Positions 1-62,724 of a stretch of 62,724 bases of DNA are shown here, in pieces; position 1 is the stretch's first letter; every line of letters begins with the position of its first letter. The notes under the pieces were generated by a model. It did no database searches and was not told where the DNA came from. It saw only the letters and a program-made list of their open reading frames with translations. The translations under genes were made by a program, and so were the position numbers. This stretch comes from a virus (Duplodnaviria; Caudoviricetes). Location of the stretch: positions 1 through 62,724 of the IMG/VR virus record IMGVR_UViG_3300032250_000155. The stretch is one strand, 5' to 3'.

Positions 1-123
1 ATCTGTTGCCATACATCATTATCAAACTCGTCTCTATATAAATCTATATAGAATCCATCTGCTGAAACATCGTAACCTATTGTTTTTAGTGTTTTAGCTT
101 GCTTGGTTGTTAAAAAATTTGCC
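1..123. repeat. Terminal direct repeat (123 bp), copy 1; circular assembly overlap
   Basis: 1-123 is identical to 62602-62724. Confidence 0.97.
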
Positions 124-125
124 AT
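1..125 (-). CDS. 5' part of a 66-aa hypothetical protein spanning the contig junction (continues 62601..62526)
   Basis: ATG at 125; MANFLTTKQAKTLKTIGYDVSADGFY... stays in frame across the junction to TAA at 62526. Confidence 0.75.
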   Translation of the reverse strand, partial: MANFLTTKQAKTLKTIGYDVSADGFYIDLYRDEFDNDVWQQ

Positions 126-224
126 CTTATTTTTATTTAATATATAACTAATAAAAAGTACGCTAATGCGCAAAATAATATGCAAAATATGAACTCAACA
201 AGTTCAATCTGCGTTATAGGTTTT

Positions 225-476
225 CTACTCATCTTTCAGACTTATTTCAAGTTTAACGCTCTGCATAACATCATCAGTATCAACCACTTGGACTGAAAAT
301 TCCCCTTCATAAGTAAAAAGAATATCAAAAACCTTCTCATTCAATTGGAACGTGTACCAAACCTTGTTGTAGTCTAAGTAATTAAACTCAACCTCTGCAC
401 GTTCTTCAATCTTATTAATTTTACCCGAAATTTTAGCTACCATACGAAATGGATTAACTCTTACCACTAGCCTCAT
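225..476 (-). CDS. Hypothetical protein
   Basis: 83-aa ORF, tightly packed in the - strand operon. Confidence 0.65.
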   Translation of the reverse strand: MRLVVRVNPFRMVAKISGKINKIEERAEVEFNYLDYNKVWYTFQLNEKVFDILFTYEGEFSVQVVDTDDVMQSVKLEISLKDE

Positions 477-478
477 AA

Positions 479-904
479 TTATTTGTTTATATCTGCCTCA
501 AAATATACATCACTAACGCCATCCCTTACTATCACATAGTCTCCAATAACATTCTGTAACATCAAATCCTCTGCAATAGTATCTGCATAGCTATCGGGTA
601 GTCTAAAACTTCTACAATCCTTTTTAATTACAACTCTATTAGAATCCCTTGAAATATCATTGTAATAGATATTTATCCAATCGGGGAGACATTTGTTCTC
701 ATTCGATAAGTTATGCCAATAGTAGTAACCCTCTTGGCTAGTATCAAAGATAAAACCTCCCATAATAAACTTATGAAACGAATTGCATTCGCCTTCTAAG
801 AACGTCTGAAAATCAGGTGTTTTATTTTGGCGTAAATATTCTGCTTCATATTTAGCTTGTTGGTCGAATGTTAATAACTCGAAATAATCTTTTCTAAATC
901 TCAT
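479..904 (-). CDS. Hypothetical protein with one FxF/WxxSxEGxxYW domain
   Basis: 141 aa; motif GFIFDTSQEGYYYW shared with the neighbouring ORF. Confidence 0.75.
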   Translation of the reverse strand: MRFRKDYFELLTFDQQAKYEAEYLRQNKTPDFQTFLEGECNSFHKFIMGGFIFDTSQEGYYYWHNLSNENKCLPDWINIYYNDISRDSNRVVIKKDCRSFRLPDSYADTIAEDLMLQNVIGDYVIVRDGVSDVYFEADINK

Positions 905-958
905 ATCATTGTTTGTTTAAGCAAGCCGACACATATTGCCGACTTGCTGTAATAAATA

Positions 959-1504
959 CTACTCACCCTCTGCAATTTCCACCCAATAACCAATTCCTTG
1001 ACTAGACTCATCAAACCTAAAACCGCTCTTTATGAATTGAGCCTTATCTCTAAACGACTCTTTTAAGTAATCAGAAATATCACCCCATTTTCTCCCTTTT
1101 TTAAAAGCATCTGTGAACTGACTCTTTTGTTCGGGCGTAAGTTTATCAAAAAAGTACTGCCCCTTTTTAAGTTCCGACACGGGAGTATCAAAACGTTTCC
1201 ATACGTTCTGCCAATACTTTTTGCCTTCATTAGAATCCTCCCAAATGAAAGCCATTTTTAGAAAATCCTCCATATTGGAAATTAAAGAGTCTTCTTTAAA
1301 AAAATCACCAACTGCTCCCTTACCTTTATTAGCAATATTTTTAATGAACTTGCCCGCCTCCTCATCTGTTAACTCTGACAAAAAATCTTGCCTATCTCTT
1401 GAATCTAGGCTACCATTTTTTTCTTCTTGGCTACGCTCTTCCATATCGGACAATACGGCAAGCAATAACATTGTTTCAATCAAACTTTTTTTGGAATTTT
1501 TCAT
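959..1504 (-). CDS. Hypothetical protein with two FxF/WxxSxEGxxYW domains
   Basis: 181 aa; AFIWEDSNEGKKYW and GFRFDESSQGIGYW. Confidence 0.8.
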   Translation of the reverse strand: MKNSKKSLIETMLLLAVLSDMEERSQEEKNGSLDSRDRQDFLSELTDEEAGKFIKNIANKGKGAVGDFFKEDSLISNMEDFLKMAFIWEDSNEGKKYWQNVWKRFDTPVSELKKGQYFFDKLTPEQKSQFTDAFKKGRKWGDISDYLKESFRDKAQFIKSGFRFDESSQGIGYWVEIAEGE

Positions 1505-1535
1505 TGTATTTGAATTTATAGTTAAAAAAAATAAT

Positions 1536-1997
1536 TTACTCTTCGTTATGGAAAAAAGAAATTATGCAATCATAATAACTTCTATCAAAATCATTAAAAT
1601 AGGCTGACTCTCTGAACTTGTCCCAAAGTTTTAATATTTCAAAAAACATTAAATCATAAGCTGTGTGTAAATCAATCATCTTATAAACTTGCGCTAATTG
1701 AGAAAATAAGAAAAAATTATAAGTTTCGGGTAAGTTACGCCTACTATCTTTATTTAGGACAACATCCTTTCCGCTCTTAGTTATCATAGGAAACGTTCCG
1801 TAATAATTTTCAGACTTTACATAATCTAAAGTTCCGTTTACCGAAAGTTTTGTGCCATCAGATAACTCCATTTCTATTAATTTAAGCCCGTATGTTTGCT
1901 CATTAGCAGAATCTGTTTTTGAATATCCAACCTTTGAAATAGTCTTGTTTAACAAGAATTTTTCAACTTCTTTTGTAAAATAAGTTAATGCTTCCAT
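1536..1997 (-). CDS. Hypothetical protein
   Basis: 153-aa ORF with A-rich leader. Confidence 0.7.
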   Translation of the reverse strand: MEALTYFTKEVEKFLLNKTISKVGYSKTDSANEQTYGLKLIEMELSDGTKLSVNGTLDYVKSENYYGTFPMITKSGKDVVLNKDSRRNLPETYNFFLFSQLAQVYKMIDLHTAYDLMFFEILKLWDKFRESAYFNDFDRSYYDCIISFFHNEE

Positions 1998-2020
1998 ATA
2001 GTTTTTTTTGTTTAAATTGA

Positions 2021-2251
2021 TTAATTACTCCTAGATATTAAAAAAAATCTGTTGCTGTGGTAATATCCTACTAGAATATCGGGGAAATCACTTATGCCAA
2101 TAGTTCTGTTACTAGAATAGTTGACTAAAAATAAATTCTGTGAATTATATCGAGATAATCCCCCACCCGAATCAGTAAAATCAACACATTTAACTATATC
2201 ACCAACACTAATAACATTGCCTTGACAATCTTTTGTTTTGTATTTTTCCAT
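2021..2251 (-). CDS. Small hypothetical protein (YopX/SH3-like DxxGxxIxxGDIV motif)
   Basis: KDCQGNVISVGDIVK motif. Confidence 0.6.
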   Translation of the reverse strand: MEKYKTKDCQGNVISVGDIVKCVDFTDSGGGLSRYNSQNLFLVNYSSNRTIGISDFPDILVGYYHSNRFFLISRSN

Positions 2252-2277
2252 TGGATTAATATGTTTAAATTGACTTA

Positions 2278-2285
2278 CAAAGATA
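2278..2285 (-). promoter_or_regulatory. Bacteroidetes sigma70 -7 element (TATCTTTG)
   Basis: Matches TAnnTTTG about 27 nt upstream of the 2251 start. Confidence 0.6.
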
Positions 2286-2384
2286 AAACAATACTATTAC
2301 ATAAGTCAAGTGTTTTAGTATATTTATTTTTGCTTATAACGTTATTTAGTGACAAAATTTTTGGCTTATCGTTTACCTCCCAAA

Positions 2385-2512
2385 TTTGTTGATAGTGATT
2401 TTTCTTGCATAAAAATTTAGGCTTGTCTAAAAATAAATAAAAAGCTTCTGGCTTAGCTCCCAGTTTTGTTGATAGTGATTTTTTTGAAAAAAATTTAGCC
2501 GTGTCTAAAAAA
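2385..2512. repeat. Two ~80-bp-spaced direct repeat units, each TTTGTTGATAGTGATTTTT followed by a TTTAG-N6-CTAAA palindrome
   Basis: Units begin at 2385 and 2465; palindromes at 2416-2431 and 2494-2509. Confidence 0.8.
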
Positions 2513-2517
2513 AATAT

Positions 2518-2576
2518 TGAACCTGAACCTGAACCTGAACCTGAACCTGAACCTGCACCTGCACCTGCACCTGCAT
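2518..2576. repeat. Hexamer tandem repeat (ACCTGA)5(ACCTGC)4
   Basis: Read directly from the sequence. Confidence 0.95.
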
Positions 2577-2586
2577 TTGATTGCAC

Positions 2587-2620
2587 AAAAAAAAGCCCTA
2601 ACTAAATTAGCTAGGGCTTT
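2587..2620 (-). terminator. Intrinsic terminator downstream of the amidotransferase gene
   Basis: AAAGCCCTAGCTAA-TT-TAGTTAGGGCTTT hairpin followed by a T-run on the - strand. Confidence 0.8.
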
Positions 2621-2636
2621 GATTGTTATTGGTGAA

Positions 2637-3728
2637 CTAGATGCACCACCACTTCAACTCCTCTAGTTCGCTCCATTCGGCTGTAGTCAAAGTAGTAACT
2701 TCTTTGCTGTTTAGATAGTCAAACCTCTTCTGCATACTATTGTCTGTCTTATAGTAGTCTTCGGTTGAATTATCATCTATGCTGTAATAACTCTCCCCAT
2801 TAACTGCCTTAGGATAGTAAACACTAGCCGACTTCACGTTCTTGTCTTTAGCCCATTCCTTAGATTGTTTAGCTGATTCCTTATTGTAATTATCTACCCA
2901 TTTAAGCGATACCCAATTATTAAGTTCTTTGCTCCATAAGGATTCGACTCCGCCGACCTCCCATGTTTGAGTCTCTGAAAGGTATTTGTTGTGTCCAATA
3001 GGATTCCATTTTTTACTGATTTCAGAATAAGAATGAGGGATTCCGTAACGTGTATGCGACTTCAAATCCTTGTCCCAAACTATAGTCTTATCACTCCACT
3101 TGCCATCAAACTTTGGCTTTGGATAGTTAGCTGTATTGTAGATTTTTTGTCCGCCAAAGTCCGTGTAATTAACTTTCTTATAAGTACTATTGCTAAACCA
3201 ACAGCCATCAAATTCTGTGTCACGAACGCCTAAATTCTCATTGACTATTGTGTACTCATTCAAGTTATTTAAAAATAATAACTTGCTAGACCCAATGAAT
3301 TTTTTGATAAGCAACAAGATAGCATCATTATAAATAAAGTCGCTAGGTAACTTCCTTAGGTATTGTTCATTGAATAAATTCGTATCCGACTTGTTAGCGT
3401 TTATTCCGTTTAGTTCGGAAATGATTCCATTATGAACGAACGCTAGGTCTTTGTTAACCGCAAACGGATGCGTGTTTGTTTCGTTCACGCCACCGCTTGT
3501 ACTAATACGGAAATGCAAAACAATATTACTCAAAGGTGATTGCTTTCTAATTTCAACGTACTTGTTGTAAAACGTTTGAAAGTTTTTAACTTCCTTAAAG
3601 ATATTCAATTGATTGATTCCATCTGTTGTCCAAATCATTCCACCGCCATCTCTATTGTTGTCCCAACAATTTTGAATTAAAGACTTTGGAAATGTAACGT
3701 TCGGGCTGTTTAAAATTGCTATGCACAT
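2637..3728 (-). CDS. Class II (Ntn-hydrolase) glutamine amidotransferase with C-terminal extension
   Basis: N-terminal MC; NxDGGG, HFRISTSG, NTHPF, FVHNGII and SDT motifs. Confidence 0.9.
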   Translation of the reverse strand: MCIAILNSPNVTFPKSLIQNCWDNNRDGGGMIWTTDGINQLNIFKEVKNFQTFYNKYVEIRKQSPLSNIVLHFRISTSGGVNETNTHPFAVNKDLAFVHNGIISELNGINANKSDTNLFNEQYLRKLPSDFIYNDAILLLIKKFIGSSKLLFLNNLNEYTIVNENLGVRDTEFDGCWFSNSTYKKVNYTDFGGQKIYNTANYPKPKFDGKWSDKTIVWDKDLKSHTRYGIPHSYSEISKKWNPIGHNKYLSETQTWEVGGVESLWSKELNNWVSLKWVDNYNKESAKQSKEWAKDKNVKSASVYYPKAVNGESYYSIDDNSTEDYYKTDNSMQKRFDYLNSKEVTTLTTAEWSELEELKWWCI

Positions 3729-3769
3729 AGTTGTAAAATTTAAAAATTGATTAATTGATTGATTGAAAA

Positions 3770-5497
3770 TTATAATTGATTGATTCTGTTTGCGACTAAA
3801 CTAAAGTCGTAATTGCGATAATCCGTATCGAAACGTTTCGCTAGTTCGATAGCATCTTTGGCACGTTTTTTAATCTTGTCCGCTGTAAAGATTTCAGAAA
3901 ACAATTTGTACAAATCGCTATCCTTATCCGCTAACATATTAATAACCTCATGCGCTCTATTGCTAGGATTGTTTGCCATTACTCTAAGTAATTTAATGCG
4001 CCATTGCAAAGTCTCGATATTGTCGACTAAAGGAAAGATACGAAACTCTATTCGGTCTGAAATTCCGCTGTCTTTGATAATCCTAACAGCTTGCATTTTT
4101 TCAGTGGATTGTTTCATGTTGTGTTTCTCCTTTGCGATACAATAGTATGCCTCCGAACGCTTGCGATATATTGCATAAATCAAAGGCATATATCCGCTTA
4201 TCATCTCGAATAAATCTTCCGCTCTAGTGTAACTTCTTGAGAAATGAATATGTCCGCCACAAGAACTTCTATCTTTCCCCGAACTAATAAATTTCATATC
4301 ATTCCCGTTAATTAAATTCGGATAGCTAGACTCTATCTCACGAACTTCATTTATCAAATCATCTGTAAACAGCGGATAGGTCGGGCTAACTAGTTCATAA
4401 CCTATTCTATCGCAAAGACTTCCATCACGTTCCTTCTTCCACCCAAAATTCTGCAATATGCTATTATTGCTATGCTTTGAACCTAGAAAACTTTGTTTCT
4501 CTATTTCAACTCCAATACGGAAAACTACCTTGCTTTCGATATCAATTTGCTTTGTATTAATACCGCTTTCGTGATACGAATAACGTGGATTTCTGTGTAG
4601 TTCACGCTCGCAAGCCTCTATGCTGTGACTTGCCGAAACAGACCTATTACAGCTAGGACAAACAATACGAACGTATCCGCAAAATTCCGCCGACTCTGTA
4701 TTCAAATACACCTCTCCATTCCATTCTGTAGGATTGAAATTTAAGTCTATTAATTCCCTACTTTCCTCTAGTGTAAATTGATAATCTAAGCCCAATTGAG
4801 ACGTTCTAAAAGCAATTTCTGAAACAACTATTGAGTCCATTACTCCATTGACTAAAACCTTATAAGTTACTGAACCAAATTTAGTTGTATATCCGCCACG
4901 TTTCGAGCAAAAAATAACCTTATCAATACGACTCTTATGATAGTATATTGGTAACCTAAAACTAGGCACGCTTTCCATTCTTGCGCTACCTTCCGAATGA
5001 ATAGTTAAATCCTTTTTAATATTTTGGAATGTTGCATCTGAAAGTGATACAACAAATTTATTGTTCTCATTGAATTTTTGGATAAGGATTAAATTTCCCC
5101 ATAAATTCTTATGCTCGACCTTTAAGTCTATCCATTCTTGTAGCTGTATATGAAATACATAACCCGCATTAAAACGCTCTCTTTCATTAAGGAAATGATA
5201 AGTTTTACCACTTGAAATAATAGTTTCTACCTTGTCTAAAGATAGCTTAGCAATGTATCTATTATGAAACCTATGCAAGCGCTTGCAGTCCTTTCTAAGA
5301 AAGTAATGCTTGCGAAATTCCATGTATTCCTCATTCCAATAGTATGCGGATATAACTTCCTTAGCATCACGACTAGTAGGAATATCGTCAAAATTGCGAA
5401 TTGAGAAATAAGCTATTTCACTTAAATTGTAGCTAGAGTGCAAGCGGATAGCATCGCTTTCATTAATTGTTTCACCGAAAATTGTTGTTACGTTCAT
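3770..5497 (-). CDS. Amidoligase (COOH-NH2 ligase, glutamine-synthetase-like fold) with a long N-terminal extension
   Basis: GVEIE, ERDGSL, GYELVSP, SCGGHIHFS and RIEFR motifs; adjacent to a GATase-II. Confidence 0.88.
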   Translation of the reverse strand: MNVTTIFGETINESDAIRLHSSYNLSEIAYFSIRNFDDIPTSRDAKEVISAYYWNEEYMEFRKHYFLRKDCKRLHRFHNRYIAKLSLDKVETIISSGKTYHFLNERERFNAGYVFHIQLQEWIDLKVEHKNLWGNLILIQKFNENNKFVVSLSDATFQNIKKDLTIHSEGSARMESVPSFRLPIYYHKSRIDKVIFCSKRGGYTTKFGSVTYKVLVNGVMDSIVVSEIAFRTSQLGLDYQFTLEESRELIDLNFNPTEWNGEVYLNTESAEFCGYVRIVCPSCNRSVSASHSIEACERELHRNPRYSYHESGINTKQIDIESKVVFRIGVEIEKQSFLGSKHSNNSILQNFGWKKERDGSLCDRIGYELVSPTYPLFTDDLINEVREIESSYPNLINGNDMKFISSGKDRSSCGGHIHFSRSYTRAEDLFEMISGYMPLIYAIYRKRSEAYYCIAKEKHNMKQSTEKMQAVRIIKDSGISDRIEFRIFPLVDNIETLQWRIKLLRVMANNPSNRAHEVINMLADKDSDLYKLFSEIFTADKIKKRAKDAIELAKRFDTDYRNYDFSLVANRINQL

Positions 5498-5518
5498 TGT
5501 TTTAAAAGTTTAGATTTT

Positions 5519-5671
5519 TCAATTGATTGATAAGATAAGAGAAAACAATAGCATAAAAATTGCTAGGATAGAAATTAGAGCTATTCCATAAAATCCGACT
5601 TGAATAAAAATTGGAATAAAGACTAACAGCATGAATATCAATACTGAAAGGTAAAAGGTTTTGTTCTTCAT
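5519..5671 (-). CDS. 50-aa highly hydrophobic membrane protein (not in the ORF track)
   Basis: MKNKTFYLSVLIFMLLVFIPIFIQVGFYGIALISILAIFMLLFSLILSIN; same AAAACA-ATG leader as the amidoligase. Confidence 0.7.
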   Translation of the reverse strand: MKNKTFYLSVLIFMLLVFIPIFIQVGFYGIALISILAIFMLLFSLILSIN

Positions 5672-6523
5672 TGTTTTAATTGATTAAAAATTGTTAAAAA
5701 ATACTTTAAGTTCCGGTGCTTAATTGGCTGATTATCAAGTAGTTAGCATTCAAATTGGCACCTATTTTGTCTCTTTCGACTCCTAAAACTAAGCAATTTG
5801 TTTTATATATCCTATAGTAGCTCAAAAAAAATATTACTAGGTAGGTAGGTAAATTGCATCAACAGGTGAACTGTTGAAACAGGTAACTGTAGTAACAGAA
5901 ATTTTTAGATAAGCCTAAATTTTTGTATTCAATTTCTTTTTTAGGTACGTCTAAAAATTGCTATGTAGGTAGGTGATTTTGTTTTATTGGTTATGCTTGA
6001 GCGGATTATCCGCTTTCTCTCTCTCTACGCTAGAACAAGTACTGAAACAGCATAGAACTTTGGGTGCATTTACGACCAAACAGCTGTAACGTGCTTGCAT
6101 ATCTGTGGAAACAGAATAAGCCTAGCCTAATTTCGGATTTCAGAATGCAAAAACAGCCCCTACTCGGTCGGAAAAGCCGTTTTCGCGGATTTCTTGCTGA
6201 CCCGTAGGATAATATATATAACCCTGATTTCACAGCTACACGCTCTAAAAAATCAAATACATCGGCAATATATTACCAACAGCTTATTCTCTAACAGCAA
6301 CTTGCTCAAAAAGATTAATTGTAAAATAGAACATAGTTGTGTCATCGAAACATAATATAAATAATGTATAGCCGTAGATATTATTTAACAGCCCTCTGCT
6401 GCCGCAACTAACCTGCGTTAACAGAATAACCTTACTGAGCATAAAATCTGCCCTCACATTAAGTATTATGAAAAATCAAGATGATTCTATAACTTTGAGT
6501 TTATATACCAAACAAAACACAAT
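5672..6523. other. Long non-coding divergence region between the two transcription arms; candidate genome end/packaging region
   Basis: No convincing ORF; TAGG and CT microrepeats, AACAG repeats and TTTAG-N6-CTAAA palindromes; lies upstream of the terminase genes. Confidence 0.55.
6490..6497 (+). promoter_or_regulatory. Bacteroidetes -7 element TAACTTTG
   Basis: TAnnTTTG 26 nt upstream of ATG 6524. Confidence 0.65.
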
Positions 6524-7183
6524 ATGTTACAATACGAGCTTACTCAAGCATCGCCAAACTCTTTGATAGTTGAAGTTGGCGCACAATACGAAGACACGGT
6601 TCAATATGGCTCATTGTCTATATTTATAGACCCATTATTTAAGCCGACACACAATGCAAGGATATACGGAATAGTAAAAGCTACTCCAAAAGGAAAATGT
6701 TATAATGAAGATGGAAATGAAATTGAAGCTGATGTACAAGTTGGTGATAAAGTGTACTTTCATTACTTGTCAACTTTTGATGAAAATGCTAGGGTTTATG
6801 GTGATTACTACAGGATACCTTATTGCTGGATTTTTTGTGTTGTCAGGAATGATGATATTATACCTATTGGGGGCTGGACTTTATGCGAGAAAGTTATTGA
6901 AAATGAAGATGAATTTGAAAGTGTAGAAGTAGGTGGAGTAAAAATAAATGCTACAACATCTAAGTCTGGTCTAGTAACTTCCGTAGAAAAAGTGTCTTCT
7001 GTGCGCATTTCTGTGTTAAAATATATAGGTAAACCATTGAAAGATTTTTTACCATTAAATTTGAGTTCAGGGGATAAAGTAGTGATAGATAAAAACACTA
7101 ATTTTGAGAATGTGATAGAGGGGAAAACCTACTATACAGTGCGTCAGGGGGATATTTTAGGTAAATATAATACATTTGTATAA
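6524..7183 (+). CDS. Co-chaperonin GroES-like protein with two tandem GroES domains
   Basis: VQVGDKVYF in the first half; PIGGWTL...TTSKSGLV...GDKVV...IEGKTYYTVRQGDILG in the second half. Confidence 0.8.
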   Translation: MLQYELTQASPNSLIVEVGAQYEDTVQYGSLSIFIDPLFKPTHNARIYGIVKATPKGKCYNEDGNEIEADVQVGDKVYFHYLSTFDENARVYGDYYRIPYCWIFCVVRNDDIIPIGGWTLCEKVIENEDEFESVEVGGVKINATTSKSGLVTSVEKVSSVRISVLKYIGKPLKDFLPLNLSSGDKVVIDKNTNFENVIEGKTYYTVRQGDILGKYNTFV

Positions 7184-7320
7184 TGATTGCCGAGTATCAT
7201 CTAATACATTTGTATAATGATAGCGGGCAATCAGGGGGGTGATTGCGGGGTAGCAGGGGGGGTGATTGCGGGGTATCACCATAATAATAGATTATAATAA
7301 TAAAGATTAATATAAAAAAA
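7168..7320 (+). repeat. Second, inverted copy of the replication-initiator iterons plus a 20-bp direct repeat and an AT-rich tract
   Basis: 7250-7287 is the exact reverse complement of 60899-60936; 7184-7199 is the reverse complement of 60953-60968; TAATACATTTGTATAATGAT at 7168 and 7202. Confidence 0.9.
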
Positions 7321-7491
7321 TATTTGTTCAATTATTTTTGAGAAAAAAATAAACAGCTTTCACCCTAAAAGAAAAGACCCCCGAAGGGGAATCTGTTATC
7401 TCATAATTTACGAATACAATTATACTGAAAACAAGGGGTAGCCCCCGCCCGCCTCGCCCGCAGCAAACATTGATAATAAAATATAAAAATT

Positions 7492-8052
7492 ATGGCACTA
7501 TTTGTTGAAGATGATTTTAAGGTACTATCAATAAATCCGTTTGAAAAGAATTTTATAAAAAATAAAATCGTTCAGCAGGTTTTTGGAAGAGTATCTCAAT
7601 CCGATGAACCAATACTTAAATACATTATCTTGTTATACGACAGTAAGTCTCCCATGAGATTGAAGATACCACTACTGTCAGACAGGAAAATTGAGTGTGC
7701 AGAGCTTGCTGAACTAAAAACTGGTAAAGAAGAAATCTTTGATTTAAGACACGATAATATAGTCGGCTATATAAACTCCTATCTAAGGTATCAACAATCG
7801 AAAATATGGTCTATTCTCGCAGCCAACGAGGAGGTATTGTGGCAATATCAGTCTGAATTATTAACTCCTATCACACAATATAAAACTGACAAGGATAAAT
7901 TGCAGGCATTAGAGATTAAATCTAAGCTAATGGCAGAGTGCGATGCTATCATAAAAAGAATAGACTCTTACGAAGAAAAATTGTTTGGCGACAATACTGA
8001 CAAGAAAGATAAAATATTATCAATGACACCAGAGATGATAGCTAACGTTTAG
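7492..8052 (+). CDS. Probable terminase small subunit
   Basis: 186-aa helical protein positioned just before the HNH and TerL genes; call is positional. Confidence 0.5.
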   Translation: MALFVEDDFKVLSINPFEKNFIKNKIVQQVFGRVSQSDEPILKYIILLYDSKSPMRLKIPLLSDRKIECAELAELKTGKEEIFDLRHDNIVGYINSYLRYQQSKIWSILAANEEVLWQYQSELLTPITQYKTDKDKLQALEIKSKLMAECDAIIKRIDSYEEKLFGDNTDKKDKILSMTPEMIANV

Positions 8053-8075
8053 GAAAAATAATAAATATTTAGAGT

Positions 8076-8591
8076 ATGGAGAATTGGAAAGATATACTTG
8101 GGTACGAAATGTTGTACGAAGTAAGTAGTAATGGGAATATAAGAAATAAGAAAACATCAAAGATTTTAAGTAATAAATCTAATTCATATGTTACTGTATC
8201 GCTCTTTAAAAATAAAATTTGCAAAAGATTTACCGCACATAGGATTGTAGCAGAAGCATTCATTAAAAATCCTTTAAATAAAAAAGAGGTAAATCATATA
8301 AATGGAATAAAAAATGATAATCGTATAGAGAATCTTGAATGGTGTACTTCAAGTGAAAACATTAATCATTCGTGGAGGATTGGAACTTCTAAGATGACTG
8401 ATAAAAAAAGAAAGATTGCTAGAGAGAAAGGTAAAATGAATAAGGAAAATATGTTTATTACAATTCCTGTTCTAGATAAATTAAATGGAATTGTTTATAA
8501 ATCAAGGAAGGAGCTAGCAAAAGAAATGAATATAACAGTAAGTGCTGTTTGCTACAGAATAAAAAAAGGTATTTATAAATCTTTGCTTTAG
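8076..8591 (+). CDS. NUMOD4/HNH homing endonuclease
   Basis: ENWKDILGYEMLYEVSSNG (NUMOD4); HRIVAEAF...VNHINGIKNDNRIENLEW...N..H (HNH). Confidence 0.93.
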   Translation: MENWKDILGYEMLYEVSSNGNIRNKKTSKILSNKSNSYVTVSLFKNKICKRFTAHRIVAEAFIKNPLNKKEVNHINGIKNDNRIENLEWCTSSENINHSWRIGTSKMTDKKRKIAREKGKMNKENMFITIPVLDKLNGIVYKSRKELAKEMNITVSAVCYRIKKGIYKSLL

Positions 8592-8606
8592 AGAACTTTT
8601 AATAAT

Positions 8607-10616
8607 ATGTACAGAGAACATAAGAATTGCAAGAAATTAGAGATAAACGGTATAACTGTTAACGTGCCGCCTATTGGGCAGGTGTATAACGTTTTGACTA
8701 CCGTTTGGGAGAAAAGAGAACCTGTTAAGCGTTCTATGAAGAAAGAGTACCAATATTGGGAAAGACCACTTCCTCCTGAAGACTATGAGACGAAACGTAA
8801 AAAAGAAATTCAGGCACAAAAAACTAACCCAGAATATTACAATACCGAATTACAGAACTATCGTAATCAGGAATGGGATAGAAGATTAAATGGTTTTTGG
8901 TTTTACAATAATGGGCACGCTACCTACATAACAGGGCTTCATTACTTTTATCTAGTGCATTGGAAGATAGACGTAGGTTATCCTAGTTTTCGTATAACCG
9001 ATATGAACTTTTTTTATTTCCTAGAATACGTTTGCCAAGACCCTTGTAGCTTAGGAATGATTGAGGTAACGAAGCGTCGTCAAGGAAAAACAATGAGAGC
9101 AGGGGCTTTCTTATTTGAATTAACCTCAAGAAGCAAGAATAAAAACGCAGGCATTCAAAGTAAAACTTTTGAAGATGCAAAAGAAAACGTATTTGCTAAG
9201 GGTGTGATTATGCCATTTAAGTACCTACCCGATTTTTTTATTCCAATTTACGATACTGAAAAGGGGATGACCCCCAAAGGAGAACTTCGTTTTTTTAAGA
9301 CAAATAAGAGGGGTGCTACTGAATTTGACTTTGATAAAAAAATTGAATTAGAATCGAGTATTACATTTAAGTCTGCCGATAAGTTTTCTTATGATGGAAC
9401 AAAGCTTCATCGCTACCTTGCAGACGAAGCAGGTAAAACTAAAAACGTTGATGTGTATGACAGGCATCAGGTTGTTCAATTTTGTTTGCAACAAGAGGAA
9501 AATATTATTGGCAAGGCTTTATATACCACAACCGTTGAAGAAATGGAAGACGGAGGAGCTTCATTTAAGGAACTATGGATGGCTTCAGACCAATCTAAAA
9601 GAGATAAGAACGGAAGAACAAGGTCTGGGCTTTATCAATATTTTATGCCTGCATATAAAACTTTATTTTACGATATTTATGGATTCCCAGATGAAGAAAA
9701 AGCAAAAGAATATTACATAAATGCGAGGGAATCTCTCATCAGTGATAGCAGAGCTTTAGCCTCATACATTCGTAAAAACCCGTTTACGATAGAGGAGGCT
9801 TTTTTCAGCGAAGGAGAGACTTGTCTTTACGATGCGATGGCAATTAATAGACAACTAGAAAGTATATCGTGGATTGATAAAAAAGAATTATATTTGCAAG
9901 GAGAATTTATTTGGGAGAACGGAGTTCGTGATAGCAGAGTTGTTTTCAAGGAAACGGCAAACGGTAAATTCTTGGTTTTAAAAGAAGTAAATCCACTTAG
10001 TGCGGATGATTATAATGAGGTTGAGACATTAGGGACAAAGAAAACTCCAAAAGCAAAGAATAAAAGAGCGATAGGAGTTGACCCATTTGACCACAGTATA
10101 ACTACTTCAAATGAACGTTCTGATGGAGCGGCTTATGTTTATAATAAGTTTGATATAACATCTGAACTAAGTGAAACATTTTTAGTAGAATATTTGAACA
10201 GACCAGATAAGGCTGAAATATTTTACGAGGATATGATTAAGTTATGTCATTTCTTTGGTTGTGAAATTTTATCTGAAGACCAAAAGATAGGTTTAATAAA
10301 CTATTTTATAAATAGGGGATATGAGAAGTTTTTAGTTAAAATGCCCAATTCTGTTAAGTACGGAATATCTGCTAGTTCAAAAGTGCATCAGCAGATAGCC
10401 GAGGAAACAGAAACTTATATACTAGATAATTTACATAAAGTTAAATTTCCTAGACTTTTAAATGATTGGTTGCATTTTGATATAAATAAAACTACTAAAT
10501 TTGATGCAGCGATGGCAAGTGGTTACACTTTAATATCCTCTAGTAAATCTAAATTTGGAGTAAAAAAAGAACAAGAACAAAAATTATTTGAAATACGAGA
10601 TGTATTTCCTTTTTAA
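8607..10616 (+). CDS. terL: Terminase large subunit
   Basis: Walker A KRRQGKT, Walker B YLADEAGK, nuclease IGVDPFD...SDG and C-terminal FDAAMA motifs. Confidence 0.93.
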   Translation: MYREHKNCKKLEINGITVNVPPIGQVYNVLTTVWEKREPVKRSMKKEYQYWERPLPPEDYETKRKKEIQAQKTNPEYYNTELQNYRNQEWDRRLNGFWFYNNGHATYITGLHYFYLVHWKIDVGYPSFRITDMNFFYFLEYVCQDPCSLGMIEVTKRRQGKTMRAGAFLFELTSRSKNKNAGIQSKTFEDAKENVFAKGVIMPFKYLPDFFIPIYDTEKGMTPKGELRFFKTNKRGATEFDFDKKIELESSITFKSADKFSYDGTKLHRYLADEAGKTKNVDVYDRHQVVQFCLQQEENIIGKALYTTTVEEMEDGGASFKELWMASDQSKRDKNGRTRSGLYQYFMPAYKTLFYDIYGFPDEEKAKEYYINARESLISDSRALASYIRKNPFTIEEAFFSEGETCLYDAMAINRQLESISWIDKKELYLQGEFIWENGVRDSRVVFKETANGKFLVLKEVNPLSADDYNEVETLGTKKTPKAKNKRAIGVDPFDHSITTSNERSDGAAYVYNKFDITSELSETFLVEYLNRPDKAEIFYEDMIKLCHFFGCEILSEDQKIGLINYFINRGYEKFLVKMPNSVKYGISASSKVHQQIAEETETYILDNLHKVKFPRLLNDWLHFDINKTTKFDAAMASGYTLISSSKSKFGVKKEQEQKLFEIRDVFPF

Positions 10617-10618
10617 TT

Positions 10619-12916
10619 ATGGATGATAACGTAACTTCGACACTTGGTTTTCCAAGCCATTTAATTGATTCTTCTCAAAAGGACAAGAAATGGATTTCAC
10701 AGTACATCAAGGCTGCTTGGATGGACTTTTCTACCTACTACCCTAATCAACTTTACAACGGTAGGGATAAGTACCACGAAACAAAATTGTATATGCTTGG
10801 TAAGCAATCTGTTAGCAGATACAAGAAACTGTTTCAGCCGAATCAAGTTGCTAACGAAGACCAGTCTTGGATAAATATAAACTGGGACATCTTACCTATC
10901 ATACCAAAATTTAGAAGAATAGCCCTTGCTACGTTATTAAAAACCGATTTCACAATATCTGTTGACGCAATCGACCCAATAGCACAGGATGATAAAAAAG
11001 AATTTTATGCAGAAAATGCTGCTAAGATTATTTTAAAAGAAGAATTTAAGAAACAGGGTGTTGACCCGTCTATGATTCCTGAACCAGAAGTGGATGCTAC
11101 AAATCTAAAGGAGCTAGATATTTATATGAATTACTCGTATAAGCATCGTATGGCAATAGAGATGGAGCAAGCACTTAAACTCATCTTAAACCTTAATAAG
11201 TTTGAGCAGCAAAGAGAGAAGGCGGTAGAGGATTTAATAGATTACGGAATCACAGGCTATAAAGAGTATTTCGATAAAGGAGGTATAATTAAGACAAGAC
11301 ACGTCTCTCCTGCAAATATGGTGATGTCTTATTCTATTGACCCCAACTTTGAAGATGTTCAGTATTTTGGAGAAGTTATTGAAATAACAATTTCTGATTT
11401 AAAGCAAATGGCTGGAGACCAGATTTCGGAGGAACAATATCAGATTATTGCTGAAAAATATACAAACAAGTTGGGTAATCCTGCATTGTTGAAAAATGTA
11501 AATTCTAATCAGAATAGAAACTATGATGGGTTTAGAATAAGGGTGCTTGATTTAGAGTTCTTTTCTGTAAATTCTTTGATTCAAGAAGAAAGAGTTAACT
11601 CAAAAGGAAATGTAGTAGTTGGCAGAACAAGTAAGCTGAAGACTAATAAGTCTGATAAAAAATACACCAAAACTGACTACAAGGTTGTTTATCAAGGTAA
11701 GTGGGTAATAGATTCAGATGTATTTTTTGATTGCGAATTGGCATCAAATATGAAAAGGGCTAAATCTGCTCTAACAGATACATCAATGTCATTTCATATT
11801 GTTGCCCCACAAATTTACCAAATGAATACTTATTCACTTGGGGAGCAAATGAAAACTATTGCAGACCAAATCCAAATGGCTTGGTATAAACTGCAAAATG
11901 TTATGTTGCGTGCAAGACCTAGAGGTATAATGATAGAGCTTGGTGCACTAGAAAACGTACCACTTGGTAGGGCAGGTAAGGCTTTAAAGCCAATGGAAAT
12001 TATTGACTTATATAATCAGACAGGTAATTTAGTTTACCGAAGATTAAGCGAAGAAGGAGATGCAAGTAATTACAAACCAATTGAAGAACTTGATAATGGT
12101 ATTGGGAATGAAGCTGTACAATATTTTAATATTATTACAAACAATATTCAGCTTTTAAGAGATATCTTAGGATTCAATGAGATAACAGATGGTTCTACAC
12201 CTGACCCTCGTACTTTAAAGGGCGTGGCGAAGTATGCCTCTGAATCAACGAACAATTCTCTTGATTTTATTAGAAGAGCAGAAAGAAATCTTCTTGAAAG
12301 AATGTGTTATTCATTAACACTTCGTATTCAGGATGCAGCACAAATGGGAACTATTGATGGATTCGTTAGAGCATTAGGTTCTAACACAGTTCAATTCTTT
12401 AAATTAGACCCTAATATTTCAGCTTATGAGTGCGGACTTGTTATTAGTCAAAAACCTACAGAAGCTGAGCGTGAAAAATTAAATAGAAGAATAGAGCAAG
12501 CTATTGCATCAAACCAAGTAACATTGGCTGATGCTATGATGGTTGAAAATCTTGATGATTTAAAATATGCTGAATTGCTTTTAGCATACAAGATTACTAA
12601 AAATCAAGAAGATGCTCAAGAGAGGGCAATGCAGCAACAGCAAATGAATGGTCAGATTCAACAACAATCTGCAATGACAGCCGCTCAAGCTCAACAGCAA
12701 ACTATTCAAATTGAAACGCAATCTAAGATGGCATTAATGGAAAAACAAGCCCAAATAGATGCTCAACTATTAGCGATGAAATTACAGAATGAGGCTTTAA
12801 TTGAACAAGGGAAGCTTGAAGGTAAAATTAATACAGCGAAAATAGAGGCAGATTCAAGAGAGTATATTGCTGAAATTAAGAAATCTACTACTATGAATGC
12901 AAATATTAAAAAATAA
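10619..12916 (+). CDS. Portal protein (crAss-like/podovirus long type)
   Basis: 765 aa directly after TerL; WDILPIIPKF and LGFNEITDG motifs; Q-rich C-terminal barrel. Confidence 0.88.
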   Translation: MDDNVTSTLGFPSHLIDSSQKDKKWISQYIKAAWMDFSTYYPNQLYNGRDKYHETKLYMLGKQSVSRYKKLFQPNQVANEDQSWININWDILPIIPKFRRIALATLLKTDFTISVDAIDPIAQDDKKEFYAENAAKIILKEEFKKQGVDPSMIPEPEVDATNLKELDIYMNYSYKHRMAIEMEQALKLILNLNKFEQQREKAVEDLIDYGITGYKEYFDKGGIIKTRHVSPANMVMSYSIDPNFEDVQYFGEVIEITISDLKQMAGDQISEEQYQIIAEKYTNKLGNPALLKNVNSNQNRNYDGFRIRVLDLEFFSVNSLIQEERVNSKGNVVVGRTSKLKTNKSDKKYTKTDYKVVYQGKWVIDSDVFFDCELASNMKRAKSALTDTSMSFHIVAPQIYQMNTYSLGEQMKTIADQIQMAWYKLQNVMLRARPRGIMIELGALENVPLGRAGKALKPMEIIDLYNQTGNLVYRRLSEEGDASNYKPIEELDNGIGNEAVQYFNIITNNIQLLRDILGFNEITDGSTPDPRTLKGVAKYASESTNNSLDFIRRAERNLLERMCYSLTLRIQDAAQMGTIDGFVRALGSNTVQFFKLDPNISAYECGLVISQKPTEAEREKLNRRIEQAIASNQVTLADAMMVENLDDLKYAELLLAYKITKNQEDAQERAMQQQQMNGQIQQQSAMTAAQAQQQTIQIETQSKMALMEKQAQIDAQLLAMKLQNEALIEQGKLEGKINTAKIEADSREYIAEIKKSTTMNANIKK

Positions 12917-12948
12917 TTTATAGATTTGTGCAACCAAACAATACAAAT

Positions 12949-14052
12949 ATGGCAGAGCCAATTAATTTAGATGAGCTTTTAAATAAAGCAGAAGAAGTAG
13001 CAAATGAAGTAGACGCTGATTCGTCGGCAGATGCCCAAGAAAATAATATTGATTCGTCGGAGGCTGAAAATACAGCATCTAGCGAAGAAAACTCTCAGGA
13101 AGATGGGGGTTCTCAAGAAGAAAATGTAGGAACAGAAGAGGAAGATGAAGAAGTTTATATTAACACAAGTAGCGATGATAAAACAGGGCTAGAGGCTCAA
13201 ACAGAAATCAGCGAAAGTGATAATGAGGCTAATGATTCTAAATCAGAGAAACAAACAGAGTATAAATTCAAGGATGAGTTTATCAAAAAAGCAGTAGAGT
13301 ATTACGAGAAGTATCAAACTTTACAACCTTTTTTAGAAGCTACTCAAGTTGATTATGATGCAGTAGATGATGTTGAGTTATTAAGAATTAAATTCAATAA
13401 AGAAAATTCTGATTTACCAACAAAAACTCAAGAGCGGATTTTTCAAAAAGAACTTGAAAAGTACAATCTTGATTCTTATGAAGATGATGATGTAGAAATG
13501 GGTCAAGCGTTATTAAAGCGAGATGCTAATAAGCTAAGACAAAATTTCAAAGAAGAACAACAGTTATTCTTAAAGTCAATCGAACCAGCGGGACAAGAGC
13601 AAGACAATACAGAAGTTATTGCACAAATGGAAGCTCAAAGAGCGGAAAACAAATCAATAGCAAAAAGTGGAGTCGAAAGTGTATTAAAAAACAACTACAT
13701 CAAGGTTGGAGCTAACGGAGAAGGAATAAACTTTCAAGTTGGCAATGTTGATAAGGTTGTTGATTACGCATTAGATTCAACTCAATTTCTATCAACTTTT
13801 GCTAAGCAAGATGGAAGTGTTGATTGGGATAAATGGGTAAAGGTGGTTTCATTTACAGAGAACCCTGACTTATTTATTGGAGAATTAATCAAACACGGAA
13901 AATCTTTAGGCAGAAAAGCAATGGAGTCAGAGTTGAAGAATTTTAAACCAAATGTGAACTCTAAAGCTGTTATCCAAGGGGATGATGCTAATAGCAGCCC
14001 ATTTGATAACAAGTTAGATTTCTTAAAACAGATGGTTGTTACAAAGAAATAA
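12949..14052 (+). CDS. Probable capsid scaffolding protein
   Basis: Very acidic N-terminus; between portal and capsid genes; likely start MAEPIN at 12949. Confidence 0.7.
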   Translation: MAEPINLDELLNKAEEVANEVDADSSADAQENNIDSSEAENTASSEENSQEDGGSQEENVGTEEEDEEVYINTSSDDKTGLEAQTEISESDNEANDSKSEKQTEYKFKDEFIKKAVEYYEKYQTLQPFLEATQVDYDAVDDVELLRIKFNKENSDLPTKTQERIFQKELEKYNLDSYEDDDVEMGQALLKRDANKLRQNFKEEQQLFLKSIEPAGQEQDNTEVIAQMEAQRAENKSIAKSGVESVLKNNYIKVGANGEGINFQVGNVDKVVDYALDSTQFLSTFAKQDGSVDWDKWVKVVSFTENPDLFIGELIKHGKSLGRKAMESELKNFKPNVNSKAVIQGDDANSSPFDNKLDFLKQMVVTKK

Positions 14053-14080
14053 TTTTAACTTTTAAAACAGAAAAAATAAA

Positions 14081-15409
14081 ATGGCTATAGGAGCAGGTAA
14101 TATCGACCGTACTTTTTTATCTACGGTATCGTTTACAAACACGTTAGAACAACGTGAGATTTTAAAATACGTATTAGACATCTATGATGAGGAAGCGTCT
14201 ATGTTAGATGTATTAGATTGGACAGGTCGTGCTAAGGCATCTGCTCAAACTGAATACTTCACAGTGCAAAACAACTTTTTGTACGCAGTAGCAACTGTTA
14301 AGACTTTAACAACTGCTGGTTCAGCTGGTGCTTCTGCATCAATCGTTTGTACTGGAGCTACTTCTGTAAAACCAGTTGTAGGTGAATTAATGTTATTCGC
14401 TAACGGAGTTGTTGGTTATGTATCTGCTGTTGATTCAGCTACTGACTTTACAATTACTGTTAAGCCTGTTAACTCTGCTGACATTATCCCTGCTGTTGCA
14501 GTAGGTGCTAAGTTATCATTCTTCTCGAATGCTTATGCAGAAGGAACTGGTTCTAACCAAATGCGTAAATCGGATTTAGTTAAGCGTTCTAACAAATTGC
14601 AAATCTTCAAAACTAAAACTTCTATCACAGATATCGCTTACGGTTCTAAGATTGAGGTTGAGTTTAAAGGAAAGCCTTACTACTTCTTAAAGCAGCAACA
14701 TGATGCTTATTTGAAGCACCGTATGGATATCTTGTATGCAATCTTGTTTGGTCGTGAATCAGCTGGTTTGACAGATGCAAATGGTAATGCAATTAACACT
14801 ACTCGTGGTTTGCGTGATACAATTGCTAATGCTGGTGGTATTGTTTCAAATACAGCTACTGGTGGTACAGTTGCTTTGGCTGACTTATCTGCATTATCTC
14901 GCTTGATGGATGCTAACCGTTGCCCAATTGAGTACCAATTATGGGCTGGTGCTGATTTTGATAACGCATTTGATACAGCAATTAGTTCTACTTCTCCATT
15001 CTTGAATGGTGGTATCAACTATGCTTCTTATAATGGTAACAAGGAGATTCCTTTAACATTGGGTATTCAATCATTCAATGCTTATGGACGTACTTTCCAC
15101 AAGAAGCGTTTAAGTGCATTGTCTCATCCACAAATCACTTCTACAGCAACTAACGTAAACTATACTAAAGAGGCTTACTTAGTTCCTGCTGGAAAGATTA
15201 AGGTTGAGCAAGGCGGTGGACAAATCGACCGTATGCAAATCCGTTACCTAGAAATGGCTGATGGTATCAATAGCAGATTCCGTGAGAAAATGCTTGGTGG
15301 ATTAGCTCCTACTCCTACTTCAGATACTGACACTTTAGATGTAGTGTACAGCTCTATTGAAGGTTTAGAGACTGCTGGTAACGAGCATTTCGTTAAATAT
15401 TCTATCTAA
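14081..15409 (+). CDS. Major capsid protein
   Basis: 442 aa; strongly biased codons (GCT/GGT/CGT/TTC); NKLQIFK and TTRGLRD HK97-like motifs; followed by a terminator. Confidence 0.88.
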   Translation: MAIGAGNIDRTFLSTVSFTNTLEQREILKYVLDIYDEEASMLDVLDWTGRAKASAQTEYFTVQNNFLYAVATVKTLTTAGSAGASASIVCTGATSVKPVVGELMLFANGVVGYVSAVDSATDFTITVKPVNSADIIPAVAVGAKLSFFSNAYAEGTGSNQMRKSDLVKRSNKLQIFKTKTSITDIAYGSKIEVEFKGKPYYFLKQQHDAYLKHRMDILYAILFGRESAGLTDANGNAINTTRGLRDTIANAGGIVSNTATGGTVALADLSALSRLMDANRCPIEYQLWAGADFDNAFDTAISSTSPFLNGGINYASYNGNKEIPLTLGIQSFNAYGRTFHKKRLSALSHPQITSTATNVNYTKEAYLVPAGKIKVEQGGGQIDRMQIRYLEMADGINSRFREKMLGGLAPTPTSDTDTLDVVYSSIEGLETAGNEHFVKYSI

Positions 15410-15430
15410 TATTAGAAAGAATTTTGCAAA

Positions 15431-15460
15431 AGAAGGGGGAAGAAATTCCTCCTTTTTTTA
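15431..15460 (+). terminator. Intrinsic terminator after the capsid gene
   Basis: GAAGGGGGAA-GAAA-TTCCTCCTTT hairpin plus T-run. Confidence 0.85.
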
Positions 15461-15512
15461 TGTTAAAACTATTTTAATAACTACCATATTAAATAATTTG
15501 AAAAAAAGTTGT

Positions 15513-15520
15513 TATTTTTG
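15513..15520 (+). promoter_or_regulatory. Bacteroidetes -7 element TATTTTTG
   Basis: TAnnTTTG upstream of ATG 15552, with TTTG further upstream. Confidence 0.55.
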
Positions 15521-15551
15521 AGCAAGTAAACTATAAAACCAAACAGTAAAA

Positions 15552-16370
15552 ATGAAAGCAGACCAATACAATAACATTTCCGCTAGCTTAAAGCGAATGT
15601 TAAAACCAGATGAAAGGGCAGTCTATCGTGTACTAAGTATTCGTCCAGACCCTGATAATGCAGGAAAATTTTTGATGCCAGCTGCATTGCAAATTCGCCC
15701 CACAGATATTATTATTGACAAGCATTCTCCTGACCAATTTGTTACTATTGCAGCAATTGAACGTCAAGAAAATGATGGTAATCCAATATTCTTAAATATT
15801 GTTTTTACAGCAGCAAATCTTGGATATTTATTTTTAGAAGGCAGAAATCCTGTTCATCAAAAAATCTACCAATACTTAGAATTATGTAATTACAATGAAT
15901 CTAACGAAAACAGAAATCCTGACATAGAGCCAGTATTCATGCGGGTTGATAGTAAAAAAGAAGCTGCTAACGAAAGAGGACTTCGTAAGATGATTGTTAA
16001 AGCGGTAAATACAGCAATAGAATTGGAAGATGCTAAGGCTAATGAAGTTGCAATGGCTTTAGGAATTGAAGCAGCAAGTATTGAGGAAGTTCGTAATGAA
16101 CTAGAGGATTATGCGGAAGAAAATCCAGAAGAGTTTTTGGTAATTGTTGAAAGAGCATCTTTAGGAGCAGAATCTGTTTTAAAAGAAGCTGTAAAGAAAG
16201 GAATTATTAAAAATAATGTAAATTCACAATTATTTGAATGGGTAGATACTGGAAAGGAGATTATGAAGTATAAAAAAGCTCCTAACAAGAACTACTTTAA
16301 AGAATTAGCCGATTACTTAGAAGAAAACAATCCAGATGAGCTAAACGCCATCAAGACCCGATTAGGGTAA
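15552..16370 (+). CDS. Hypothetical protein downstream of the capsid gene
   Basis: 272-aa ORF with its own promoter and terminator. Confidence 0.8.
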   Translation: MKADQYNNISASLKRMLKPDERAVYRVLSIRPDPDNAGKFLMPAALQIRPTDIIIDKHSPDQFVTIAAIERQENDGNPIFLNIVFTAANLGYLFLEGRNPVHQKIYQYLELCNYNESNENRNPDIEPVFMRVDSKKEAANERGLRKMIVKAVNTAIELEDAKANEVAMALGIEAASIEEVRNELEDYAEENPEEFLVIVERASLGAESVLKEAVKKGIIKNNVNSQLFEWVDTGKEIMKYKKAPNKNYFKELADYLEENNPDELNAIKTRLG

Positions 16371-16410
16371 ATCCGACAACAGGATTGATTGTTTGGTTTC
16401 GGTTAAGTAG

Positions 16411-16444
16411 AGAGCGTGATATTTTGTCACGCTTTTCTTTTTTT
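16411..16444 (+). terminator. Intrinsic terminator
   Basis: AGCGTGATA-TTT-TGTCACGCT hairpin plus T-run. Confidence 0.8.
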
Positions 16445-16457
16445 ATAATAAAGGTAG

Positions 16458-16465
16458 TATCTTTG
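16458..16465 (+). promoter_or_regulatory. Bacteroidetes -7 element TATCTTTG
   Basis: TAnnTTTG 23 nt upstream of ATG 16489. Confidence 0.6.
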
Positions 16466-16488
16466 ATGAACATATTATTTCAGGAATA

Positions 16489-19400
16489 ATGGCAATAGGA
16501 TTCAATATACAGTTTAGGATTAACGAAAAGATTGATTCTAGGATTATAAGGTTAACTGATACTTCTTCTAATGACTCAGGATTTACTTTTGGAAAGGGTA
16601 ATTTCTCAATAACGTTCCCTGATGGAACAAATATAAGTCACACAGATTTTAATAGCCCAGATATTACTTCTATTGGAGGATACTATGATTTTCAAGCATC
16701 TTCTGATATATACAACAATGTACTAACGGGTCAATATGTTGTGACATATGTTGTGTTAAACTCAAGTAATGTTGCACAAACCCCATTAGTTAGAACCATT
16801 ACTGATTTCAATTGGATTAAGCCTAGTGCTGTTATTCAAAACAAATCAGATGTATTTATTCCTGAGGTTCAATTTTATGATGCAACAGATTACGTTAATA
16901 TAGGCAACTTTGTTGGAACAGTTTCAAGAAGTTTCTCAGTTCCTCTACCTACAACTAGTGAGGTAAGTGGTCAGTCTGCCACAACAACTGGTCAAACACT
17001 TACTCCTGTTGTATCAGGCAAGTATTACGAAGGATTGTATAATATCTCTTTAGATGCAACAGTAAACTATACAAATAGTATCCATTCTTGGTTGACACTT
17101 TACTATACAGAGTTAACTCAGGAAACTATTTCTATTAGACAAGTTCCCACTCAGACGCAGATTGTCACAAAGATGAATGCGTTTAGAGCTGATGTTGATG
17201 CTTATAAAGAGAAGAATGATACTCAGTTTGAGATACTAAGTGAGGAATATGACATAGCAGTTGCCTTGTACTCTCACTTAATTGCAAGATTTGAAACTAA
17301 TACACTAGACGGAACTCAGCCATTGTTGGAGGAGTTGCTTTCTATACTAGAGCCGTACGACGGAATATATACTTATAAGTTAACTCAATTAACTCCATTT
17401 GAATTAGGAATCCCTCAAAACGGTTACTTTACATTATCTAATGGCACAACTACTGATACATTTTACTTACAAAGTACACTGCTTTTTGGTTCAACAAATA
17501 CAGCACTTGGTATTACTGTGTCAGATAATGCTATAACATTTGTTCCTAACTTTGGAACTACTGCAAATACTTTTGCTCAAGGAAATGATTCTAGATTCCA
17601 TAATGCTTTAACCATAGGTACAGCTAATGGGCTTTCTTTGGCTGTGCAGGCTCTATCTTTATCTCTTGCTACCACTTCATCGTCTGGGGCAATGTCAGCG
17701 TCTGACAAGTCAAAATTAGACGGTATATCAAGTGGAGCTTCTGTAACAAGTGTTGGTCTTACAATGCCTGCTGCCTTTACGGTTGCTAACTCTCCTATAA
17801 CTGGAGCTGGAACAATAAGTGTTACGGGGGCAGGAAATATTAATCAGTACATTGCAGGTAATGGGTCTTTAGTAACATTTCCTACTGAATTTACTGCAAA
17901 AAATATGGTTACTTATGGTAGAAATTCTACTGGAAGTACACTTCATAGAGGTACAATTGTTTACATATCAGGTTCTACAGGCAATGTTCCTAACTTTACT
18001 AAGGCTAGAGCTAATGGGGAAGCAACTTCTGCAAGAACATTTGGTGTTGTAAGGGATGATATTTCTAATAACTCAGATGGATATGTTGTTTCTATTGGGT
18101 CTATTGATAACTTAGACACTCGTTCAAATGCTACTTATCCGTTTACAAACGATACCTTAGTTGATGGGGATACTGTTTACTTAGACCCTAACACGGCAGG
18201 ATATATTACAAGAGTTAAGCCATCTGCTCCAAATCATTTGGTGTATATTGGTAAGGTAATAAGAACAACTCCTACTAATGGAACTATTGTCTATCAAATT
18301 CAAAATGGTTTTGAGATGGATGAGTTGCACGATGTTCAAATAACAAGTGTTGCAAATAAAAATACTTTAATTTACGATTCTGCAACATCTCTTTGGAAAA
18401 ACAAAAACATATTTGGAACTCAAGGCTATTTGCCTTACTATGATAATACCTTATATTTAAAGGATTCTCCATTATATACAGATGGAATAAATATTACAGT
18501 AGGAGGAACTACTGGAACTGGATTGTTTAATATTCAAGGCTCTAAAACTGCTTCATCAGCCATTGCAAGGGGTCAATTTATTAATTCCACATTAGTTGCT
18601 TCTGCAAATAATGACGTGTTAGTGGGATTAGATATTAATCCTACTTTTACAACTGGAGCATTTACGGGAGTTACAAGTAATGCATTAAGAGTTAGTGGAT
18701 ATTCTAATTTTATAAATAATGCAAGTGCAGGAGTATTAAGATTACAAAATCTAAGTTCTACGGGATGGAGTTCGTTTGAAATATATAATTCAGCTAGTTC
18801 ATTAGTTGGTGGTTTTGGATGGGGTAATGCAAGTGCCTCAGCTTTAGCAAGTACTATGTATTTTGATGTTGTTGGTAATAATCCATTTGTAATTAGAACA
18901 AATAATACTGAAAGAATAAGATTTTTTGGAGGCGGTAATGTTGGTATAAATACAGGAGCTACTGATGCAGGATATAGATTAGATGTATCAGGAACAACTC
19001 GTTTTGTCGGAACTACTTCTTCAGATACTGCACCTCTTGGCTCTGAATTAGCAGCAGTTACAGGAACAGGAACTAACTGGGAATTAGCAGGTACAAACTT
19101 AAACGTAGGAGGATATACTCACACAACAGGTAGTGTGGTTGCTTTAACTACTACTCTTGCTGCGGTATCAGCAACTTATTACCAAATTACTTATACTATA
19201 ACAGGTAGAACCGCAGGAACTATAACAATAGCATATGGTGGAATATCTGCATCAGGTATATCAGCATCTGGTGCAACAGGGCAACTTTCTTCAGCGACTA
19301 CTGCTTTAACAATAACTCCTACGACTGATTTTGATGGTACGGTTGTACTTTCAATCAAGTCTATTGGAACATCTTCTGCTTCTTCAACATTTTCTAATAG

Positions 19401-20271
19401 TAGTGGAACTTCAGTAATAGAATTTAGAGCAGGTAGTTCTGCAACAAATTTAGCTATTGGATTAAATGCAGGAAGAAGATTAACAACAGGAACAGGGAAT
19501 ACCTTCTTAGGATGGCAATCAGGATTTGTAAACACAAGTGGTATTAATAATACAATATTAGGATACAATGCTGGTAGTGAGAATACAATAGGGAGTAGTA
19601 ATACTTTTATTGGGCAGAATGCAGGTGCTAAGAATACAACAGGTAGTAGTAATTTCTTTATGGGGAGTTCGGCAGGATTTAATAATACAACTGCAAGTAG
19701 TAATATTGCTATTGGAACAAATTCATTTTCAGGTAATACAACAGGAACACAAAACGTAGTAATTGGAACTCAAGCATATTCTGTTCATACCAATACAAGT
19801 TCTAATGTTGTAATAGGTTTTCAATCATTATCAGGAGTAACAACAGGTGGGGGAAATGCTACATTAGGAAATCAAGCAGGAAGATTTATTTCAGATGGAG
19901 TAACACTGACTACTTCTTTAGGTAATAGTATATTAATTGGAAGTTCAGCTAAACCATTAGCAAATGGAGATACCAATGAAATAGTAATAGGGTATCAAGC
20001 AGTTGGATTTGGTTCTAACACTACAACTATTGGTAATAGTTCTACAACATTAACTGTTTTATATGGTTCATTAATTACAGGAGGAACTGCTATAGACGCT
20101 TGTGCTCAATTTGAGGTAGATAGCACTACTAAAGGAATATTATTTCCTCGTATGACTACTACGCAGAAAAACGCAATAGCTTCGCCAGTTGCAGGATTAG
20201 TCATATACGATACAACATTAAATAAGTTGTGCGTCTATACTACTGCTTGGCAAACAATAACGTCACTTTAA
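16489..20271 (+). CDS. Fibre-like structural protein with YadA-head-like beta-roll repeats
   Basis: 1260 aa, S/T/G-rich; NTxGxxNxxIGxxAG 14-mer repeats; C-terminal KGILFPRMTT...GLVIYDTT motif. Confidence 0.8.
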   Translation: MAIGFNIQFRINEKIDSRIIRLTDTSSNDSGFTFGKGNFSITFPDGTNISHTDFNSPDITSIGGYYDFQASSDIYNNVLTGQYVVTYVVLNSSNVAQTPLVRTITDFNWIKPSAVIQNKSDVFIPEVQFYDATDYVNIGNFVGTVSRSFSVPLPTTSEVSGQSATTTGQTLTPVVSGKYYEGLYNISLDATVNYTNSIHSWLTLYYTELTQETISIRQVPTQTQIVTKMNAFRADVDAYKEKNDTQFEILSEEYDIAVALYSHLIARFETNTLDGTQPLLEELLSILEPYDGIYTYKLTQLTPFELGIPQNGYFTLSNGTTTDTFYLQSTLLFGSTNTALGITVSDNAITFVPNFGTTANTFAQGNDSRFHNALTIGTANGLSLAVQALSLSLATTSSSGAMSASDKSKLDGISSGASVTSVGLTMPAAFTVANSPITGAGTISVTGAGNINQYIAGNGSLVTFPTEFTAKNMVTYGRNSTGSTLHRGTIVYISGSTGNVPNFTKARANGEATSARTFGVVRDDISNNSDGYVVSIGSIDNLDTRSNATYPFTNDTLVDGDTVYLDPNTAGYITRVKPSAPNHLVYIGKVIRTTPTNGTIVYQIQNGFEMDELHDVQITSVANKNTLIYDSATSLWKNKNIFGTQGYLPYYDNTLYLKDSPLYTDGINITVGGTTGTGLFNIQGSKTASSAIARGQFINSTLVASANNDVLVGLDINPTFTTGAFTGVTSNALRVSGYSNFINNASAGVLRLQNLSSTGWSSFEIYNSASSLVGGFGWGNASASALASTMYFDVVGNNPFVIRTNNTERIRFFGGGNVGINTGATDAGYRLDVSGTTRFVGTTSSDTAPLGSELAAVTGTGTNWELAGTNLNVGGYTHTTGSVVALTTTLAAVSATYYQITYTITGRTAGTITIAYGGISASGISASGATGQLSSATTALTITPTTDFDGTVVLSIKSIGTSSASSTFSNSSGTSVIEFRAGSSATNLAIGLNAGRRLTTGTGNTFLGWQSGFVNTSGINNTILGYNAGSENTIGSSNTFIGQNAGAKNTTGSSNFFMGSSAGFNNTTASSNIAIGTNSFSGNTTGTQNVVIGTQAYSVHTNTSSNVVIGFQSLSGVTTGGGNATLGNQAGRFISDGVTLTTSLGNSILIGSSAKPLANGDTNEIVIGYQAVGFGSNTTTIGNSSTTLTVLYGSLITGGTAIDACAQFEVDSTTKGILFPRMTTTQKNAIASPVAGLVIYDTTLNKLCVYTTAWQTITSL

Positions 20272-20285
20272 AAATAAATAATAAT

Positions 20286-20606
20286 ATGAAACTAATAGAA
20301 GAAGTATCCTTATGGGATAATGGAGTTGTCTCAAAGGCAACGGTATTAAACGCTTACGCTGTAAACGTATCATTCGATAAATCAGCAACCTTTTGGTACG
20401 GTTTATTTAGCAGAACACCTGAAGGTAACTTAGATAAACAGTTATCTCAAGGCAATGTTTATATGGAAGGAGACGCTTATGCAAATTGGGGTTCTGACGA
20501 TATAGCTTGGAATTTCATTGCAAGTAGATTAAATTTGATAGTTGTAGGAGACTTCGTTGAACCTACTTCTCAACCAACCGCTGAGGAAGAAACAATATCA
20601 GAATAA
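20286..20606 (+). CDS. Small fibre-associated protein or chaperone
   Basis: Between two fibre genes; likely start MKLIEE at 20286. Confidence 0.6.
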   Translation: MKLIEEVSLWDNGVVSKATVLNAYAVNVSFDKSATFWYGLFSRTPEGNLDKQLSQGNVYMEGDAYANWGSDDIAWNFIASRLNLIVVGDFVEPTSQPTAEEETISE

Positions 20607-20620
20607 TAAAATAACAAATA

Positions 20621-23600
20621 ATGGCGAATATCCCTGACAATATAGTAGCAATTCTTGGAGTAGACAACGCTGGAGCAATAACAAACATTGACCCAAATTT
20701 AGTTTTTAACAAGAAGGTTACTACTACAACGGTTACTGTTCCAACTGCAACCACCGCAACAGTAAAGCCTAATGCGGTGCAGAATACTGTCACAAACGTA
20801 ATTGAGACAACAGTTGCACTTGAAATAAATGCTTCGTCAGGGAATATTCCAATAGTTAATAGTAATCAAGATAATCTTGAAGACTCTATAGTTTGGCAGA
20901 CATCTGGAAAGATTGGTTTTAATACAAAGAATCCAAGATGGTTAATTGACGCAAATGGTAGTAGTATAAATATTACGCCTGCCTTGTTGACAGATGGATA
21001 TAAGATTAATAATATAAATTTTGCTTATGCAGATTTTTCTGTAATAGGAAGCGAACAGATTGTATTAGGAGATGACCTTTTATTGCCAATAGTTAACATA
21101 AATAATATTATACTAAGAGGGCTTATTCCTGTAACTCCAACTACTAAAGACAGGATACTATTTATTAACGACTTAGGAGAAGTTTCTGCTAAAACAGATA
21201 TATTTCTTGAGTCGTTAAATGGTTTAACAAACAAGGTTCAGGTATTTGCTTTTGGTAGTAGCGGAACTACGCCAAACGTTGTATCTACTGTTGTTTCTAC
21301 AGTAGGAACTCATACGTTCAATTTTCCTATGGCATCTGCTACAGGAGTTACAGCTGGTTTAATAAGTAAATCTGAATACGATATATTTAACTCAAAGATT
21401 GGAGGTAGTGGAACTATAAATTATCTACCAAAGTTTACAGGTACAAGTGCTTTAGGGAATAGTTTAATTTATGATGATGGTGCAAGAGTTGGTATTAATA
21501 CTACAACTCCATTGTACGGAGAATTAAATATTAATTCTCCTTCATTAGGAACAAATGCAGTATTAGCATTTAGTGTTCAGGATGGAACATATAATCCAAG
21601 AGTAATTGTAAATCATGTTACCTCCACTTCATCTCATTATTTAGAATTTAATAGTGGCTTTTCTACTCAAACAGGATTTGCTAATTATGTATTTAGCAAT
21701 GGAAATGTTGGTATTGGAACAACATCCCCATCATTTAAACTTGATGTAATTGGCACGGCAAGATTTTCTTCAAATGTTGCCATTGGCTCTAATACATCTT
21801 CAATCATTAACTTAATTGTTAATAAAACAATAACAGGTGGGGCATCTTCTTTTGGAATCTACCAAAGTGGTTCAGTACAATCAGATGTAACTACTGCCAT
21901 TGGATTTTATAATACTATTAATACTCAAGCTACTACGTTTACTATAAATGCTTACAGGCATTTCCAAGCAGATAATGGTACAATAGGTGCAGGTAGTACT
22001 GTTGGTTTACAAATTGGTTTTTTTGCACAAGATTTATCACAAGCATCTTTAAATTATGGATTCTATGGAAACTTGTCAAGTGCTTCTAATAAGTGGAATC
22101 TATACATGGCTGGTACTGCTAATAACTATTTGGCAGGAAATTTAGGTATTGGAGCAATTGTTTTAACATCAACTACATTATCTATAAGTAAAGGAGTAAC
22201 AGGGGGTACAATTGCATCTGCTGTTGTAGCAGATGGAAGTATTTTATCAGATGTTACCTCACTTGGTATTGGTTTTGGTACTTTTTTAAATACTCAACAA
22301 ACAACATTTACATTAACTTCTTATAGACACTTTCACGCAAATCAAGGTGCTATTCGTACAGGTAGTACTGTTAGTGAGCAAATAGGATTTTATGCTAATA
22401 GTGGTTTAATAGGGGCAGGTTCTAACTATGGATTCTTTGGTAATATCCCAAGTGGAACTAACCGTTGGAATTTGTATATGGGAGGAACTGCTAATAATTA
22501 TTTAGCAGGTAGCTTGGGAATTGGAACAACATCTGTAAGTAATGTAACATTAGTAGCATCAAAAGATATTACAGGCTCAACAACATCAATAGGTATTCAG
22601 CAAAATGGATTCGTACAAAGTGGTGTTACGGCAGCAGCTTATGGTTATTTTAATGCTTTAAGAACTGCAACTGCTACCTTTACTATACCAGTTTACTCTC
22701 ATTATTATGCAGTTCAATCAACCATTGGAGTAGGAACTACTATTACTAATCAAATTGGATATTATGCTGAATCTAATTTAACAGGAGCAACTAATAATTT
22801 CGGATTTGTAGGTTCTATACCAAGTGGTGCAAACCGTTGGAACTTATATATGAATGGTACTGCTGCAAACTATCTTGCAGGCAACTTATCTGTTGGAACA
22901 ACAACTACTACATATAAATTCAACTGGGCATCTGGCTCTAACTTTGGATTCTTAGACCTTGCAGTTGGTGGGGCAGTAGCAGGTTCAACAGGATTCTTTG
23001 ATATATACACAGGGGCATCTCCTGCAACAAGATTTAGAATTGATGCAACAGGTAATGTAGGTATAGGTAGAGGAACTCAAACTATAACAGAAAATTTAAG
23101 TGTTGGTAATTCTAATGGAGCAACAATTTCAATATCAAGTAATAGAGCAGCAGGAACTACCGCAGTACCAAAAAATCTTGACTTAAACTTTAGAGGATAC
23201 CTTGATGATATAAAAGCAAGAATACGCTCTTGGGATGATTCAGGTAGTATTGGTTGGGGAAATTTAACATTCTCATTGTTTACCACTGGATTTGTTGTAG
23301 TTGAAGCAATGCGTATTACTCATCAAGGAAACGTTTTAATTGGAACAACAACTAATGCAGGATTCAAGCTTGATGTAACAGGTACTGCAAGGGTTACAGG
23401 TAATTTAACCGCTGCATCATTTATTAGGTCAGGAGGAACTTCTGTTCAATATTTAATGGCTGATGGAAGTGTTTCTACCCTAACAGATGTATTAGTTACA
23501 AGTAGATTATTAACAGGTTATACTACATTAACAGGAACTGTATCCGCAACAGATACTATTCTTCAAGCATTTGGAAGAGTTCAAGCTCAATTAAATGCTC

Positions 23601-26600
23601 TTTCTGGAAGTTTAATTTATAAAGGTTCTTGGGATGCAAGCACTAACTCTCCTACCATTGTTTCAAGTGTTGGAACAAATGGGAATTACTACATTGTATC
23701 AGTTGCAGGAACAACCAATATAAATGGAATATCTTCTTGGGCAGTTGGAGACTGGATTGTATTTAATAGTACAACAGGTACTTGGCAAAAAATTGCTAAT
23801 CAATCAGTAACATCTGTTAATGGATTAACTGGAGCAGTTACAATTACCACTACGAATATAGCAGAAGGAACTAACTTATATTACACTAATGCAAGAGGTA
23901 TTGGTTCTACTCTAACAGGATATGTAACAGGAGCTGGCACAATATCTTCATCTGATACCATACTATCTGCTATACAGAAATTAAACGGTAATATAGCTGC
24001 ACTAGGAACAGGCGTATCAAGTGTAAACTTACTTACAGGGGCAGTTACACTTACTACTGAACAAATACCAGAAGGAACTAATCTGTATTATACCAATGCA
24101 AGAGGAATAGGCTCTACTTTAACAGGTTATGTAAGTGGAGCTGGAACAATATCAAGTACCGACACAATACTATCTGCTATACAGAAATTAAATGGGAATA
24201 TCTCTTTTTTGGTAACAGGTGTATCAAGCGTATTTGGTAGAACAGGGGTTATTGTTGCTGCAAGTGGAGATTACACTACTACCTTAGTAACTGAAGGAAC
24301 TAATCTATACTATACTAATAATAGAGGTATTGGTTCTACCCTAACAGGATATGTAAGTAGTTCTGGAACAATATCTTCGACAGATACAATATTGTCTGCT
24401 ATACAGAAGTTAAATGGGAATGTTTCCGCTTTAGTCACAGGAGTATCAAGTGTAAATAGTCTTACAGGAGATGTTACATTAACTACTGAAAATATATCAG
24501 AAATAACAAACTTATATTATACAAATGCAAGAGGAATAGGTTCTGTATTAACTGGTTATACAAGTGTAGCGGGAATAATATCTTCTGCAGATACTATACT
24601 TTCTGCTATACAGAAACTAAATGGCAATATTTCTACTTTAGTTACAGGTGTATCAAGTGTATTTGGTAGAACAGGGGCTATTGTCGCTGTAAGTGGAGAT
24701 TATACAACCACTTTAGTCACTGAAGGAACTAGATTGTATTATACGAACGCAAGGGGTATTGCTTCGACTTTGACAGGATATGTAAGTGGTAGCGGCACAA
24801 TATCGTCTTCCGACACAATATTATCTGCCATACAGAAACTAAATGGCAATGTATCTTCATTAACAACAGGAGTATCAAGTGTATTTGGCAGAACAGGAGC
24901 TGTGATTGCCGTAAGTGGAGATTACACAACAACTTTAGTAACAGAAGGAACTAACTTATATTTTACAACAGCTAGAGCTAGGGTATCTGTATCCGCAGGA
25001 ACAGGTCTTACTTACAATTCAACTACAGGTGTATTTAGCTCTACTATAACTCAGTACACGGATGCTTTGGCAAGAACTGCTATATCACTTACTACTACAG
25101 GAACAAGTGGGGCGGCAACATACAATTCTACAACAGGAGTTTTAAATATCCCTCAATATCAAGTTGGAGTATCTTCATTTAATACTAGAACTGGGGCTAT
25201 TACATTATCTTCTGCTGACGTTACTACTGCTTTAGGATTCACTCCTTATAATTCAACTAACCCAAGCGGATACATAACAAGAACTTCTTTAGATGCAAAT
25301 ACTCCCTTGAGTTACAATAACTTAACAGGTGTATTTACTATAAGCCAAGCTAATGCAACAACTAATGGTTATTTAAGTTCATCTGACTGGAGTTCATTTA
25401 ATAACAAAGTTCCTTCAACAAGAACTTTAACCATCAATGGAATTGCATTTGATTTAAGTGCGGATAGGAGTTGGAATATTTCAACTGGTGGAATAACAGG
25501 AAGTGGCACTTTAAATAGAGTACCTTTATGGAGTAGTAGCTCTAATTTAATTGACTCTAATATATATGCAGATTCAGGAAGTATTTTATTTAAAAACCCT
25601 AATGGTGGCACTAGAACTTTAGCCTTTCACCCTTTTGGCACAATATCTGTTAATAGCGGGTATTCAATACAAAGCTCAGAGCCAATATTTTACTTAACGC
25701 CACTTCATGTATTTCAAGCAGGTGCACTTAGTTCTGAATTAACAATAAGTAACTTAGCTAATGACGCTGGTACAGTTATCAAATCTTTGAATTGCGAAGG
25801 TAATGGTACTACGTTTTTTACTCCATTACAATTTCAAGCAGCCTCTTTTTCATTTAATGCCGAAATAACCGCTACATCATTTAAGAAATCAGGAGGATTA
25901 TCTACTCAATACCTGATGGCAGATGGCTCAGTTACCACAGGCGGAGCAAGTGGCATTACAGGAAGTGGTACATTTAGATATGTTCCATTGTGGGGAAGTT
26001 CATCTTCCTTAGGGGATTCGATGATTTTCTATAATCCTTTGTTTAATTCTATGGCAATAAAATTGCCAACTGCAAATAATCAATTAGAGTTTCTTCCTTA
26101 TGGAAATTCTATGACAAATGACACTGGAAATACAATATTTAGTACAAGTTTTACCCCTGCAACTGGTACAACTGGGGCGATTAGAGGATATGTTCCTTTA
26201 GTGCTTATAGCTAAAAGACTTGAATTTTACTCAACAGATGTTACTCAAGGGCAGAGTGGTTCTTCTGTGACGAATAGATTTATTGTAGTAACAGATGATA
26301 GACAAGGTTTCCCTTCATTCGGAACAACAATATCTTCAGGAACAGCCGATTCTTTTACTGCTCCAATGTCATTTAAAGCTAGTTCTTTTACTTTTGAAAA
26401 CCCAGTTAAAGCAACCTCATTTATTAAAGAAGGAGGGTTATCTACTCAGTACCTAATGGCAGATGGTTCAGTTACTACAGGTGGGTCTGGTAGTGGAAAT
26501 GTTTCTGGAACTGGAACTATTAATTATATAACAAAGTGGTCAGCCACTAATACAATAAGTAATTCTTTATTATTTGATAATGGAACAAATATTGGTATAG

Positions 26601-28015
26601 GAACTACAAGCCCTATTGCTAAATTAGACTTAGCATTTACTCCATCTGTTGGCACAGGAATGTTGCGGATTGCAGGAACAACAACCGTTAATGATAGCTT
26701 TACATTATCAAATGCTACAAGCAACAGTAATGTATTTATTCCTATATTTCAATATAAGGCAACTACTTATGGATACGGAGGAGGAGCTAATTTATACCCA
26801 TCAGGAACTTATGGAGGTGGATTTATTGCTAATGTAGATGACGTATCTTATCCTGATGGTATTGGTGCAGGTGCAGCGATGCACTTTAATGCAAGAAATT
26901 ATGCTAACACAGGGGCTTTGTCAAATAGAAATTTATTTTCATTTGGAAATTGGTTAACTAATTATTTAGTTATAAAAGCAAATGGAAACATAGGGATTGG
27001 AACTAATGATGCTACTGAGAAATTAGAAGTTATTGGTACGGTCAAGGCTAACTCTTTTGTAAAATCAGGAGGGTTGTCTACCCAATACCTGATGGCGGAT
27101 GGCTCAGTTACTACAGGTGGCTCTTCTGGTGTTACAGGAAGTGGAGCTATAAATTATATTGCAAGATGGAACTCTGCTACAAACATTGGTACTGGAGCAA
27201 TATATGATACTGGTTCAGCAGTTGGAGTAGGAACTCTTCCAAGTGTTGCTTATGTATTTAATGTTCAGGGAGTTTCAGGTAAATATATATCTTTTTGGAC
27301 ACCTACTATTGGAGGGAACAATGAAAATGGTATTATAAGTCACGATGGTAATGGATTAAGTGGTTTAACTCCATTGCAAATTACTACTTCAGCATTATAT
27401 CTCCCTGCGACATTTATTAATACTACTTCCGTATCAGGTGGTGGTGCATTACAAGTTGGAGGAGATGTTAATATTAGTGGAACATTTAGAGTTAATGGTA
27501 CTGCAATTGGAACAGGTGGTGGAGGGGTATCTGGAAGTGGTACTTTAAATAGAATGACTGTGTGGACAGGAAGTACTTCTATCGGGGATAGTTCATTATA
27601 TACAAGTTCTAATGGTAATTTATATATAAATACTTCTTCAGGTACAGCATTAACAATTGATTCTTTTTCACCAAATACAACACAAAGAACAAATTTAGGA
27701 ACTATTGAAGGGTTGAGTACATGGGCGACAACAAGATTTGTTGATAATAATACTGATTACAGAGGTATTGGTCAAGGTTTTATGGTACAATCAGGTAACG
27801 CAAGGGGTGTGATTTACGGAACTGTTCCAAATAATTCAACTCAATCATTTATACATTTTTTAGTTTCTAATGGAGCTGGATTGTCAAATTGGATAAATAA
27901 GATGACAATAAAACCTACAACTGTTAATATATCATCATTACCAACATCTACATCAGGGTTAGTAACAGGAGATTTATACAGAGATTCAAATGGATTCGTA
28001 AAAGTTGTATTGTAG
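20621..28015 (+). CDS. Giant modular tail fibre / receptor-binding protein
   Basis: 2464 aa; GNVGIGTTSP and VxSVNG/VSSVFGRTG fibre repeats; internal tandem repeats. Confidence 0.85.
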   Translation: MANIPDNIVAILGVDNAGAITNIDPNLVFNKKVTTTTVTVPTATTATVKPNAVQNTVTNVIETTVALEINASSGNIPIVNSNQDNLEDSIVWQTSGKIGFNTKNPRWLIDANGSSINITPALLTDGYKINNINFAYADFSVIGSEQIVLGDDLLLPIVNINNIILRGLIPVTPTTKDRILFINDLGEVSAKTDIFLESLNGLTNKVQVFAFGSSGTTPNVVSTVVSTVGTHTFNFPMASATGVTAGLISKSEYDIFNSKIGGSGTINYLPKFTGTSALGNSLIYDDGARVGINTTTPLYGELNINSPSLGTNAVLAFSVQDGTYNPRVIVNHVTSTSSHYLEFNSGFSTQTGFANYVFSNGNVGIGTTSPSFKLDVIGTARFSSNVAIGSNTSSIINLIVNKTITGGASSFGIYQSGSVQSDVTTAIGFYNTINTQATTFTINAYRHFQADNGTIGAGSTVGLQIGFFAQDLSQASLNYGFYGNLSSASNKWNLYMAGTANNYLAGNLGIGAIVLTSTTLSISKGVTGGTIASAVVADGSILSDVTSLGIGFGTFLNTQQTTFTLTSYRHFHANQGAIRTGSTVSEQIGFYANSGLIGAGSNYGFFGNIPSGTNRWNLYMGGTANNYLAGSLGIGTTSVSNVTLVASKDITGSTTSIGIQQNGFVQSGVTAAAYGYFNALRTATATFTIPVYSHYYAVQSTIGVGTTITNQIGYYAESNLTGATNNFGFVGSIPSGANRWNLYMNGTAANYLAGNLSVGTTTTTYKFNWASGSNFGFLDLAVGGAVAGSTGFFDIYTGASPATRFRIDATGNVGIGRGTQTITENLSVGNSNGATISISSNRAAGTTAVPKNLDLNFRGYLDDIKARIRSWDDSGSIGWGNLTFSLFTTGFVVVEAMRITHQGNVLIGTTTNAGFKLDVTGTARVTGNLTAASFIRSGGTSVQYLMADGSVSTLTDVLVTSRLLTGYTTLTGTVSATDTILQAFGRVQAQLNALSGSLIYKGSWDASTNSPTIVSSVGTNGNYYIVSVAGTTNINGISSWAVGDWIVFNSTTGTWQKIANQSVTSVNGLTGAVTITTTNIAEGTNLYYTNARGIGSTLTGYVTGAGTISSSDTILSAIQKLNGNIAALGTGVSSVNLLTGAVTLTTEQIPEGTNLYYTNARGIGSTLTGYVSGAGTISSTDTILSAIQKLNGNISFLVTGVSSVFGRTGVIVAASGDYTTTLVTEGTNLYYTNNRGIGSTLTGYVSSSGTISSTDTILSAIQKLNGNVSALVTGVSSVNSLTGDVTLTTENISEITNLYYTNARGIGSVLTGYTSVAGIISSADTILSAIQKLNGNISTLVTGVSSVFGRTGAIVAVSGDYTTTLVTEGTRLYYTNARGIASTLTGYVSGSGTISSSDTILSAIQKLNGNVSSLTTGVSSVFGRTGAVIAVSGDYTTTLVTEGTNLYFTTARARVSVSAGTGLTYNSTTGVFSSTITQYTDALARTAISLTTTGTSGAATYNSTTGVLNIPQYQVGVSSFNTRTGAITLSSADVTTALGFTPYNSTNPSGYITRTSLDANTPLSYNNLTGVFTISQANATTNGYLSSSDWSSFNNKVPSTRTLTINGIAFDLSADRSWNISTGGITGSGTLNRVPLWSSSSNLIDSNIYADSGSILFKNPNGGTRTLAFHPFGTISVNSGYSIQSSEPIFYLTPLHVFQAGALSSELTISNLANDAGTVIKSLNCEGNGTTFFTPLQFQAASFSFNAEITATSFKKSGGLSTQYLMADGSVTTGGASGITGSGTFRYVPLWGSSSSLGDSMIFYNPLFNSMAIKLPTANNQLEFLPYGNSMTNDTGNTIFSTSFTPATGTTGAIRGYVPLVLIAKRLEFYSTDVTQGQSGSSVTNRFIVVTDDRQGFPSFGTTISSGTADSFTAPMSFKASSFTFENPVKATSFIKEGGLSTQYLMADGSVTTGGSGSGNVSGTGTINYITKWSATNTISNSLLFDNGTNIGIGTTSPIAKLDLAFTPSVGTGMLRIAGTTTVNDSFTLSNATSNSNVFIPIFQYKATTYGYGGGANLYPSGTYGGGFIANVDDVSYPDGIGAGAAMHFNARNYANTGALSNRNLFSFGNWLTNYLVIKANGNIGIGTNDATEKLEVIGTVKANSFVKSGGLSTQYLMADGSVTTGGSSGVTGSGAINYIARWNSATNIGTGAIYDTGSAVGVGTLPSVAYVFNVQGVSGKYISFWTPTIGGNNENGIISHDGNGLSGLTPLQITTSALYLPATFINTTSVSGGGALQVGGDVNISGTFRVNGTAIGTGGGGVSGSGTLNRMTVWTGSTSIGDSSLYTSSNGNLYINTSSGTALTIDSFSPNTTQRTNLGTIEGLSTWATTRFVDNNTDYRGIGQGFMVQSGNARGVIYGTVPNNSTQSFIHFLVSNGAGLSNWINKMTIKPTTVNISSLPTSTSGLVTGDLYRDSNGFVKVVL
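23810..24985 (+). repeat. About 5-6 tandem ~70-aa repeats in the fibre (VSSV..TG.V...TT..EGTNLYYTNARGIGSTLTGYVSG.GTISS.DTILSAIQKLNGN)
   Basis: Visible in protein and DNA, with synonymous divergence between copies. Confidence 0.9.
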
Positions 28016-28039
28016 TATTAATTATTGAAACACTTTCTT

Positions 28040-28047
28040 TATCTTTG
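28040..28047 (+). promoter_or_regulatory. Bacteroidetes -7 element TATCTTTG
   Basis: TAnnTTTG upstream of ATG 28078. Confidence 0.6.
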
Positions 28048-28077
28048 CATAGTTATTAACTAAAATCAAACAACAAA

Positions 28078-28539
28078 ATGGAAGTTAAAAAATTAAAGTT
28101 TGTCAACTTACTTTCTTTAGATGCAGAATTAAACGGGTTTTACCGTGAAGCACAAAAGGATGCAGAAGGAAATCAAATTTCTCCTGAAATCAAAATCATT
28201 GGTTTACTAAACAGTTTACCAGAGGATATTAGTTTTGTAGTAAAGTACAGACTAGATAAGATTGCTAATGTAATTGCAACAGAGAAGAAAGTATTCTACA
28301 GTATGCAAGAAGATTTAGCCAAGAAGTACGGAACAGAAAAGGATGGAAGTATCACCATTGAGAAAGATATTGATGGTAAACCCAACCCTAAGTTTGACAA
28401 GTTTCAAAAAGATAACGAAGAGTTATTGATGGAAGAAATCGAAATCTCTTACAAGCCAATTCCTTTAGCTACATTAGAGAAAGTTACTAGCTCTCAAAGA
28501 TATTCTATTCTATACGACTTCATCGAAGATAATGAATAA
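28078..28539 (+). CDS. Hypothetical protein (possible fibre assembly chaperone)
   Basis: 153-aa acidic helical ORF after the fibre gene. Confidence 0.65.
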   Translation: MEVKKLKFVNLLSLDAELNGFYREAQKDAEGNQISPEIKIIGLLNSLPEDISFVVKYRLDKIANVIATEKKVFYSMQEDLAKKYGTEKDGSITIEKDIDGKPNPKFDKFQKDNEELLMEEIEISYKPIPLATLEKVTSSQRYSILYDFIEDNE

Positions 28540-28642
28540 TGAACACCTAATCTTGTTTGGTATAATATGGGGGGCTGTTGTTATGACAGCCACCATATTT
28601 ACAATATTCAAGTACATTTCTGTAAAAGGAAAAGGCAAATAA
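28532..28642 (+). CDS. 36-aa single-TM membrane peptide (not in the ORF track)
   Basis: MNNEHLILFGIIWGAVVMTATIFTIFKYISVKGKGK; overlaps the previous stop. Confidence 0.5.
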   Translation: MNNEHLILFGIIWGAVVMTATIFTIFKYISVKGKGK

Positions 28643-28678
28643 TGCAAAATATTATTTTGTAAAAAGTTCATTATATTC

Positions 28679-28686
28679 TATCTTTG
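28679..28686 (+). promoter_or_regulatory. Bacteroidetes -7 element TATCTTTG for the lysis cassette
   Basis: TAnnTTTG 19 nt upstream of ATG 28706. Confidence 0.55.
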
Positions 28687-28705
28687 TTATGTAATACTTA
28701 GATAA

Positions 28706-28909
28706 ATGAATGAACATCATCCTTACGTTGGAATAGTAAACATAGTGTTAGCTTTTACTGGTGCGGTCATGTCTGTGATGTTAGCGAATATTCAAATAAT
28801 GGTAAGTATTATTGCTGGAGTTATGGGTATAATCTCGGCAGGATTTGCAATAAGGTATTACTACTACAAAACAGAGGAAGTTATAAAATCTAAAAAAGAT
28901 GCTGATTGA
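28706..28909 (+). CDS. Holin-like membrane protein
   Basis: Two TM helices and a charged C-terminus; upstream of the endolysin. Confidence 0.65.
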   Translation: MNEHHPYVGIVNIVLAFTGAVMSVMLANIQIMVSIIAGVMGIISAGFAIRYYYYKTEEVIKSKKDAD

Positions 28910-29159
28910 GTTCTTTAAAGATGGCAAAGGATATTTATCTCATACACGACTCATTTCTATAATTGGGTCGTTTTGTGTTTTTGGGGTATTCATTTATATG
29001 CCAGAGAACGAAGGTGTTCAGAACTTAATGACAATACTTCTTACGGGTTCTTTAATCAACGCAACTGCATCTAAGTTTGCAGATAAGACTAAACAAAATA
29101 CAGAAGATAATGGTGACATCAAGTCAAGCCCTAAAAAAATACGGAGAACCATCCGTTAA
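28899..29159 (+). CDS. Second holin/antiholin-like membrane protein
   Basis: SHTRL motif followed by two hydrophobic segments and a basic tail. Confidence 0.6.
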   Translation: MLIEFFKDGKGYLSHTRLISIIGSFCVFGVFIYMPENEGVQNLMTILLTGSLINATASKFADKTKQNTEDNGDIKSSPKKIRRTIR

Positions 29160-29529
29160 CAATAAGTCTTTAATATTATGGGATGTTCCATCTGATTTAG
29201 AGATAGGTGTTATTCCTAAAAGAGTCTATTGTAACAAAGATTTAGTAATCCCATTAGGGAATGCGTTTAAGAATCTTATTGATACAGGTTGTGTTGATGA
29301 ACTAAAGACTTGGGATGGATGTTTTAATATCCGAAAGAAAAGAGGTTTAAGTTCAATGAGTCTCCATAGTTGGGGATTAGCTGTAGATGTTAACGCATTT
29401 GAAAATGGATTAAACCAAACCCCTAAATTAAGTAAAGAGTTTGTAACTTGTTTTACGGATGCAGGATTTGATTGGGGAGGAACTTGGCAAAGAAAAGACG
29501 GTATGCACTTTCAACTTAGTAAGATATGA
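29110..29529 (+). CDS. Endolysin, M15-family Zn peptidase
   Basis: GCFNIR...SLHSWGLAVD...FDWGGTW..KDGMHFQ; likely start MVTS at 29110. Confidence 0.9.
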   Translation: MVTSSQALKKYGEPSVNNKSLILWDVPSDLEIGVIPKRVYCNKDLVIPLGNAFKNLIDTGCVDELKTWDGCFNIRKKRGLSSMSLHSWGLAVDVNAFENGLNQTPKLSKEFVTCFTDAGFDWGGTWQRKDGMHFQLSKI

Positions 29530-29975
29530 AAAAGATAATTCTATTTTTGTTTATCATATTTTCGTTTTCTTGTAGAACAAACAGGGTTGTTTATCAAAAA
29601 GAGACAACAACGGTAAGGGATACTATCTATAGCTACAAGACAATCGAGAAGATAAAGCGTGTTAAGGATACATTGATTATATCAAATCCTTGCGACTCAT
29701 TAGGTATGCTTACTAGGTTTTATAGTAAACTTGTTTTACCAAATGGAAATGTAACTATCCGCTCAAACAAGAACAACATAATAGCTACCGTAAATTTAGA
29801 TTCTATATCAAACATTTACGAAGAGAAGTATAAGAGTAAATTTTCTAATCTGTCACAAATATCTACTAAAATTGCTACAAAAACAGTTTATCCGTCTTGG
29901 TTAATAACTTGCTTTATTTTTGAAAGTTTAATTATTTTAGGTTACATTTACATTAAGTTTATCTATCGTAAATAA
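29526..29975 (+). CDS. Putative unimolecular spanin (lipoprotein with C-terminal TM)
   Basis: MKKIILFLFIIFSFS-C lipobox; C-terminal hydrophobic helix ending YRK; follows the endolysin. Confidence 0.7.
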   Translation: MKKIILFLFIIFSFSCRTNRVVYQKETTTVRDTIYSYKTIEKIKRVKDTLIISNPCDSLGMLTRFYSKLVLPNGNVTIRSNKNNIIATVNLDSISNIYEEKYKSKFSNLSQISTKIATKTVYPSWLITCFIFESLIILGYIYIKFIYRK

Positions 29976-29981
29976 CATACT

Positions 29982-30119
29982 ATGGCGAAGGCAATTAATG
30001 TAACGGTATTCAAGAAGAAATCTAAGAAAAGCAATAAAGGCATTCATGCCAAAACAAAACAAAGTTCATCAAAAGGTTCTGCAAACTATGCAAAGCCATA
30101 TAAAGGTCAGGGTAAGTAA
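29982..30119 (+). CDS. 45-aa very basic protein (not in the ORF track)
   Basis: MAKAINVTVFKKKSKKSNKGIHAKTKQSSSKGSANYAKPYKGQGK. Confidence 0.65.
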   Translation: MAKAINVTVFKKKSKKSNKGIHAKTKQSSSKGSANYAKPYKGQGK

Positions 30120-30141
30120 ATTTTTTTTCATTGTTGATTAG

Positions 30142-30172
30142 TAATGCCTCATCTTATTAAGTTGGGGCATTA
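30142..30172 (+). terminator. Hairpin, probable terminator
   Basis: TAATGCCTCA...TGGGGCATTA inverted repeat. Confidence 0.55.
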
Positions 30173-30193
30173 TCGTATATAAGAAAAATTTCA

Positions 30194-30201
30194 TAACTTT
30201 G
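30194..30201 (+). promoter_or_regulatory. Bacteroidetes -7 element TAACTTTG
   Basis: TAnnTTTG upstream of ATG 30225. Confidence 0.6.
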
Positions 30202-30224
30202 GGTAAATTAATTAGAAAAATATA

Positions 30225-30908
30225 ATGGCAATTTCTATCTCTGATGCACACGATTTTGTTCGTGGTATTATCAAAAAGAATAAAGGGGGATTTATCTCTC
30301 CTAAAGATATAGATAGAGCAATCAATAGAGGGGTTGCTGATTGGATGAGTGCGGTTATCTCAAAGTATCATAGAACAGGTAAGTTTGAATACGACCACTT
30401 AATAGTAAAGAGAGCTTCTTTTAGCTCCACTCCTGTTAACGCAGGTGTACTTACAGTTCCAGAAGACTACGTTGAAGGCTTAACTATTTATCATACAAAC
30501 GCTGACGGTATTTTAGTTGAAGGAACATTATACTCTTGGGATGAGTTTTTAGAGATAAAGAATAGTTCTATTCTAGCTCCTGACAGAGAGTATCCTGCTG
30601 CAACTATTTACTTAGATACAAATAGCTCTCCTAAGATAGAGTTTGCTCCAGTTCCAACTTCAGGAACATTCTTATTTACATTTGTGTACATGAGAAAGCC
30701 TGCTACAGCAGTTTATAACTACACGGTAAACAATGGTAATATAACATTTAATCCTACGGGCTCTGTTGATATAGATGTGGCTGACAGGTATTACTCTGAC
30801 ATCATAACAAGAGCGTTAATGTATCTTGGAATCACATTAGAAAATAACGCAGTAACAAGCACGGAGGCTATAATGGATAGCAATCAAATAAATGATGAAC
30901 GCAAATGA
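30225..30908 (+). CDS. Tail ring / head-tail adaptor protein
   Basis: 227 aa; first of three similar-sized genes before the stabilisation protein; FVYMRKP motif; crAss-like synteny. Confidence 0.6.
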   Translation: MAISISDAHDFVRGIIKKNKGGFISPKDIDRAINRGVADWMSAVISKYHRTGKFEYDHLIVKRASFSSTPVNAGVLTVPEDYVEGLTIYHTNADGILVEGTLYSWDEFLEIKNSSILAPDREYPAATIYLDTNSSPKIEFAPVPTSGTFLFTFVYMRKPATAVYNYTVNNGNITFNPTGSVDIDVADRYYSDIITRALMYLGITLENNAVTSTEAIMDSNQINDERK

Positions 30909-31552
30909 TAACTAAAAATAAGTTAGCAGAAGAAATCCAAAGGATTTATGCTAGATTTCTAGATAAAGACAATCCATCTGACGTAATAGACTTGCGTGAG
31001 GTTAAACTTATTTTGGAGCAGTCTATTAATAAAGTTCTAAAGATACAGGTTGCTGAATCATTTAAGGCTGGATTAATAGATGTACCTAGATGTAATATAA
31101 TTGAATACACTTGTGCTGTAACATCTGATTCAGCTAACACTCGTTCTTATATTACATTGCCTGTTACTCCAATAACATTACCATTAGATATGGGAATATG
31201 GAGTATCGCTGCACCAACAGCTGCCGCAACACCTTATATCCCTATCCCTGCACAAGATGTTCTTGTGTTTGGCACAATAGCTTCAGGAACAAATGTTAGC
31301 TACTTAGAGGGGCAGATTGGGTACTATGTTCAAGGTAAGAAGATTTACTTTACAAAAGATATTACATTGTCTGCTAACGGCTCAATATCAAGCGTCAAGG
31401 TAAACATCTTAGCAGTTGACTTTGACCAATTTACGGATACAGAAATGTTACCTATTTCACCAGAGGTAGTAACCGCTGTGATTAATGAAGTTTTAACAGT
31501 AATAAGTAACGGAAGAGTCTCTCAGGCTGAATTAGATACTCAACAAAAATAA
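30905..31552 (+). CDS. Tail ring protein
   Basis: 215 aa; synteny, translationally coupled. Confidence 0.55.
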   Translation: MITKNKLAEEIQRIYARFLDKDNPSDVIDLREVKLILEQSINKVLKIQVAESFKAGLIDVPRCNIIEYTCAVTSDSANTRSYITLPVTPITLPLDMGIWSIAAPTAAATPYIPIPAQDVLVFGTIASGTNVSYLEGQIGYYVQGKKIYFTKDITLSANGSISSVKVNILAVDFDQFTDTEMLPISPEVVTAVINEVLTVISNGRVSQAELDTQQK

Positions 31553-31554
31553 AG

Positions 31555-32313
31555 ATGAAGACTAAATCATTAAATATAATTGTTAGGGATGCGTTATTAG
31601 ATAACGGATTACCACTGCATTATTATACAAGATACTTGCATCATGCACTTCGTATAATGGATGAGCTTTCTATGGATTTTGATTTAGGTAATGTCAAAAT
31701 GCAAGAGTTATCTGTTACTTCGTATCAAAGAGCAATACTACCTAACGACTTTATAGATGTAATTGATGTGTCTGCAAAACATGGTGAAAGGTTATTGCCA
31801 TTAGAAAGAGACAGAGCATTAAATAAAATTTACAATCGTGATGATAGTGGTAATAAGATTATTTACCCTACCGACACTAATATTAATTATGATGCAGAAT
31901 TTAATTACAACTTAATTTCTGGGGCAAACAACTTAAATACAAGAGGTGAGTTAATAGGAAGATATTATGGTAAGCAACGTAAGCCATTATTAGTTTATGA
32001 TATTGATACAATCAATTCTGAAATAGTATTTTCTAATACTATGGCATTGGAAGAAGTTACATTAACTTACCTAACATCTGCTGTATCTAAATCTTCGGCT
32101 AACTTAGTTACTCCTTACGCAACAGATGTTATTACTAAATATGTTACAATGATGGCTGCAAAAGCAGAAGGAGGTACATTAGGTAAATTTCAATTAGCAA
32201 CTCAAGAGTATAATAATGCTAGAAGAGTATTTAGAGCAAGATTAAATTCAATGGATTATGCTGAAATTATCGGAGCATTAAGAAGAGGGATTCACGGTAG
32301 TATAAAGAATTAA
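31555..32313 (+). CDS. Tail ring protein
   Basis: 252 aa; synteny; LPNDFIDV motif parallels VPEDYVE in 30225. Confidence 0.55.
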   Translation: MKTKSLNIIVRDALLDNGLPLHYYTRYLHHALRIMDELSMDFDLGNVKMQELSVTSYQRAILPNDFIDVIDVSAKHGERLLPLERDRALNKIYNRDDSGNKIIYPTDTNINYDAEFNYNLISGANNLNTRGELIGRYYGKQRKPLLVYDIDTINSEIVFSNTMALEEVTLTYLTSAVSKSSANLVTPYATDVITKYVTMMAAKAEGGTLGKFQLATQEYNNARRVFRARLNSMDYAEIIGALRRGIHGSIKN

Positions 32314-32338
32314 CAAACTCAAATTTAACATTTAACAA

Positions 32339-35300
32339 ATGGCGAAGATAAGTCTCAGAGCATCAGGGGGTTTAAACAAGGATTTTGACCAAAATAATTT
32401 ACCTGAAGGTGATTATACGTCGGCATCAAATATTATATTCGACTCTGGTAAATCAGGTGGTGCAGGAGCAATTCGTTTATTAGAGTCAATAAGAGATTCT
32501 AATATTTCATTTTCTGGTACAATAAAAACTACAACTCAAGATGTAGATGGCTCAATATATGTTTTAGAAGATGCAGGAACTACTGCTACTATATCTAAAA
32601 TACCTAGTACGTTAGATTCTAAAACGGTTGTAGTTACATACACACACTTAGTTGTGACAACATTTGTTCCTGACCTAAGGGTTATTGGAAATACACTTGT
32701 ATGGAATTATGCAGAAGAAGGTGTTGTATTATCATTTCCATTGACAGATGGTTCTGGAGCTACACGAACATTATCTGATTTAAAACTACAAAAAGATACT
32801 CCTAATAACGTTGTAAGTATCACAAAAAATATTGGAACAGGAGTCGATTTTCTTGAAGCAAATGATTTTCAATTTGCAAGTAGATACCAATATAAGAATA
32901 AAGAATATTCTGTTTTAACTAATTATAGTCAATCATATAAGGGAGAGAAAGGGACAGCAAGTTATAGTTTAGCTTATTCATTTACAATTAAACCTCATTT
33001 TGCAGAATATCTTGAAGTGTATGTAAGAGTTGGTAATGATGGAATTTGGAGAAGAATTGATACTCAATTAATATCATCTTATACTGGGGCATTTACTTGG
33101 ACTGGACAGACTTACGAAAGCTTAGATATTGTTACAACAGGCAGCCCATATGATGCTATTCCTGTTAACGCAAAGCATATTGAAATAGCAAAGAATAGAG
33201 TATTCTTAGCTAACATAAAGGATGACTACGATATGACTCCTGCTAATTTAGATTTTAGTTTAGGATGGGTAAGTGGATACACTCTTCCTACGGGTGGGGA
33301 ATATAATTCTTATATTAGTGGAGCTGGGTTAACATCTCCTTCTAGCTCAGAAACTGAGTCACTAGGAGCTAATTCAGTAAAGCCTTTTGCAAACAATTCT
33401 ATTTATGGAGTTGGTATTGCTTTCTATGATTCTGCTTTAAAAACAAGAGGTGTTGAAAAGTTTGAGAAGTTTACTACAGGCAACTTTGCTTACCCAATGA
33501 TTCCTACGTTTTCTGTTACATTAAACGCAGGATATACTAGACCTGCTTGGGCAAAATATGCGCAACTTGTTTATACTAAAAACATAAGTAAATCTTATTT
33601 CTTTGAAGGATTTGCAAGTAATATCTACTTTCAATTAAATCAAGTAGAAACAAATCTTGTTACCAAAGAGGTAACTAATGTATCTGTAGCTAGTCAATCT
33701 GTAACATCTACGCAAATCAATGATATAAAATATTTTGTAGTTGACTTAATGGGAATGTATAGAGCTGGGTATGTTTATACCGTAGAAGAGGGAGATAGAA
33801 TATCAATAAATACACCTAATGGAATACTCGATTTAAAAATAAAAGGTCAAGAAAATAACTTGATTTATTGTGAATATACGGGTGGAGTAATGACTAATGT
33901 TGCAATTCCTGACCCTAAGCTATTGTACTTTGAAATATATAGCCCTAAGCAAGTTCAAGAGGACGAGTCTTTAGTATTTTACGAATATGGGAATATGACA
34001 GATATGTCTGCTTGGGCGGCTAATTCTACAAAGACTTTTGCTGGAACAGGTACTTTAAATGCAATTAATAATTCAAAATTAATTGGAGATACGGTATTTA
34101 GTAAGCTGGAAATTGCTACCTATAAGACAGCTCCATTTTTATATAATACTCAAAGAGTTAAACCTGCCGCTATTGGAGCGGGTATAGTTGAAGATGTTGT
34201 CACTGTTGTGAATGAGGATTTCTCTTCATTCTCTAGTAGTACAGTTGGCGCTAGAGAAGCTTCTGATAAAATAGTAAGCCCTCTTGTAACAAATATTCCG
34301 TCAGGAAGTAATGGAGATGGAGCATCAATTGTTGGGTCAAATACTGCATTTAAGGTAGCTGGATTTTATGATATTGGATACCAAAAAGGAGGTGTTAATG
34401 TAATGACAATCACCTATAATATGGCGGCAACATATTCTCTTATGTTAAATCCTTCTGTTACATCTCCAAGCGGCTCTATGAATTGGAGTTTGAGCGGGCA
34501 ATTATACAAGACTCCTTATAATAATATAAAAAATGAGTACAATGCGGTTTCAGAAAAAATAGGAAACTCTTTTGATATTTATTATCAGACATATTTATTG
34601 CAAGCATCTACAGGTACTTCACAATCAATAAATGCAGTTCAAACTATTAATCTGAATACTGATTTAAAATCGCCAATAGAAGCTAATGATAAATTTTATA
34701 TTGAATTAACTTTAAAGTTATCTTCGACAGAAGGAAGACCTAATGATGTTCTTGTGGCGCAGGTTACTATTAGTAAAAACCCAGCTTCTACTTACGGAAT
34801 AACAATTTCATTAAACGGAACAAGAACTTCTCCGCAGACTATTACTACTGTTAATCCAAATACAGAGATAGAAGCTATTGGTACAAAATATATTGTTAGG
34901 TCAATATCTAATGCTACTTCAAATAAGTATTGGAATACATCTGCTGGGAAGCCATCTCTTGTATCAATAATTAGTACATCTACAAGAAGAACAAATACAA
35001 TTCGTTACGGAGGAAACTTTGTTGCAGGAACAGATATAAATAATATCAGTTCTTTCTTTGCCTTAGATTCAAACGATGTAGCTATAGAAAATGGAGAGAT
35101 AACTTCTTTACAAAGAGCTTCTCGTTTACAGGGGAATGGTTCAATGCTATTAGTGCTTTGTCAGAAAGAATCAGCATATATTATGCTAGGAGAACAGGAA
35201 TTATCACAAGGAAATAATAGTTCAATATATGCTTTAACAGCAAATATGATTGGTACTATTAGAAACTTTGGTAATAATCTAGGTATGCTTACGAAGCAAT

Positions 35301-36058
35301 CTGTAATGAACTATAAGGGGATGATTTGGTGGTGGGATGATTTTAATAAGAAAGTTGTTAAATATACTCCTGATGGATTAGAGACTCCTAGTGATACTTA
35401 TATGCGCTCCCACTTCTTAAATAAATCTGGTGCTGCAAACTTCTCTTATGACCCGTTCTATAATATGTGCTATGTATCTATTGGTTCTGATACAGTTTGC
35501 GCAGGTTATTCTGATAATCGAAAAAGATGGATTGCTGAACAATATAACATTAAAAGTGATTTTGCAGAAAGCTATGGAGATAAGATGATTTTATTTAAGA
35601 GTGGGGTAATGTATAAGTCTATTGCAAATGCAACTACAACTGACTACAATAACTTACTTGGAACTCCTTATAATGGAGTAATAACACTTACATTAAATAG
35701 TAGACTTCCTGTTAATCCATTAAACGTTTCTATATCTCACAATATGACTGTGGTAGACTGGAATACTTCTAATTACGTTCAGGCTAGTTTACTTACAATA
35801 GGTATTTCAAATGAGAATGGACAGACTACATCAATCAACGAATCTAACTTTCTAGTAGAAGACAATAGATTATATGCTCACGTTATGCGAAATGAGAATA
35901 CTCAAAGGAATGGAACTACTATAACCAATGCTATTATAGAAGGAGATTATATGGTTGGTTATCTAAATAAATTCGTTTTAACACTTAAAGATAGAACACA
36001 GAATATGAGGGTCAATTCATTAGATGTTGAATTTGCTTTTGTTTCTGGACATTCGTAA
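32339..36058 (+). CDS. Tail stabilisation/nozzle (muzzle) protein
   Basis: 1239 aa, beta-rich; N-terminal GGLNKD...LPEGDY..A.N and NRVFLAN motifs. Confidence 0.75.
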   Translation: MAKISLRASGGLNKDFDQNNLPEGDYTSASNIIFDSGKSGGAGAIRLLESIRDSNISFSGTIKTTTQDVDGSIYVLEDAGTTATISKIPSTLDSKTVVVTYTHLVVTTFVPDLRVIGNTLVWNYAEEGVVLSFPLTDGSGATRTLSDLKLQKDTPNNVVSITKNIGTGVDFLEANDFQFASRYQYKNKEYSVLTNYSQSYKGEKGTASYSLAYSFTIKPHFAEYLEVYVRVGNDGIWRRIDTQLISSYTGAFTWTGQTYESLDIVTTGSPYDAIPVNAKHIEIAKNRVFLANIKDDYDMTPANLDFSLGWVSGYTLPTGGEYNSYISGAGLTSPSSSETESLGANSVKPFANNSIYGVGIAFYDSALKTRGVEKFEKFTTGNFAYPMIPTFSVTLNAGYTRPAWAKYAQLVYTKNISKSYFFEGFASNIYFQLNQVETNLVTKEVTNVSVASQSVTSTQINDIKYFVVDLMGMYRAGYVYTVEEGDRISINTPNGILDLKIKGQENNLIYCEYTGGVMTNVAIPDPKLLYFEIYSPKQVQEDESLVFYEYGNMTDMSAWAANSTKTFAGTGTLNAINNSKLIGDTVFSKLEIATYKTAPFLYNTQRVKPAAIGAGIVEDVVTVVNEDFSSFSSSTVGAREASDKIVSPLVTNIPSGSNGDGASIVGSNTAFKVAGFYDIGYQKGGVNVMTITYNMAATYSLMLNPSVTSPSGSMNWSLSGQLYKTPYNNIKNEYNAVSEKIGNSFDIYYQTYLLQASTGTSQSINAVQTINLNTDLKSPIEANDKFYIELTLKLSSTEGRPNDVLVAQVTISKNPASTYGITISLNGTRTSPQTITTVNPNTEIEAIGTKYIVRSISNATSNKYWNTSAGKPSLVSIISTSTRRTNTIRYGGNFVAGTDINNISSFFALDSNDVAIENGEITSLQRASRLQGNGSMLLVLCQKESAYIMLGEQELSQGNNSSIYALTANMIGTIRNFGNNLGMLTKQSVMNYKGMIWWWDDFNKKVVKYTPDGLETPSDTYMRSHFLNKSGAANFSYDPFYNMCYVSIGSDTVCAGYSDNRKRWIAEQYNIKSDFAESYGDKMILFKSGVMYKSIANATTTDYNNLLGTPYNGVITLTLNSRLPVNPLNVSISHNMTVVDWNTSNYVQASLLTIGISNENGQTTSINESNFLVEDNRLYAHVMRNENTQRNGTTITNAIIEGDYMVGYLNKFVLTLKDRTQNMRVNSLDVEFAFVSGHS

Positions 36059-36112
36059 AACAAAATAGATTCATATTGAAAAATATGTTAACTTTACTTA
36101 AATAATAAAAAT

Positions 36113-36952
36113 ATGTTAGACCCAATTTCAATTGCAGGTATGGCAACTTCTCTAGCAGGAGGCGTTGCTAGTTTATTTGGGGCAAGTGCTGCTAAAAAAA
36201 GAGCTGATGAGCAAATCGGTAAGGTAACCGCATTTAATCTTGGTCAGCAAAATAATTGGGATACCAAGATGGCTGAAATGATGGCTGCCCAAAAAGCAAT
36301 ACCAACTTATCAATCAGATATGTCTGGATATCAAGCACTCTCTGATAAAGCAAGACTTAATGAGATTCAAGCATCTGGTCAAACTCGTGTTGCTGGACAG
36401 CAATTTGCTTTAGACCAAGCTGACCAATCTTATGCTAATTTAGTGCAAGCTACGGGCAAGTTAGGTGGTTCTCGTGCAGATATGGCTACATCCTTACTTA
36501 TGGGGCAACAAAATGTTTCAGCACAAAAAGGACAGACATTAGCTCAAGGACAACAAATGATGTTTCAAGACCAGCAACAAGCTAGAATGAATACATTAAA
36601 TACGCTTGGGCAAGTTGCCGCAGCAAAGGTGATGGAGGGCTATAAAGAATATGGGTCTCAAACGGCTAATAGACAAGGTGTAATTGGGCTTATGGGGCAA
36701 GATTTACAAGGAAGAACTGCTTTAGCGCAACAAGGTTTTCAATCTCAAATGATGGCTCAGAATATTGCAGGGCAAGCTGCTGACCAATTATATATGGGTG
36801 GAGCAAATCTTCTTGGAACTATTGGTTCTGGATTAAATGCTATTGGTATGCAAAATATGAAAATGAGTTCATTTTCTAAAATGATGGGTGGCAATTCAGG
36901 AAATTCTTGGCAAAATATGCAAGGGGCTCAAATGGCTGGCTTATTAGGATAA
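36113..36952 (+). CDS. Internal virion / ejection protein 1
   Basis: G/A/Q/M-rich helical protein with hydrophobic ends (MLDPISIAG...). Confidence 0.7.
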   Translation: MLDPISIAGMATSLAGGVASLFGASAAKKRADEQIGKVTAFNLGQQNNWDTKMAEMMAAQKAIPTYQSDMSGYQALSDKARLNEIQASGQTRVAGQQFALDQADQSYANLVQATGKLGGSRADMATSLLMGQQNVSAQKGQTLAQGQQMMFQDQQQARMNTLNTLGQVAAAKVMEGYKEYGSQTANRQGVIGLMGQDLQGRTALAQQGFQSQMMAQNIAGQAADQLYMGGANLLGTIGSGLNAIGMQNMKMSSFSKMMGGNSGNSWQNMQGAQMAGLLG

Positions 36953-36970
36953 TAATTAATAAAATAAAAA

Positions 36971-38590
36971 ATGGCAGATTCTTATTTATATAACCCTTCT
37001 GAAACAATTGGAAGAGGTTTTGCTCAGGTTCAAGCTAGTATTGGTAATGTATTTACTCAATTAGTTGCTCAAAAGCAAAACGACTATAATATTGCGGAAA
37101 AAACTTTTGAAAACATTAATGCCTTAACAGACCAATTGGGTCAATTTGGGCAAGAAGAAATTACATCTAAAACTCAAAATCTATTAAATGATGCGGCAAA
37201 AAGCATTATAAAAAATGGTAAATTAGATTATTCAGAAGTTGGCAGGATAAGAAGTCAAGTTGGAGCTATTAAAAATAGAAAAGCTGCAATTGAGGCTGGA
37301 ACTCAAATGTTAAAAGATAACACTCAAATTGCTATAGCAACTAAAGATGATTTACTTAATTTAGCTACTACTCTTAATGATATGAGAGGAGTTGTATTAA
37401 ATCCAAATAATCTTTCTGCCGAAGATATGGGAAGGCAGATGCAATCTATTTATCAGAAAAATATTAATACAACTAAAGCTGCATCTGATATTTTTAGTAG
37501 AATACTTCCTGCTTCTGAATACGCTACAACTTATATGAAAGATGGGGCAGAATATCAGGTGGCTGGAACTAAGATTACAGGATTTGAGCGCAATAATGCT
37601 ACAGGAGAATGGCAGATGCCTGCTCCAATTCAGATTAAAGATGCTAACGGAAAACCAGTTCTTAATCCTGATGGTACTCCTAAAACTCAAACTGTTACAC
37701 AAACTGCAACAGAAGCATTTAAACAACAAGGAGAACCTATATTAAAAGCCATAAGAGCTCAAATGGGGGAAAACTCTGTCTTCCAAACAGACGAGCAACT
37801 TTTAGCACCTTTTCTTCAGCAGTACATTCAAAGTAAAAATACTGCTCAAAAAGAGTTACAAGTTAAGAGTAAAGTAGAAACAGATATTCAAAAAGCGACT
37901 CTTGAAGGTAAAATAATTGAAAACAAATTTGCTCCTAGAGAAAGACAAGCAGGTATTCAAAAAACTCTAGCGGATACTAGGTATATTAATGAAAAGATAT
38001 TAGGGGAACAGTTAAGTAATAAATTGAGTCAAAACTTGGTTGACGACACTGTTCCATTAGCAGAGCTTGGTATAAGATACGATGCTAACACAAAAGATAT
38101 TGACTTAGGAAAAGACTTAAAGATAAATGCAAATTGGAATGGAAAACAAACTCCATTCCTTGCTACAGGTATGCACTATAATAAGTCAAAAGATATGTAT
38201 TATTTGACTGGATACCCAAATCCAAGAGATTTTGAAGGTAAGTTTGAAGCAGGAGAAGCTCCTATACAATATATCCCTATTGGCAAATCAGGCAGATTAA
38301 GTGGACAATCTTATACATCATTATTATCTAGAATCAAGTCAGTAACAAATGATGAATCTCGTAATCTATTTGCTAGTAAACTTAATAGATTTAGGCAATT
38401 AGAATTGGCTTCTAGTGGGCAAGGAGCGCCTGCTGCACCTGCTGCACCTGCTAAAGCACCAAGCGCAAAGTCTCAGTTTAGTTCTGGACAAAAGGTTGGG
38501 AGTACCATTTATTTAGATAGAAAATATCAAAAAGCGGAAGCTCAAATCAAAAAAGACAATAAGGCTCAAAATGTTATTTACATAAACTAA
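36971..38590 (+). CDS. Internal virion / ejection protein 2
   Basis: 539-aa Q/N-rich protein between ejection protein 1 and the giant gene. Confidence 0.6.
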   Translation: MADSYLYNPSETIGRGFAQVQASIGNVFTQLVAQKQNDYNIAEKTFENINALTDQLGQFGQEEITSKTQNLLNDAAKSIIKNGKLDYSEVGRIRSQVGAIKNRKAAIEAGTQMLKDNTQIAIATKDDLLNLATTLNDMRGVVLNPNNLSAEDMGRQMQSIYQKNINTTKAASDIFSRILPASEYATTYMKDGAEYQVAGTKITGFERNNATGEWQMPAPIQIKDANGKPVLNPDGTPKTQTVTQTATEAFKQQGEPILKAIRAQMGENSVFQTDEQLLAPFLQQYIQSKNTAQKELQVKSKVETDIQKATLEGKIIENKFAPRERQAGIQKTLADTRYINEKILGEQLSNKLSQNLVDDTVPLAELGIRYDANTKDIDLGKDLKINANWNGKQTPFLATGMHYNKSKDMYYLTGYPNPRDFEGKFEAGEAPIQYIPIGKSGRLSGQSYTSLLSRIKSVTNDESRNLFASKLNRFRQLELASSGQGAPAAPAAPAKAPSAKSQFSSGQKVGSTIYLDRKYQKAEAQIKKDNKAQNVIYIN

Positions 38591-38598
38591 TAGAATAG

Positions 38599-41500
38599 AT
38601 GTCAAAGCAACAAGCTAAAATAATAGACCTATCCAAATATGATAGTTTAATTCAAGAAGATACTTCATCTAATGTTGAAACCATAGATTTATCTAAATAC
38701 GATAGTGTTATACAACCTGTAAAAAAAAAAGACGTTACGGCATCATCTGGGCAGGAAGATTCTACGGGTTTATTCTCTGATATTGCAAATTATTTTGCAA
38801 CAGCAAAACCTGTTCATTCAGGCTTAGGAGTTTCCCAAACAAATAAAGAATTAGAGTCTAATTTTCAATACAATCCTAAGAAGCAACTTACTCAAGAAGA
38901 AGCTCTTCTTAGAAAGAAAAGTCTTGCTCAACGTGCTGCTATTGATGATGTAGTAACTTCTACATTGCTAAGAAGTACTCCTTATGATAATCTTTTAGAT
39001 AATTTCTTGGGCAAACCTCTTGCTTCAGGAGGCTTATCTTTAGTTGGAATGGCTACTAACGTATTAGGTGGAGCTGTTGATTTCTTTCAAAATGTAGCTG
39101 TAAAATCTTATGATGCTGTTAAAAAAGGGCAAATAGGAACAGGTTATACCCCTGAAAAAAAGGCTACTTCGGAAGAAGGATTGGGTGGAGGAATATATGA
39201 TTTTGCTCAAAACTTACAGAATGCGAGTAACTCTTTTATGCGTCAAGCTAAAGTCGATAGAGGAATTAAAAACGAAGACGTAGATAAAGGTTATTCAGAA
39301 TTAATTCAAGAAGGAAAGGTTGGTGACGCATTTACAACATTAGGACTTAGTGTTGTTCAGCAAATCCCACAAATGGTTGCACTTGCCTCAACAGGAGGCT
39401 CTGCTGGAGCAACATTTGCTGGAGCAACTCTTATGGGTACAGGTTCTTCGTTAGGAGAGGAGTATGCAAAGGATAAAGATATTGAGGCAAAAGATGCTTT
39501 AGTTGCTATTGGGAAAGGGGTTGTAGAAGGTGCTACTGAATCAATCTTTAGAACAGATATTGCCGCCTTAAATAAATTAAAGAGCTTAATTACAACTGAA
39601 GGTAAAGAAGCTGTTAAAGAGGAGTTTATTAGAAGCTTTGGAGGCGTTATAAAGAAAGCCTTATCTGGAGCAGGAGAAGAAGGGATGGAAGAAGTTATCG
39701 CCAACTTAGGTGGTACAATAATAGATAGTGCAGCTGATGATAAATTTGACCCTAAAAGATGGAATGATTTAATTCAAACTTCTATTGATTCTTTTGTGTT
39801 AGGGGCGGCTTCAGGAGGAGTAATGAGTGGAATGGTTGCTAAAGCTGCTTTAACACCTTTAACCGATGAACAAGAGCGTCAAATAAAAAGATACAAAGAG
39901 GTTGCAACAAATGATTCTTTTTCAGAAGACATTCGTAAGGCGGCTACTCAAAAAATAGATGATATTATTAAGGATAATGCTAATGAAACAAATAGTAATT
40001 ACAGACTAATAGCTGATATTGAAGATGTAAATAAGAGAGCTGAAGTTATTAAGAACTTAAATGAGATAAAAGATGAAGAGTCTAAGCAAAGAGAGCTCCA
40101 TGATGAGAGTTTAGTTGCGGCTTCAAATCAAATAATTGAAGATAAGAAAGCTAGAGTAGATAGTATTATTCAAGAAAACATTGAAAATATATTCGGCAGA
40201 AGTGCAGAAGGTATTAAGCAAGAACAGAAAGCTGCAAGAGAACGTGCCGCTAATTATTTGGATAACAATAATTATTATCTAGGGTTTACTGAAAATAATG
40301 CTGGTTTACTAGATAGTATTAATAATAACGAAGAGGTTGATGTAAGAGAAGCTAATAAGGCTACTGCTTCATTATATGACTTGGAGGCAAGCGTAATTGC
40401 AGACGACTCATTGACTAATCAAGAGCGTAATTATATCCTAAGAGACATTTACGCAAGGATAGATAGTGTTGAAGGTTATGATAAAATAACTAAAAATGGA
40501 GTTGCTTTAACTGAATCTGAAATAGAATCTAACCGTGCGTCTAACTCTAAAGTAAAAGAAGAAAGAGTTAAGAGAGTTCGTAATGATAGATTTGATGGTG
40601 AATTATTCAAATTTACTACAGAAGACGGAATAGAAATGTCTTTAAGAGCATCTGTCAATGAAAAGGGAGATGTTACAATGAAGCCTATTCGTAAATCTTT
40701 CCGATACAAAACAGAAACTGAAGCTAAAGCAAATGAAGGCTTTAATATAAAAGGTAATCTTCAGGTAGGAGAAATTAAGCGTAATCAAGATGGGGATATA
40801 ATATCTGCTACATTGACGGATAGTAAAACTAAAAAATCATTTAGAACAAATAATGAAGAATTAGTTTCTTACTTACAATCTGTTCAAGCAAGAGAATCTT
40901 TAGCTAAAACTGCAAAAGAAGGATATGTTGTGGATAGCGATATTGAAACGGTTGCAGGCAATGATGTCTTATCAAGAGTTACTCCGTACACTAAGACAAG
41001 ATTAAAAAACTATGCAGCTTCATTGAAAAGCATAAATCCTAATGCTAGGATAGTTCTATATAAGAGTGATGCTGATATGGCAAAAGGGCTTATAGCACAA
41101 GGCATTAAGCCAGCTAGAGCAAGGAAAGCGGCTAAGGGAGCTATGGGTCTTCAATACAATAACGTTGTCCATGCTAACGTATCAGTAATGGACGACTCAA
41201 CAATTGGGCACGAAGTATTCCACTTAGCGGTAAGAGATATATCAAGAGTTGAGCCAGCTGAATTTGTTAAAATGGTTAACAAGTTAAGTAAAATGCTTAA
41301 AAGCTCAAACAATAAATACCTTACTAATTTTGCAAACCTATACGAAGGTGAAGAATTAAAAGCTGAAGAGTTTTTGTCTGAATTGTTAGGCGTTTTGACA
41401 GCTAAAAGATTATCATTTAAAACTAAAAATGCAGATGGTGATGTAATCTCCGTTGAAGTAGATTTTGAATTGAAAAGAACATTGATGCAAAAGATTGTGT

Positions 41501-44500
41501 TAGCATTAAGAGAGTTCGTCCAAAAATATGCTGCTAAAACAGGGAATAAAACTTTAATGGATTTGGCAAATAAGATTGGTGAAGAAACTAATACTACCGA
41601 AAAGTTAGCCCAATTCTTTGAATCCTTCGCTAAATCATTAAGAGAAGGAACAGCTGTTGATATGTCTTATATCAATCAGTTGGATATGAAAGTTGAAAAA
41701 GGCTCTGTCGAACAAATTAGATTACAAAAAGGAGTAGAAGAAGTTCAGAAGAACGCTTCAGAATATAAAAGTAAAGAAAAAATAGCTAAAAGAGCTCCAG
41801 AACCAGTATATGAACTCTATGCCGATGTTTCATCTATGATGGCTAAGGCTTACGCAGATACTCCGACTAATTCTAAAGAAGCAAAAGTCGTAGCAGCTTA
41901 TGATGCACTAGAAAGTGAAACTATACATCAGTATGATTTTATTATATCTAAAGGGCTTAAAGTTGAAAAATATTATGGAGAAGGAGAGCCTTATGAAAAT
42001 TCAACTGCAATGTTGGATGATTTAAGGAACAATAATACTCTTAAATTTTTACCAAATGAAAATGCTTTTGGAGAAGATATAAATAAGGTTTCAGATAATA
42101 GAGGATTGAAGCCAAGTGGAAGATTCTTAGAAGATAATTATGAATTAACAGTTTCTGAAGTATTTAGAGTTGTTCACGATTATTTTGGACACGGAATATT
42201 AGGTAATCAGTTTGGTGCTATTGGCGAAGAGAATGCTACATTACAGCATTTGGATTTATATTCCAATCTTGCAGCTCCAGCTGTTATATTCCAAACTAGA
42301 GGGCAAAACTCTTGGGTTAATTTTAGTGGAGAAAATACTCGTGCCGCAGAATTAAGAAAAGAAGCTAGAAAATTAAGTAAAGAAGGAAAGCAAGAAGAGT
42401 CTAAAAAATTATTGGAAGAGGCAAATAAAATCTTTAAGTTTGCTGAACCGAAAGAAAATATATTCCCAAACAAATTTAATTTCAAACAATATGAGTCAGC
42501 AAGAAGAATCAGCGAACAAGAAAAAATTAACACTAGAGCAACGCCAAGAGATAATGACGTACCCGAATTATTGGCAACATACGTTGGAAGAAGCAGCGGA
42601 ACGAGGGGAATCAATAAAAGAAACATACGAAAATCTCAAAGACTTGGAAGCGTTTATGTAGACGTAATTGCAGAATATACTTTTGATGATAAAATTAACG
42701 AAGGTATAATGAAAGCATTCCCTAGCTTTAAGGGAGTTCAGAAAGTTTATGAAACAAAAGACGCTAAAGCATATAGAGATATGATGATAGCTTCCCTTGA
42801 GAATCATAAATTTGCCGCATCTGTTACCGTTTATTCGGAAGAAGATTTCAGTAAACTTAGAATGTTTATTACAGAGGATGGCTCTACAGGAGTAACATTG
42901 GGGAAGGATGGTTTATTAGGTGGTGCTTTTTCAGACCCTAAATCATCTAAGCCTAATAACTTAGCACAACTTATGGTATTGGGTATAAAAGAAGGAGCAA
43001 CTATTGCAGATGCTTTTGATACTATATTACCTGATTATTATGCTAACTTTGGATTCAAGGCAGTTGCTAGAACAGAATTTAATGATGAATTTAAGCCTAC
43101 GAAAGAAAGTGGTACTTCTGTTGTAGATTGGGATTATGATACATATAAGTCTTTCAATAACGGAAAGCCTGACCTTGTATTTTTTATCTACGATGGAAAT
43201 GATAGAAATACAATAGAAGATAGGCTAGGATTATTTGACATCTATTCTAAATACGAAAAAGCTAACACTCAATTTTTTGCTAAAGAAGAGTATGATTCAG
43301 CTGATATGTATGCTAAGAAGGAGGCTGTAAAAAGATTAGCATTTGAATTAGAAGAAAATGAGTTAGAACCTATTAAGCAACAGTTAACGAATAAGTTAAC
43401 CTCTGGTGAAGAAATTTCAAATGAAATAGAAGAAAAAGTTCACGATGGAAGCTTAAATGAAATAGAATTTATTCCACAAAAAAAGATTCTTTATCACGGT
43501 TCTCCATACAAATTCAATAAATTTAATAATGCTAAAATTGGCACAGGAGAAGGTGCTCAAGCGTATGGGTGGGGAATATATTTAAGTGAAGACCCAGAGG
43601 TTGCTCAATCATATGCTATGAGTAATCAAGGTAATAAGATGAATAGATTAAATTACCTTGATTTTTTAGGAAAGGATTTGCAGAAAAAAGCATACAAAGT
43701 TTTGCAGAATCCAAATACAAAACTTACTGATTGGAAAAGATTTCTTGAAGATAATAAAGGGTTTCTTGGGTTAAATATTTCAAGAACTAATCGTGATAAA
43801 TTATACAATGCTTTTGGTGAAAGAAACTATTATACAGCCGAAGTTACGGGACAAATGGTTAATGACGGAGTGTGGTTTGATTGGCATCGTTCTGGTTATT
43901 ATAATCAGCAATCGGCAACAACGGCATTTAACGGGTTTTTGAGCATACAGAGAGCATTAAGAATGATGCCATATAAAGACCAATACACTAAAGATACATT
44001 AGATGTAATCAATTTTATTTTAAACGAATATAATGGAGGAGGCAGAGGATTACAATTCTTATCGCAAAAAGGGTCAGATGTATATGAATCAATTCAATAT
44101 CGTTTCGCATCTATGCCATATGCTAATAAATCTGGCAACAACTTCTTAGGCACTGCACAGCAAATGACTTCTTGGTTATTGCAACAAGCGGGTGTCGATG
44201 GAATAAGAGTCCCAACATATTATGCTCAAGGAGGTAGAAATGATGGACTAAATAATTATGTAGTATTTGATGCAGAAGCAATTAGAATAAAAAACATAAA
44301 CTCTATTAGGGCACAATTAACAGGCGTTGACAAATCCGTATTGCTTGACCAAGATTTATTAGCTGACTCTAGGAAATCGGTAAAAGACCGCCAAAATAAA
44401 ACATTGGTTCAGTGGTTAAAGAGTAACTACAAGTCTATTTACAAAGGAGCATTTGAAAGAAATATAAACATAAGAAAAGAGCTTGAGAAAGCAGATATGA

Positions 44501-47340
44501 TTTATGCTTTACAAATGATGTACAATAAGGCTGGTGCTTCACAATTTGCTCAACTTAAATTTGCTCAAGCAAGTAATGAAATATATGGCAAACTTTCTAA
44601 AGAAGAAAAAGCTGTATTAGACACTATTATTCAATTAAGGAGAATTATTAAGATTGACGAAAATTTCGACAATCAACGAAGCAAATTCTTGTCAATGATT
44701 GAAAATGTTGATAATCAAATACAAGCCGCACTTGATGTAATAACTAATTCTGAATCTACTGAAGCTCAAATAGCTAAAGCTAAAAGAGATATTATTAATT
44801 ACAAAGAAGAATTAGCTAGACTAAAAAGAAAGGCTCAAAGTAAGATTAGACCTAAGCACGGTAAGTATAAGGGCAACAAACAGCCTAATAAAGAATCCTC
44901 CGAAGCCTCATTGGATAAAATGAAAGGCAGTATTGGAGAAGAGGCTTATGATGAATTAAATAAAAGAGCAGACTTATATTTCAAGACATTTAGTGATTTG
45001 TTGAAATATAAATTTGATAACGGATTGATAAATGAAGCAACATATAATATGTTTAAGGATTACGATTATCAGCCTCGTAACTTCTTAAAATTCTCTTATG
45101 GGCAATTGTATCAGGATGCGGATGGTAATTTCTCTGTAGAAACTCCTATTGATGCCAACTCTTTTATTACTAGAGGTACTATTATTAATGCAGATGAAAT
45201 GAAGAACATTGAATCTGGTGATTCAGATTACCTTGAGGCGGATTCTGCTAAACTATTGCACGCAGCTATGGTTACTGCTGAAATTAGAGTAGCTACAAAT
45301 AATGCTTTAAAAGCATTGGCTGAATCATCTACGTTAGCTAATTACGGTTTTATAAAAGAAGCCGAATACGAAAGATATGCTGACGGGAAGATTAAGGTAG
45401 ATAGGGATGGAGTTCCTAAGTTCATTGCTCCTTCTGATAATACATACAAGAATATGGTATATAAGGTTGACGGCAAGAAATATGCTTTTCAAATAAAAGA
45501 TACCGAAGAGATGCCTTTAGTGGAAGAATTTAATGATGCAAGGTCAGGGGATTTTAAAACTAGTGGATACAAGTTTGTATCTAAGTTACTTCTTAGTAAT
45601 CTAATGAAAGTTATAGCAACAGGTACAAATATTGCCTTCCCTATAACAAATATTCCTATTGACGTTATATCTCAAGTTCACTTAAACGACATCTACACAG
45701 GAACTGTTGGAGAGCAATACGCTCAAGCAATGTCAGGTACGCTGGATATGGCAAAGCAGTTGACTAAGATGAAATTCAACAAAGGGGATAACACTGAAAT
45801 AAGAAATTTATTATATGAATTTGGGCAAGCGGGTGGTTTAATGCAAAGTTTAACTCAAGAATACGCTCCTGATTTCGGAGGTAAAGCGGGGCAAGTAGTT
45901 GATGCTTTAGGTGTATTTGGTAATATTTCCGAATTGGCATCAAAATTAAATGCCTATAAAACTTCAAGAGATATATTATTAGATGAGTATTATGCTAAAA
46001 ATGGTAGAGAGGCACAAGACAAAGATTTATCAAAGATTAAGACGGAAGCGGCATATAAGTCTAGGGCAGCTATGGATTACCATAGAGGGGGAAACTGGGC
46101 TAAATATTTTGACGGATTTGCTCCTTATTTTAACGTAATGCTTCAAGTTGGCAAAATAACGGCTTCTTATATCAAGAATAACCCAATTGAGTTTAGTAAA
46201 AAACTAGCTCAATCAGGAGCATTTGTTATGGCAGTAACAATGTACAATCTTATGGTTGCATCAGATGATTATGATAATGATGATGTACAAAGAGATTTAC
46301 TTAATAACTTAGTTATCTTTAATCCATATAAAAATGAAGACGGAACAAGAGGTTACACAAAAATAGCTGTTCCTTCATTCGTTAAAATGTCTTTAAACTT
46401 TTTCCAAAACTTTGCAGAAAGTTTGTATGCGGAAGAGATTGTTAGAGATAATAAGATGGCTAAGAAGTTTGATGAAAAACATAAGGTTACTAAAAGTATG
46501 ATACCTATGTTAATGCCAAAATTAGGTACAGCAATTCCTCCTGCAATGAAAAGTGTAATAGAATACACTACTAATTACGATTTTTATAAAGGACAACAGA
46601 TTGTTGATAAAGATAGTAGGAATCCTACATCTCCTTTCTTAGAAGGGGTCAAAGATAAGAGTGTTGCTGAATTTTGGAAAGTATTAGCTGCTACAGAAAC
46701 AGGGAAATATTTAGAATTATCTCCTGCTAGATTACAGAAGGCTGCCAACAATATACTTCCTTTAACTAACCCTTATATCTCAATGGGTTACTCTATTGTT
46801 GATAAATCTGTTAATTCAGTAGCTAATCTACCAGAGAATTACCGTTCTAAATTTGATAAGAATGATAGTTGGACTTCTATTCCTGCTTCTATTCCAAATG
46901 CAATAAAGGAGCGTTTTACAGGAGTCACTGACCCTACTAAAAGATTTGTTAATAAAGAATATGAAAGTATCAGAAGAGAGGAGGCAGATAAAATGTTTGA
47001 AATGCACTCTCAAATAAAGGGTATGGTAGAAAATAACGCTTCGATATCTGATATTTTGAAGTATGCTAAAGAACAAGGAAGCGAATACAGGGAGTCTGCT
47101 AAAAGTTACGCAATGAATCTTAGGAAAAGAGAGAAGATTAATTATCGTGTTTATGAGCCAGATTACTTTGCAATGGCATTTGCTCCTAATGCAAAAGCTA
47201 AAGCGGAAATAATGTACGAGTTTGAGCAGAAAAACGATATCCCTAATATGAAGTTATATAGGAGAGACTTAATAAGATTTGGAATATTAACTCCTAATGT
47301 GAATCGTATCTACAAGGAACTTAAAGATAAAGAAAAATGA
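38599..47340 (+). CDS. Giant ejection protein / large polyvalent protein (zincin peptidase, GNAT-like, ADP-ribosyltransferase-like and LPD38-like domains)
   Basis: 2913 aa; G/A-rich membrane segment, GHEVFH...EEF, FRVVHDYFGH, DAFDTILPDYYANFGFKAV, LYHGS...GEGAQAYGWGIYLSE...GVDGI...NYVVFD. Confidence 0.8.
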   Translation: MSKQQAKIIDLSKYDSLIQEDTSSNVETIDLSKYDSVIQPVKKKDVTASSGQEDSTGLFSDIANYFATAKPVHSGLGVSQTNKELESNFQYNPKKQLTQEEALLRKKSLAQRAAIDDVVTSTLLRSTPYDNLLDNFLGKPLASGGLSLVGMATNVLGGAVDFFQNVAVKSYDAVKKGQIGTGYTPEKKATSEEGLGGGIYDFAQNLQNASNSFMRQAKVDRGIKNEDVDKGYSELIQEGKVGDAFTTLGLSVVQQIPQMVALASTGGSAGATFAGATLMGTGSSLGEEYAKDKDIEAKDALVAIGKGVVEGATESIFRTDIAALNKLKSLITTEGKEAVKEEFIRSFGGVIKKALSGAGEEGMEEVIANLGGTIIDSAADDKFDPKRWNDLIQTSIDSFVLGAASGGVMSGMVAKAALTPLTDEQERQIKRYKEVATNDSFSEDIRKAATQKIDDIIKDNANETNSNYRLIADIEDVNKRAEVIKNLNEIKDEESKQRELHDESLVAASNQIIEDKKARVDSIIQENIENIFGRSAEGIKQEQKAARERAANYLDNNNYYLGFTENNAGLLDSINNNEEVDVREANKATASLYDLEASVIADDSLTNQERNYILRDIYARIDSVEGYDKITKNGVALTESEIESNRASNSKVKEERVKRVRNDRFDGELFKFTTEDGIEMSLRASVNEKGDVTMKPIRKSFRYKTETEAKANEGFNIKGNLQVGEIKRNQDGDIISATLTDSKTKKSFRTNNEELVSYLQSVQARESLAKTAKEGYVVDSDIETVAGNDVLSRVTPYTKTRLKNYAASLKSINPNARIVLYKSDADMAKGLIAQGIKPARARKAAKGAMGLQYNNVVHANVSVMDDSTIGHEVFHLAVRDISRVEPAEFVKMVNKLSKMLKSSNNKYLTNFANLYEGEELKAEEFLSELLGVLTAKRLSFKTKNADGDVISVEVDFELKRTLMQKIVLALREFVQKYAAKTGNKTLMDLANKIGEETNTTEKLAQFFESFAKSLREGTAVDMSYINQLDMKVEKGSVEQIRLQKGVEEVQKNASEYKSKEKIAKRAPEPVYELYADVSSMMAKAYADTPTNSKEAKVVAAYDALESETIHQYDFIISKGLKVEKYYGEGEPYENSTAMLDDLRNNNTLKFLPNENAFGEDINKVSDNRGLKPSGRFLEDNYELTVSEVFRVVHDYFGHGILGNQFGAIGEENATLQHLDLYSNLAAPAVIFQTRGQNSWVNFSGENTRAAELRKEARKLSKEGKQEESKKLLEEANKIFKFAEPKENIFPNKFNFKQYESARRISEQEKINTRATPRDNDVPELLATYVGRSSGTRGINKRNIRKSQRLGSVYVDVIAEYTFDDKINEGIMKAFPSFKGVQKVYETKDAKAYRDMMIASLENHKFAASVTVYSEEDFSKLRMFITEDGSTGVTLGKDGLLGGAFSDPKSSKPNNLAQLMVLGIKEGATIADAFDTILPDYYANFGFKAVARTEFNDEFKPTKESGTSVVDWDYDTYKSFNNGKPDLVFFIYDGNDRNTIEDRLGLFDIYSKYEKANTQFFAKEEYDSADMYAKKEAVKRLAFELEENELEPIKQQLTNKLTSGEEISNEIEEKVHDGSLNEIEFIPQKKILYHGSPYKFNKFNNAKIGTGEGAQAYGWGIYLSEDPEVAQSYAMSNQGNKMNRLNYLDFLGKDLQKKAYKVLQNPNTKLTDWKRFLEDNKGFLGLNISRTNRDKLYNAFGERNYYTAEVTGQMVNDGVWFDWHRSGYYNQQSATTAFNGFLSIQRALRMMPYKDQYTKDTLDVINFILNEYNGGGRGLQFLSQKGSDVYESIQYRFASMPYANKSGNNFLGTAQQMTSWLLQQAGVDGIRVPTYYAQGGRNDGLNNYVVFDAEAIRIKNINSIRAQLTGVDKSVLLDQDLLADSRKSVKDRQNKTLVQWLKSNYKSIYKGAFERNINIRKELEKADMIYALQMMYNKAGASQFAQLKFAQASNEIYGKLSKEEKAVLDTIIQLRRIIKIDENFDNQRSKFLSMIENVDNQIQAALDVITNSESTEAQIAKAKRDIINYKEELARLKRKAQSKIRPKHGKYKGNKQPNKESSEASLDKMKGSIGEEAYDELNKRADLYFKTFSDLLKYKFDNGLINEATYNMFKDYDYQPRNFLKFSYGQLYQDADGNFSVETPIDANSFITRGTIINADEMKNIESGDSDYLEADSAKLLHAAMVTAEIRVATNNALKALAESSTLANYGFIKEAEYERYADGKIKVDRDGVPKFIAPSDNTYKNMVYKVDGKKYAFQIKDTEEMPLVEEFNDARSGDFKTSGYKFVSKLLLSNLMKVIATGTNIAFPITNIPIDVISQVHLNDIYTGTVGEQYAQAMSGTLDMAKQLTKMKFNKGDNTEIRNLLYEFGQAGGLMQSLTQEYAPDFGGKAGQVVDALGVFGNISELASKLNAYKTSRDILLDEYYAKNGREAQDKDLSKIKTEAAYKSRAAMDYHRGGNWAKYFDGFAPYFNVMLQVGKITASYIKNNPIEFSKKLAQSGAFVMAVTMYNLMVASDDYDNDDVQRDLLNNLVIFNPYKNEDGTRGYTKIAVPSFVKMSLNFFQNFAESLYAEEIVRDNKMAKKFDEKHKVTKSMIPMLMPKLGTAIPPAMKSVIEYTTNYDFYKGQQIVDKDSRNPTSPFLEGVKDKSVAEFWKVLAATETGKYLELSPARLQKAANNILPLTNPYISMGYSIVDKSVNSVANLPENYRSKFDKNDSWTSIPASIPNAIKERFTGVTDPTKRFVNKEYESIRREEADKMFEMHSQIKGMVENNASISDILKYAKEQGSEYRESAKSYAMNLRKREKINYRVYEPDYFAMAFAPNAKAKAEIMYEFEQKNDIPNMKLYRRDLIRFGILTPNVNRIYKELKDKEK

Positions 47341-47477
47341 TAAAGAAGATAAAAGGAGGCTACAAGTTAGTCTCCAAAACAACTGGAAGAAATTTAGGTA
47401 CTGCCAAAACGAAAGAAGGCATCATTAAAAGAGAAAAACAGGTGAATTATTTTAAGCATCTAAATAAGAAAAAATAG
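47337..47477 (+). CDS. 46-aa basic protein (not in the ORF track)
   Basis: MIKKIKGGYKLVSKTTGRNLGTAKTKEGIIKREKQVNYFKHLNKKK; ATGA overlap with the previous stop. Confidence 0.7.
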   Translation: MIKKIKGGYKLVSKTTGRNLGTAKTKEGIIKREKQVNYFKHLNKKK

Positions 47478-47480
47478 TGT

Positions 47481-47488
47481 TAACTTTG
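47481..47488 (+). promoter_or_regulatory. Bacteroidetes -7 element TAACTTTG
   Basis: TAnnTTTG upstream of ATG 47505. Confidence 0.55.
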
Positions 47489-47504
47489 ATAAAATAATAT
47501 TATT

Positions 47505-47969
47505 ATGGATAGTATAGTTGAATTACAGAAAGCAAAAAGAGCTACCGCATTCGGGGCTTTAATGAATGATTATTCACAGAACTCTTCAGAAAAGGAAGAT
47601 TCAGAGAACCCTCAAGAGGAGTTGTTGTGCGAGATGTTAGAAGCCTCTGCACAAGCAAAGGTTTTCCATTGGCAAACAAGCTCTTTTGCAGAGCATGAGG
47701 CTTTAGGAGAATTTTACGAGGACTTCAATAAGTTAATGGATAGATTTATTGAATCATATCAGGGCTGCTACGGCAGGATTATGATGGGTTGTGACATGGA
47801 AGTCAAGCCATACACAATGGACGCTCCTGTGACATTCCTAGAGGTATTTAAGTCTTATATATCTGGAGATGCAAGAATGTTAGTAATGGGGAATCCTGCT
47901 TTAACAAATATCTTGGATGAGATTAATGGTCTAGTAGACCAAACTATATATCGTTTAACCTTTAAATAA
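47505..47969 (+). CDS. Ferritin/Dps-like four-helix protein (DUF5856-like)
   Basis: FHWQTSSFAEHEALGEFY...DRFIESYQG and NILDEI...TIYRL motifs. Confidence 0.75.
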   Translation: MDSIVELQKAKRATAFGALMNDYSQNSSEKEDSENPQEELLCEMLEASAQAKVFHWQTSSFAEHEALGEFYEDFNKLMDRFIESYQGCYGRIMMGCDMEVKPYTMDAPVTFLEVFKSYISGDARMLVMGNPALTNILDEINGLVDQTIYRLTFK

Positions 47970-47976
47970 TAATAAA

Positions 47977-48090
47977 ATGAAAGCTAAAAAGGGAATGCCA
48001 ATGAAGAGTGATTCAAAGAAGCCTATGCCTGTAATGAAAAAAGGTATGTCTGCAATGAAGAAAGGTATGTCATCTAAAAAGAGTTACTAA
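47977..48090 (+). CDS. 37-aa Lys/Met-rich peptide (not in the ORF track)
   Basis: MKAKKGMPMKSDSKKPMPVMKKGMSAMKKGMSSKKSY. Confidence 0.6.
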   Translation: MKAKKGMPMKSDSKKPMPVMKKGMSAMKKGMSSKKSY

Positions 48091-48091
48091 G

Positions 48092-48238
48092 ATGAAGAGC
48101 GGATTATATAGTAATATTCATGCTAAAAGAGAACGAATTAAAGCTGGTTCTGGTGAAGTAATGAAGAAGGCGGGAGACAAGGGAGCTCCTACTGCAAAAC
48201 AATTTAAGCAAGCAGCTAAGACTGCTAAGAAGAAGTAA
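48092..48238 (+). CDS. 48-aa basic protein (not in the ORF track)
   Basis: MKSGLYSNIHAKRERIKAGSGEVMKKAGDKGAPTAKQFKQAAKTAKKK; TAATG coupling to the next gene. Confidence 0.75.
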   Translation: MKSGLYSNIHAKRERIKAGSGEVMKKAGDKGAPTAKQFKQAAKTAKKK

Positions 48239-48729
48239 TGGCAAACTTGATAGAGTCACAGAAAGCTAAAAAGAAGTCTACTGATAACTTATTCGACGTG
48301 GTTAATAAAATTAAACACTTCGATATGGGAAAGTATATACTTATACTTGGAAGTGATGCTACAGATATATTCAAGTTTTATAAAGTGAAAGAAATGCACG
48401 GGCTAAATTTAAAGGATGCTCAAGCAGAAGAGGTTGATAAAACAGTTGGTAATGGAGTTTATATGTATGGCTTATCAAATTACGACCCATCAGATAAGAA
48501 GTTAACAGCAAAGCCCCCTTACAAGCCATTTGTTTTTTTAAATATGGGTACGTTTAATAAGTATTCACAAAGTGAAAAAGCAACAGCTGTTATGCACGAA
48601 ACAATGCACATAAGTATATTACTTAGAAATTGGAATATAAAAGATAAAGAAGAAGAAGCTATAGGATTTGCAGAAGAGGAGGCGAATAAGATAATAGATA
48701 AATTAAAAAAACTCAACTTTTTTAAATAA
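48238..48729 (+). CDS. Putative zincin-like metallopeptidase
   Basis: VMHETMH (HExxH) with downstream EEE. Confidence 0.6.
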   Translation: MANLIESQKAKKKSTDNLFDVVNKIKHFDMGKYILILGSDATDIFKFYKVKEMHGLNLKDAQAEEVDKTVGNGVYMYGLSNYDPSDKKLTAKPPYKPFVFLNMGTFNKYSQSEKATAVMHETMHISILLRNWNIKDKEEEAIGFAEEEANKIIDKLKKLNFFK

Positions 48730-48730
48730 T

Positions 48731-49021
48731 ATGAAAACGGGAGCTTGGCAACGTAAAGAAGGTAAAAATAAAGAAGGAGGCTTGAACGCTAAAGGTCGAG
48801 CTTCCTATAATGCTGAAACAGGAGGTAATCTAAAAGCTCCCGTTAAGTCAGGAACTAATCCTAGACGTGTTTCTTTTGCAGCAAGATTTTCTGGGATGCA
48901 AGGTGCAATGAAGAAACCTAATGGAGAGCCCACTAGAAAGGCTTTAGCATTAAAAGCTTGGGGTTTTGGCAGTGTAGCTGAAGCTCGTAGTTTCGCTAGT
49001 ACCCATAAGAAAAAGAAATGA
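48731..49021 (+). CDS. Small basic phage protein
   Basis: AWQRKEGKN..GGLNAKGRASY...RRVSFAAR...ALKAW; K/R/G-rich. Confidence 0.75.
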   Translation: MKTGAWQRKEGKNKEGGLNAKGRASYNAETGGNLKAPVKSGTNPRRVSFAARFSGMQGAMKKPNGEPTRKALALKAWGFGSVAEARSFASTHKKKK

Positions 49022-49494
49022 TAGAAAAGGAGTTAGTAAAGTATTGTGCTATATGTGGAAGACAACAGACTTATGTAAGTTTACACAAGTTAAATAGAGC
49101 ATTAAAAAATAAAGCTAACTGTAAATCTTGCACTAGGAAACTTATCGTAAAGGAGAAGAATAAAAACGAACGATATAGGGATATATCATTTAATTGGTTC
49201 TCTATAAAAAAGAAAGCGGCACTAGAAAAGGGGAGAGTATTTGAGTTTGATATAAAGTACATTTGGAGTATTTACGTCAAGCAGAATAAAGTTTGTGCAT
49301 TGTCTGGATTACCACTAGACTTTGATAAAACTTCGGATGTAGCAACAGTTTCAATTGACAGGATTGATAACAAGAAAGGTTATGTTAGAAGAAATATTCA
49401 GCTTCTACATAAAGATGTTAACTTTATGAAATGGGTGTATGACCAAGATTATTTTATTAACCTATGTAAATTAATTGCAAACCATAAAAAATAG
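49018..49494 (+). CDS. HNH-like endonuclease with N-terminal Zn finger
   Basis: CxxC...CxxC; CALSG...SIDRIDNKKGY...NIQL...VNFMK. Confidence 0.75.
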   Translation: MIEKELVKYCAICGRQQTYVSLHKLNRALKNKANCKSCTRKLIVKEKNKNERYRDISFNWFSIKKKAALEKGRVFEFDIKYIWSIYVKQNKVCALSGLPLDFDKTSDVATVSIDRIDNKKGYVRRNIQLLHKDVNFMKWVYDQDYFINLCKLIANHKK

Positions 49495-49767
49495 TTGATA
49501 GTGAAAAGAACAGCGAAATACTACGCATCAAATCCAGAAGCAAAAGCTAAGAAAGATGCCTATAATAAGGAATTTAATAAAAAACCTGAACAGAGGGCTA
49601 AACGTACTGAATTAGTAAAGGTTAATCGCGATAGGGGAACTTACGGAAATGGTGATGGTAAGGATGCTAGTCATACTAGTAAAGGAATTGTAATGAAAAA
49701 AGCCTCTTCCAATAGAGGTTCTCGCACAGATAGTGCAGGAGATAAAAGAGCTAGAGGGGGCAAATAA
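49495..49767 (+). CDS. Small basic protein (minimal HNH-like GDGKDxSH motif)
   Basis: GNGDGKDASH...SSNRG; start codon uncertain (TTG/GTG). Confidence 0.6.
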   Translation: MIVKRTAKYYASNPEAKAKKDAYNKEFNKKPEQRAKRTELVKVNRDRGTYGNGDGKDASHTSKGIVMKKASSNRGSRTDSAGDKRARGGK

Positions 49768-49776
49768 CCCCCTTTC
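49755..49776. terminator. Hairpin at the convergence of the two arms
   Basis: AGGGGG-CAAATAA-CCCCCT where the + and - operons meet. Confidence 0.55.
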
Positions 49777-49779
49777 GCT

Positions 49780-50313
49780 TTAATTCTTAATAAGAGTTGA
49801 TTCATAAATTGCGTGAGCAATTGTCGTTGGATTAAATGGTTTCTCATATAGCCCAACCAAATCTACTGCGGGAATAAAATAAGCCTCAAATTTCTTAGGC
49901 AAGGTTATCATAACTAACGCAACAATATCCTTTTTAGACGGATTATTTACAATTGAATCTTCTGTTGAAAATAGCCAAGACGGCTCTCTACCTTCCTTTG
50001 CCATAAAACTCTTAACATGAATCTGTCTCTCATCAACTGTAATATCAGCAGAGTGAGACTTTCTTTTTGATTCATAAATCATTATATCAGGTGGCGACAC
50101 AACCTTATACATATCATAGGAAAGCATTGTATTAAATACCGCAAATTCAGCCATCTTGCCTATGTAAGACCATTGCTTAATATTAGCTTGATTACTTTCT
50201 CCTTTCATAGCATAAAATCTCTTAGAATAGATTCCGCTATACTTAGAGAACATATCACAAAGTGATTCTTGGTAAGAACTAGGTTCGATTAGATTTACTT
50301 TCTTTAGTTGCAT
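49780..50313 (-). CDS. PD-(D/E)XK restriction-endonuclease-like protein
   Basis: GKMAEFAV...ADI....IHVKS. Confidence 0.55.
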   Translation of the reverse strand: MQLKKVNLIEPSSYQESLCDMFSKYSGIYSKRFYAMKGESNQANIKQWSYIGKMAEFAVFNTMLSYDMYKVVSPPDIMIYESKRKSHSADITVDERQIHVKSFMAKEGREPSWLFSTEDSIVNNPSKKDIVALVMITLPKKFEAYFIPAVDLVGLYEKPFNPTTIAHAIYESTLIKN

Positions 50314-50677
50314 AAGATAATATATGAAAAGTCATTCTGTAATGTTTTTTATTCATATCGCTTCTAGGCTCAATAGTAACCTTTTTGCAATAATTTTTTG
50401 TATCATCGGTAAGGATATTTATATGTCTTAAAAAATCCTCCCCAATTTTTATCATTATTATTGTGTTAGTTGGGTCTAGTCTAGAGTTATACTCTAGTAC
50501 TACCTCATACTTATCAATCATTCTATACTTCCCCGTAAGAAGCCTAGCAAATAAGCAATGAAAATTATCTTTTATCTTATTCCTGACAGTCCAATGCTTA
50601 CCTGCGAAGAATTTATTAAGGCTTACATCAATGTTCTCCCACTCAAATACTATTGTATTCTCCGTTTCATTTACCAT
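50279..50677 (-). CDS. RusA-like Holliday junction resolvase
   Basis: SLNKFF...HW..R; RLDPTN...K..EDFL...LTDD. Confidence 0.6.
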   Translation of the reverse strand: MVNETENTIVFEWENIDVSLNKFFAGKHWTVRNKIKDNFHCLFARLLTGKYRMIDKYEVVLEYNSRLDPTNTIIMIKIGEDFLRHINILTDDTKNYCKKVTIEPRSDMNKKHYRMTFHILSYATKESKSNRT

Positions 50678-50688
50678 ATTATTTCATT

Positions 50689-50916
50689 TTAGAACTTAGA
50701 TTGCAATGCACTCGGATACTTATTTAAGTAATCAAGAAAATCGTATATCATTTTCCTTGTGTACCTAATTGGTTTTGTGTCACAATGTACAATTAGCTTA
50801 TTCTTTCTAATTATAGCAAGTTTCCTTGCTGACACACCTAACATTAGTCTAAGTTCCTTGTCTGTATAAAGCAACTTTTCTAACTTAACCTCTTCCATAT
50901 CAGATTTTTTTATCAT
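50689..50916 (-). CDS. Excisionase/MerR-like HTH protein
   Basis: LYTDKELRLMLGVSARKL...IRYTRKMI. Confidence 0.65.
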   Translation of the reverse strand: MIKKSDMEEVKLEKLLYTDKELRLMLGVSARKLAIIRKNKLIVHCDTKPIRYTRKMIYDFLDYLNKYPSALQSKF

Positions 50917-51124
50917 TTACGGTTACAGTTATATCTAATGCGACAAGATGACCATTAGAAGCTAGGTTGCAAATTATTCTATTGAGAAGATTGTATCCAA
51001 CATTCCTTCTATTTGACTCTAATCCTGAAACTTGTTGGAATGATGTTATTCCCGCTGCCTCAGCAAACTGCGATTGGGTAAGACCTAATTCAGTTCTTAT
51101 GTTTTTTATTAACCCTTTTTTCAT
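50900..51124 (-). CDS. XRE-family HTH regulator
   Basis: IKNIRTELGLTQSQFAEAAGI...VSGLESN; likely start MKKGL at 51124. Confidence 0.8.
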   Translation of the reverse strand: MKKGLIKNIRTELGLTQSQFAEAAGITSFQQVSGLESNRRNVGYNLLNRIICNLASNGHLVALDITVTVNDKKI

Positions 51125-51158
51125 ATTTATACATAATTTAAAAAAAATAAAGGTATCT

Positions 51159-51629
51159 CTATTTAAGAGATACCCTGATTGTTGATGAACTTGATTTAAT
51201 AGGAGGAAACATTTCTGTAATTTCCCCCGTTGTTTCATCTAAGATTGAAGTCTTAGATTTTAAAGTTTTAGCTAATGCCTCAATCTCTTTTAATTTAATA
51301 TTGGCATCATCTAGTACTTTCTTTTGCGCAACCCAATTTGAATTAGCAGAAAAGTCAAACTTAGCAGGAGTTTCTACTTTCTTTAAAGAAACATCTAAAA
51401 GTTCAGTCTCTTCTCTGTCAAAAGTCGACAACTCTTCTAGTGCATATTCTTTAAGCCCCTTCTCTAATTCCTCTAATAAAAAGATATACTTCCTACATAT
51501 AGCTATATCCTTTAAAGGGTCTCCTCCTTCAAATGCTACTTTCTCTAAGTAGTTACTAACCATATCTACCATCTGAGCCTTATTGGCTGAATAAACGGGA
51601 GATGATTCTAATTTAATAATATCTGACAT
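51159..51629 (-). CDS. Hypothetical protein in the replication/recombination module
   Basis: 156 aa; C-terminal DETTGEI motif. Confidence 0.7.
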   Translation of the reverse strand: MSDIIKLESSPVYSANKAQMVDMVSNYLEKVAFEGGDPLKDIAICRKYIFLLEELEKGLKEYALEELSTFDREETELLDVSLKKVETPAKFDFSANSNWVAQKKVLDDANIKLKEIEALAKTLKSKTSILDETTGEITEMFPPIKSSSSTIRVSLK

Positions 51630-51631
51630 AA

Positions 51632-52339
51632 TTAAAATGGTAAAGGATTTTCGTCTAATTGAATTGATGGTAATTCTCTAAATACAGGAGCAGAAGTAAC
51701 TTCTTCAACATCTACCTCTTCTACAGAATCATTTACTTCATTTTTTTTTGCTACAAAGTATGATGTTAATTCGTCATAAAGCTTATCGCCTAATTTAGAA
51801 TCTTCCTCAGAGATAGCTTCTCCTATCTCAAATACGGGGACAGAATATTTAACAACGCCATTTTTTGCATCTAATACATTATTAATAGAAATATAGTTGC
51901 CTAAAAATTTCTTACTAGACTCCTTATTAAAATCAGACCAATGTTGTAATACTGAACCTTTCATTGAAATATTAACAATCTGACCATCAAGAATTACATA
52001 CAAACTTGCGTTATAATGACCACCTTTCTCAACAATCTTTAATTTAATATCCTGATAAAGCCCTTTAACTAATTCGCCTCCCTTATAAGAACGAACAAAT
52101 AGTTGCTCATTTTTTGTTGAGCGAACTTCATTTGAATAAATAGACGATTTACAATCGTTATCAAACCCTTTAATACTAGACAAGGAATCTAAGTATATCA
52201 ATTTAATGGGTAATTTAAGATTTCTGTCGGTTTTCAATGTTTTATCGTAAAACGTAAAACACTTATCATTTGAAGACCAATTTAAGTACATCTTAACTGG
52301 GGATTCGGCTTTCGCCTTAAAAGCATCTGAACGTGCCAT
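51632..52339 (-). CDS. Putative ssDNA-binding protein
   Basis: Beta-rich core with an acidic tail ending DENPLPF. Confidence 0.55.
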   Translation of the reverse strand: MARSDAFKAKAESPVKMYLNWSSNDKCFTFYDKTLKTDRNLKLPIKLIYLDSLSSIKGFDNDCKSSIYSNEVRSTKNEQLFVRSYKGGELVKGLYQDIKLKIVEKGGHYNASLYVILDGQIVNISMKGSVLQHWSDFNKESSKKFLGNYISINNVLDAKNGVVKYSVPVFEIGEAISEEDSKLGDKLYDELTSYFVAKKNEVNDSVEEVDVEEVTSAPVFRELPSIQLDENPLPF

Positions 52340-52357
52340 AATTATTTGGTTTGTTTG

Positions 52358-52525
52358 TTAAAAATTATTGTTGCTTTGAAATTGACTAAGAAATGTTATT
52401 CTATTAACTAATCTTGTTACTCGCCTTTCTACGGGCTTCTTAAACCTTCCGTTTTTACAAAAACTCTTAGGGTTGCTTACGATAACCTCCGCCTTGCGAA
52501 GTGCATCACTGTATGATTTTTTCAT
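52358..52525 (-). CDS. Small basic hypothetical protein
   Basis: Likely start MKKSY at 52525; promoter TATATTTG at 52547-52554. Confidence 0.5.
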   Translation of the reverse strand: MKKSYSDALRKAEVIVSNPKSFCKNGRFKKPVERRVTRLVNRITFLSQFQSNNNF

Positions 52526-52649
52526 TGATAATGTTTTATTGTTCAGCAAATATAATACAAAAATATTATAATACAAAACATTTAATAAAAAAAGATGCCC
52601 CGCATAACGAGGCTCTTTAGACTATCCAATCAATTAAACAAATTAAACA

Positions 52650-53087
52650 TTATCTGTGCCACGCATAAGGTTTTTTAATTCCTGTGTGCGTGACAGTATT
52701 GTTTGAGTTCGGTGTTGTAATATTACTTACAATATTCGTGCCAGTAATATATCCAGTATTAGGGTCTTTACCTTTACTAGAAAAGAACCTTGTAGACTCT
52801 AACTCATGCCTTAAAAACTCTATCTCTGATTTACTAGCATCTAACTCTTCTTGTAGCTCTAGTATATCCTTCTTTAATCTCTTTAGATACAACGCCCCAT
52901 CAAGCAACTCTTGGTATGCGTGTTCCGCCCAATCGGATGCTGTTAAGTCAGTTCTATCCATTGTAGTACCATATTTCTTTAAGCCTACCTCTGCTCTAGC
53001 AGATATATCTTTTATCGTGTCGAACACTATACTATCTGTAAAGACAGTTACATTTTCTTCTGTTGGATTCATGTTATTCAACTCCAT
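52650..53087 (-). CDS. All-alpha NTP pyrophosphohydrolase-like (MazG/dATP-dGTP PPase-like) protein
   Basis: RAEVGLKKYGTT...DW.EHAYQELLDGALY. Confidence 0.55.
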   Translation of the reverse strand: MELNNMNPTEENVTVFTDSIVFDTIKDISARAEVGLKKYGTTMDRTDLTASDWAEHAYQELLDGALYLKRLKKDILELQEELDASKSEIEFLRHELESTRFFSSKGKDPNTGYITGTNIVSNITTPNSNNTVTHTGIKKPYAWHR

Positions 53088-53430
53088 ATTCTTTTAGTAT
53101 TTGGGATATTTTATCTGCACATTCAATTTTCTTATCTCTATCTAACGACTCAAGTTTCAATGCTATATCAAACAAATGGTCTGACATAACAGATGCGTTA
53201 ACAAATTGGTCTAGAACACTGTCTTGCGTATCGGAATCTTTTCCAGCAACCATTAACTCATCCACTTGCCCCTCAAGTTCTTTTATTAGCATATTGGTGT
53301 ACTGCTTAATCTTGTGGTAGTACAACTTTGTGGGAACAACCTTCTCGTCGATAAAGTCTCTTAATGACTGACACTTCGCATAGTATGCAATCATATTTCT
53401 CATTTCAGAATCTGTAAGTAATCTTTTCAT
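53074..53430 (-). CDS. Hypothetical protein
   Basis: 118-aa coupled ORF. Confidence 0.65.
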   Translation of the reverse strand: MKRLLTDSEMRNMIAYYAKCQSLRDFIDEKVVPTKLYYHKIKQYTNMLIKELEGQVDELMVAGKDSDTQDSVLDQFVNASVMSDHLFDIALKLESLDRDKKIECADKISQILKEYGVE

Positions 53431-53436
53431 ATTTGT

Positions 53437-53877
53437 TTAATAATTATTTGTGTAACCTTGTACTGTTCTGTAGTCTATTAGACCATTATTCTCCTTAAAG
53501 TATTCAACTATTGCGTGGGTAGTTATTCCAAGCATCTTAGCGTCTTCAATAAATAAACTTCTCACCTTTTTAACCCATTTATAATTGCCATACTTAAAGA
53601 ATAGCTCTGATAATTCTTGAGAATAACTTCCTTTAATTTCGGTAATATATTGCTGTTTTATCTTATCTAAATATTCAGCATCTTTCTTTCTCTGTTTTTT
53701 CTCATTGTACTTCTTCATTCGATTAACTCTCTTAGCTAAGTACACATAAGATTTAATATTAAGAAGAACAAGAATCTTACCTTCGCAGTTATCGCAAGTA
53801 AATGAACGTCTTATTCTTTCTTCAATAAAATCTTCGTCGTGCTCTTTACCACAATATGGGCAGTGTAGGTCATCCAT
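53437..53877 (-). CDS. Zn-ribbon + helical DNA-binding-like protein (paralog of 58711..59124)
   Basis: CPYCG...CDNC. Confidence 0.65.
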   Translation of the reverse strand: MDDLHCPYCGKEHDEDFIEERIRRSFTCDNCEGKILVLLNIKSYVYLAKRVNRMKKYNEKKQRKKDAEYLDKIKQQYITEIKGSYSQELSELFFKYGNYKWVKKVRSLFIEDAKMLGITTHAIVEYFKENNGLIDYRTVQGYTNNY

Positions 53878-54088
53878 TGTAACGGTACTTATTCTTAAGT
53901 ATATATAACCATAAGGGAATCATCCATTCGATAAAATATCCATTTACCTTTAATAATCTTCTATCATTTCTTTTGGTAGAATAAGAAAGCCAGTCAGCTT
54001 TTTCGTTAAAGAAGTAAACACCCCATCCGAATAATCTGAAGCAGAATGTCTCATTAGTGTAATGGAAGATGAAGTATTTAGTTATCAT
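53870..54088 (-). CDS. Hypothetical aromatic-rich protein
   Basis: Likely start MITKY at 54088; overlaps the next gene. Confidence 0.5.
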   Translation of the reverse strand: MITKYFIFHYTNETFCFRLFGWGVYFFNEKADWLSYSTKRNDRRLLKVNGYFIEWMIPLWLYILKNKYRYNG

Positions 54089-54190
54089 TTGTATTTTGTG
54101 TATTGCGCTACACATATTTGTCTGTTTTTGTATGATTTATTATACATTATCATTCAATTTTACATATTATGAATGATATACTTTACATAT

Positions 54191-54264
54191 TGCGCAGCCC
54201 CAAAGGATTTGAACCTTTACCAACGGTTTTGGAGACCGTTATACTACCATTATACTAGAGACGC
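54191..54264 (-). tRNA. tRNA-Trp(CCA), irregular acceptor stem
   Basis: ACGGT-CTCCAAA-ACCGT anticodon arm; AAAGG-TTCAAAT-CCTTT T arm. Confidence 0.8.
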
Positions 54265-54319
54265 ATTTGCTTGTCTTTCCAAGCGGTCATCAAATTTTGG
54301 TAAGGAAGGAAATCTCTTG

Positions 54320-54428
54320 CCGAGATAACAGGAATCGAACCTGTAATAATAATTGCTACAAGAGGCTCATTAAAAATGTATCGAACTTTGTTACGCAATT
54401 ATAGCGTCTACCATTCCGCCATATCTCG
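54320..54428 (-). ncRNA. tRNA-like RNA 1 with the anticodon arm replaced by a long hairpin
   Basis: CGAGATA/TATCTCG acceptor, GCGGAATGGTAGACGC D arm, ACAGG-TTCGATT-CCTGT T arm; no 7-nt anticodon loop. Confidence 0.8.
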
Positions 54429-54543
54429 TGGTTGGGTCTTTCCCCAATTGTCACCTATTGCTTTTGACGTCTCAATTTGGAATTGTTTCCTAAAAACTTC
54501 TCCTCCTCTCTATTAGGGCTGCATAATGGTCATTTACCCCTCG

Positions 54544-54640
54544 TAGTCAGGACAGGATTCGAACCTGTAATGCAGAGAGTAGTCCTCAACGGGTAACGCC
54601 TTAACATACCATACATTTGACACCATTTCGCCACCTGACT
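54544..54640 (-). ncRNA. tRNA-like RNA 2 with a variable central insert
   Basis: AGTCAGG/CCTGACT acceptor, ACAGG-TTCGAAT-CCTGT T arm, degenerate D arm. Confidence 0.75.
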
Positions 54641-54700
54641 AAATTCTAATTCTATGCTTACTACTTGTCTTGTCCTATGAATTAGTAACAGTCTTCATTG

Positions 54701-54799
54701 TAGTCAGGACAGGATTCGAACCTGTACGATAAGTAACTTTAAGACCATATTGTAAACCTATCTTATTATGGTCAGCGTCTATCATTCCGCCACCTGACT
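54701..54799 (-). ncRNA. tRNA-like RNA 3 with an enlarged anticodon loop
   Basis: Same acceptor and T arm as RNA 2; GCGGAATGATAGACGC D arm; GACCATA/TATGGTC stem with a 17-nt loop. Confidence 0.8.
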
Positions 54800-54805
54800 A
54801 TATTT

Positions 54806-54946
54806 TTACTCAAAATTTTCACACTTGCAACATATCCTTCCACTATACAAGCCCGTAATTATACCTATTCTGTCAGGCTTATAATTATGAATACAAGTTT
54901 GTTGTTTCCAAGTTTTTTTAATCCATAAAACAAAATCACCTAACAT
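54806..54946 (-). CDS. Small Cys/His peptide inside the tRNA cluster
   Basis: MLGDFV...CIHNY...ICCKCE; likely start 54946. Confidence 0.5.
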   Translation of the reverse strand: MLGDFVLWIKKTWKQQTCIHNYKPDRIGIITGLYSGRICCKCENFE

Positions 54947-54967
54947 AGTTATTATTTTAAATTTAAG

Positions 54968-55049
54968 TGCTCTCGGCAGGATTCGAACCTGCACATCTTG
55001 CGACACCAGAGCCTAAGTCTGGCGTGTCTACCAATTTCACCACAAGAGC
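54968..55049 (-). tRNA. tRNA-Leu(TAG)
   Basis: Full cloverleaf with CCAGA-CTTAGGC-TCTGG anticodon arm and a long variable arm. Confidence 0.92.
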
Positions 55050-55187
55050 AATTAAAGAGAAGCTGTGGGTCTTTCGGGGTTTCTGGTCTGCATTCCTCCA
55101 ATTAGTGTACGTTCCACTATAAACCCTTTTTAAGAACGGCTCTGCTTTTTGTCGGAGAAAGCCTAACAGCATCCTACTTCTCTTTAG

Positions 55188-55260
55188 AGCTTCTGAAAGG
55201 AGTCGAACCCTCAACCTTTTCCTTACAAGGGAATTGCACTACCAATTGTGCTACAGAAGC
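55188..55260 (-). tRNA. tRNA-Thr(TGT)
   Basis: GCTTCTG/CAGAAGC acceptor; TTCC-CTTGTAA-GGAA anticodon arm; TTCGACT T loop. Confidence 0.9.
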
Positions 55261-55328
55261 AAATTCGATGTCTTTCCATCAGTCAGCTTTCTATTTAAGA
55301 CAAGGAAGTTAGTGAGCATATACCTATA

Positions 55329-55367
55329 AATTTTGTAACAAATTTAGCATACATTTGTTACAAAATT
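55329..55367. repeat. 15-bp perfect inverted repeat
   Basis: AATTTTGTAACAAAT-9 nt-ATTTGTTACAAAATT. Confidence 0.8.
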
Positions 55368-55439
55368 ATATGCAAAAATGTATCATATATTAGTCATTAT
55401 GCCCTATTATATGCAATAACGTATCATATATGAGACATT

Positions 55440-55682
55440 TTACTCTAAAATAGACTTAATTTTTGATAGAATACTTTTAGAGCTAGAGATACTTTTGTCT
55501 GTAGAATCCTTGTCAAGCTGTAGATTAATAATCTGTTGCTCAATAGAAGCCTTAAATCCTTCTTGTTGCTCAATCAATTGAGACAACTCATCTCTTGTCC
55601 TAGTAAATACCGATAAGATATTTTCTTTTTTAGCTTGCAAAGAGCCAAGCGTTGTTACTTCTTTTTGTCGTGTGAAAAACAT
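55440..55682 (-). CDS. Coiled-coil hypothetical protein
   Basis: 80-aa ORF with heptad pattern. Confidence 0.6.
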   Translation of the reverse strand: MFFTRQKEVTTLGSLQAKKENILSVFTRTRDELSQLIEQQEGFKASIEQQIINLQLDKDSTDKSISSSKSILSKIKSILE

Positions 55683-55733
55683 TTTTTCGTTAGTTTACGG
55701 TTAATAAAAATTTAATAGAACTAGAACTGATTG

Positions 55734-55805
55734 AAGCGTGTGGGAGACTCGAACTCCCATCTCAAATCGTATCACATTGAATTTTGCCTTTCAAACTAAC
55801 ACGCT
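55734..55805 (-). tRNA. Degenerate tRNA / tRNA-like element (GAT in an irregular loop)
   Basis: AGCGTGT/ACACGCT acceptor and GGGAG-TTCGAGT-CTCCC T arm; anticodon arm non-canonical. Confidence 0.6.
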
Positions 55806-55831
55806 TTCCTTTAATCCCTTTAATTACATAT

Positions 55832-55839
55832 CAAAGGTA
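55832..55839 (-). promoter_or_regulatory. Bacteroidetes -7 element TACCTTTG heading the tRNA cluster
   Basis: TAnnTTTG 26 nt upstream of the first tRNA-like element. Confidence 0.6.
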
Positions 55840-55880
55840 AAACAAACTATTTAATTAAACAAGCATTAGGTTTAGTTTCT

Positions 55881-56066
55881 TTATAATCTCTTTTTCTTTC
55901 GAAGTTCAACTGCATAGATGTAGTATCCATTAAAGTAAATACTCCTAATGTCACCCAACAAAAGGTCATATGGAACATTTCTTGAGTACTTCTGTATGCA
56001 AATCACATACCCAAATAGAATAAGTTCGTATCCTTGAACGTATCTATACTTATACTTTCGTATCAT
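55881..56066 (-). CDS. Hypothetical protein
   Basis: 61-aa coupled ORF. Confidence 0.45.
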   Translation of the reverse strand: MIRKYKYRYVQGYELILFGYVICIQKYSRNVPYDLLLGDIRSIYFNGYYIYAVELRKKKRL

Positions 56067-56316
56067 TTTGTATTTTAGTTTTAAGTGTTTCGTAATCTAG
56101 TGTGCATATAAAACTTTTACCTGCCGACATAACCTCTGAGTATTGTTTACCTCCTGTATCATCTGTTTCATATGGGGCAATAGCATCAATGTTATAGAAA
56201 GTGAGTGGCTCAGACTCATAAAAAGAGTAGTCGTGGCTTATGCCTAACTCCTCAAGAGTATCTGTAGTCTCGTCGTGGATAAAACACTGCAATTCAATTC
56301 CTTTTGTAAACATCAT
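56050..56316 (-). CDS. Hypothetical protein
   Basis: 88-aa ORF. Confidence 0.6.
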   Translation of the reverse strand: MMFTKGIELQCFIHDETTDTLEELGISHDYSFYESEPLTFYNIDAIAPYETDDTGGKQYSEVMSAGKSFICTLDYETLKTKIQNDTKV

Positions 56317-56328
56317 TTTTTTTGTTAT

Positions 56329-56607
56329 TTAATCCTCTATGCCGTAGTCTCTACTAAGAAGAAAGTTTGAAATAAGAGACTCGTCAGCCATTAAATACTC
56401 TCCATTAGAGAAGAGTTTAGTATCGTCATAACTCACAAGTTTAAACTTCTTGATGTGGGATAGGAAATCCATAAGGATAATCTTAGGATTGGATAATTTT
56501 TCATTAACAACAAACTGCTCTTGTTTGCCTCTTGTATATCCTCTATCATAAGTTTCGCTTATTAGATATATAATATCTCCTTCAATATCTTTTATATTTT
56601 TATCCAT
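56329..56607 (-). CDS. Hypothetical protein
   Basis: 92-aa ORF. Confidence 0.6.
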   Translation of the reverse strand: MDKNIKDIEGDIIYLISETYDRGYTRGKQEQFVVNEKLSNPKIILMDFLSHIKKFKLVSYDDTKLFSNGEYLMADESLISNFLLSRDYGIED

Positions 56608-56608
56608 T

Positions 56609-57373
56609 TTATTCAGGCTTATACTTTACTAACAACTCAATTATATGCTGATATTCTTTGCATTCGACTACATTATAGGTCTCTTGTTCTTCGTGAATAT
56701 GAACTAAATAACACTTACCTATCTTTAAATTTGTATTCCTCTCAATAATATATTTATACAAATTTAATTGAATAGAATAAGATTCAAGTTCGCAATCTTG
56801 AAGAAAGTTTATAGGCGCTAGCATTCTGTTTTTATATTTAGAGAATGTAGTTATCTCCTTATTGGTCTTATAATCCCATATCTGCAACTCGCCCATCTTT
56901 TGATTCCAGAATAGACAATCAACCATACCTCCTATACCAAGTTCACTATCACCAACTACTAACTCCATAGCAATCGGAATCAAAGATTCATTGGCATCGT
57001 TGTAGAAGTTCTTAAACATTCTAATACATTCTTCAAGGCGTTCTCTCATTAAGCCTTCTCCAAAGCGTTCATCATAAGTGTTATAATCTATGGGGAATAC
57101 TTTGTTCTGCCAATAGTTTTCACCAAAGTTATGTAGAAGAGTTCCCTTTGTTCGAGAGAAATCTCCCTTAAACTCCCAATCAGCAAGAATTTCTTCTACA
57201 GAAACCCCCGCTTTCTTGGCTGACTTTACAGACTGACCTTTAGAGTCAAACTTCTTTTTAAATTTGCCTACAAATGCAGTTCCGCTTATTAGCTTCTGCT
57301 CTCCAATGTAGTACTCGTGAGGCTCATCAAAGTACTTCACGTTCTTAAACTTTGCTAGTTCTTGGTATATCAT
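56609..57373 (-). CDS. PD-(D/E)XK exonuclease (Cas4/RecB-like family)
   Basis: GTLLH, GGMVD, IWDYKT and YSIQLNLY motifs. Confidence 0.85.
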   Translation of the reverse strand: MIYQELAKFKNVKYFDEPHEYYIGEQKLISGTAFVGKFKKKFDSKGQSVKSAKKAGVSVEEILADWEFKGDFSRTKGTLLHNFGENYWQNKVFPIDYNTYDERFGEGLMRERLEECIRMFKNFYNDANESLIPIAMELVVGDSELGIGGMVDCLFWNQKMGELQIWDYKTNKEITTFSKYKNRMLAPINFLQDCELESYSIQLNLYKYIIERNTNLKIGKCYLVHIHEEQETYNVVECKEYQHIIELLVKYKPE

Positions 57374-57627
57374 AACATGAAATCTGTGTTAACTAATACG
57401 GGTGCATTTTCTATATAAGGTATGCTCCTTACTACATTGTACTCGAAGTGGTCTATTGCATCATCCACTTCCATGCCTTCCTTGACTAAGCACTCTATCA
57501 TTAGAGAAACATCGTAAACAAGTCGTGTGTTGCAGGCATCTACGCCTATAACTGCATCATCAAATCCGTCAACCTTCACAAAGGTATCATCGGGATACAG
57601 CTCAAATATTTGTTCTAATTTTGTCAT
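57370..57627 (-). CDS. Phage hypothetical protein
   Basis: DGFDDAVIG...VYD...AIDHFEYN motif. Confidence 0.7.
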   Translation of the reverse strand: MTKLEQIFELYPDDTFVKVDGFDDAVIGVDACNTRLVYDVSLMIECLVKEGMEVDDAIDHFEYNVVRSIPYIENAPVLVNTDFML

Positions 57628-57872
57628 AATTTTTCTATTTCTTGTTTAACATCTTGCCAATATTCTCTACTTAAATCCGCAAAATCATAAGGGCATAACG
57701 TATCTCTATTATAGTTTTCATAAGGAACTATTGATATTATCTCATCAACTGCAATTAATGCACATTGTCTGGCTGAATGATAATTTTTACTTTCTACAAC
57801 ATTATACCAAATTCTTGGCAAATTATCTGCATATTTATCAACCAACTCCTTTGCTTTTTCTTTCGGTGTCAT
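57624..57872 (-). CDS. Hypothetical protein (MTPKEKAKEL type)
   Basis: 82 aa; CALIAVDEII...YWQDVKQEI. Confidence 0.7.
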   Translation of the reverse strand: MTPKEKAKELVDKYADNLPRIWYNVVESKNYHSARQCALIAVDEIISIVPYENYNRDTLCPYDFADLSREYWQDVKQEIEKL

Positions 57873-58075
57873 GGTTTCTTTTTTAATGATGTTATTTCTT
57901 TTAGTAAATCAAATATGTAATTAGCATTCTCTCCCCAAAACATATCGCATTTACCATCCTTGAAAGGAGACTCTACAAAGTATGATTGGTAATATTCATC
58001 TGCCAAAGCGGTGAATCTGTAGCAATTTTCTTTTACTGGGCATCCTTCGCCCTTACATTTTGTTATATCAGCCAT
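57869..58075 (-). CDS. Small Cys-rich protein
   Basis: MADITKCKGEGCPVKENCYRF...C. Confidence 0.7.
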   Translation of the reverse strand: MADITKCKGEGCPVKENCYRFTALADEYYQSYFVESPFKDGKCDMFWGENANYIFDLLKEITSLKKKP

Positions 58076-58213
58076 TCTTTTATTTGATTTATAAAATCAA
58101 TTAGTCTTTTATTATTTCTTCTGTCTCTAATAGACTCATAAGGAATACCTTGAAGTAGATATTTATACTTTAAGCCTTCATCTTCAATCTCTAATTGAAA
58201 CGCCTTTTGTTTC

Positions 58214-58483
58214 CTAACTATTTTCCTTAATATGTTCCCCATTTTGATAAACGTTTAAGTACCATTGCTTAAAGTTCCTTATCCTTGTGTAGGCACAAAC
58301 TCTTTCTGCTCCTACATTATGATTCATCCTGTATTTATTGTACTCCAATGAGTAGTAAGCATCGCCAATCACAATACCATGATACGCTTTGATATTCAGT
58401 AGGTTTGGTTGTGTTTCAAGAAACCAATCTACCCAATCTGCTGCTAACTTGTAGTACTCTTGTTGTTTTTCCTTATTCGCCAT
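58214..58483 (-). CDS. Hypothetical protein
   Basis: 89-aa coupled ORF. Confidence 0.6.
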   Translation of the reverse strand: MANKEKQQEYYKLAADWVDWFLETQPNLLNIKAYHGIVIGDAYYSLEYNKYRMNHNVGAERVCAYTRIRNFKQWYLNVYQNGEHIKENS

Positions 58484-58721
58484 CTTCTAGTAATTCAAAG
58501 TCATCTGCGATAAAGAAGTCTCCCATAGTCTTAGTCATAACATTCTGTGACAACACAAATATGTTACCAAATTTTTGGCTATGATGCTTGTGTGTAACAT
58601 ACAGAAAAGGTTGATTATTCTGCTTAGCCTTAGCCCATTGCTCTGACTGCTCTAGTGGTCTAGCATAACTCTTCTTATGCGGAACAACTTTCATTTCTAA
58701 TTCTACTAAATTATTTTCCAT
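58473..58721 (-). CDS. Hypothetical protein
   Basis: 82-aa coupled ORF. Confidence 0.6.
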   Translation of the reverse strand: MENNLVELEMKVVPHKKSYARPLEQSEQWAKAKQNNQPFLYVTHKHHSQKFGNIFVLSQNVMTKTMGDFFIADDFELLEDGE

Positions 58722-59124
58722 TGCTTTCTTTATTTAAAACTTGTTTAATAGTGTAAGCACTCAACGTACTTCCATTCTCTTTATGAAACTTTTCTATCTT
58801 TCCAATAGTCATTCCGATAGAGGAGGCGTACCTTATAACTATGTTTCTAGTTTGCCTCTTAATTCTTGTCTGCTGAAAGTATTGCTTGTTCTCTCCGATA
58901 AACTTCATAAGTCTAGCTGAATCAACCTTATACTTATTTCTAATTACTCTATATCTTAAAGTACCTGTTGCCTTCCATAATGAAATAAACCCTCCGCTAG
59001 TTGTACCTATTTTAAAGTAATTGCCACAACTTATACAATCTGAGCCAGAGCCGTATAAGCCATGTTGTTCTACGCCACAATATGGGCAGTTAGTATTGTC
59101 TTTTTTTCTTGTTGGTCTTCCCAT
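58711..59124 (-). CDS. Zn-ribbon + helical DNA-binding-like protein (paralog of 53437..53877)
   Basis: CPYCG...CISCG. Confidence 0.65.
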   Translation of the reverse strand: MGRPTRKKDNTNCPYCGVEQHGLYGSGSDCISCGNYFKIGTTSGGFISLWKATGTLRYRVIRNKYKVDSARLMKFIGENKQYFQQTRIKRQTRNIVIRYASSIGMTIGKIEKFHKENGSTLSAYTIKQVLNKESNGK

Positions 59125-59134
59125 AATAATTTAT

Positions 59135-60571
59135 TTAAAAAGGTTTCAAATCTACATTCGTATCAAAATCGCTTTTGATTTTATTAATTGCACTATTCTC
59201 ATAAGCCACTTGCGGAGTACTAAATCTAAACAACTCTTCCTCTGTGTCAGCGACCCTATTTGTCTTAACATCAACAAATCTGTTTATATCTCCCACTTCT
59301 CCGTCTCTATTTTTAAGAATAATAAACTTTAAGGTGTTATCCATTGGAGCAACGGGTTGATTATTAGCTTTTGCTTCAACGTACTTGTAATAATCGTCTC
59401 TGTATAAACCGATAACCACAATAGCATCTTGCTCTATATTACCCGAATTACGCAAATCAGATAACATAGGTTGCTTGTTAGGTCTTGATTCTACTGCTCT
59501 AGATAATTGAGATAAACAGATAATCGGGATACCTAATTTCCTAGACAACCTTTGAATTTTATTAGAAACCCTAGATACTTGCGAGAAATCATCTTGCCCT
59601 TTTATTTGATTGTCACCAATTAATTGAAGGTAATCTATCACAACCATCTTTAAATTATTCTTTCTCACCTCCGCAGTTATCATCATTGATAGATAATTAA
59701 CATCACGATTATCTTGGTCATAGAAATATATCGGAAGACTCCGAAGTTCTTTAGCCCTTGATTTTTTAATGTTCTCAACATCAATTAAGCTTATTCGGTT
59801 AGCTTTTAGGTCGGAATAATTGTACTCAAATGCTTCGCTAGATATGTATCGGTAGATAAGCGATTCTTTAGGCATCTCTAATGAAACGTATAAACATTTT
59901 TCACCTGACTTAGCACAAGATTTTGCTACATCTAATCCAACAACAGTTTTGCCCATACTTGGGCGAGCGGCAATAACAGACATCCCTTCTTGCCAACCTC
60001 CTAAAGCGTAATTTAGCTTTCTAGAACCCGTATCTATTCCACTGAATACCTTTTGGCTTCCCGCAGAAATCTCCATGTTAGCAATAACCTCGTCATAAAC
60101 TTGCTCTATAGCGCATATTTCTTTTGAGGCGGAGGCATCTACTATATCAATCAAACTATTCTCAATAGTCGTAGTCATTATAGATACCTCTTGGTCAGAT
60201 TCTATTGCGCTAACAAGATTTATAGCTAACTCATAGATTTTTCTTTTAGATTGAAGTTCTTTTAATTCAAATGCAACTTGGTTATAATCTATAGCCCTTG
60301 TTGGCATGATAGATAATAGGTTTGAAGAATTAATATTTAACTCCTTTTCTTTTGATTTAAGCGCACGAAATACATCGAAGCGAGTGAAGACACCTTTCTC
60401 TAGAGATAATTCAACCATCGAAGAGAATGAAGCCTTAAACAAAGTATCTTCAAAAGTTTCATAAGTTATTATCTTAGATACCTCTGTAGTATTATGAGAG
60501 TTCTCTAGTAGATAGGCAATTAAGTCTTGCTCTAGCATAGTGTCGATAACTCTTGATTTATTATTTACCAT
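59135..60571 (-). CDS. dnaB: DnaB-like replicative helicase
   Basis: AARPSMGKT, SLEM, VIDYLQL, LSQLSR, DLRNSGNIEQDA and KNRDG motifs. Confidence 0.96.
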   Translation of the reverse strand: MVNNKSRVIDTMLEQDLIAYLLENSHNTTEVSKIITYETFEDTLFKASFSSMVELSLEKGVFTRFDVFRALKSKEKELNINSSNLLSIMPTRAIDYNQVAFELKELQSKRKIYELAINLVSAIESDQEVSIMTTTIENSLIDIVDASASKEICAIEQVYDEVIANMEISAGSQKVFSGIDTGSRKLNYALGGWQEGMSVIAARPSMGKTVVGLDVAKSCAKSGEKCLYVSLEMPKESLIYRYISSEAFEYNYSDLKANRISLIDVENIKKSRAKELRSLPIYFYDQDNRDVNYLSMMITAEVRKNNLKMVVIDYLQLIGDNQIKGQDDFSQVSRVSNKIQRLSRKLGIPIICLSQLSRAVESRPNKQPMLSDLRNSGNIEQDAIVVIGLYRDDYYKYVEAKANNQPVAPMDNTLKFIILKNRDGEVGDINRFVDVKTNRVADTEEELFRFSTPQVAYENSAINKIKSDFDTNVDLKPF

Positions 60572-61299
60572 CTGTCAGGGATTTTAATTTCAAATGCTTC
60601 GCTTGAAGCTGTTGTTTGATTTGTATTTAAAGTAGTACTTACTACACCATTAGGAATCTCATCTTCCCAAACTTTATTACTCAAGTATCTTTCAGGGTCT
60701 TTGCGATACACTGGGTTTGGTCTAGCAATCTTATAGCTAGGAATTGACAATAAGCATTTTTCTTTTTCATTTTCTTTTAGTTTTATCCATTTAGATTTAG
60801 CTTTTTCTTTACCTACCTTCTTCTCGTAAAGTTCCCAAAACTCATCAAATCTATCTGAAACATTATTAACCTTTTTGTTAACTTTAATATTAATCTCTTT
60901 ATTATGGTGATACCCCGCAATCACCCCCCCTGCTACTATAGTATCACCCCCCTGATACTCGGCAATCACCCCCCCTGATACTATAGTATCACCCACATTG
61001 CCATCAGAAAGCGTGTTGGTTAGCTTTAAATCCACTAATCTCATCATTCTAGTACTATTATCATTAGATTTTTTATCAGACATTTTACGAATAATAATAT
61101 TCTTACTCTCTAATTCCTTTATTAAGGCTCTCGTATAAGCTAATGATACCCCCAAAATATCTGAAATATATTGGTTACTAGCAAAGCAATACCCCGTCTT
61201 ATTAGACAAACTGATAATAACTCCGACCAATAGTTTACCGCTAGAAGATAAGTCCTTGTTCGATAAAATTTCGCTAGGGACTTTTGCGTACCAACTCAT
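60565..61299 (-). CDS. Replication initiator (N-terminal wHTH, internal iteron linker; lambda O-like)
   Basis: GYCFASNQYISDILGVS HTH; repeated GDTIV/GGVIA linker; FDEFWELY.KKVGK..A...W C-terminal domain; upstream of dnaB. Confidence 0.85.
   Translation of the reverse strand: MSWYAKVPSEILSNKDLSSSGKLLVGVIISLSNKTGYCFASNQYISDILGVSLAYTRALIKELESKNIIIRKMSDKKSNDNSTRMMRLVDLKLTNTLSDGNVGDTIVSGGVIAEYQGGDTIVAGGVIAGYHHNKEINIKVNKKVNNVSDRFDEFWELYEKKVGKEKAKSKWIKLKENEKEKCLLSIPSYKIARPNPVYRKDPERYLSNKVWEDEIPNGVVSTTLNTNQTTASSEAFEIKIPDRW
60860..60995 (-). other. Predicted replication origin: four ~22-bp iterons (GGGTGAT...GTA[T/G]CA) plus an AT-rich tract
   Basis: Tandem repeats including palindromic TGATACTATAGTATCA inside the initiator gene. 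Confidence 0.75.
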
Positions 61300-61490
61300 A
61301 TTTCTTTTAATTTTTCTTCGTAAAACTTAACATCTTTAACCAACTCTTCAATCTTGTTTAACAGAACATCAAAGACTTCCATTTCGGGAGTAGCAAACTG
61401 CATTACATATTGATACTGCTTCAACTCAATTTCAGCGTTAATTTTTTTAAGTTTTACTACTGCTAAAAAACATTCTAGTTCTAAATCCAT
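61296..61490 (-). CDS. Hypothetical protein
   Basis: 64-aa ORF coupled to the initiator gene. Confidence 0.6.
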   Translation of the reverse strand: MDLELECFLAVVKLKKINAEIELKQYQYVMQFATPEMEVFDVLLNKIEELVKDVKFYEEKLKEI

Positions 61491-61495
61491 AAGAT

Positions 61496-61535
61496 AAAAA
61501 AAACCCCAATACCTTCGAGGGAAAGAGTATTGGGG
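61496..61535 (-). terminator. Terminator/attenuator-like hairpin just upstream of the replication genes
   Basis: CCCCAATAC...GTATTGGGG plus T8 on the - strand, 5 nt before ATG 61490. Confidence 0.65.
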
Positions 61536-61595
61536 AATAGGATTATTCCTATATTTGAAGCTATACCCCTCAATAAGGCTTCAAATTTTACACTA

Positions 61596-61603
61596 CAAAT
61601 ATA
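61596..61603 (-). promoter_or_regulatory. Bacteroidetes -7 element TATATTTG
   Basis: TAnnTTTG upstream of the replication operon. Confidence 0.55.
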
Positions 61604-61610
61604 ATACTTT

Positions 61611-61904
61611 TTATTTAATAAGACTACAACTAATTATATTCATTATTGGAATGCCTATAGTTTTGTTTTCGTTTTCGGGATTTGAAAAAATCAAAGTCCT
61701 AAAGTTCTCTGTAGAACCAATAAAGGCGCTTTCGATAATACATTCCCTCCAACCTAGTCGATACCTTACCTCGTACAAATGCTGTGGGCGATACTTTTGG
61801 CTTGTCAATAAGCTACTAAGTGATACGCTATGATTTTCAATTGCGTAAATTGGTTTTGATAATCCTTTCTCGGATAAATAATGATACTGAATACTTCTTT
61901 CCAT
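61611..61904 (-). CDS. Hypothetical protein
   Basis: 97-aa ORF. Confidence 0.55.
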   Translation of the reverse strand: MERSIQYHYLSEKGLSKPIYAIENHSVSLSSLLTSQKYRPQHLYEVRYRLGWRECIIESAFIGSTENFRTLIFSNPENENKTIGIPIMNIISCSLIK

Positions 61905-61908
61905 TGTA

Positions 61909-62151
61909 TTATAAAGTTTTAAGTGTTAAAAATAAATCGTGAGGGTAGTCTGTACCTTTCCAACCATAAAGTTTTCCATCTAAATCCCACCCATAAATCT
62001 CATTGTCGCCTTCTCTATGTGAGTGCCAACCAATAATTTGATGCCCATTTCTTGCATCTTTCTTAATGCCCGAAATAATAACTTCTTTATTATCCCTTGA
62101 TACAACATCGTACTCCCCCGACTCGTATTTTTCTAAATTAAATTCTATCAT
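61909..62151 (-). CDS. Hypothetical protein
   Basis: 80 aa; FNLEK...VVSRD...W..DG...DLFL. Confidence 0.65.
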   Translation of the reverse strand: MIEFNLEKYESGEYDVVSRDNKEVIISGIKKDARNGHQIIGWHSHREGDNEIYGWDLDGKLYGWKGTDYPHDLFLTLKTL

Positions 62152-62152
62152 T

Positions 62153-62386
62153 TTATTTTTTAGTCACGACTAAACATTTATTTACTGGGTCAATGTAACT
62201 AGTGTCAAAATTATCTTCCCAATCAATATAGTTTGCATCTTGCTTGCTAATGATAACGGGCTTAGATGCCTCGTAATTTGATTTTAAGACTTCGGGTGAC
62301 GACTTTACGTTAAACCATATTGTCGTGAAACAAATAACTATTAAGACAATAGCAATCGCTTCGATAATCCTTAATTTCTTTTCCAT
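62153..62386 (-). CDS. Small membrane-anchored protein
   Basis: N-terminal TM helix. Confidence 0.6.
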   Translation of the reverse strand: MEKKLRIIEAIAIVLIVICFTTIWFNVKSSPEVLKSNYEASKPVIISKQDANYIDWEDNFDTSYIDPVNKCLVVTKK

Positions 62387-62388
62387 TG

Positions 62389-62523
62389 TTATTGATTTAT
62401 TAAAGTTACAATTGCTATTGCGAAAACTACTCCCGCTAGCATTCCAAAAACAGCTACTATGCCGTAGATTAAAACTTCGTAATAGAACTCTATTTTTTTC
62501 TGATTTTTACCTTGATTTTCCAT
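62389..62523 (-). CDS. 44-aa single-TM peptide (not in the ORF track)
   Basis: MENQGKNQKKIEFYYEVLIYGIVAVFGMLAGVVFAIAIVTLINQ. Confidence 0.55.
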   Translation of the reverse strand: MENQGKNQKKIEFYYEVLIYGIVAVFGMLAGVVFAIAIVTLINQ

Positions 62524-62601
62524 TGTTATCTATTTACCATTGTTCCGAATGAAAGGAATGTTAACTTATCAATATCGTAGCTGACATCTGCTTGGTAACA
62601 T

Positions 62602-62724
62602 ATCTGTTGCCATACATCATTATCAAACTCGTCTCTATATAAATCTATATAGAATCCATCTGCTGAAACATCGTAACCTATTGTTTTTAGTGTTTTAGCT
62701 TGCTTGGTTGTTAAAAAATTTGCC
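62602..62724. repeat. Terminal direct repeat (123 bp), copy 2
   Basis: Identical to 1-123. Confidence 0.97.

What the first reader, a model, noticed from the sequence alone, without database searches (positions are those of the whole stretch)
54269..55285. Covarying hairpin motif UGAC-N-stem-GGAAAGAC-stem immediately 5' of three tRNA/tRNA-like genes
Seen (- strand): TGACC-GCTT-GGAAAGAC-AAGC (54289-54269, 4 nt before tRNA-Trp), TGACA-ATTGG-GGAAAGAC-CCAAC (54453-54431, 2 nt before tRNA-like RNA 1) and TGACT-GAT-GGAAAGAC-ATC (55285-55267, 6 nt before tRNA-Thr). The loop and TGAC are invariant while the stems differ completely yet pair. Each has TTCC about 15-30 nt upstream (CTTCCTT in two) that could pseudoknot with the loop GGAA. 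Inference: a structured RNA element for tRNA processing, transcript protection or antitermination. Phage tRNA-linked ribozymes (theta, HDV-like) are a precedent, but I cannot assign this motif to them.
Basis: partly seen in the sequence, partly recalled or inferred. Interest (0 to 1): 0.72.

Follow-up and report, generated by a model that had tools for sequence, protein, structure and literature searches.

The report
Widespread phage RNA leader hairpin motif
The three sites are real copies of a small, strongly conserved RNA hairpin that phages of many bacterial groups place in untranslated RNA, often just ahead of tRNA genes; it matches no catalogued RNA family and its job is still unknown.

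Summary
Observation confirmed. The motif UGAC-N-stem-GGAAAGAC-stem occurs 3 times in the window, all on the minus strand. The copies lie 4, 2 and 6 nt before tRNA-Trp, a tRNA-like gene and tRNA-Thr. 0 of 100 shuffles gave 3 matches.

The core is about 27 nt: UGAC, a base that is mostly A, a 4-bp covarying stem, the invariant loop GGAAAGAC, then AA. Where the search pattern left the stem free, the four stem levels paired in 52, 51, 50 and 42 of 52 unique copies, and the fifth level in 3 of 52. G-U pairs put the hairpin on the gene-sense strand, so it is RNA.

Copies occur in phages and prophages of Bacteroidota, Bacillota, Pseudomonadota, Spirochaetota and other phyla. The motif is not tRNA-specific. 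45 of 114 viral copies and 27 of 85 genome copies sit 3-7 nt before a tRNA-type gene. Others precede hammerheads, terminators or ORFs, or lie in the early leaders of temperate phages.

Rfam has no match. The motif is not a theta/HDV-like ribozyme. The proposed TTCC pseudoknot is not conserved. No linked protein was found. Function is not shown. I favour a docking hairpin for a universal host machine: the transcription elongation complex (about 0.3) or RNase P (about 0.25).

The parts
54265..54289 (-). Motif copy 1: UGAC-C, stem GCUU/AAGC, loop GGAAAGAC, then AAAU linker; 5' leader of tRNA-Trp
   Evidence: model R1 34.6 bits; fold -7.1 kcal/mol, z -2.64
54429..54453 (-). Motif copy 2: UGAC-A, stem (A)UUGG/CCAA(C), loop GGAAAGAC, then CA; 5' leader of the tRNA-like gene 54320-54428
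   Evidence: R1 21.6 bits. The homologous site in L013 keeps the loop with a different, still pairing stem (UCGA/UCGA)
55261..55285 (-). Motif copy 3: UGAC-U, stem GAU/AUC, loop GGAAAGAC, then GAAUUU; 5' leader of tRNA-Thr. It is the first unit after a promoter-like repeat region
   Evidence: R1 25.6 bits; fold z -2.26. An identical hairpin occurs in L015 without a tRNA behind it
54192..54264 (-). tRNA-Trp (cca), unit downstream of copy 1
   Evidence: ARAGORN; Rfam tRNA 49.3 bits
54320..54428 (-). tRNA-like RNA with acceptor, D- and T-arms and a 43-nt insert in the anticodon region; unit downstream of copy 2
   Evidence: Rfam tRNA 43.6 bits with alignment
55187..55260 (-). tRNA-Thr (tgt), unit downstream of copy 3
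   Evidence: ARAGORN; Rfam tRNA 65.3 bits

Best explanation
The three sites are copies of a self-contained RNA hairpin module of about 27 nt. It consists of UGAC (rarely UGGC), one base (A in 83%), a 4-bp stem of free sequence, the invariant loop GGAAAGAC, then AA. The loop's first G and last C probably pair, which gives a 5-bp stem capped by GAAAGA.

Phages and prophages of many bacterial phyla carry the module on the sense strand of untranslated RNA. It sits at the 5' edge of RNA units. Most often it lies 3-7 nt before a tRNA or tRNA-like acceptor stem. It also lies before hammerheads, terminator hairpins and some ORFs, and in multiple copies in early-operon leaders of temperate phages.

Shown here: the motif is real and selected, it is RNA, it is phage-borne, it is not tRNA-specific, and it needs no conserved neighbouring sequence or gene.

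Inferred: the loop is invariant across phyla and no phage protein travels with it, so it is a docking surface for a universally conserved host machine that acts on nascent RNA. My favoured mechanism is that it binds the transcription elongation complex as it leaves the RNA exit channel, so that RNA polymerase reads through the structured, untranslated or terminator-containing stretch that follows. That would make it a miniature, factor-independent counterpart of nut/put sites. In this window it would keep transcription going through the tRNA block. RNase P would then cut the module off with the leader.
For: Real and selected. There are 3 window copies against 0.03 expected. With no stem constraint in the search pattern, the four stem levels pair in 52, 51, 50 and 42 of 52 unique copies and the fifth level in 3 of 52; the shuffle maxima were 34, 35, 41 and 32. 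The 31 pattern matches that lack UGAC pair at chance level. On a model-fitted alignment, 83.5% of cells are paired against 64.4% in shuffles, 0 of 500 shuffles reach the observed covariation, and slid partners fall to 22-54%. Homologous sites in the window and L013 keep the loop with different stems.

RNA strand. At the four stem levels there are 11 wobble pairs on the sense strand (U-G 8, G-U 3). There are 2 C-A or A-C cells, which would be the wobbles of the opposite strand.

Autonomy. There is no conservation beyond about 8 nt upstream. Flank-to-flank pairing equals the control.

Breadth. 96 of 107 viral and 81 of 118 genome matches have fully paired free stem positions. Perfect hairpins occur in loci titled Bacteroidota, Bacillota, beta- and gamma-proteobacteria, Magnetococcales, Spirochaetia, Verrucomicrobia, Ignavibacteria and Gastranaerophilales.

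Phage-borne. In an E. coli chromosome the 3 good copies lie within 181 nt of one prophage, and the remaining match is at the level of the reversed-pattern control.

No partner gene. The most shared protein cluster within the loci is a CI-like repressor in 24 of 356 loci. The most shared small ORF is in 20 loci.

For the elongation reading. In E. coli, Pseudescherichia and Stenotrophomonas prophages, 3-4 copies lie about 50 nt downstream of the promoter beside the repressor gene. They sit ahead of intrinsic terminators and before the first ORF, where lambdoid phages keep nutL or putL (recalled), and no N-like gene intervenes. Many copies are followed within 3-20 nt by a terminator hairpin. A terminator lies within 150 nt downstream in 19 of 114 viral and 9 of 85 genome copies, against about 5-6% of random windows. 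Tandem copies exist. One copy can serve several abutting tRNAs.
Against: No experiment and no RNA data are available.

The sharply peaked 3-7 nt spacing to tRNA 5' ends is not predicted by an elongation role and fits RNase P better.

Terminator enrichment is modest and is also seen upstream (13 of 114 and 6 of 85), as expected of any intergenic site.

tRNAs that carry the motif do not have more U-rich trailers than those without it: mean T count 3.14 against 3.55, and TTTT in 5 of 42 against 26 of 263.

The window's tRNA block has no predicted terminator on the sense strand.

No 27-nt RNA is known to modify RNA polymerase. The one factor-free precedent, put, needs about 73 nt.

The prophage copies lie only in the leftward leader. 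No nutR-like copy was seen.

Host genes do not use the motif in the 4 bacterial genomes checked.
Confidence: 0.3

Rival explanations
1. RNase P leader determinant. The hairpin and its A-rich linker form a high-affinity 5' leader that docks on the universally conserved RNase P holoenzyme. This speeds or directs 5' cleavage of phage tRNAs, aberrant tRNA-like RNAs and other helix-ended RNAs.
For: 45 of 114 viral copies and 27 of 85 genome copies are followed by an acceptor stem plus T-arm. The opposite-strand control gives 3 of 114 and 2 of 85. The hairpin end lies 3-7 nt from the acceptor start in 42 of 45 and 25 of 27 cases. All three window copies are of this kind. The linker is A-rich, with U commonest just before the tRNA; this matches leader preferences of bacterial RNase P as I recall them. 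RNase P is universal, which fits an invariant loop across phyla. The prophage leaders also hold tRNA-like pieces.
Against: Half or more of the copies are not next to a tRNA-type fold. Tandem copies, copies before terminators and copies 25-35 nt before start codons have no obvious RNase P logic. Only 42 of 305 phage tRNAs in the loci carry the motif, and neither CCA status nor trailers differ. Host tRNA genes do not use it. No leader-hairpin recognition by RNase P is known to me.
Confidence: 0.25
2. Binding site for an unidentified trans factor, host or unlinked phage protein. The factor sets RNA processing or stability at unit boundaries, for example a 5' protective cap after upstream cleavage, a differential-stability signal ahead of capsid genes, or a protein sponge in early leaders.
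For: A hairpin with an invariant loop and single-stranded flanks is the usual form of a protein operator. The prophage leaders carry extra single-stranded AGGAAAGACC repeats beside the hairpin copies, as a sponge would. A copy plus a strong hairpin lies just upstream of a scaffold gene in a Firmicutes-type phage.
Against: No protein co-occurs within the loci. The known global RNA binders I considered (CsrA, Hfq) are not universal across the phyla that carry the motif (recalled). ORF starts within 60 nt are no more frequent than on the opposite strand: 19 against 26 of 114, and 21 against 28 of 85.
Confidence: 0.2
3. A new, very small self-cleaving ribozyme, or part of one that uses the helix that follows. 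It would punctuate phage transcripts.
For: The distribution is like that of hammerhead, twister and HDV-like ribozymes: phage intergenic, next to tRNAs, invariant bases irrespective of host phylum, no protein partner. It sits directly beside a hammerhead in two loci.
Against: It has only one 4-5 bp helix and about 15 fixed bases. There is no second helix, no pseudoknot and no covarying partner. No Rfam ribozyme family matches.
Confidence: 0.05
4. A DNA-level element: a promoter, a single-stranded DNA hairpin promoter of the N4 type, or a recombinase/HUH site.
For: TGACA resembles a sigma-70 -35 hexamer. The motif lies at a fixed short distance before units. The consensus scan pairs the loop's AAGACA with a TATAAT inside tRNA-Trp.
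Against: The base before TGAC carries no information. The implied transcription starts fall inside the tRNA. In the prophages a good sigma-70 promoter lies about 50 nt upstream of the first copy. Covarying stems with sense-strand wobble pairs argue for RNA. No polymerase, HUH or recombinase gene is linked.
Confidence: 0.05

Closest known systems
Lambdoid nut sites (boxA + boxB) and the N antitermination system
   Same: A short hairpin with a purine-rich, GNRA-like loop and an adjacent conserved single-stranded element. In temperate prophages it lies just downstream of the early leftward promoter and ahead of terminators.
   Different: No N-like gene lies next to it and no conserved protein is linked. 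The loop is invariant across phyla, whereas boxB co-varies with each phage's N (recalled). The 5' element is UGAC, not a boxA. Most copies lie in tRNA or ncRNA blocks.
HK022 put RNA (factor-independent antiterminator)
   Same: A cis-acting nascent phage RNA that needs no phage protein and lies in the early leaders of lambdoid phages.
   Different: put is about 73 nt with two long stem-loops and a triplex, and it binds the beta-prime zinc-binding domain (PMC9378689, passages seen). This motif is one 4-5 bp hairpin of about 27 nt.
Theta (minimal HDV-like) ribozymes of gut phages
   Same: Phage-borne, tRNA-linked, abundant and independent of a protein (PMC10879173, sections 4, 7, 8 and 13).
   Different: Theta ribozymes are about 56 nt nested double pseudoknots. 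Their cleavage site abuts the 3' end of a tRNA. This motif is a simple hairpin at the 5' side of the next gene and has no long-range pairing.
Bacterial pre-tRNA 5' leaders recognised by RNase P
   Same: The copies in this window are by position part of the leader that RNase P removes. The linker is A-rich.
   Different: No conserved leader hairpin is known for RNase P substrates (recalled). Host tRNA genes lack the motif.

Membership tests
Theta / HDV-like ribozyme | Nested double pseudoknot (P1, P1.1, P2, P3) of about 50-60 nt | tested here: not met
   Conservation ends about 8 nt upstream of UGAC. Pairing between the flanks equals the shuffled-partner control: 3.94 against 3.98, 5.05 against 5.13 and 5.67 against 5.68. 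The 55-nt spacer before tRNA-Trp folds only into the local hairpin, z -1.30.
Theta / HDV-like ribozyme | Ribozyme 5' end (cleavage site) within 5 nt of a tRNA 3' end | tested here: not met
   Copy 1 starts 30 nt after the upstream tRNA-like gene. Copy 2 starts 89 nt after the upstream gene. Copy 3 has no tRNA within 400 nt upstream.
Theta / HDV-like ribozyme | Match to the authors' RNArobo descriptor, with the catalytic C in J4/2 | not testable with these tools
   The descriptor is in Supplementary Fig. 6, and supplements are closed. Rfam HDV-type models gave no hit at E up to 10.
nut (boxA/boxB) antitermination site | BoxB-type hairpin with a GNRA-like purine loop | tested here: inconclusive
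   The fold gives a 5-bp stem and a GAAAGA hexaloop. The likeness to boxB is recalled, not computed.
nut (boxA/boxB) antitermination site | Cognate N-type protein encoded just downstream | tested here: not met
   Terminators, not a gene, follow the copies in the prophage leaders. No shared protein or small ORF was found across 356 loci.
put RNA | Two long stem-loops, about 70 nt | tested here: not met
   The module is one hairpin of about 27 nt. The put architecture is taken from PMC9378689 passages.
Any Rfam 15 family | Covariance-model match | tested here: not met
   Only tRNA hits at the gathering score over the whole window. Nothing at the motif sites at E up to 10 over 53900-56100.
UG27 reverse-transcriptase ncRNA arrays | Units of about 150 nt beside an RT gene | tested here: not met
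   The motif-rich locus L248 has no RT among its 5 plus-strand ORFs of 100 aa or more that were scanned (7 ORFs listed in all; one scanned ORF is a capsid protein). No RT cluster appears among the 25 most shared clusters printed. The family description comes from bioRxiv 10.64898/2026.09.22.753630, section 9.

The most novel reading that the evidence does not exclude
The hairpin is a universal, protein-free handle by which phages of nearly all bacterial phyla reprogram a conserved host RNA machine. It could be the smallest known processive or local antiterminator acting directly on RNA polymerase, or a leader that captures RNase P. Its invariant loop would contact a site conserved across Bacteria. 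A still bolder variant is a self-cleaving ribozyme of about 27 nt.
Probability: 0.25. Interest if true: 0.9.

Novelty: new variant of a known kind. Interest (0 to 1): 0.72.

Why it matters
If the motif is what it seems, it is one of the most widespread phage RNA signals not yet in any catalogue. At least 118, 119 and 120 stretches were found before the scans stopped. The 8-nt loop is identical from Bacteroidota to Enterobacteria and Firmicutes. About 450 of 5426 complete E. coli genomes carry a relative of one motif-bearing prophage leader.

An invariant RNA surface with no linked protein points to a direct contact with a universal host machine. Finding that partner would bear on three questions: how phages keep untranslated RNA blocks (tRNAs, tRNA-like RNAs, ribozymes, early-leader sRNAs) transcribed or processed; how lambdoid prophages without N or put pass their leader terminators; and how to annotate phage non-coding regions. 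The motif is short, portable and easy to test in E. coli.

Tried and rejected
1. TTCC/GGAA pseudoknot. TTCC occurs upstream in 27 of 187 copies and downstream in 20 of 187. Other pieces of the loop complement are rare. Rejected.

2. A closing helix or larger fold around the hairpin. Observed pairing equals the control. Rejected.

3. Theta/HDV-like ribozyme. The architecture and position do not fit. The authors' descriptor is in closed supplements and could not be applied.

4. Linked protein partner. All-against-all BLAST was run on 13,583 ORFs of 70 aa or more and on 11,226 ORFs of 35-110 aa from about 356 loci. The top families are a CI-like repressor (24 loci), DnaB (20 loci) and a 65-aa ORF (20 loci). 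The window's own early genes show only HTH domains in Pfam.

5. Terminator association. The enrichment is weak and two-sided.

6. Trailer U-richness or CCA status of motif-bearing tRNAs. No difference.

7. A downstream helix at a fixed distance in non-tRNA contexts. No clear peak.

8. Expression data. No RNA holder was listed for the region. Read laying was not used, because only DNA contigs were on offer.

9. Cultured phages. A 66-nt family query found nothing in INPHARED. The tRNA region itself matched only generic tRNAs. The prophage leader did match two Stenotrophomonas phages.

10. Phage P22. The single GGAAAGAC in a published P22 sRNA table has GGAC rather than UGAC, a 3-bp stem, and on my reading lies within a reading frame. 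I took it as chance.

11. 23S rRNA mimicry. The loop equals 23S positions 2056-2063 (abstracts), but the bases flanking the loop do not follow the rRNA. Kept only as a remark.

12. UG27 arrays. Not linked.

13. A sigma-70 promoter reading. The implied starts fall inside the tRNA.

15. Literature. Searches found no paper that describes this motif. These were listings and abstracts only, apart from the papers named above.
Full report
**What is in the window**

The window is a complete 62.7-kb phage genome with direct terminal repeats. It is about 34% G+C. Its early genes, on the minus strand, include DnaB and an exonuclease.

Between 54192 and 55805 on the minus strand lie several RNA genes:
- tRNA-Trp, tRNA-Leu and tRNA-Thr;
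- an odd tRNA at 55733-55805;
- three tRNA-like genes at 54320-54428, 54544-54640 and 54701-54799. These keep acceptor, D- and T-arms but carry 23-43 nt inserts in the anticodon region.

They lie 4, 2 and 6 nt before tRNA-Trp, the tRNA-like gene at 54428 and tRNA-Thr. TGACN{4,8}GGAAAGAC matches 3 times, against 0.03 expected, and 0 of 100 shuffles reached 3. The other tRNA and tRNA-like genes of the block have no copy.

**Family**

Twelve relatives of the phage were fetched through its exonuclease. The nine closest (74-81% identity) have neither tRNAs nor the motif in that region. Two more distant ones (L013, L015) have two copies each. The tRNA/motif block is therefore accessory.

In L013, the site homologous to window copy 2 keeps UGAC and the loop. 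Its stem is different but still pairs. A second L013 copy has the loop GGAAAGAU, which keeps the putative closing pair as G-U.

- loop plus the D-arm of the tRNA-like family in viral contigs: 118 stretches;
- a pattern blind to what follows (TGACAGC..GGAAAGAC..GCAA) in viral contigs: 119 stretches;
- the same blind pattern in one genome per prokaryote species: 120 stretches.

Of 107 unique viral matches to the blind pattern, 96 have free stem positions of equal length that all pair. Of 118 unique genome matches, 81 do. I estimate chance at below about 10%. Some genome hits are chance or other repeats, for example those in Uhrbacteria, Planctomycetaceae and Syntrophales loci. Perfect hairpins occur in loci titled Paludibacteraceae, Flavobacterium, Lachnospiraceae, Clostridia, Streptococcus, Yersinia, Acinetobacter, Snodgrassella, Malikia, Magnetococcales, Spirochaetia, Brevifollis, Ignavibacteriaceae, Gastranaerophilales and others.

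**Anatomy**

Across 187 unique hairpin-forming copies the core is as follows:
- UGAC, with UGGC in a few copies;
- one base, A in 83%;
- a stem of 4 bp in 146 copies, 3 bp in 38 and 5 bp in 3;
- the loop GGAAAGAC;
- then A (90%) and A (80%). These two values are partly forced by the second search pattern. In the first set they are 84% and 64%.

Upstream there is only a weak A-rich patch at -7 to -4 and a G at -2.

The cleanest covariation test uses the 52 unique copies from the first scan, whose pattern did not constrain the stem. The four stem levels pair in 52, 51, 50 and 42 of 52 copies, with all four Watson-Crick types represented. Level 5 pairs in 3 of 52 and is mostly A opposite A. Shuffle maxima were 34, 35, 41 and 32. 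The 31 pattern matches without UGAC pair at chance level.

On the model-fitted alignment A2 (136 hits, 113 distinct), 83.5% of cells pair against 64.4% in shuffles. 0 of 500 shuffles reach the covariation score, and slid partners drop to 22-54%. That alignment leans towards the structure, and its outer pairs were fixed by the search pattern.

Wobble pairs at the four stem levels are 11 on the sense strand. Only 2 C-A or A-C cells would be wobbles on the other strand. The hairpin therefore forms in RNA of the same sense as the tRNAs.

RNAfold closes the loop by its own G-C, leaving GAAAGA.

**What it is not**

- Rfam 15 gives only tRNA hits.
- The TTCC pseudoknot and any closing helix are not supported.
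- Theta ribozymes are P4-less HDV-like double pseudoknots of about 56 nt whose cleavage site abuts a tRNA 3' end (PMC10879173, sections 4, 7, 8 and 13). This motif is a 27-nt hairpin at the 5' side of the next gene. It lies 30 or 89 nt from the upstream tRNA-like gene, or has none upstream. The authors' descriptor is in a closed supplement, so that exact test was not possible.
- put RNA is about 73 nt with two long stem-loops (PMC9378689, passages).
- UG27 arrays sit beside RT genes (bioRxiv 10.64898/2026.09.22.753630, section 9). None was found here.

**Context**

In the scans that were blind to what follows, 45 of 114 viral copies and 27 of 85 genome copies are followed by an acceptor stem plus T-arm. 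The opposite-strand control gives 3 and 2. The spacing is 3-7 nt in 42 of 45 and 25 of 27 cases. My detector misses some tRNA-like genes, so the true share is higher, perhaps half.

ORF starts within 60 nt are not enriched: 19 against 26, and 21 against 28.

The remaining copies precede several kinds of unit:
- type-I hammerheads, in L248 and in an Acinetobacter locus;
- RNAs closed by long stems;
- intrinsic-terminator hairpins;
- SD-ATG starts 25-35 nt away.

Only 42 of 305 unique ARAGORN tRNAs in the loci carry the motif. They span many isotypes. Their trailers and CCA status are no different from the rest. Tightly abutting tRNAs lack it.

**Temperate prophages**

In E. coli, Pseudescherichia and Stenotrophomonas prophages and phages, 3-4 copies plus single-stranded AGGAAAGACC repeats fill the long untranslated leader. 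The leader starts about 50 nt downstream of a sigma-70-type promoter next to the CI-like repressor gene. It contains one or two intrinsic terminators and ends at the first ORF of the operon that runs on to the integrase gene.

One terminator module resembles the 3' part of RprA (37.4 bits, below the gathering score of 70).

In that E. coli chromosome the three good copies are all in this leader. The other match is at control level. About 440-454 of 5426 E. coli genomes hold a relative of the leader.

**Partner**

No protein family travels with the motif. The best clusters cover 24 of 356 loci, and 20 loci for small ORFs. The window's neighbouring genes give no RNA-related domain.

An invariant loop across phyla without a linked gene points to one of three things: a universal host partner, an intrinsic property, or an unlinked factor.

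**Mechanism (inferred)**

I rank the readings as follows.

- A. A docking hairpin for the elongation complex that promotes read-through of the following structured or terminator-bearing RNA, about 0.3. This explains the leader position in prophages, the copies just before terminators, the tandem copies, and one copy serving several genes. It does not explain the tight spacing to tRNA 5' ends, and it has no support from trailer composition.
- B. An RNase P leader determinant, about 0.25. This explains the spacing and the tRNA bias, but not the other half of the contexts.
- C. A site for an unknown stability or processing factor, about 0.2.
- D. A tiny ribozyme, about 0.05.
- E. A DNA-level element, about 0.05.

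In this window, whatever the primary role, the three copies are by position part of the leaders that RNase P must remove.

**Novelty**

I found no description of the motif in Rfam 15 or in six literature searches. Those searches cover only the held library, and supplements were closed.

The loop is identical to 23S rRNA positions 2056-2063, the TLR13 ligand and Erm target (abstracts). The flanks do not extend the likeness, so I treat this as a coincidence worth remembering.

Noticed in passing
window 54320-54428, 54544-54640, 54701-54799 (-): Three tRNA-like genes with normal acceptor, D- and T-arms but 23-43 nt inserts where the anticodon loop should be. The same family (5' end AGTCAGGTGGCGGAATGG...) occurs in more than 50 viral contigs, with lengths of about 90-160 nt. 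Their function is unknown.
   Followed up: partly
window 55050-55186 (-): The 137-nt spacer between tRNA-Thr and tRNA-Leu folds with an 11-bp closing stem (MFE -35.5 kcal/mol, z -2.35). It has no Rfam match and is a possible further ncRNA.
   Followed up: partly
window 54429-54543 (-) and L013 about 10070-10160: The spacer before motif copy 2 is conserved between two phages, with apparent compensatory changes in small hairpins. The single-sequence fold is not significant (z -0.44).
   Followed up: partly
window 55733-55805 (-): An odd tRNA that ARAGORN reads with a four-base anticodon (gata). Rfam tRNA score is 37.3 bits.
   Followed up: no
window 55340-55440 and 54120-54190 (-): Repeated AT-rich promoter-like sequences lie upstream of motif copy 3 and downstream of tRNA-Trp. 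They probably bound the tRNA transcription unit.
   Followed up: no
L248 476-545; L271 (Acinetobacter genome locus): The motif is followed after 3 nt by the same type-I hammerhead ribozyme in a viral contig and in a bacterial genome. L248 holds five motif copies, each ahead of a structured RNA unit.
   Followed up: partly
L372 5075-5440; L400 3500-4340; L190 6900-7360; L306 4262-4420 (-): Lambdoid prophage early-leftward leaders of 350-850 nt have no ORF. They hold 3-4 motif copies, AGGAAAGACC repeats, an RprA-like terminator module (Rfam RprA 37.4 bits, below gathering) and, in an ST131 strain, a T-arm/tRNA-like piece. Relatives of the leader occur in about 450 of 5426 E. coli genomes.
   Followed up: partly
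motif loop, all copies: GGAAAGAC is identical to 23S rRNA 2056-2063, which is the A2058 Erm site and the TLR13 ligand. The flanking bases do not follow the rRNA.
   Followed up: partly
window 38599-47340 (+): A 2913-aa ORF with ADP-ribosyltransferase (ART-PolyVal/DUF3990) and LPD38 polyvalent-protein domains. Further giant ORFs of 2464, 1260 and 1239 aa have no Pfam match.
   Followed up: no
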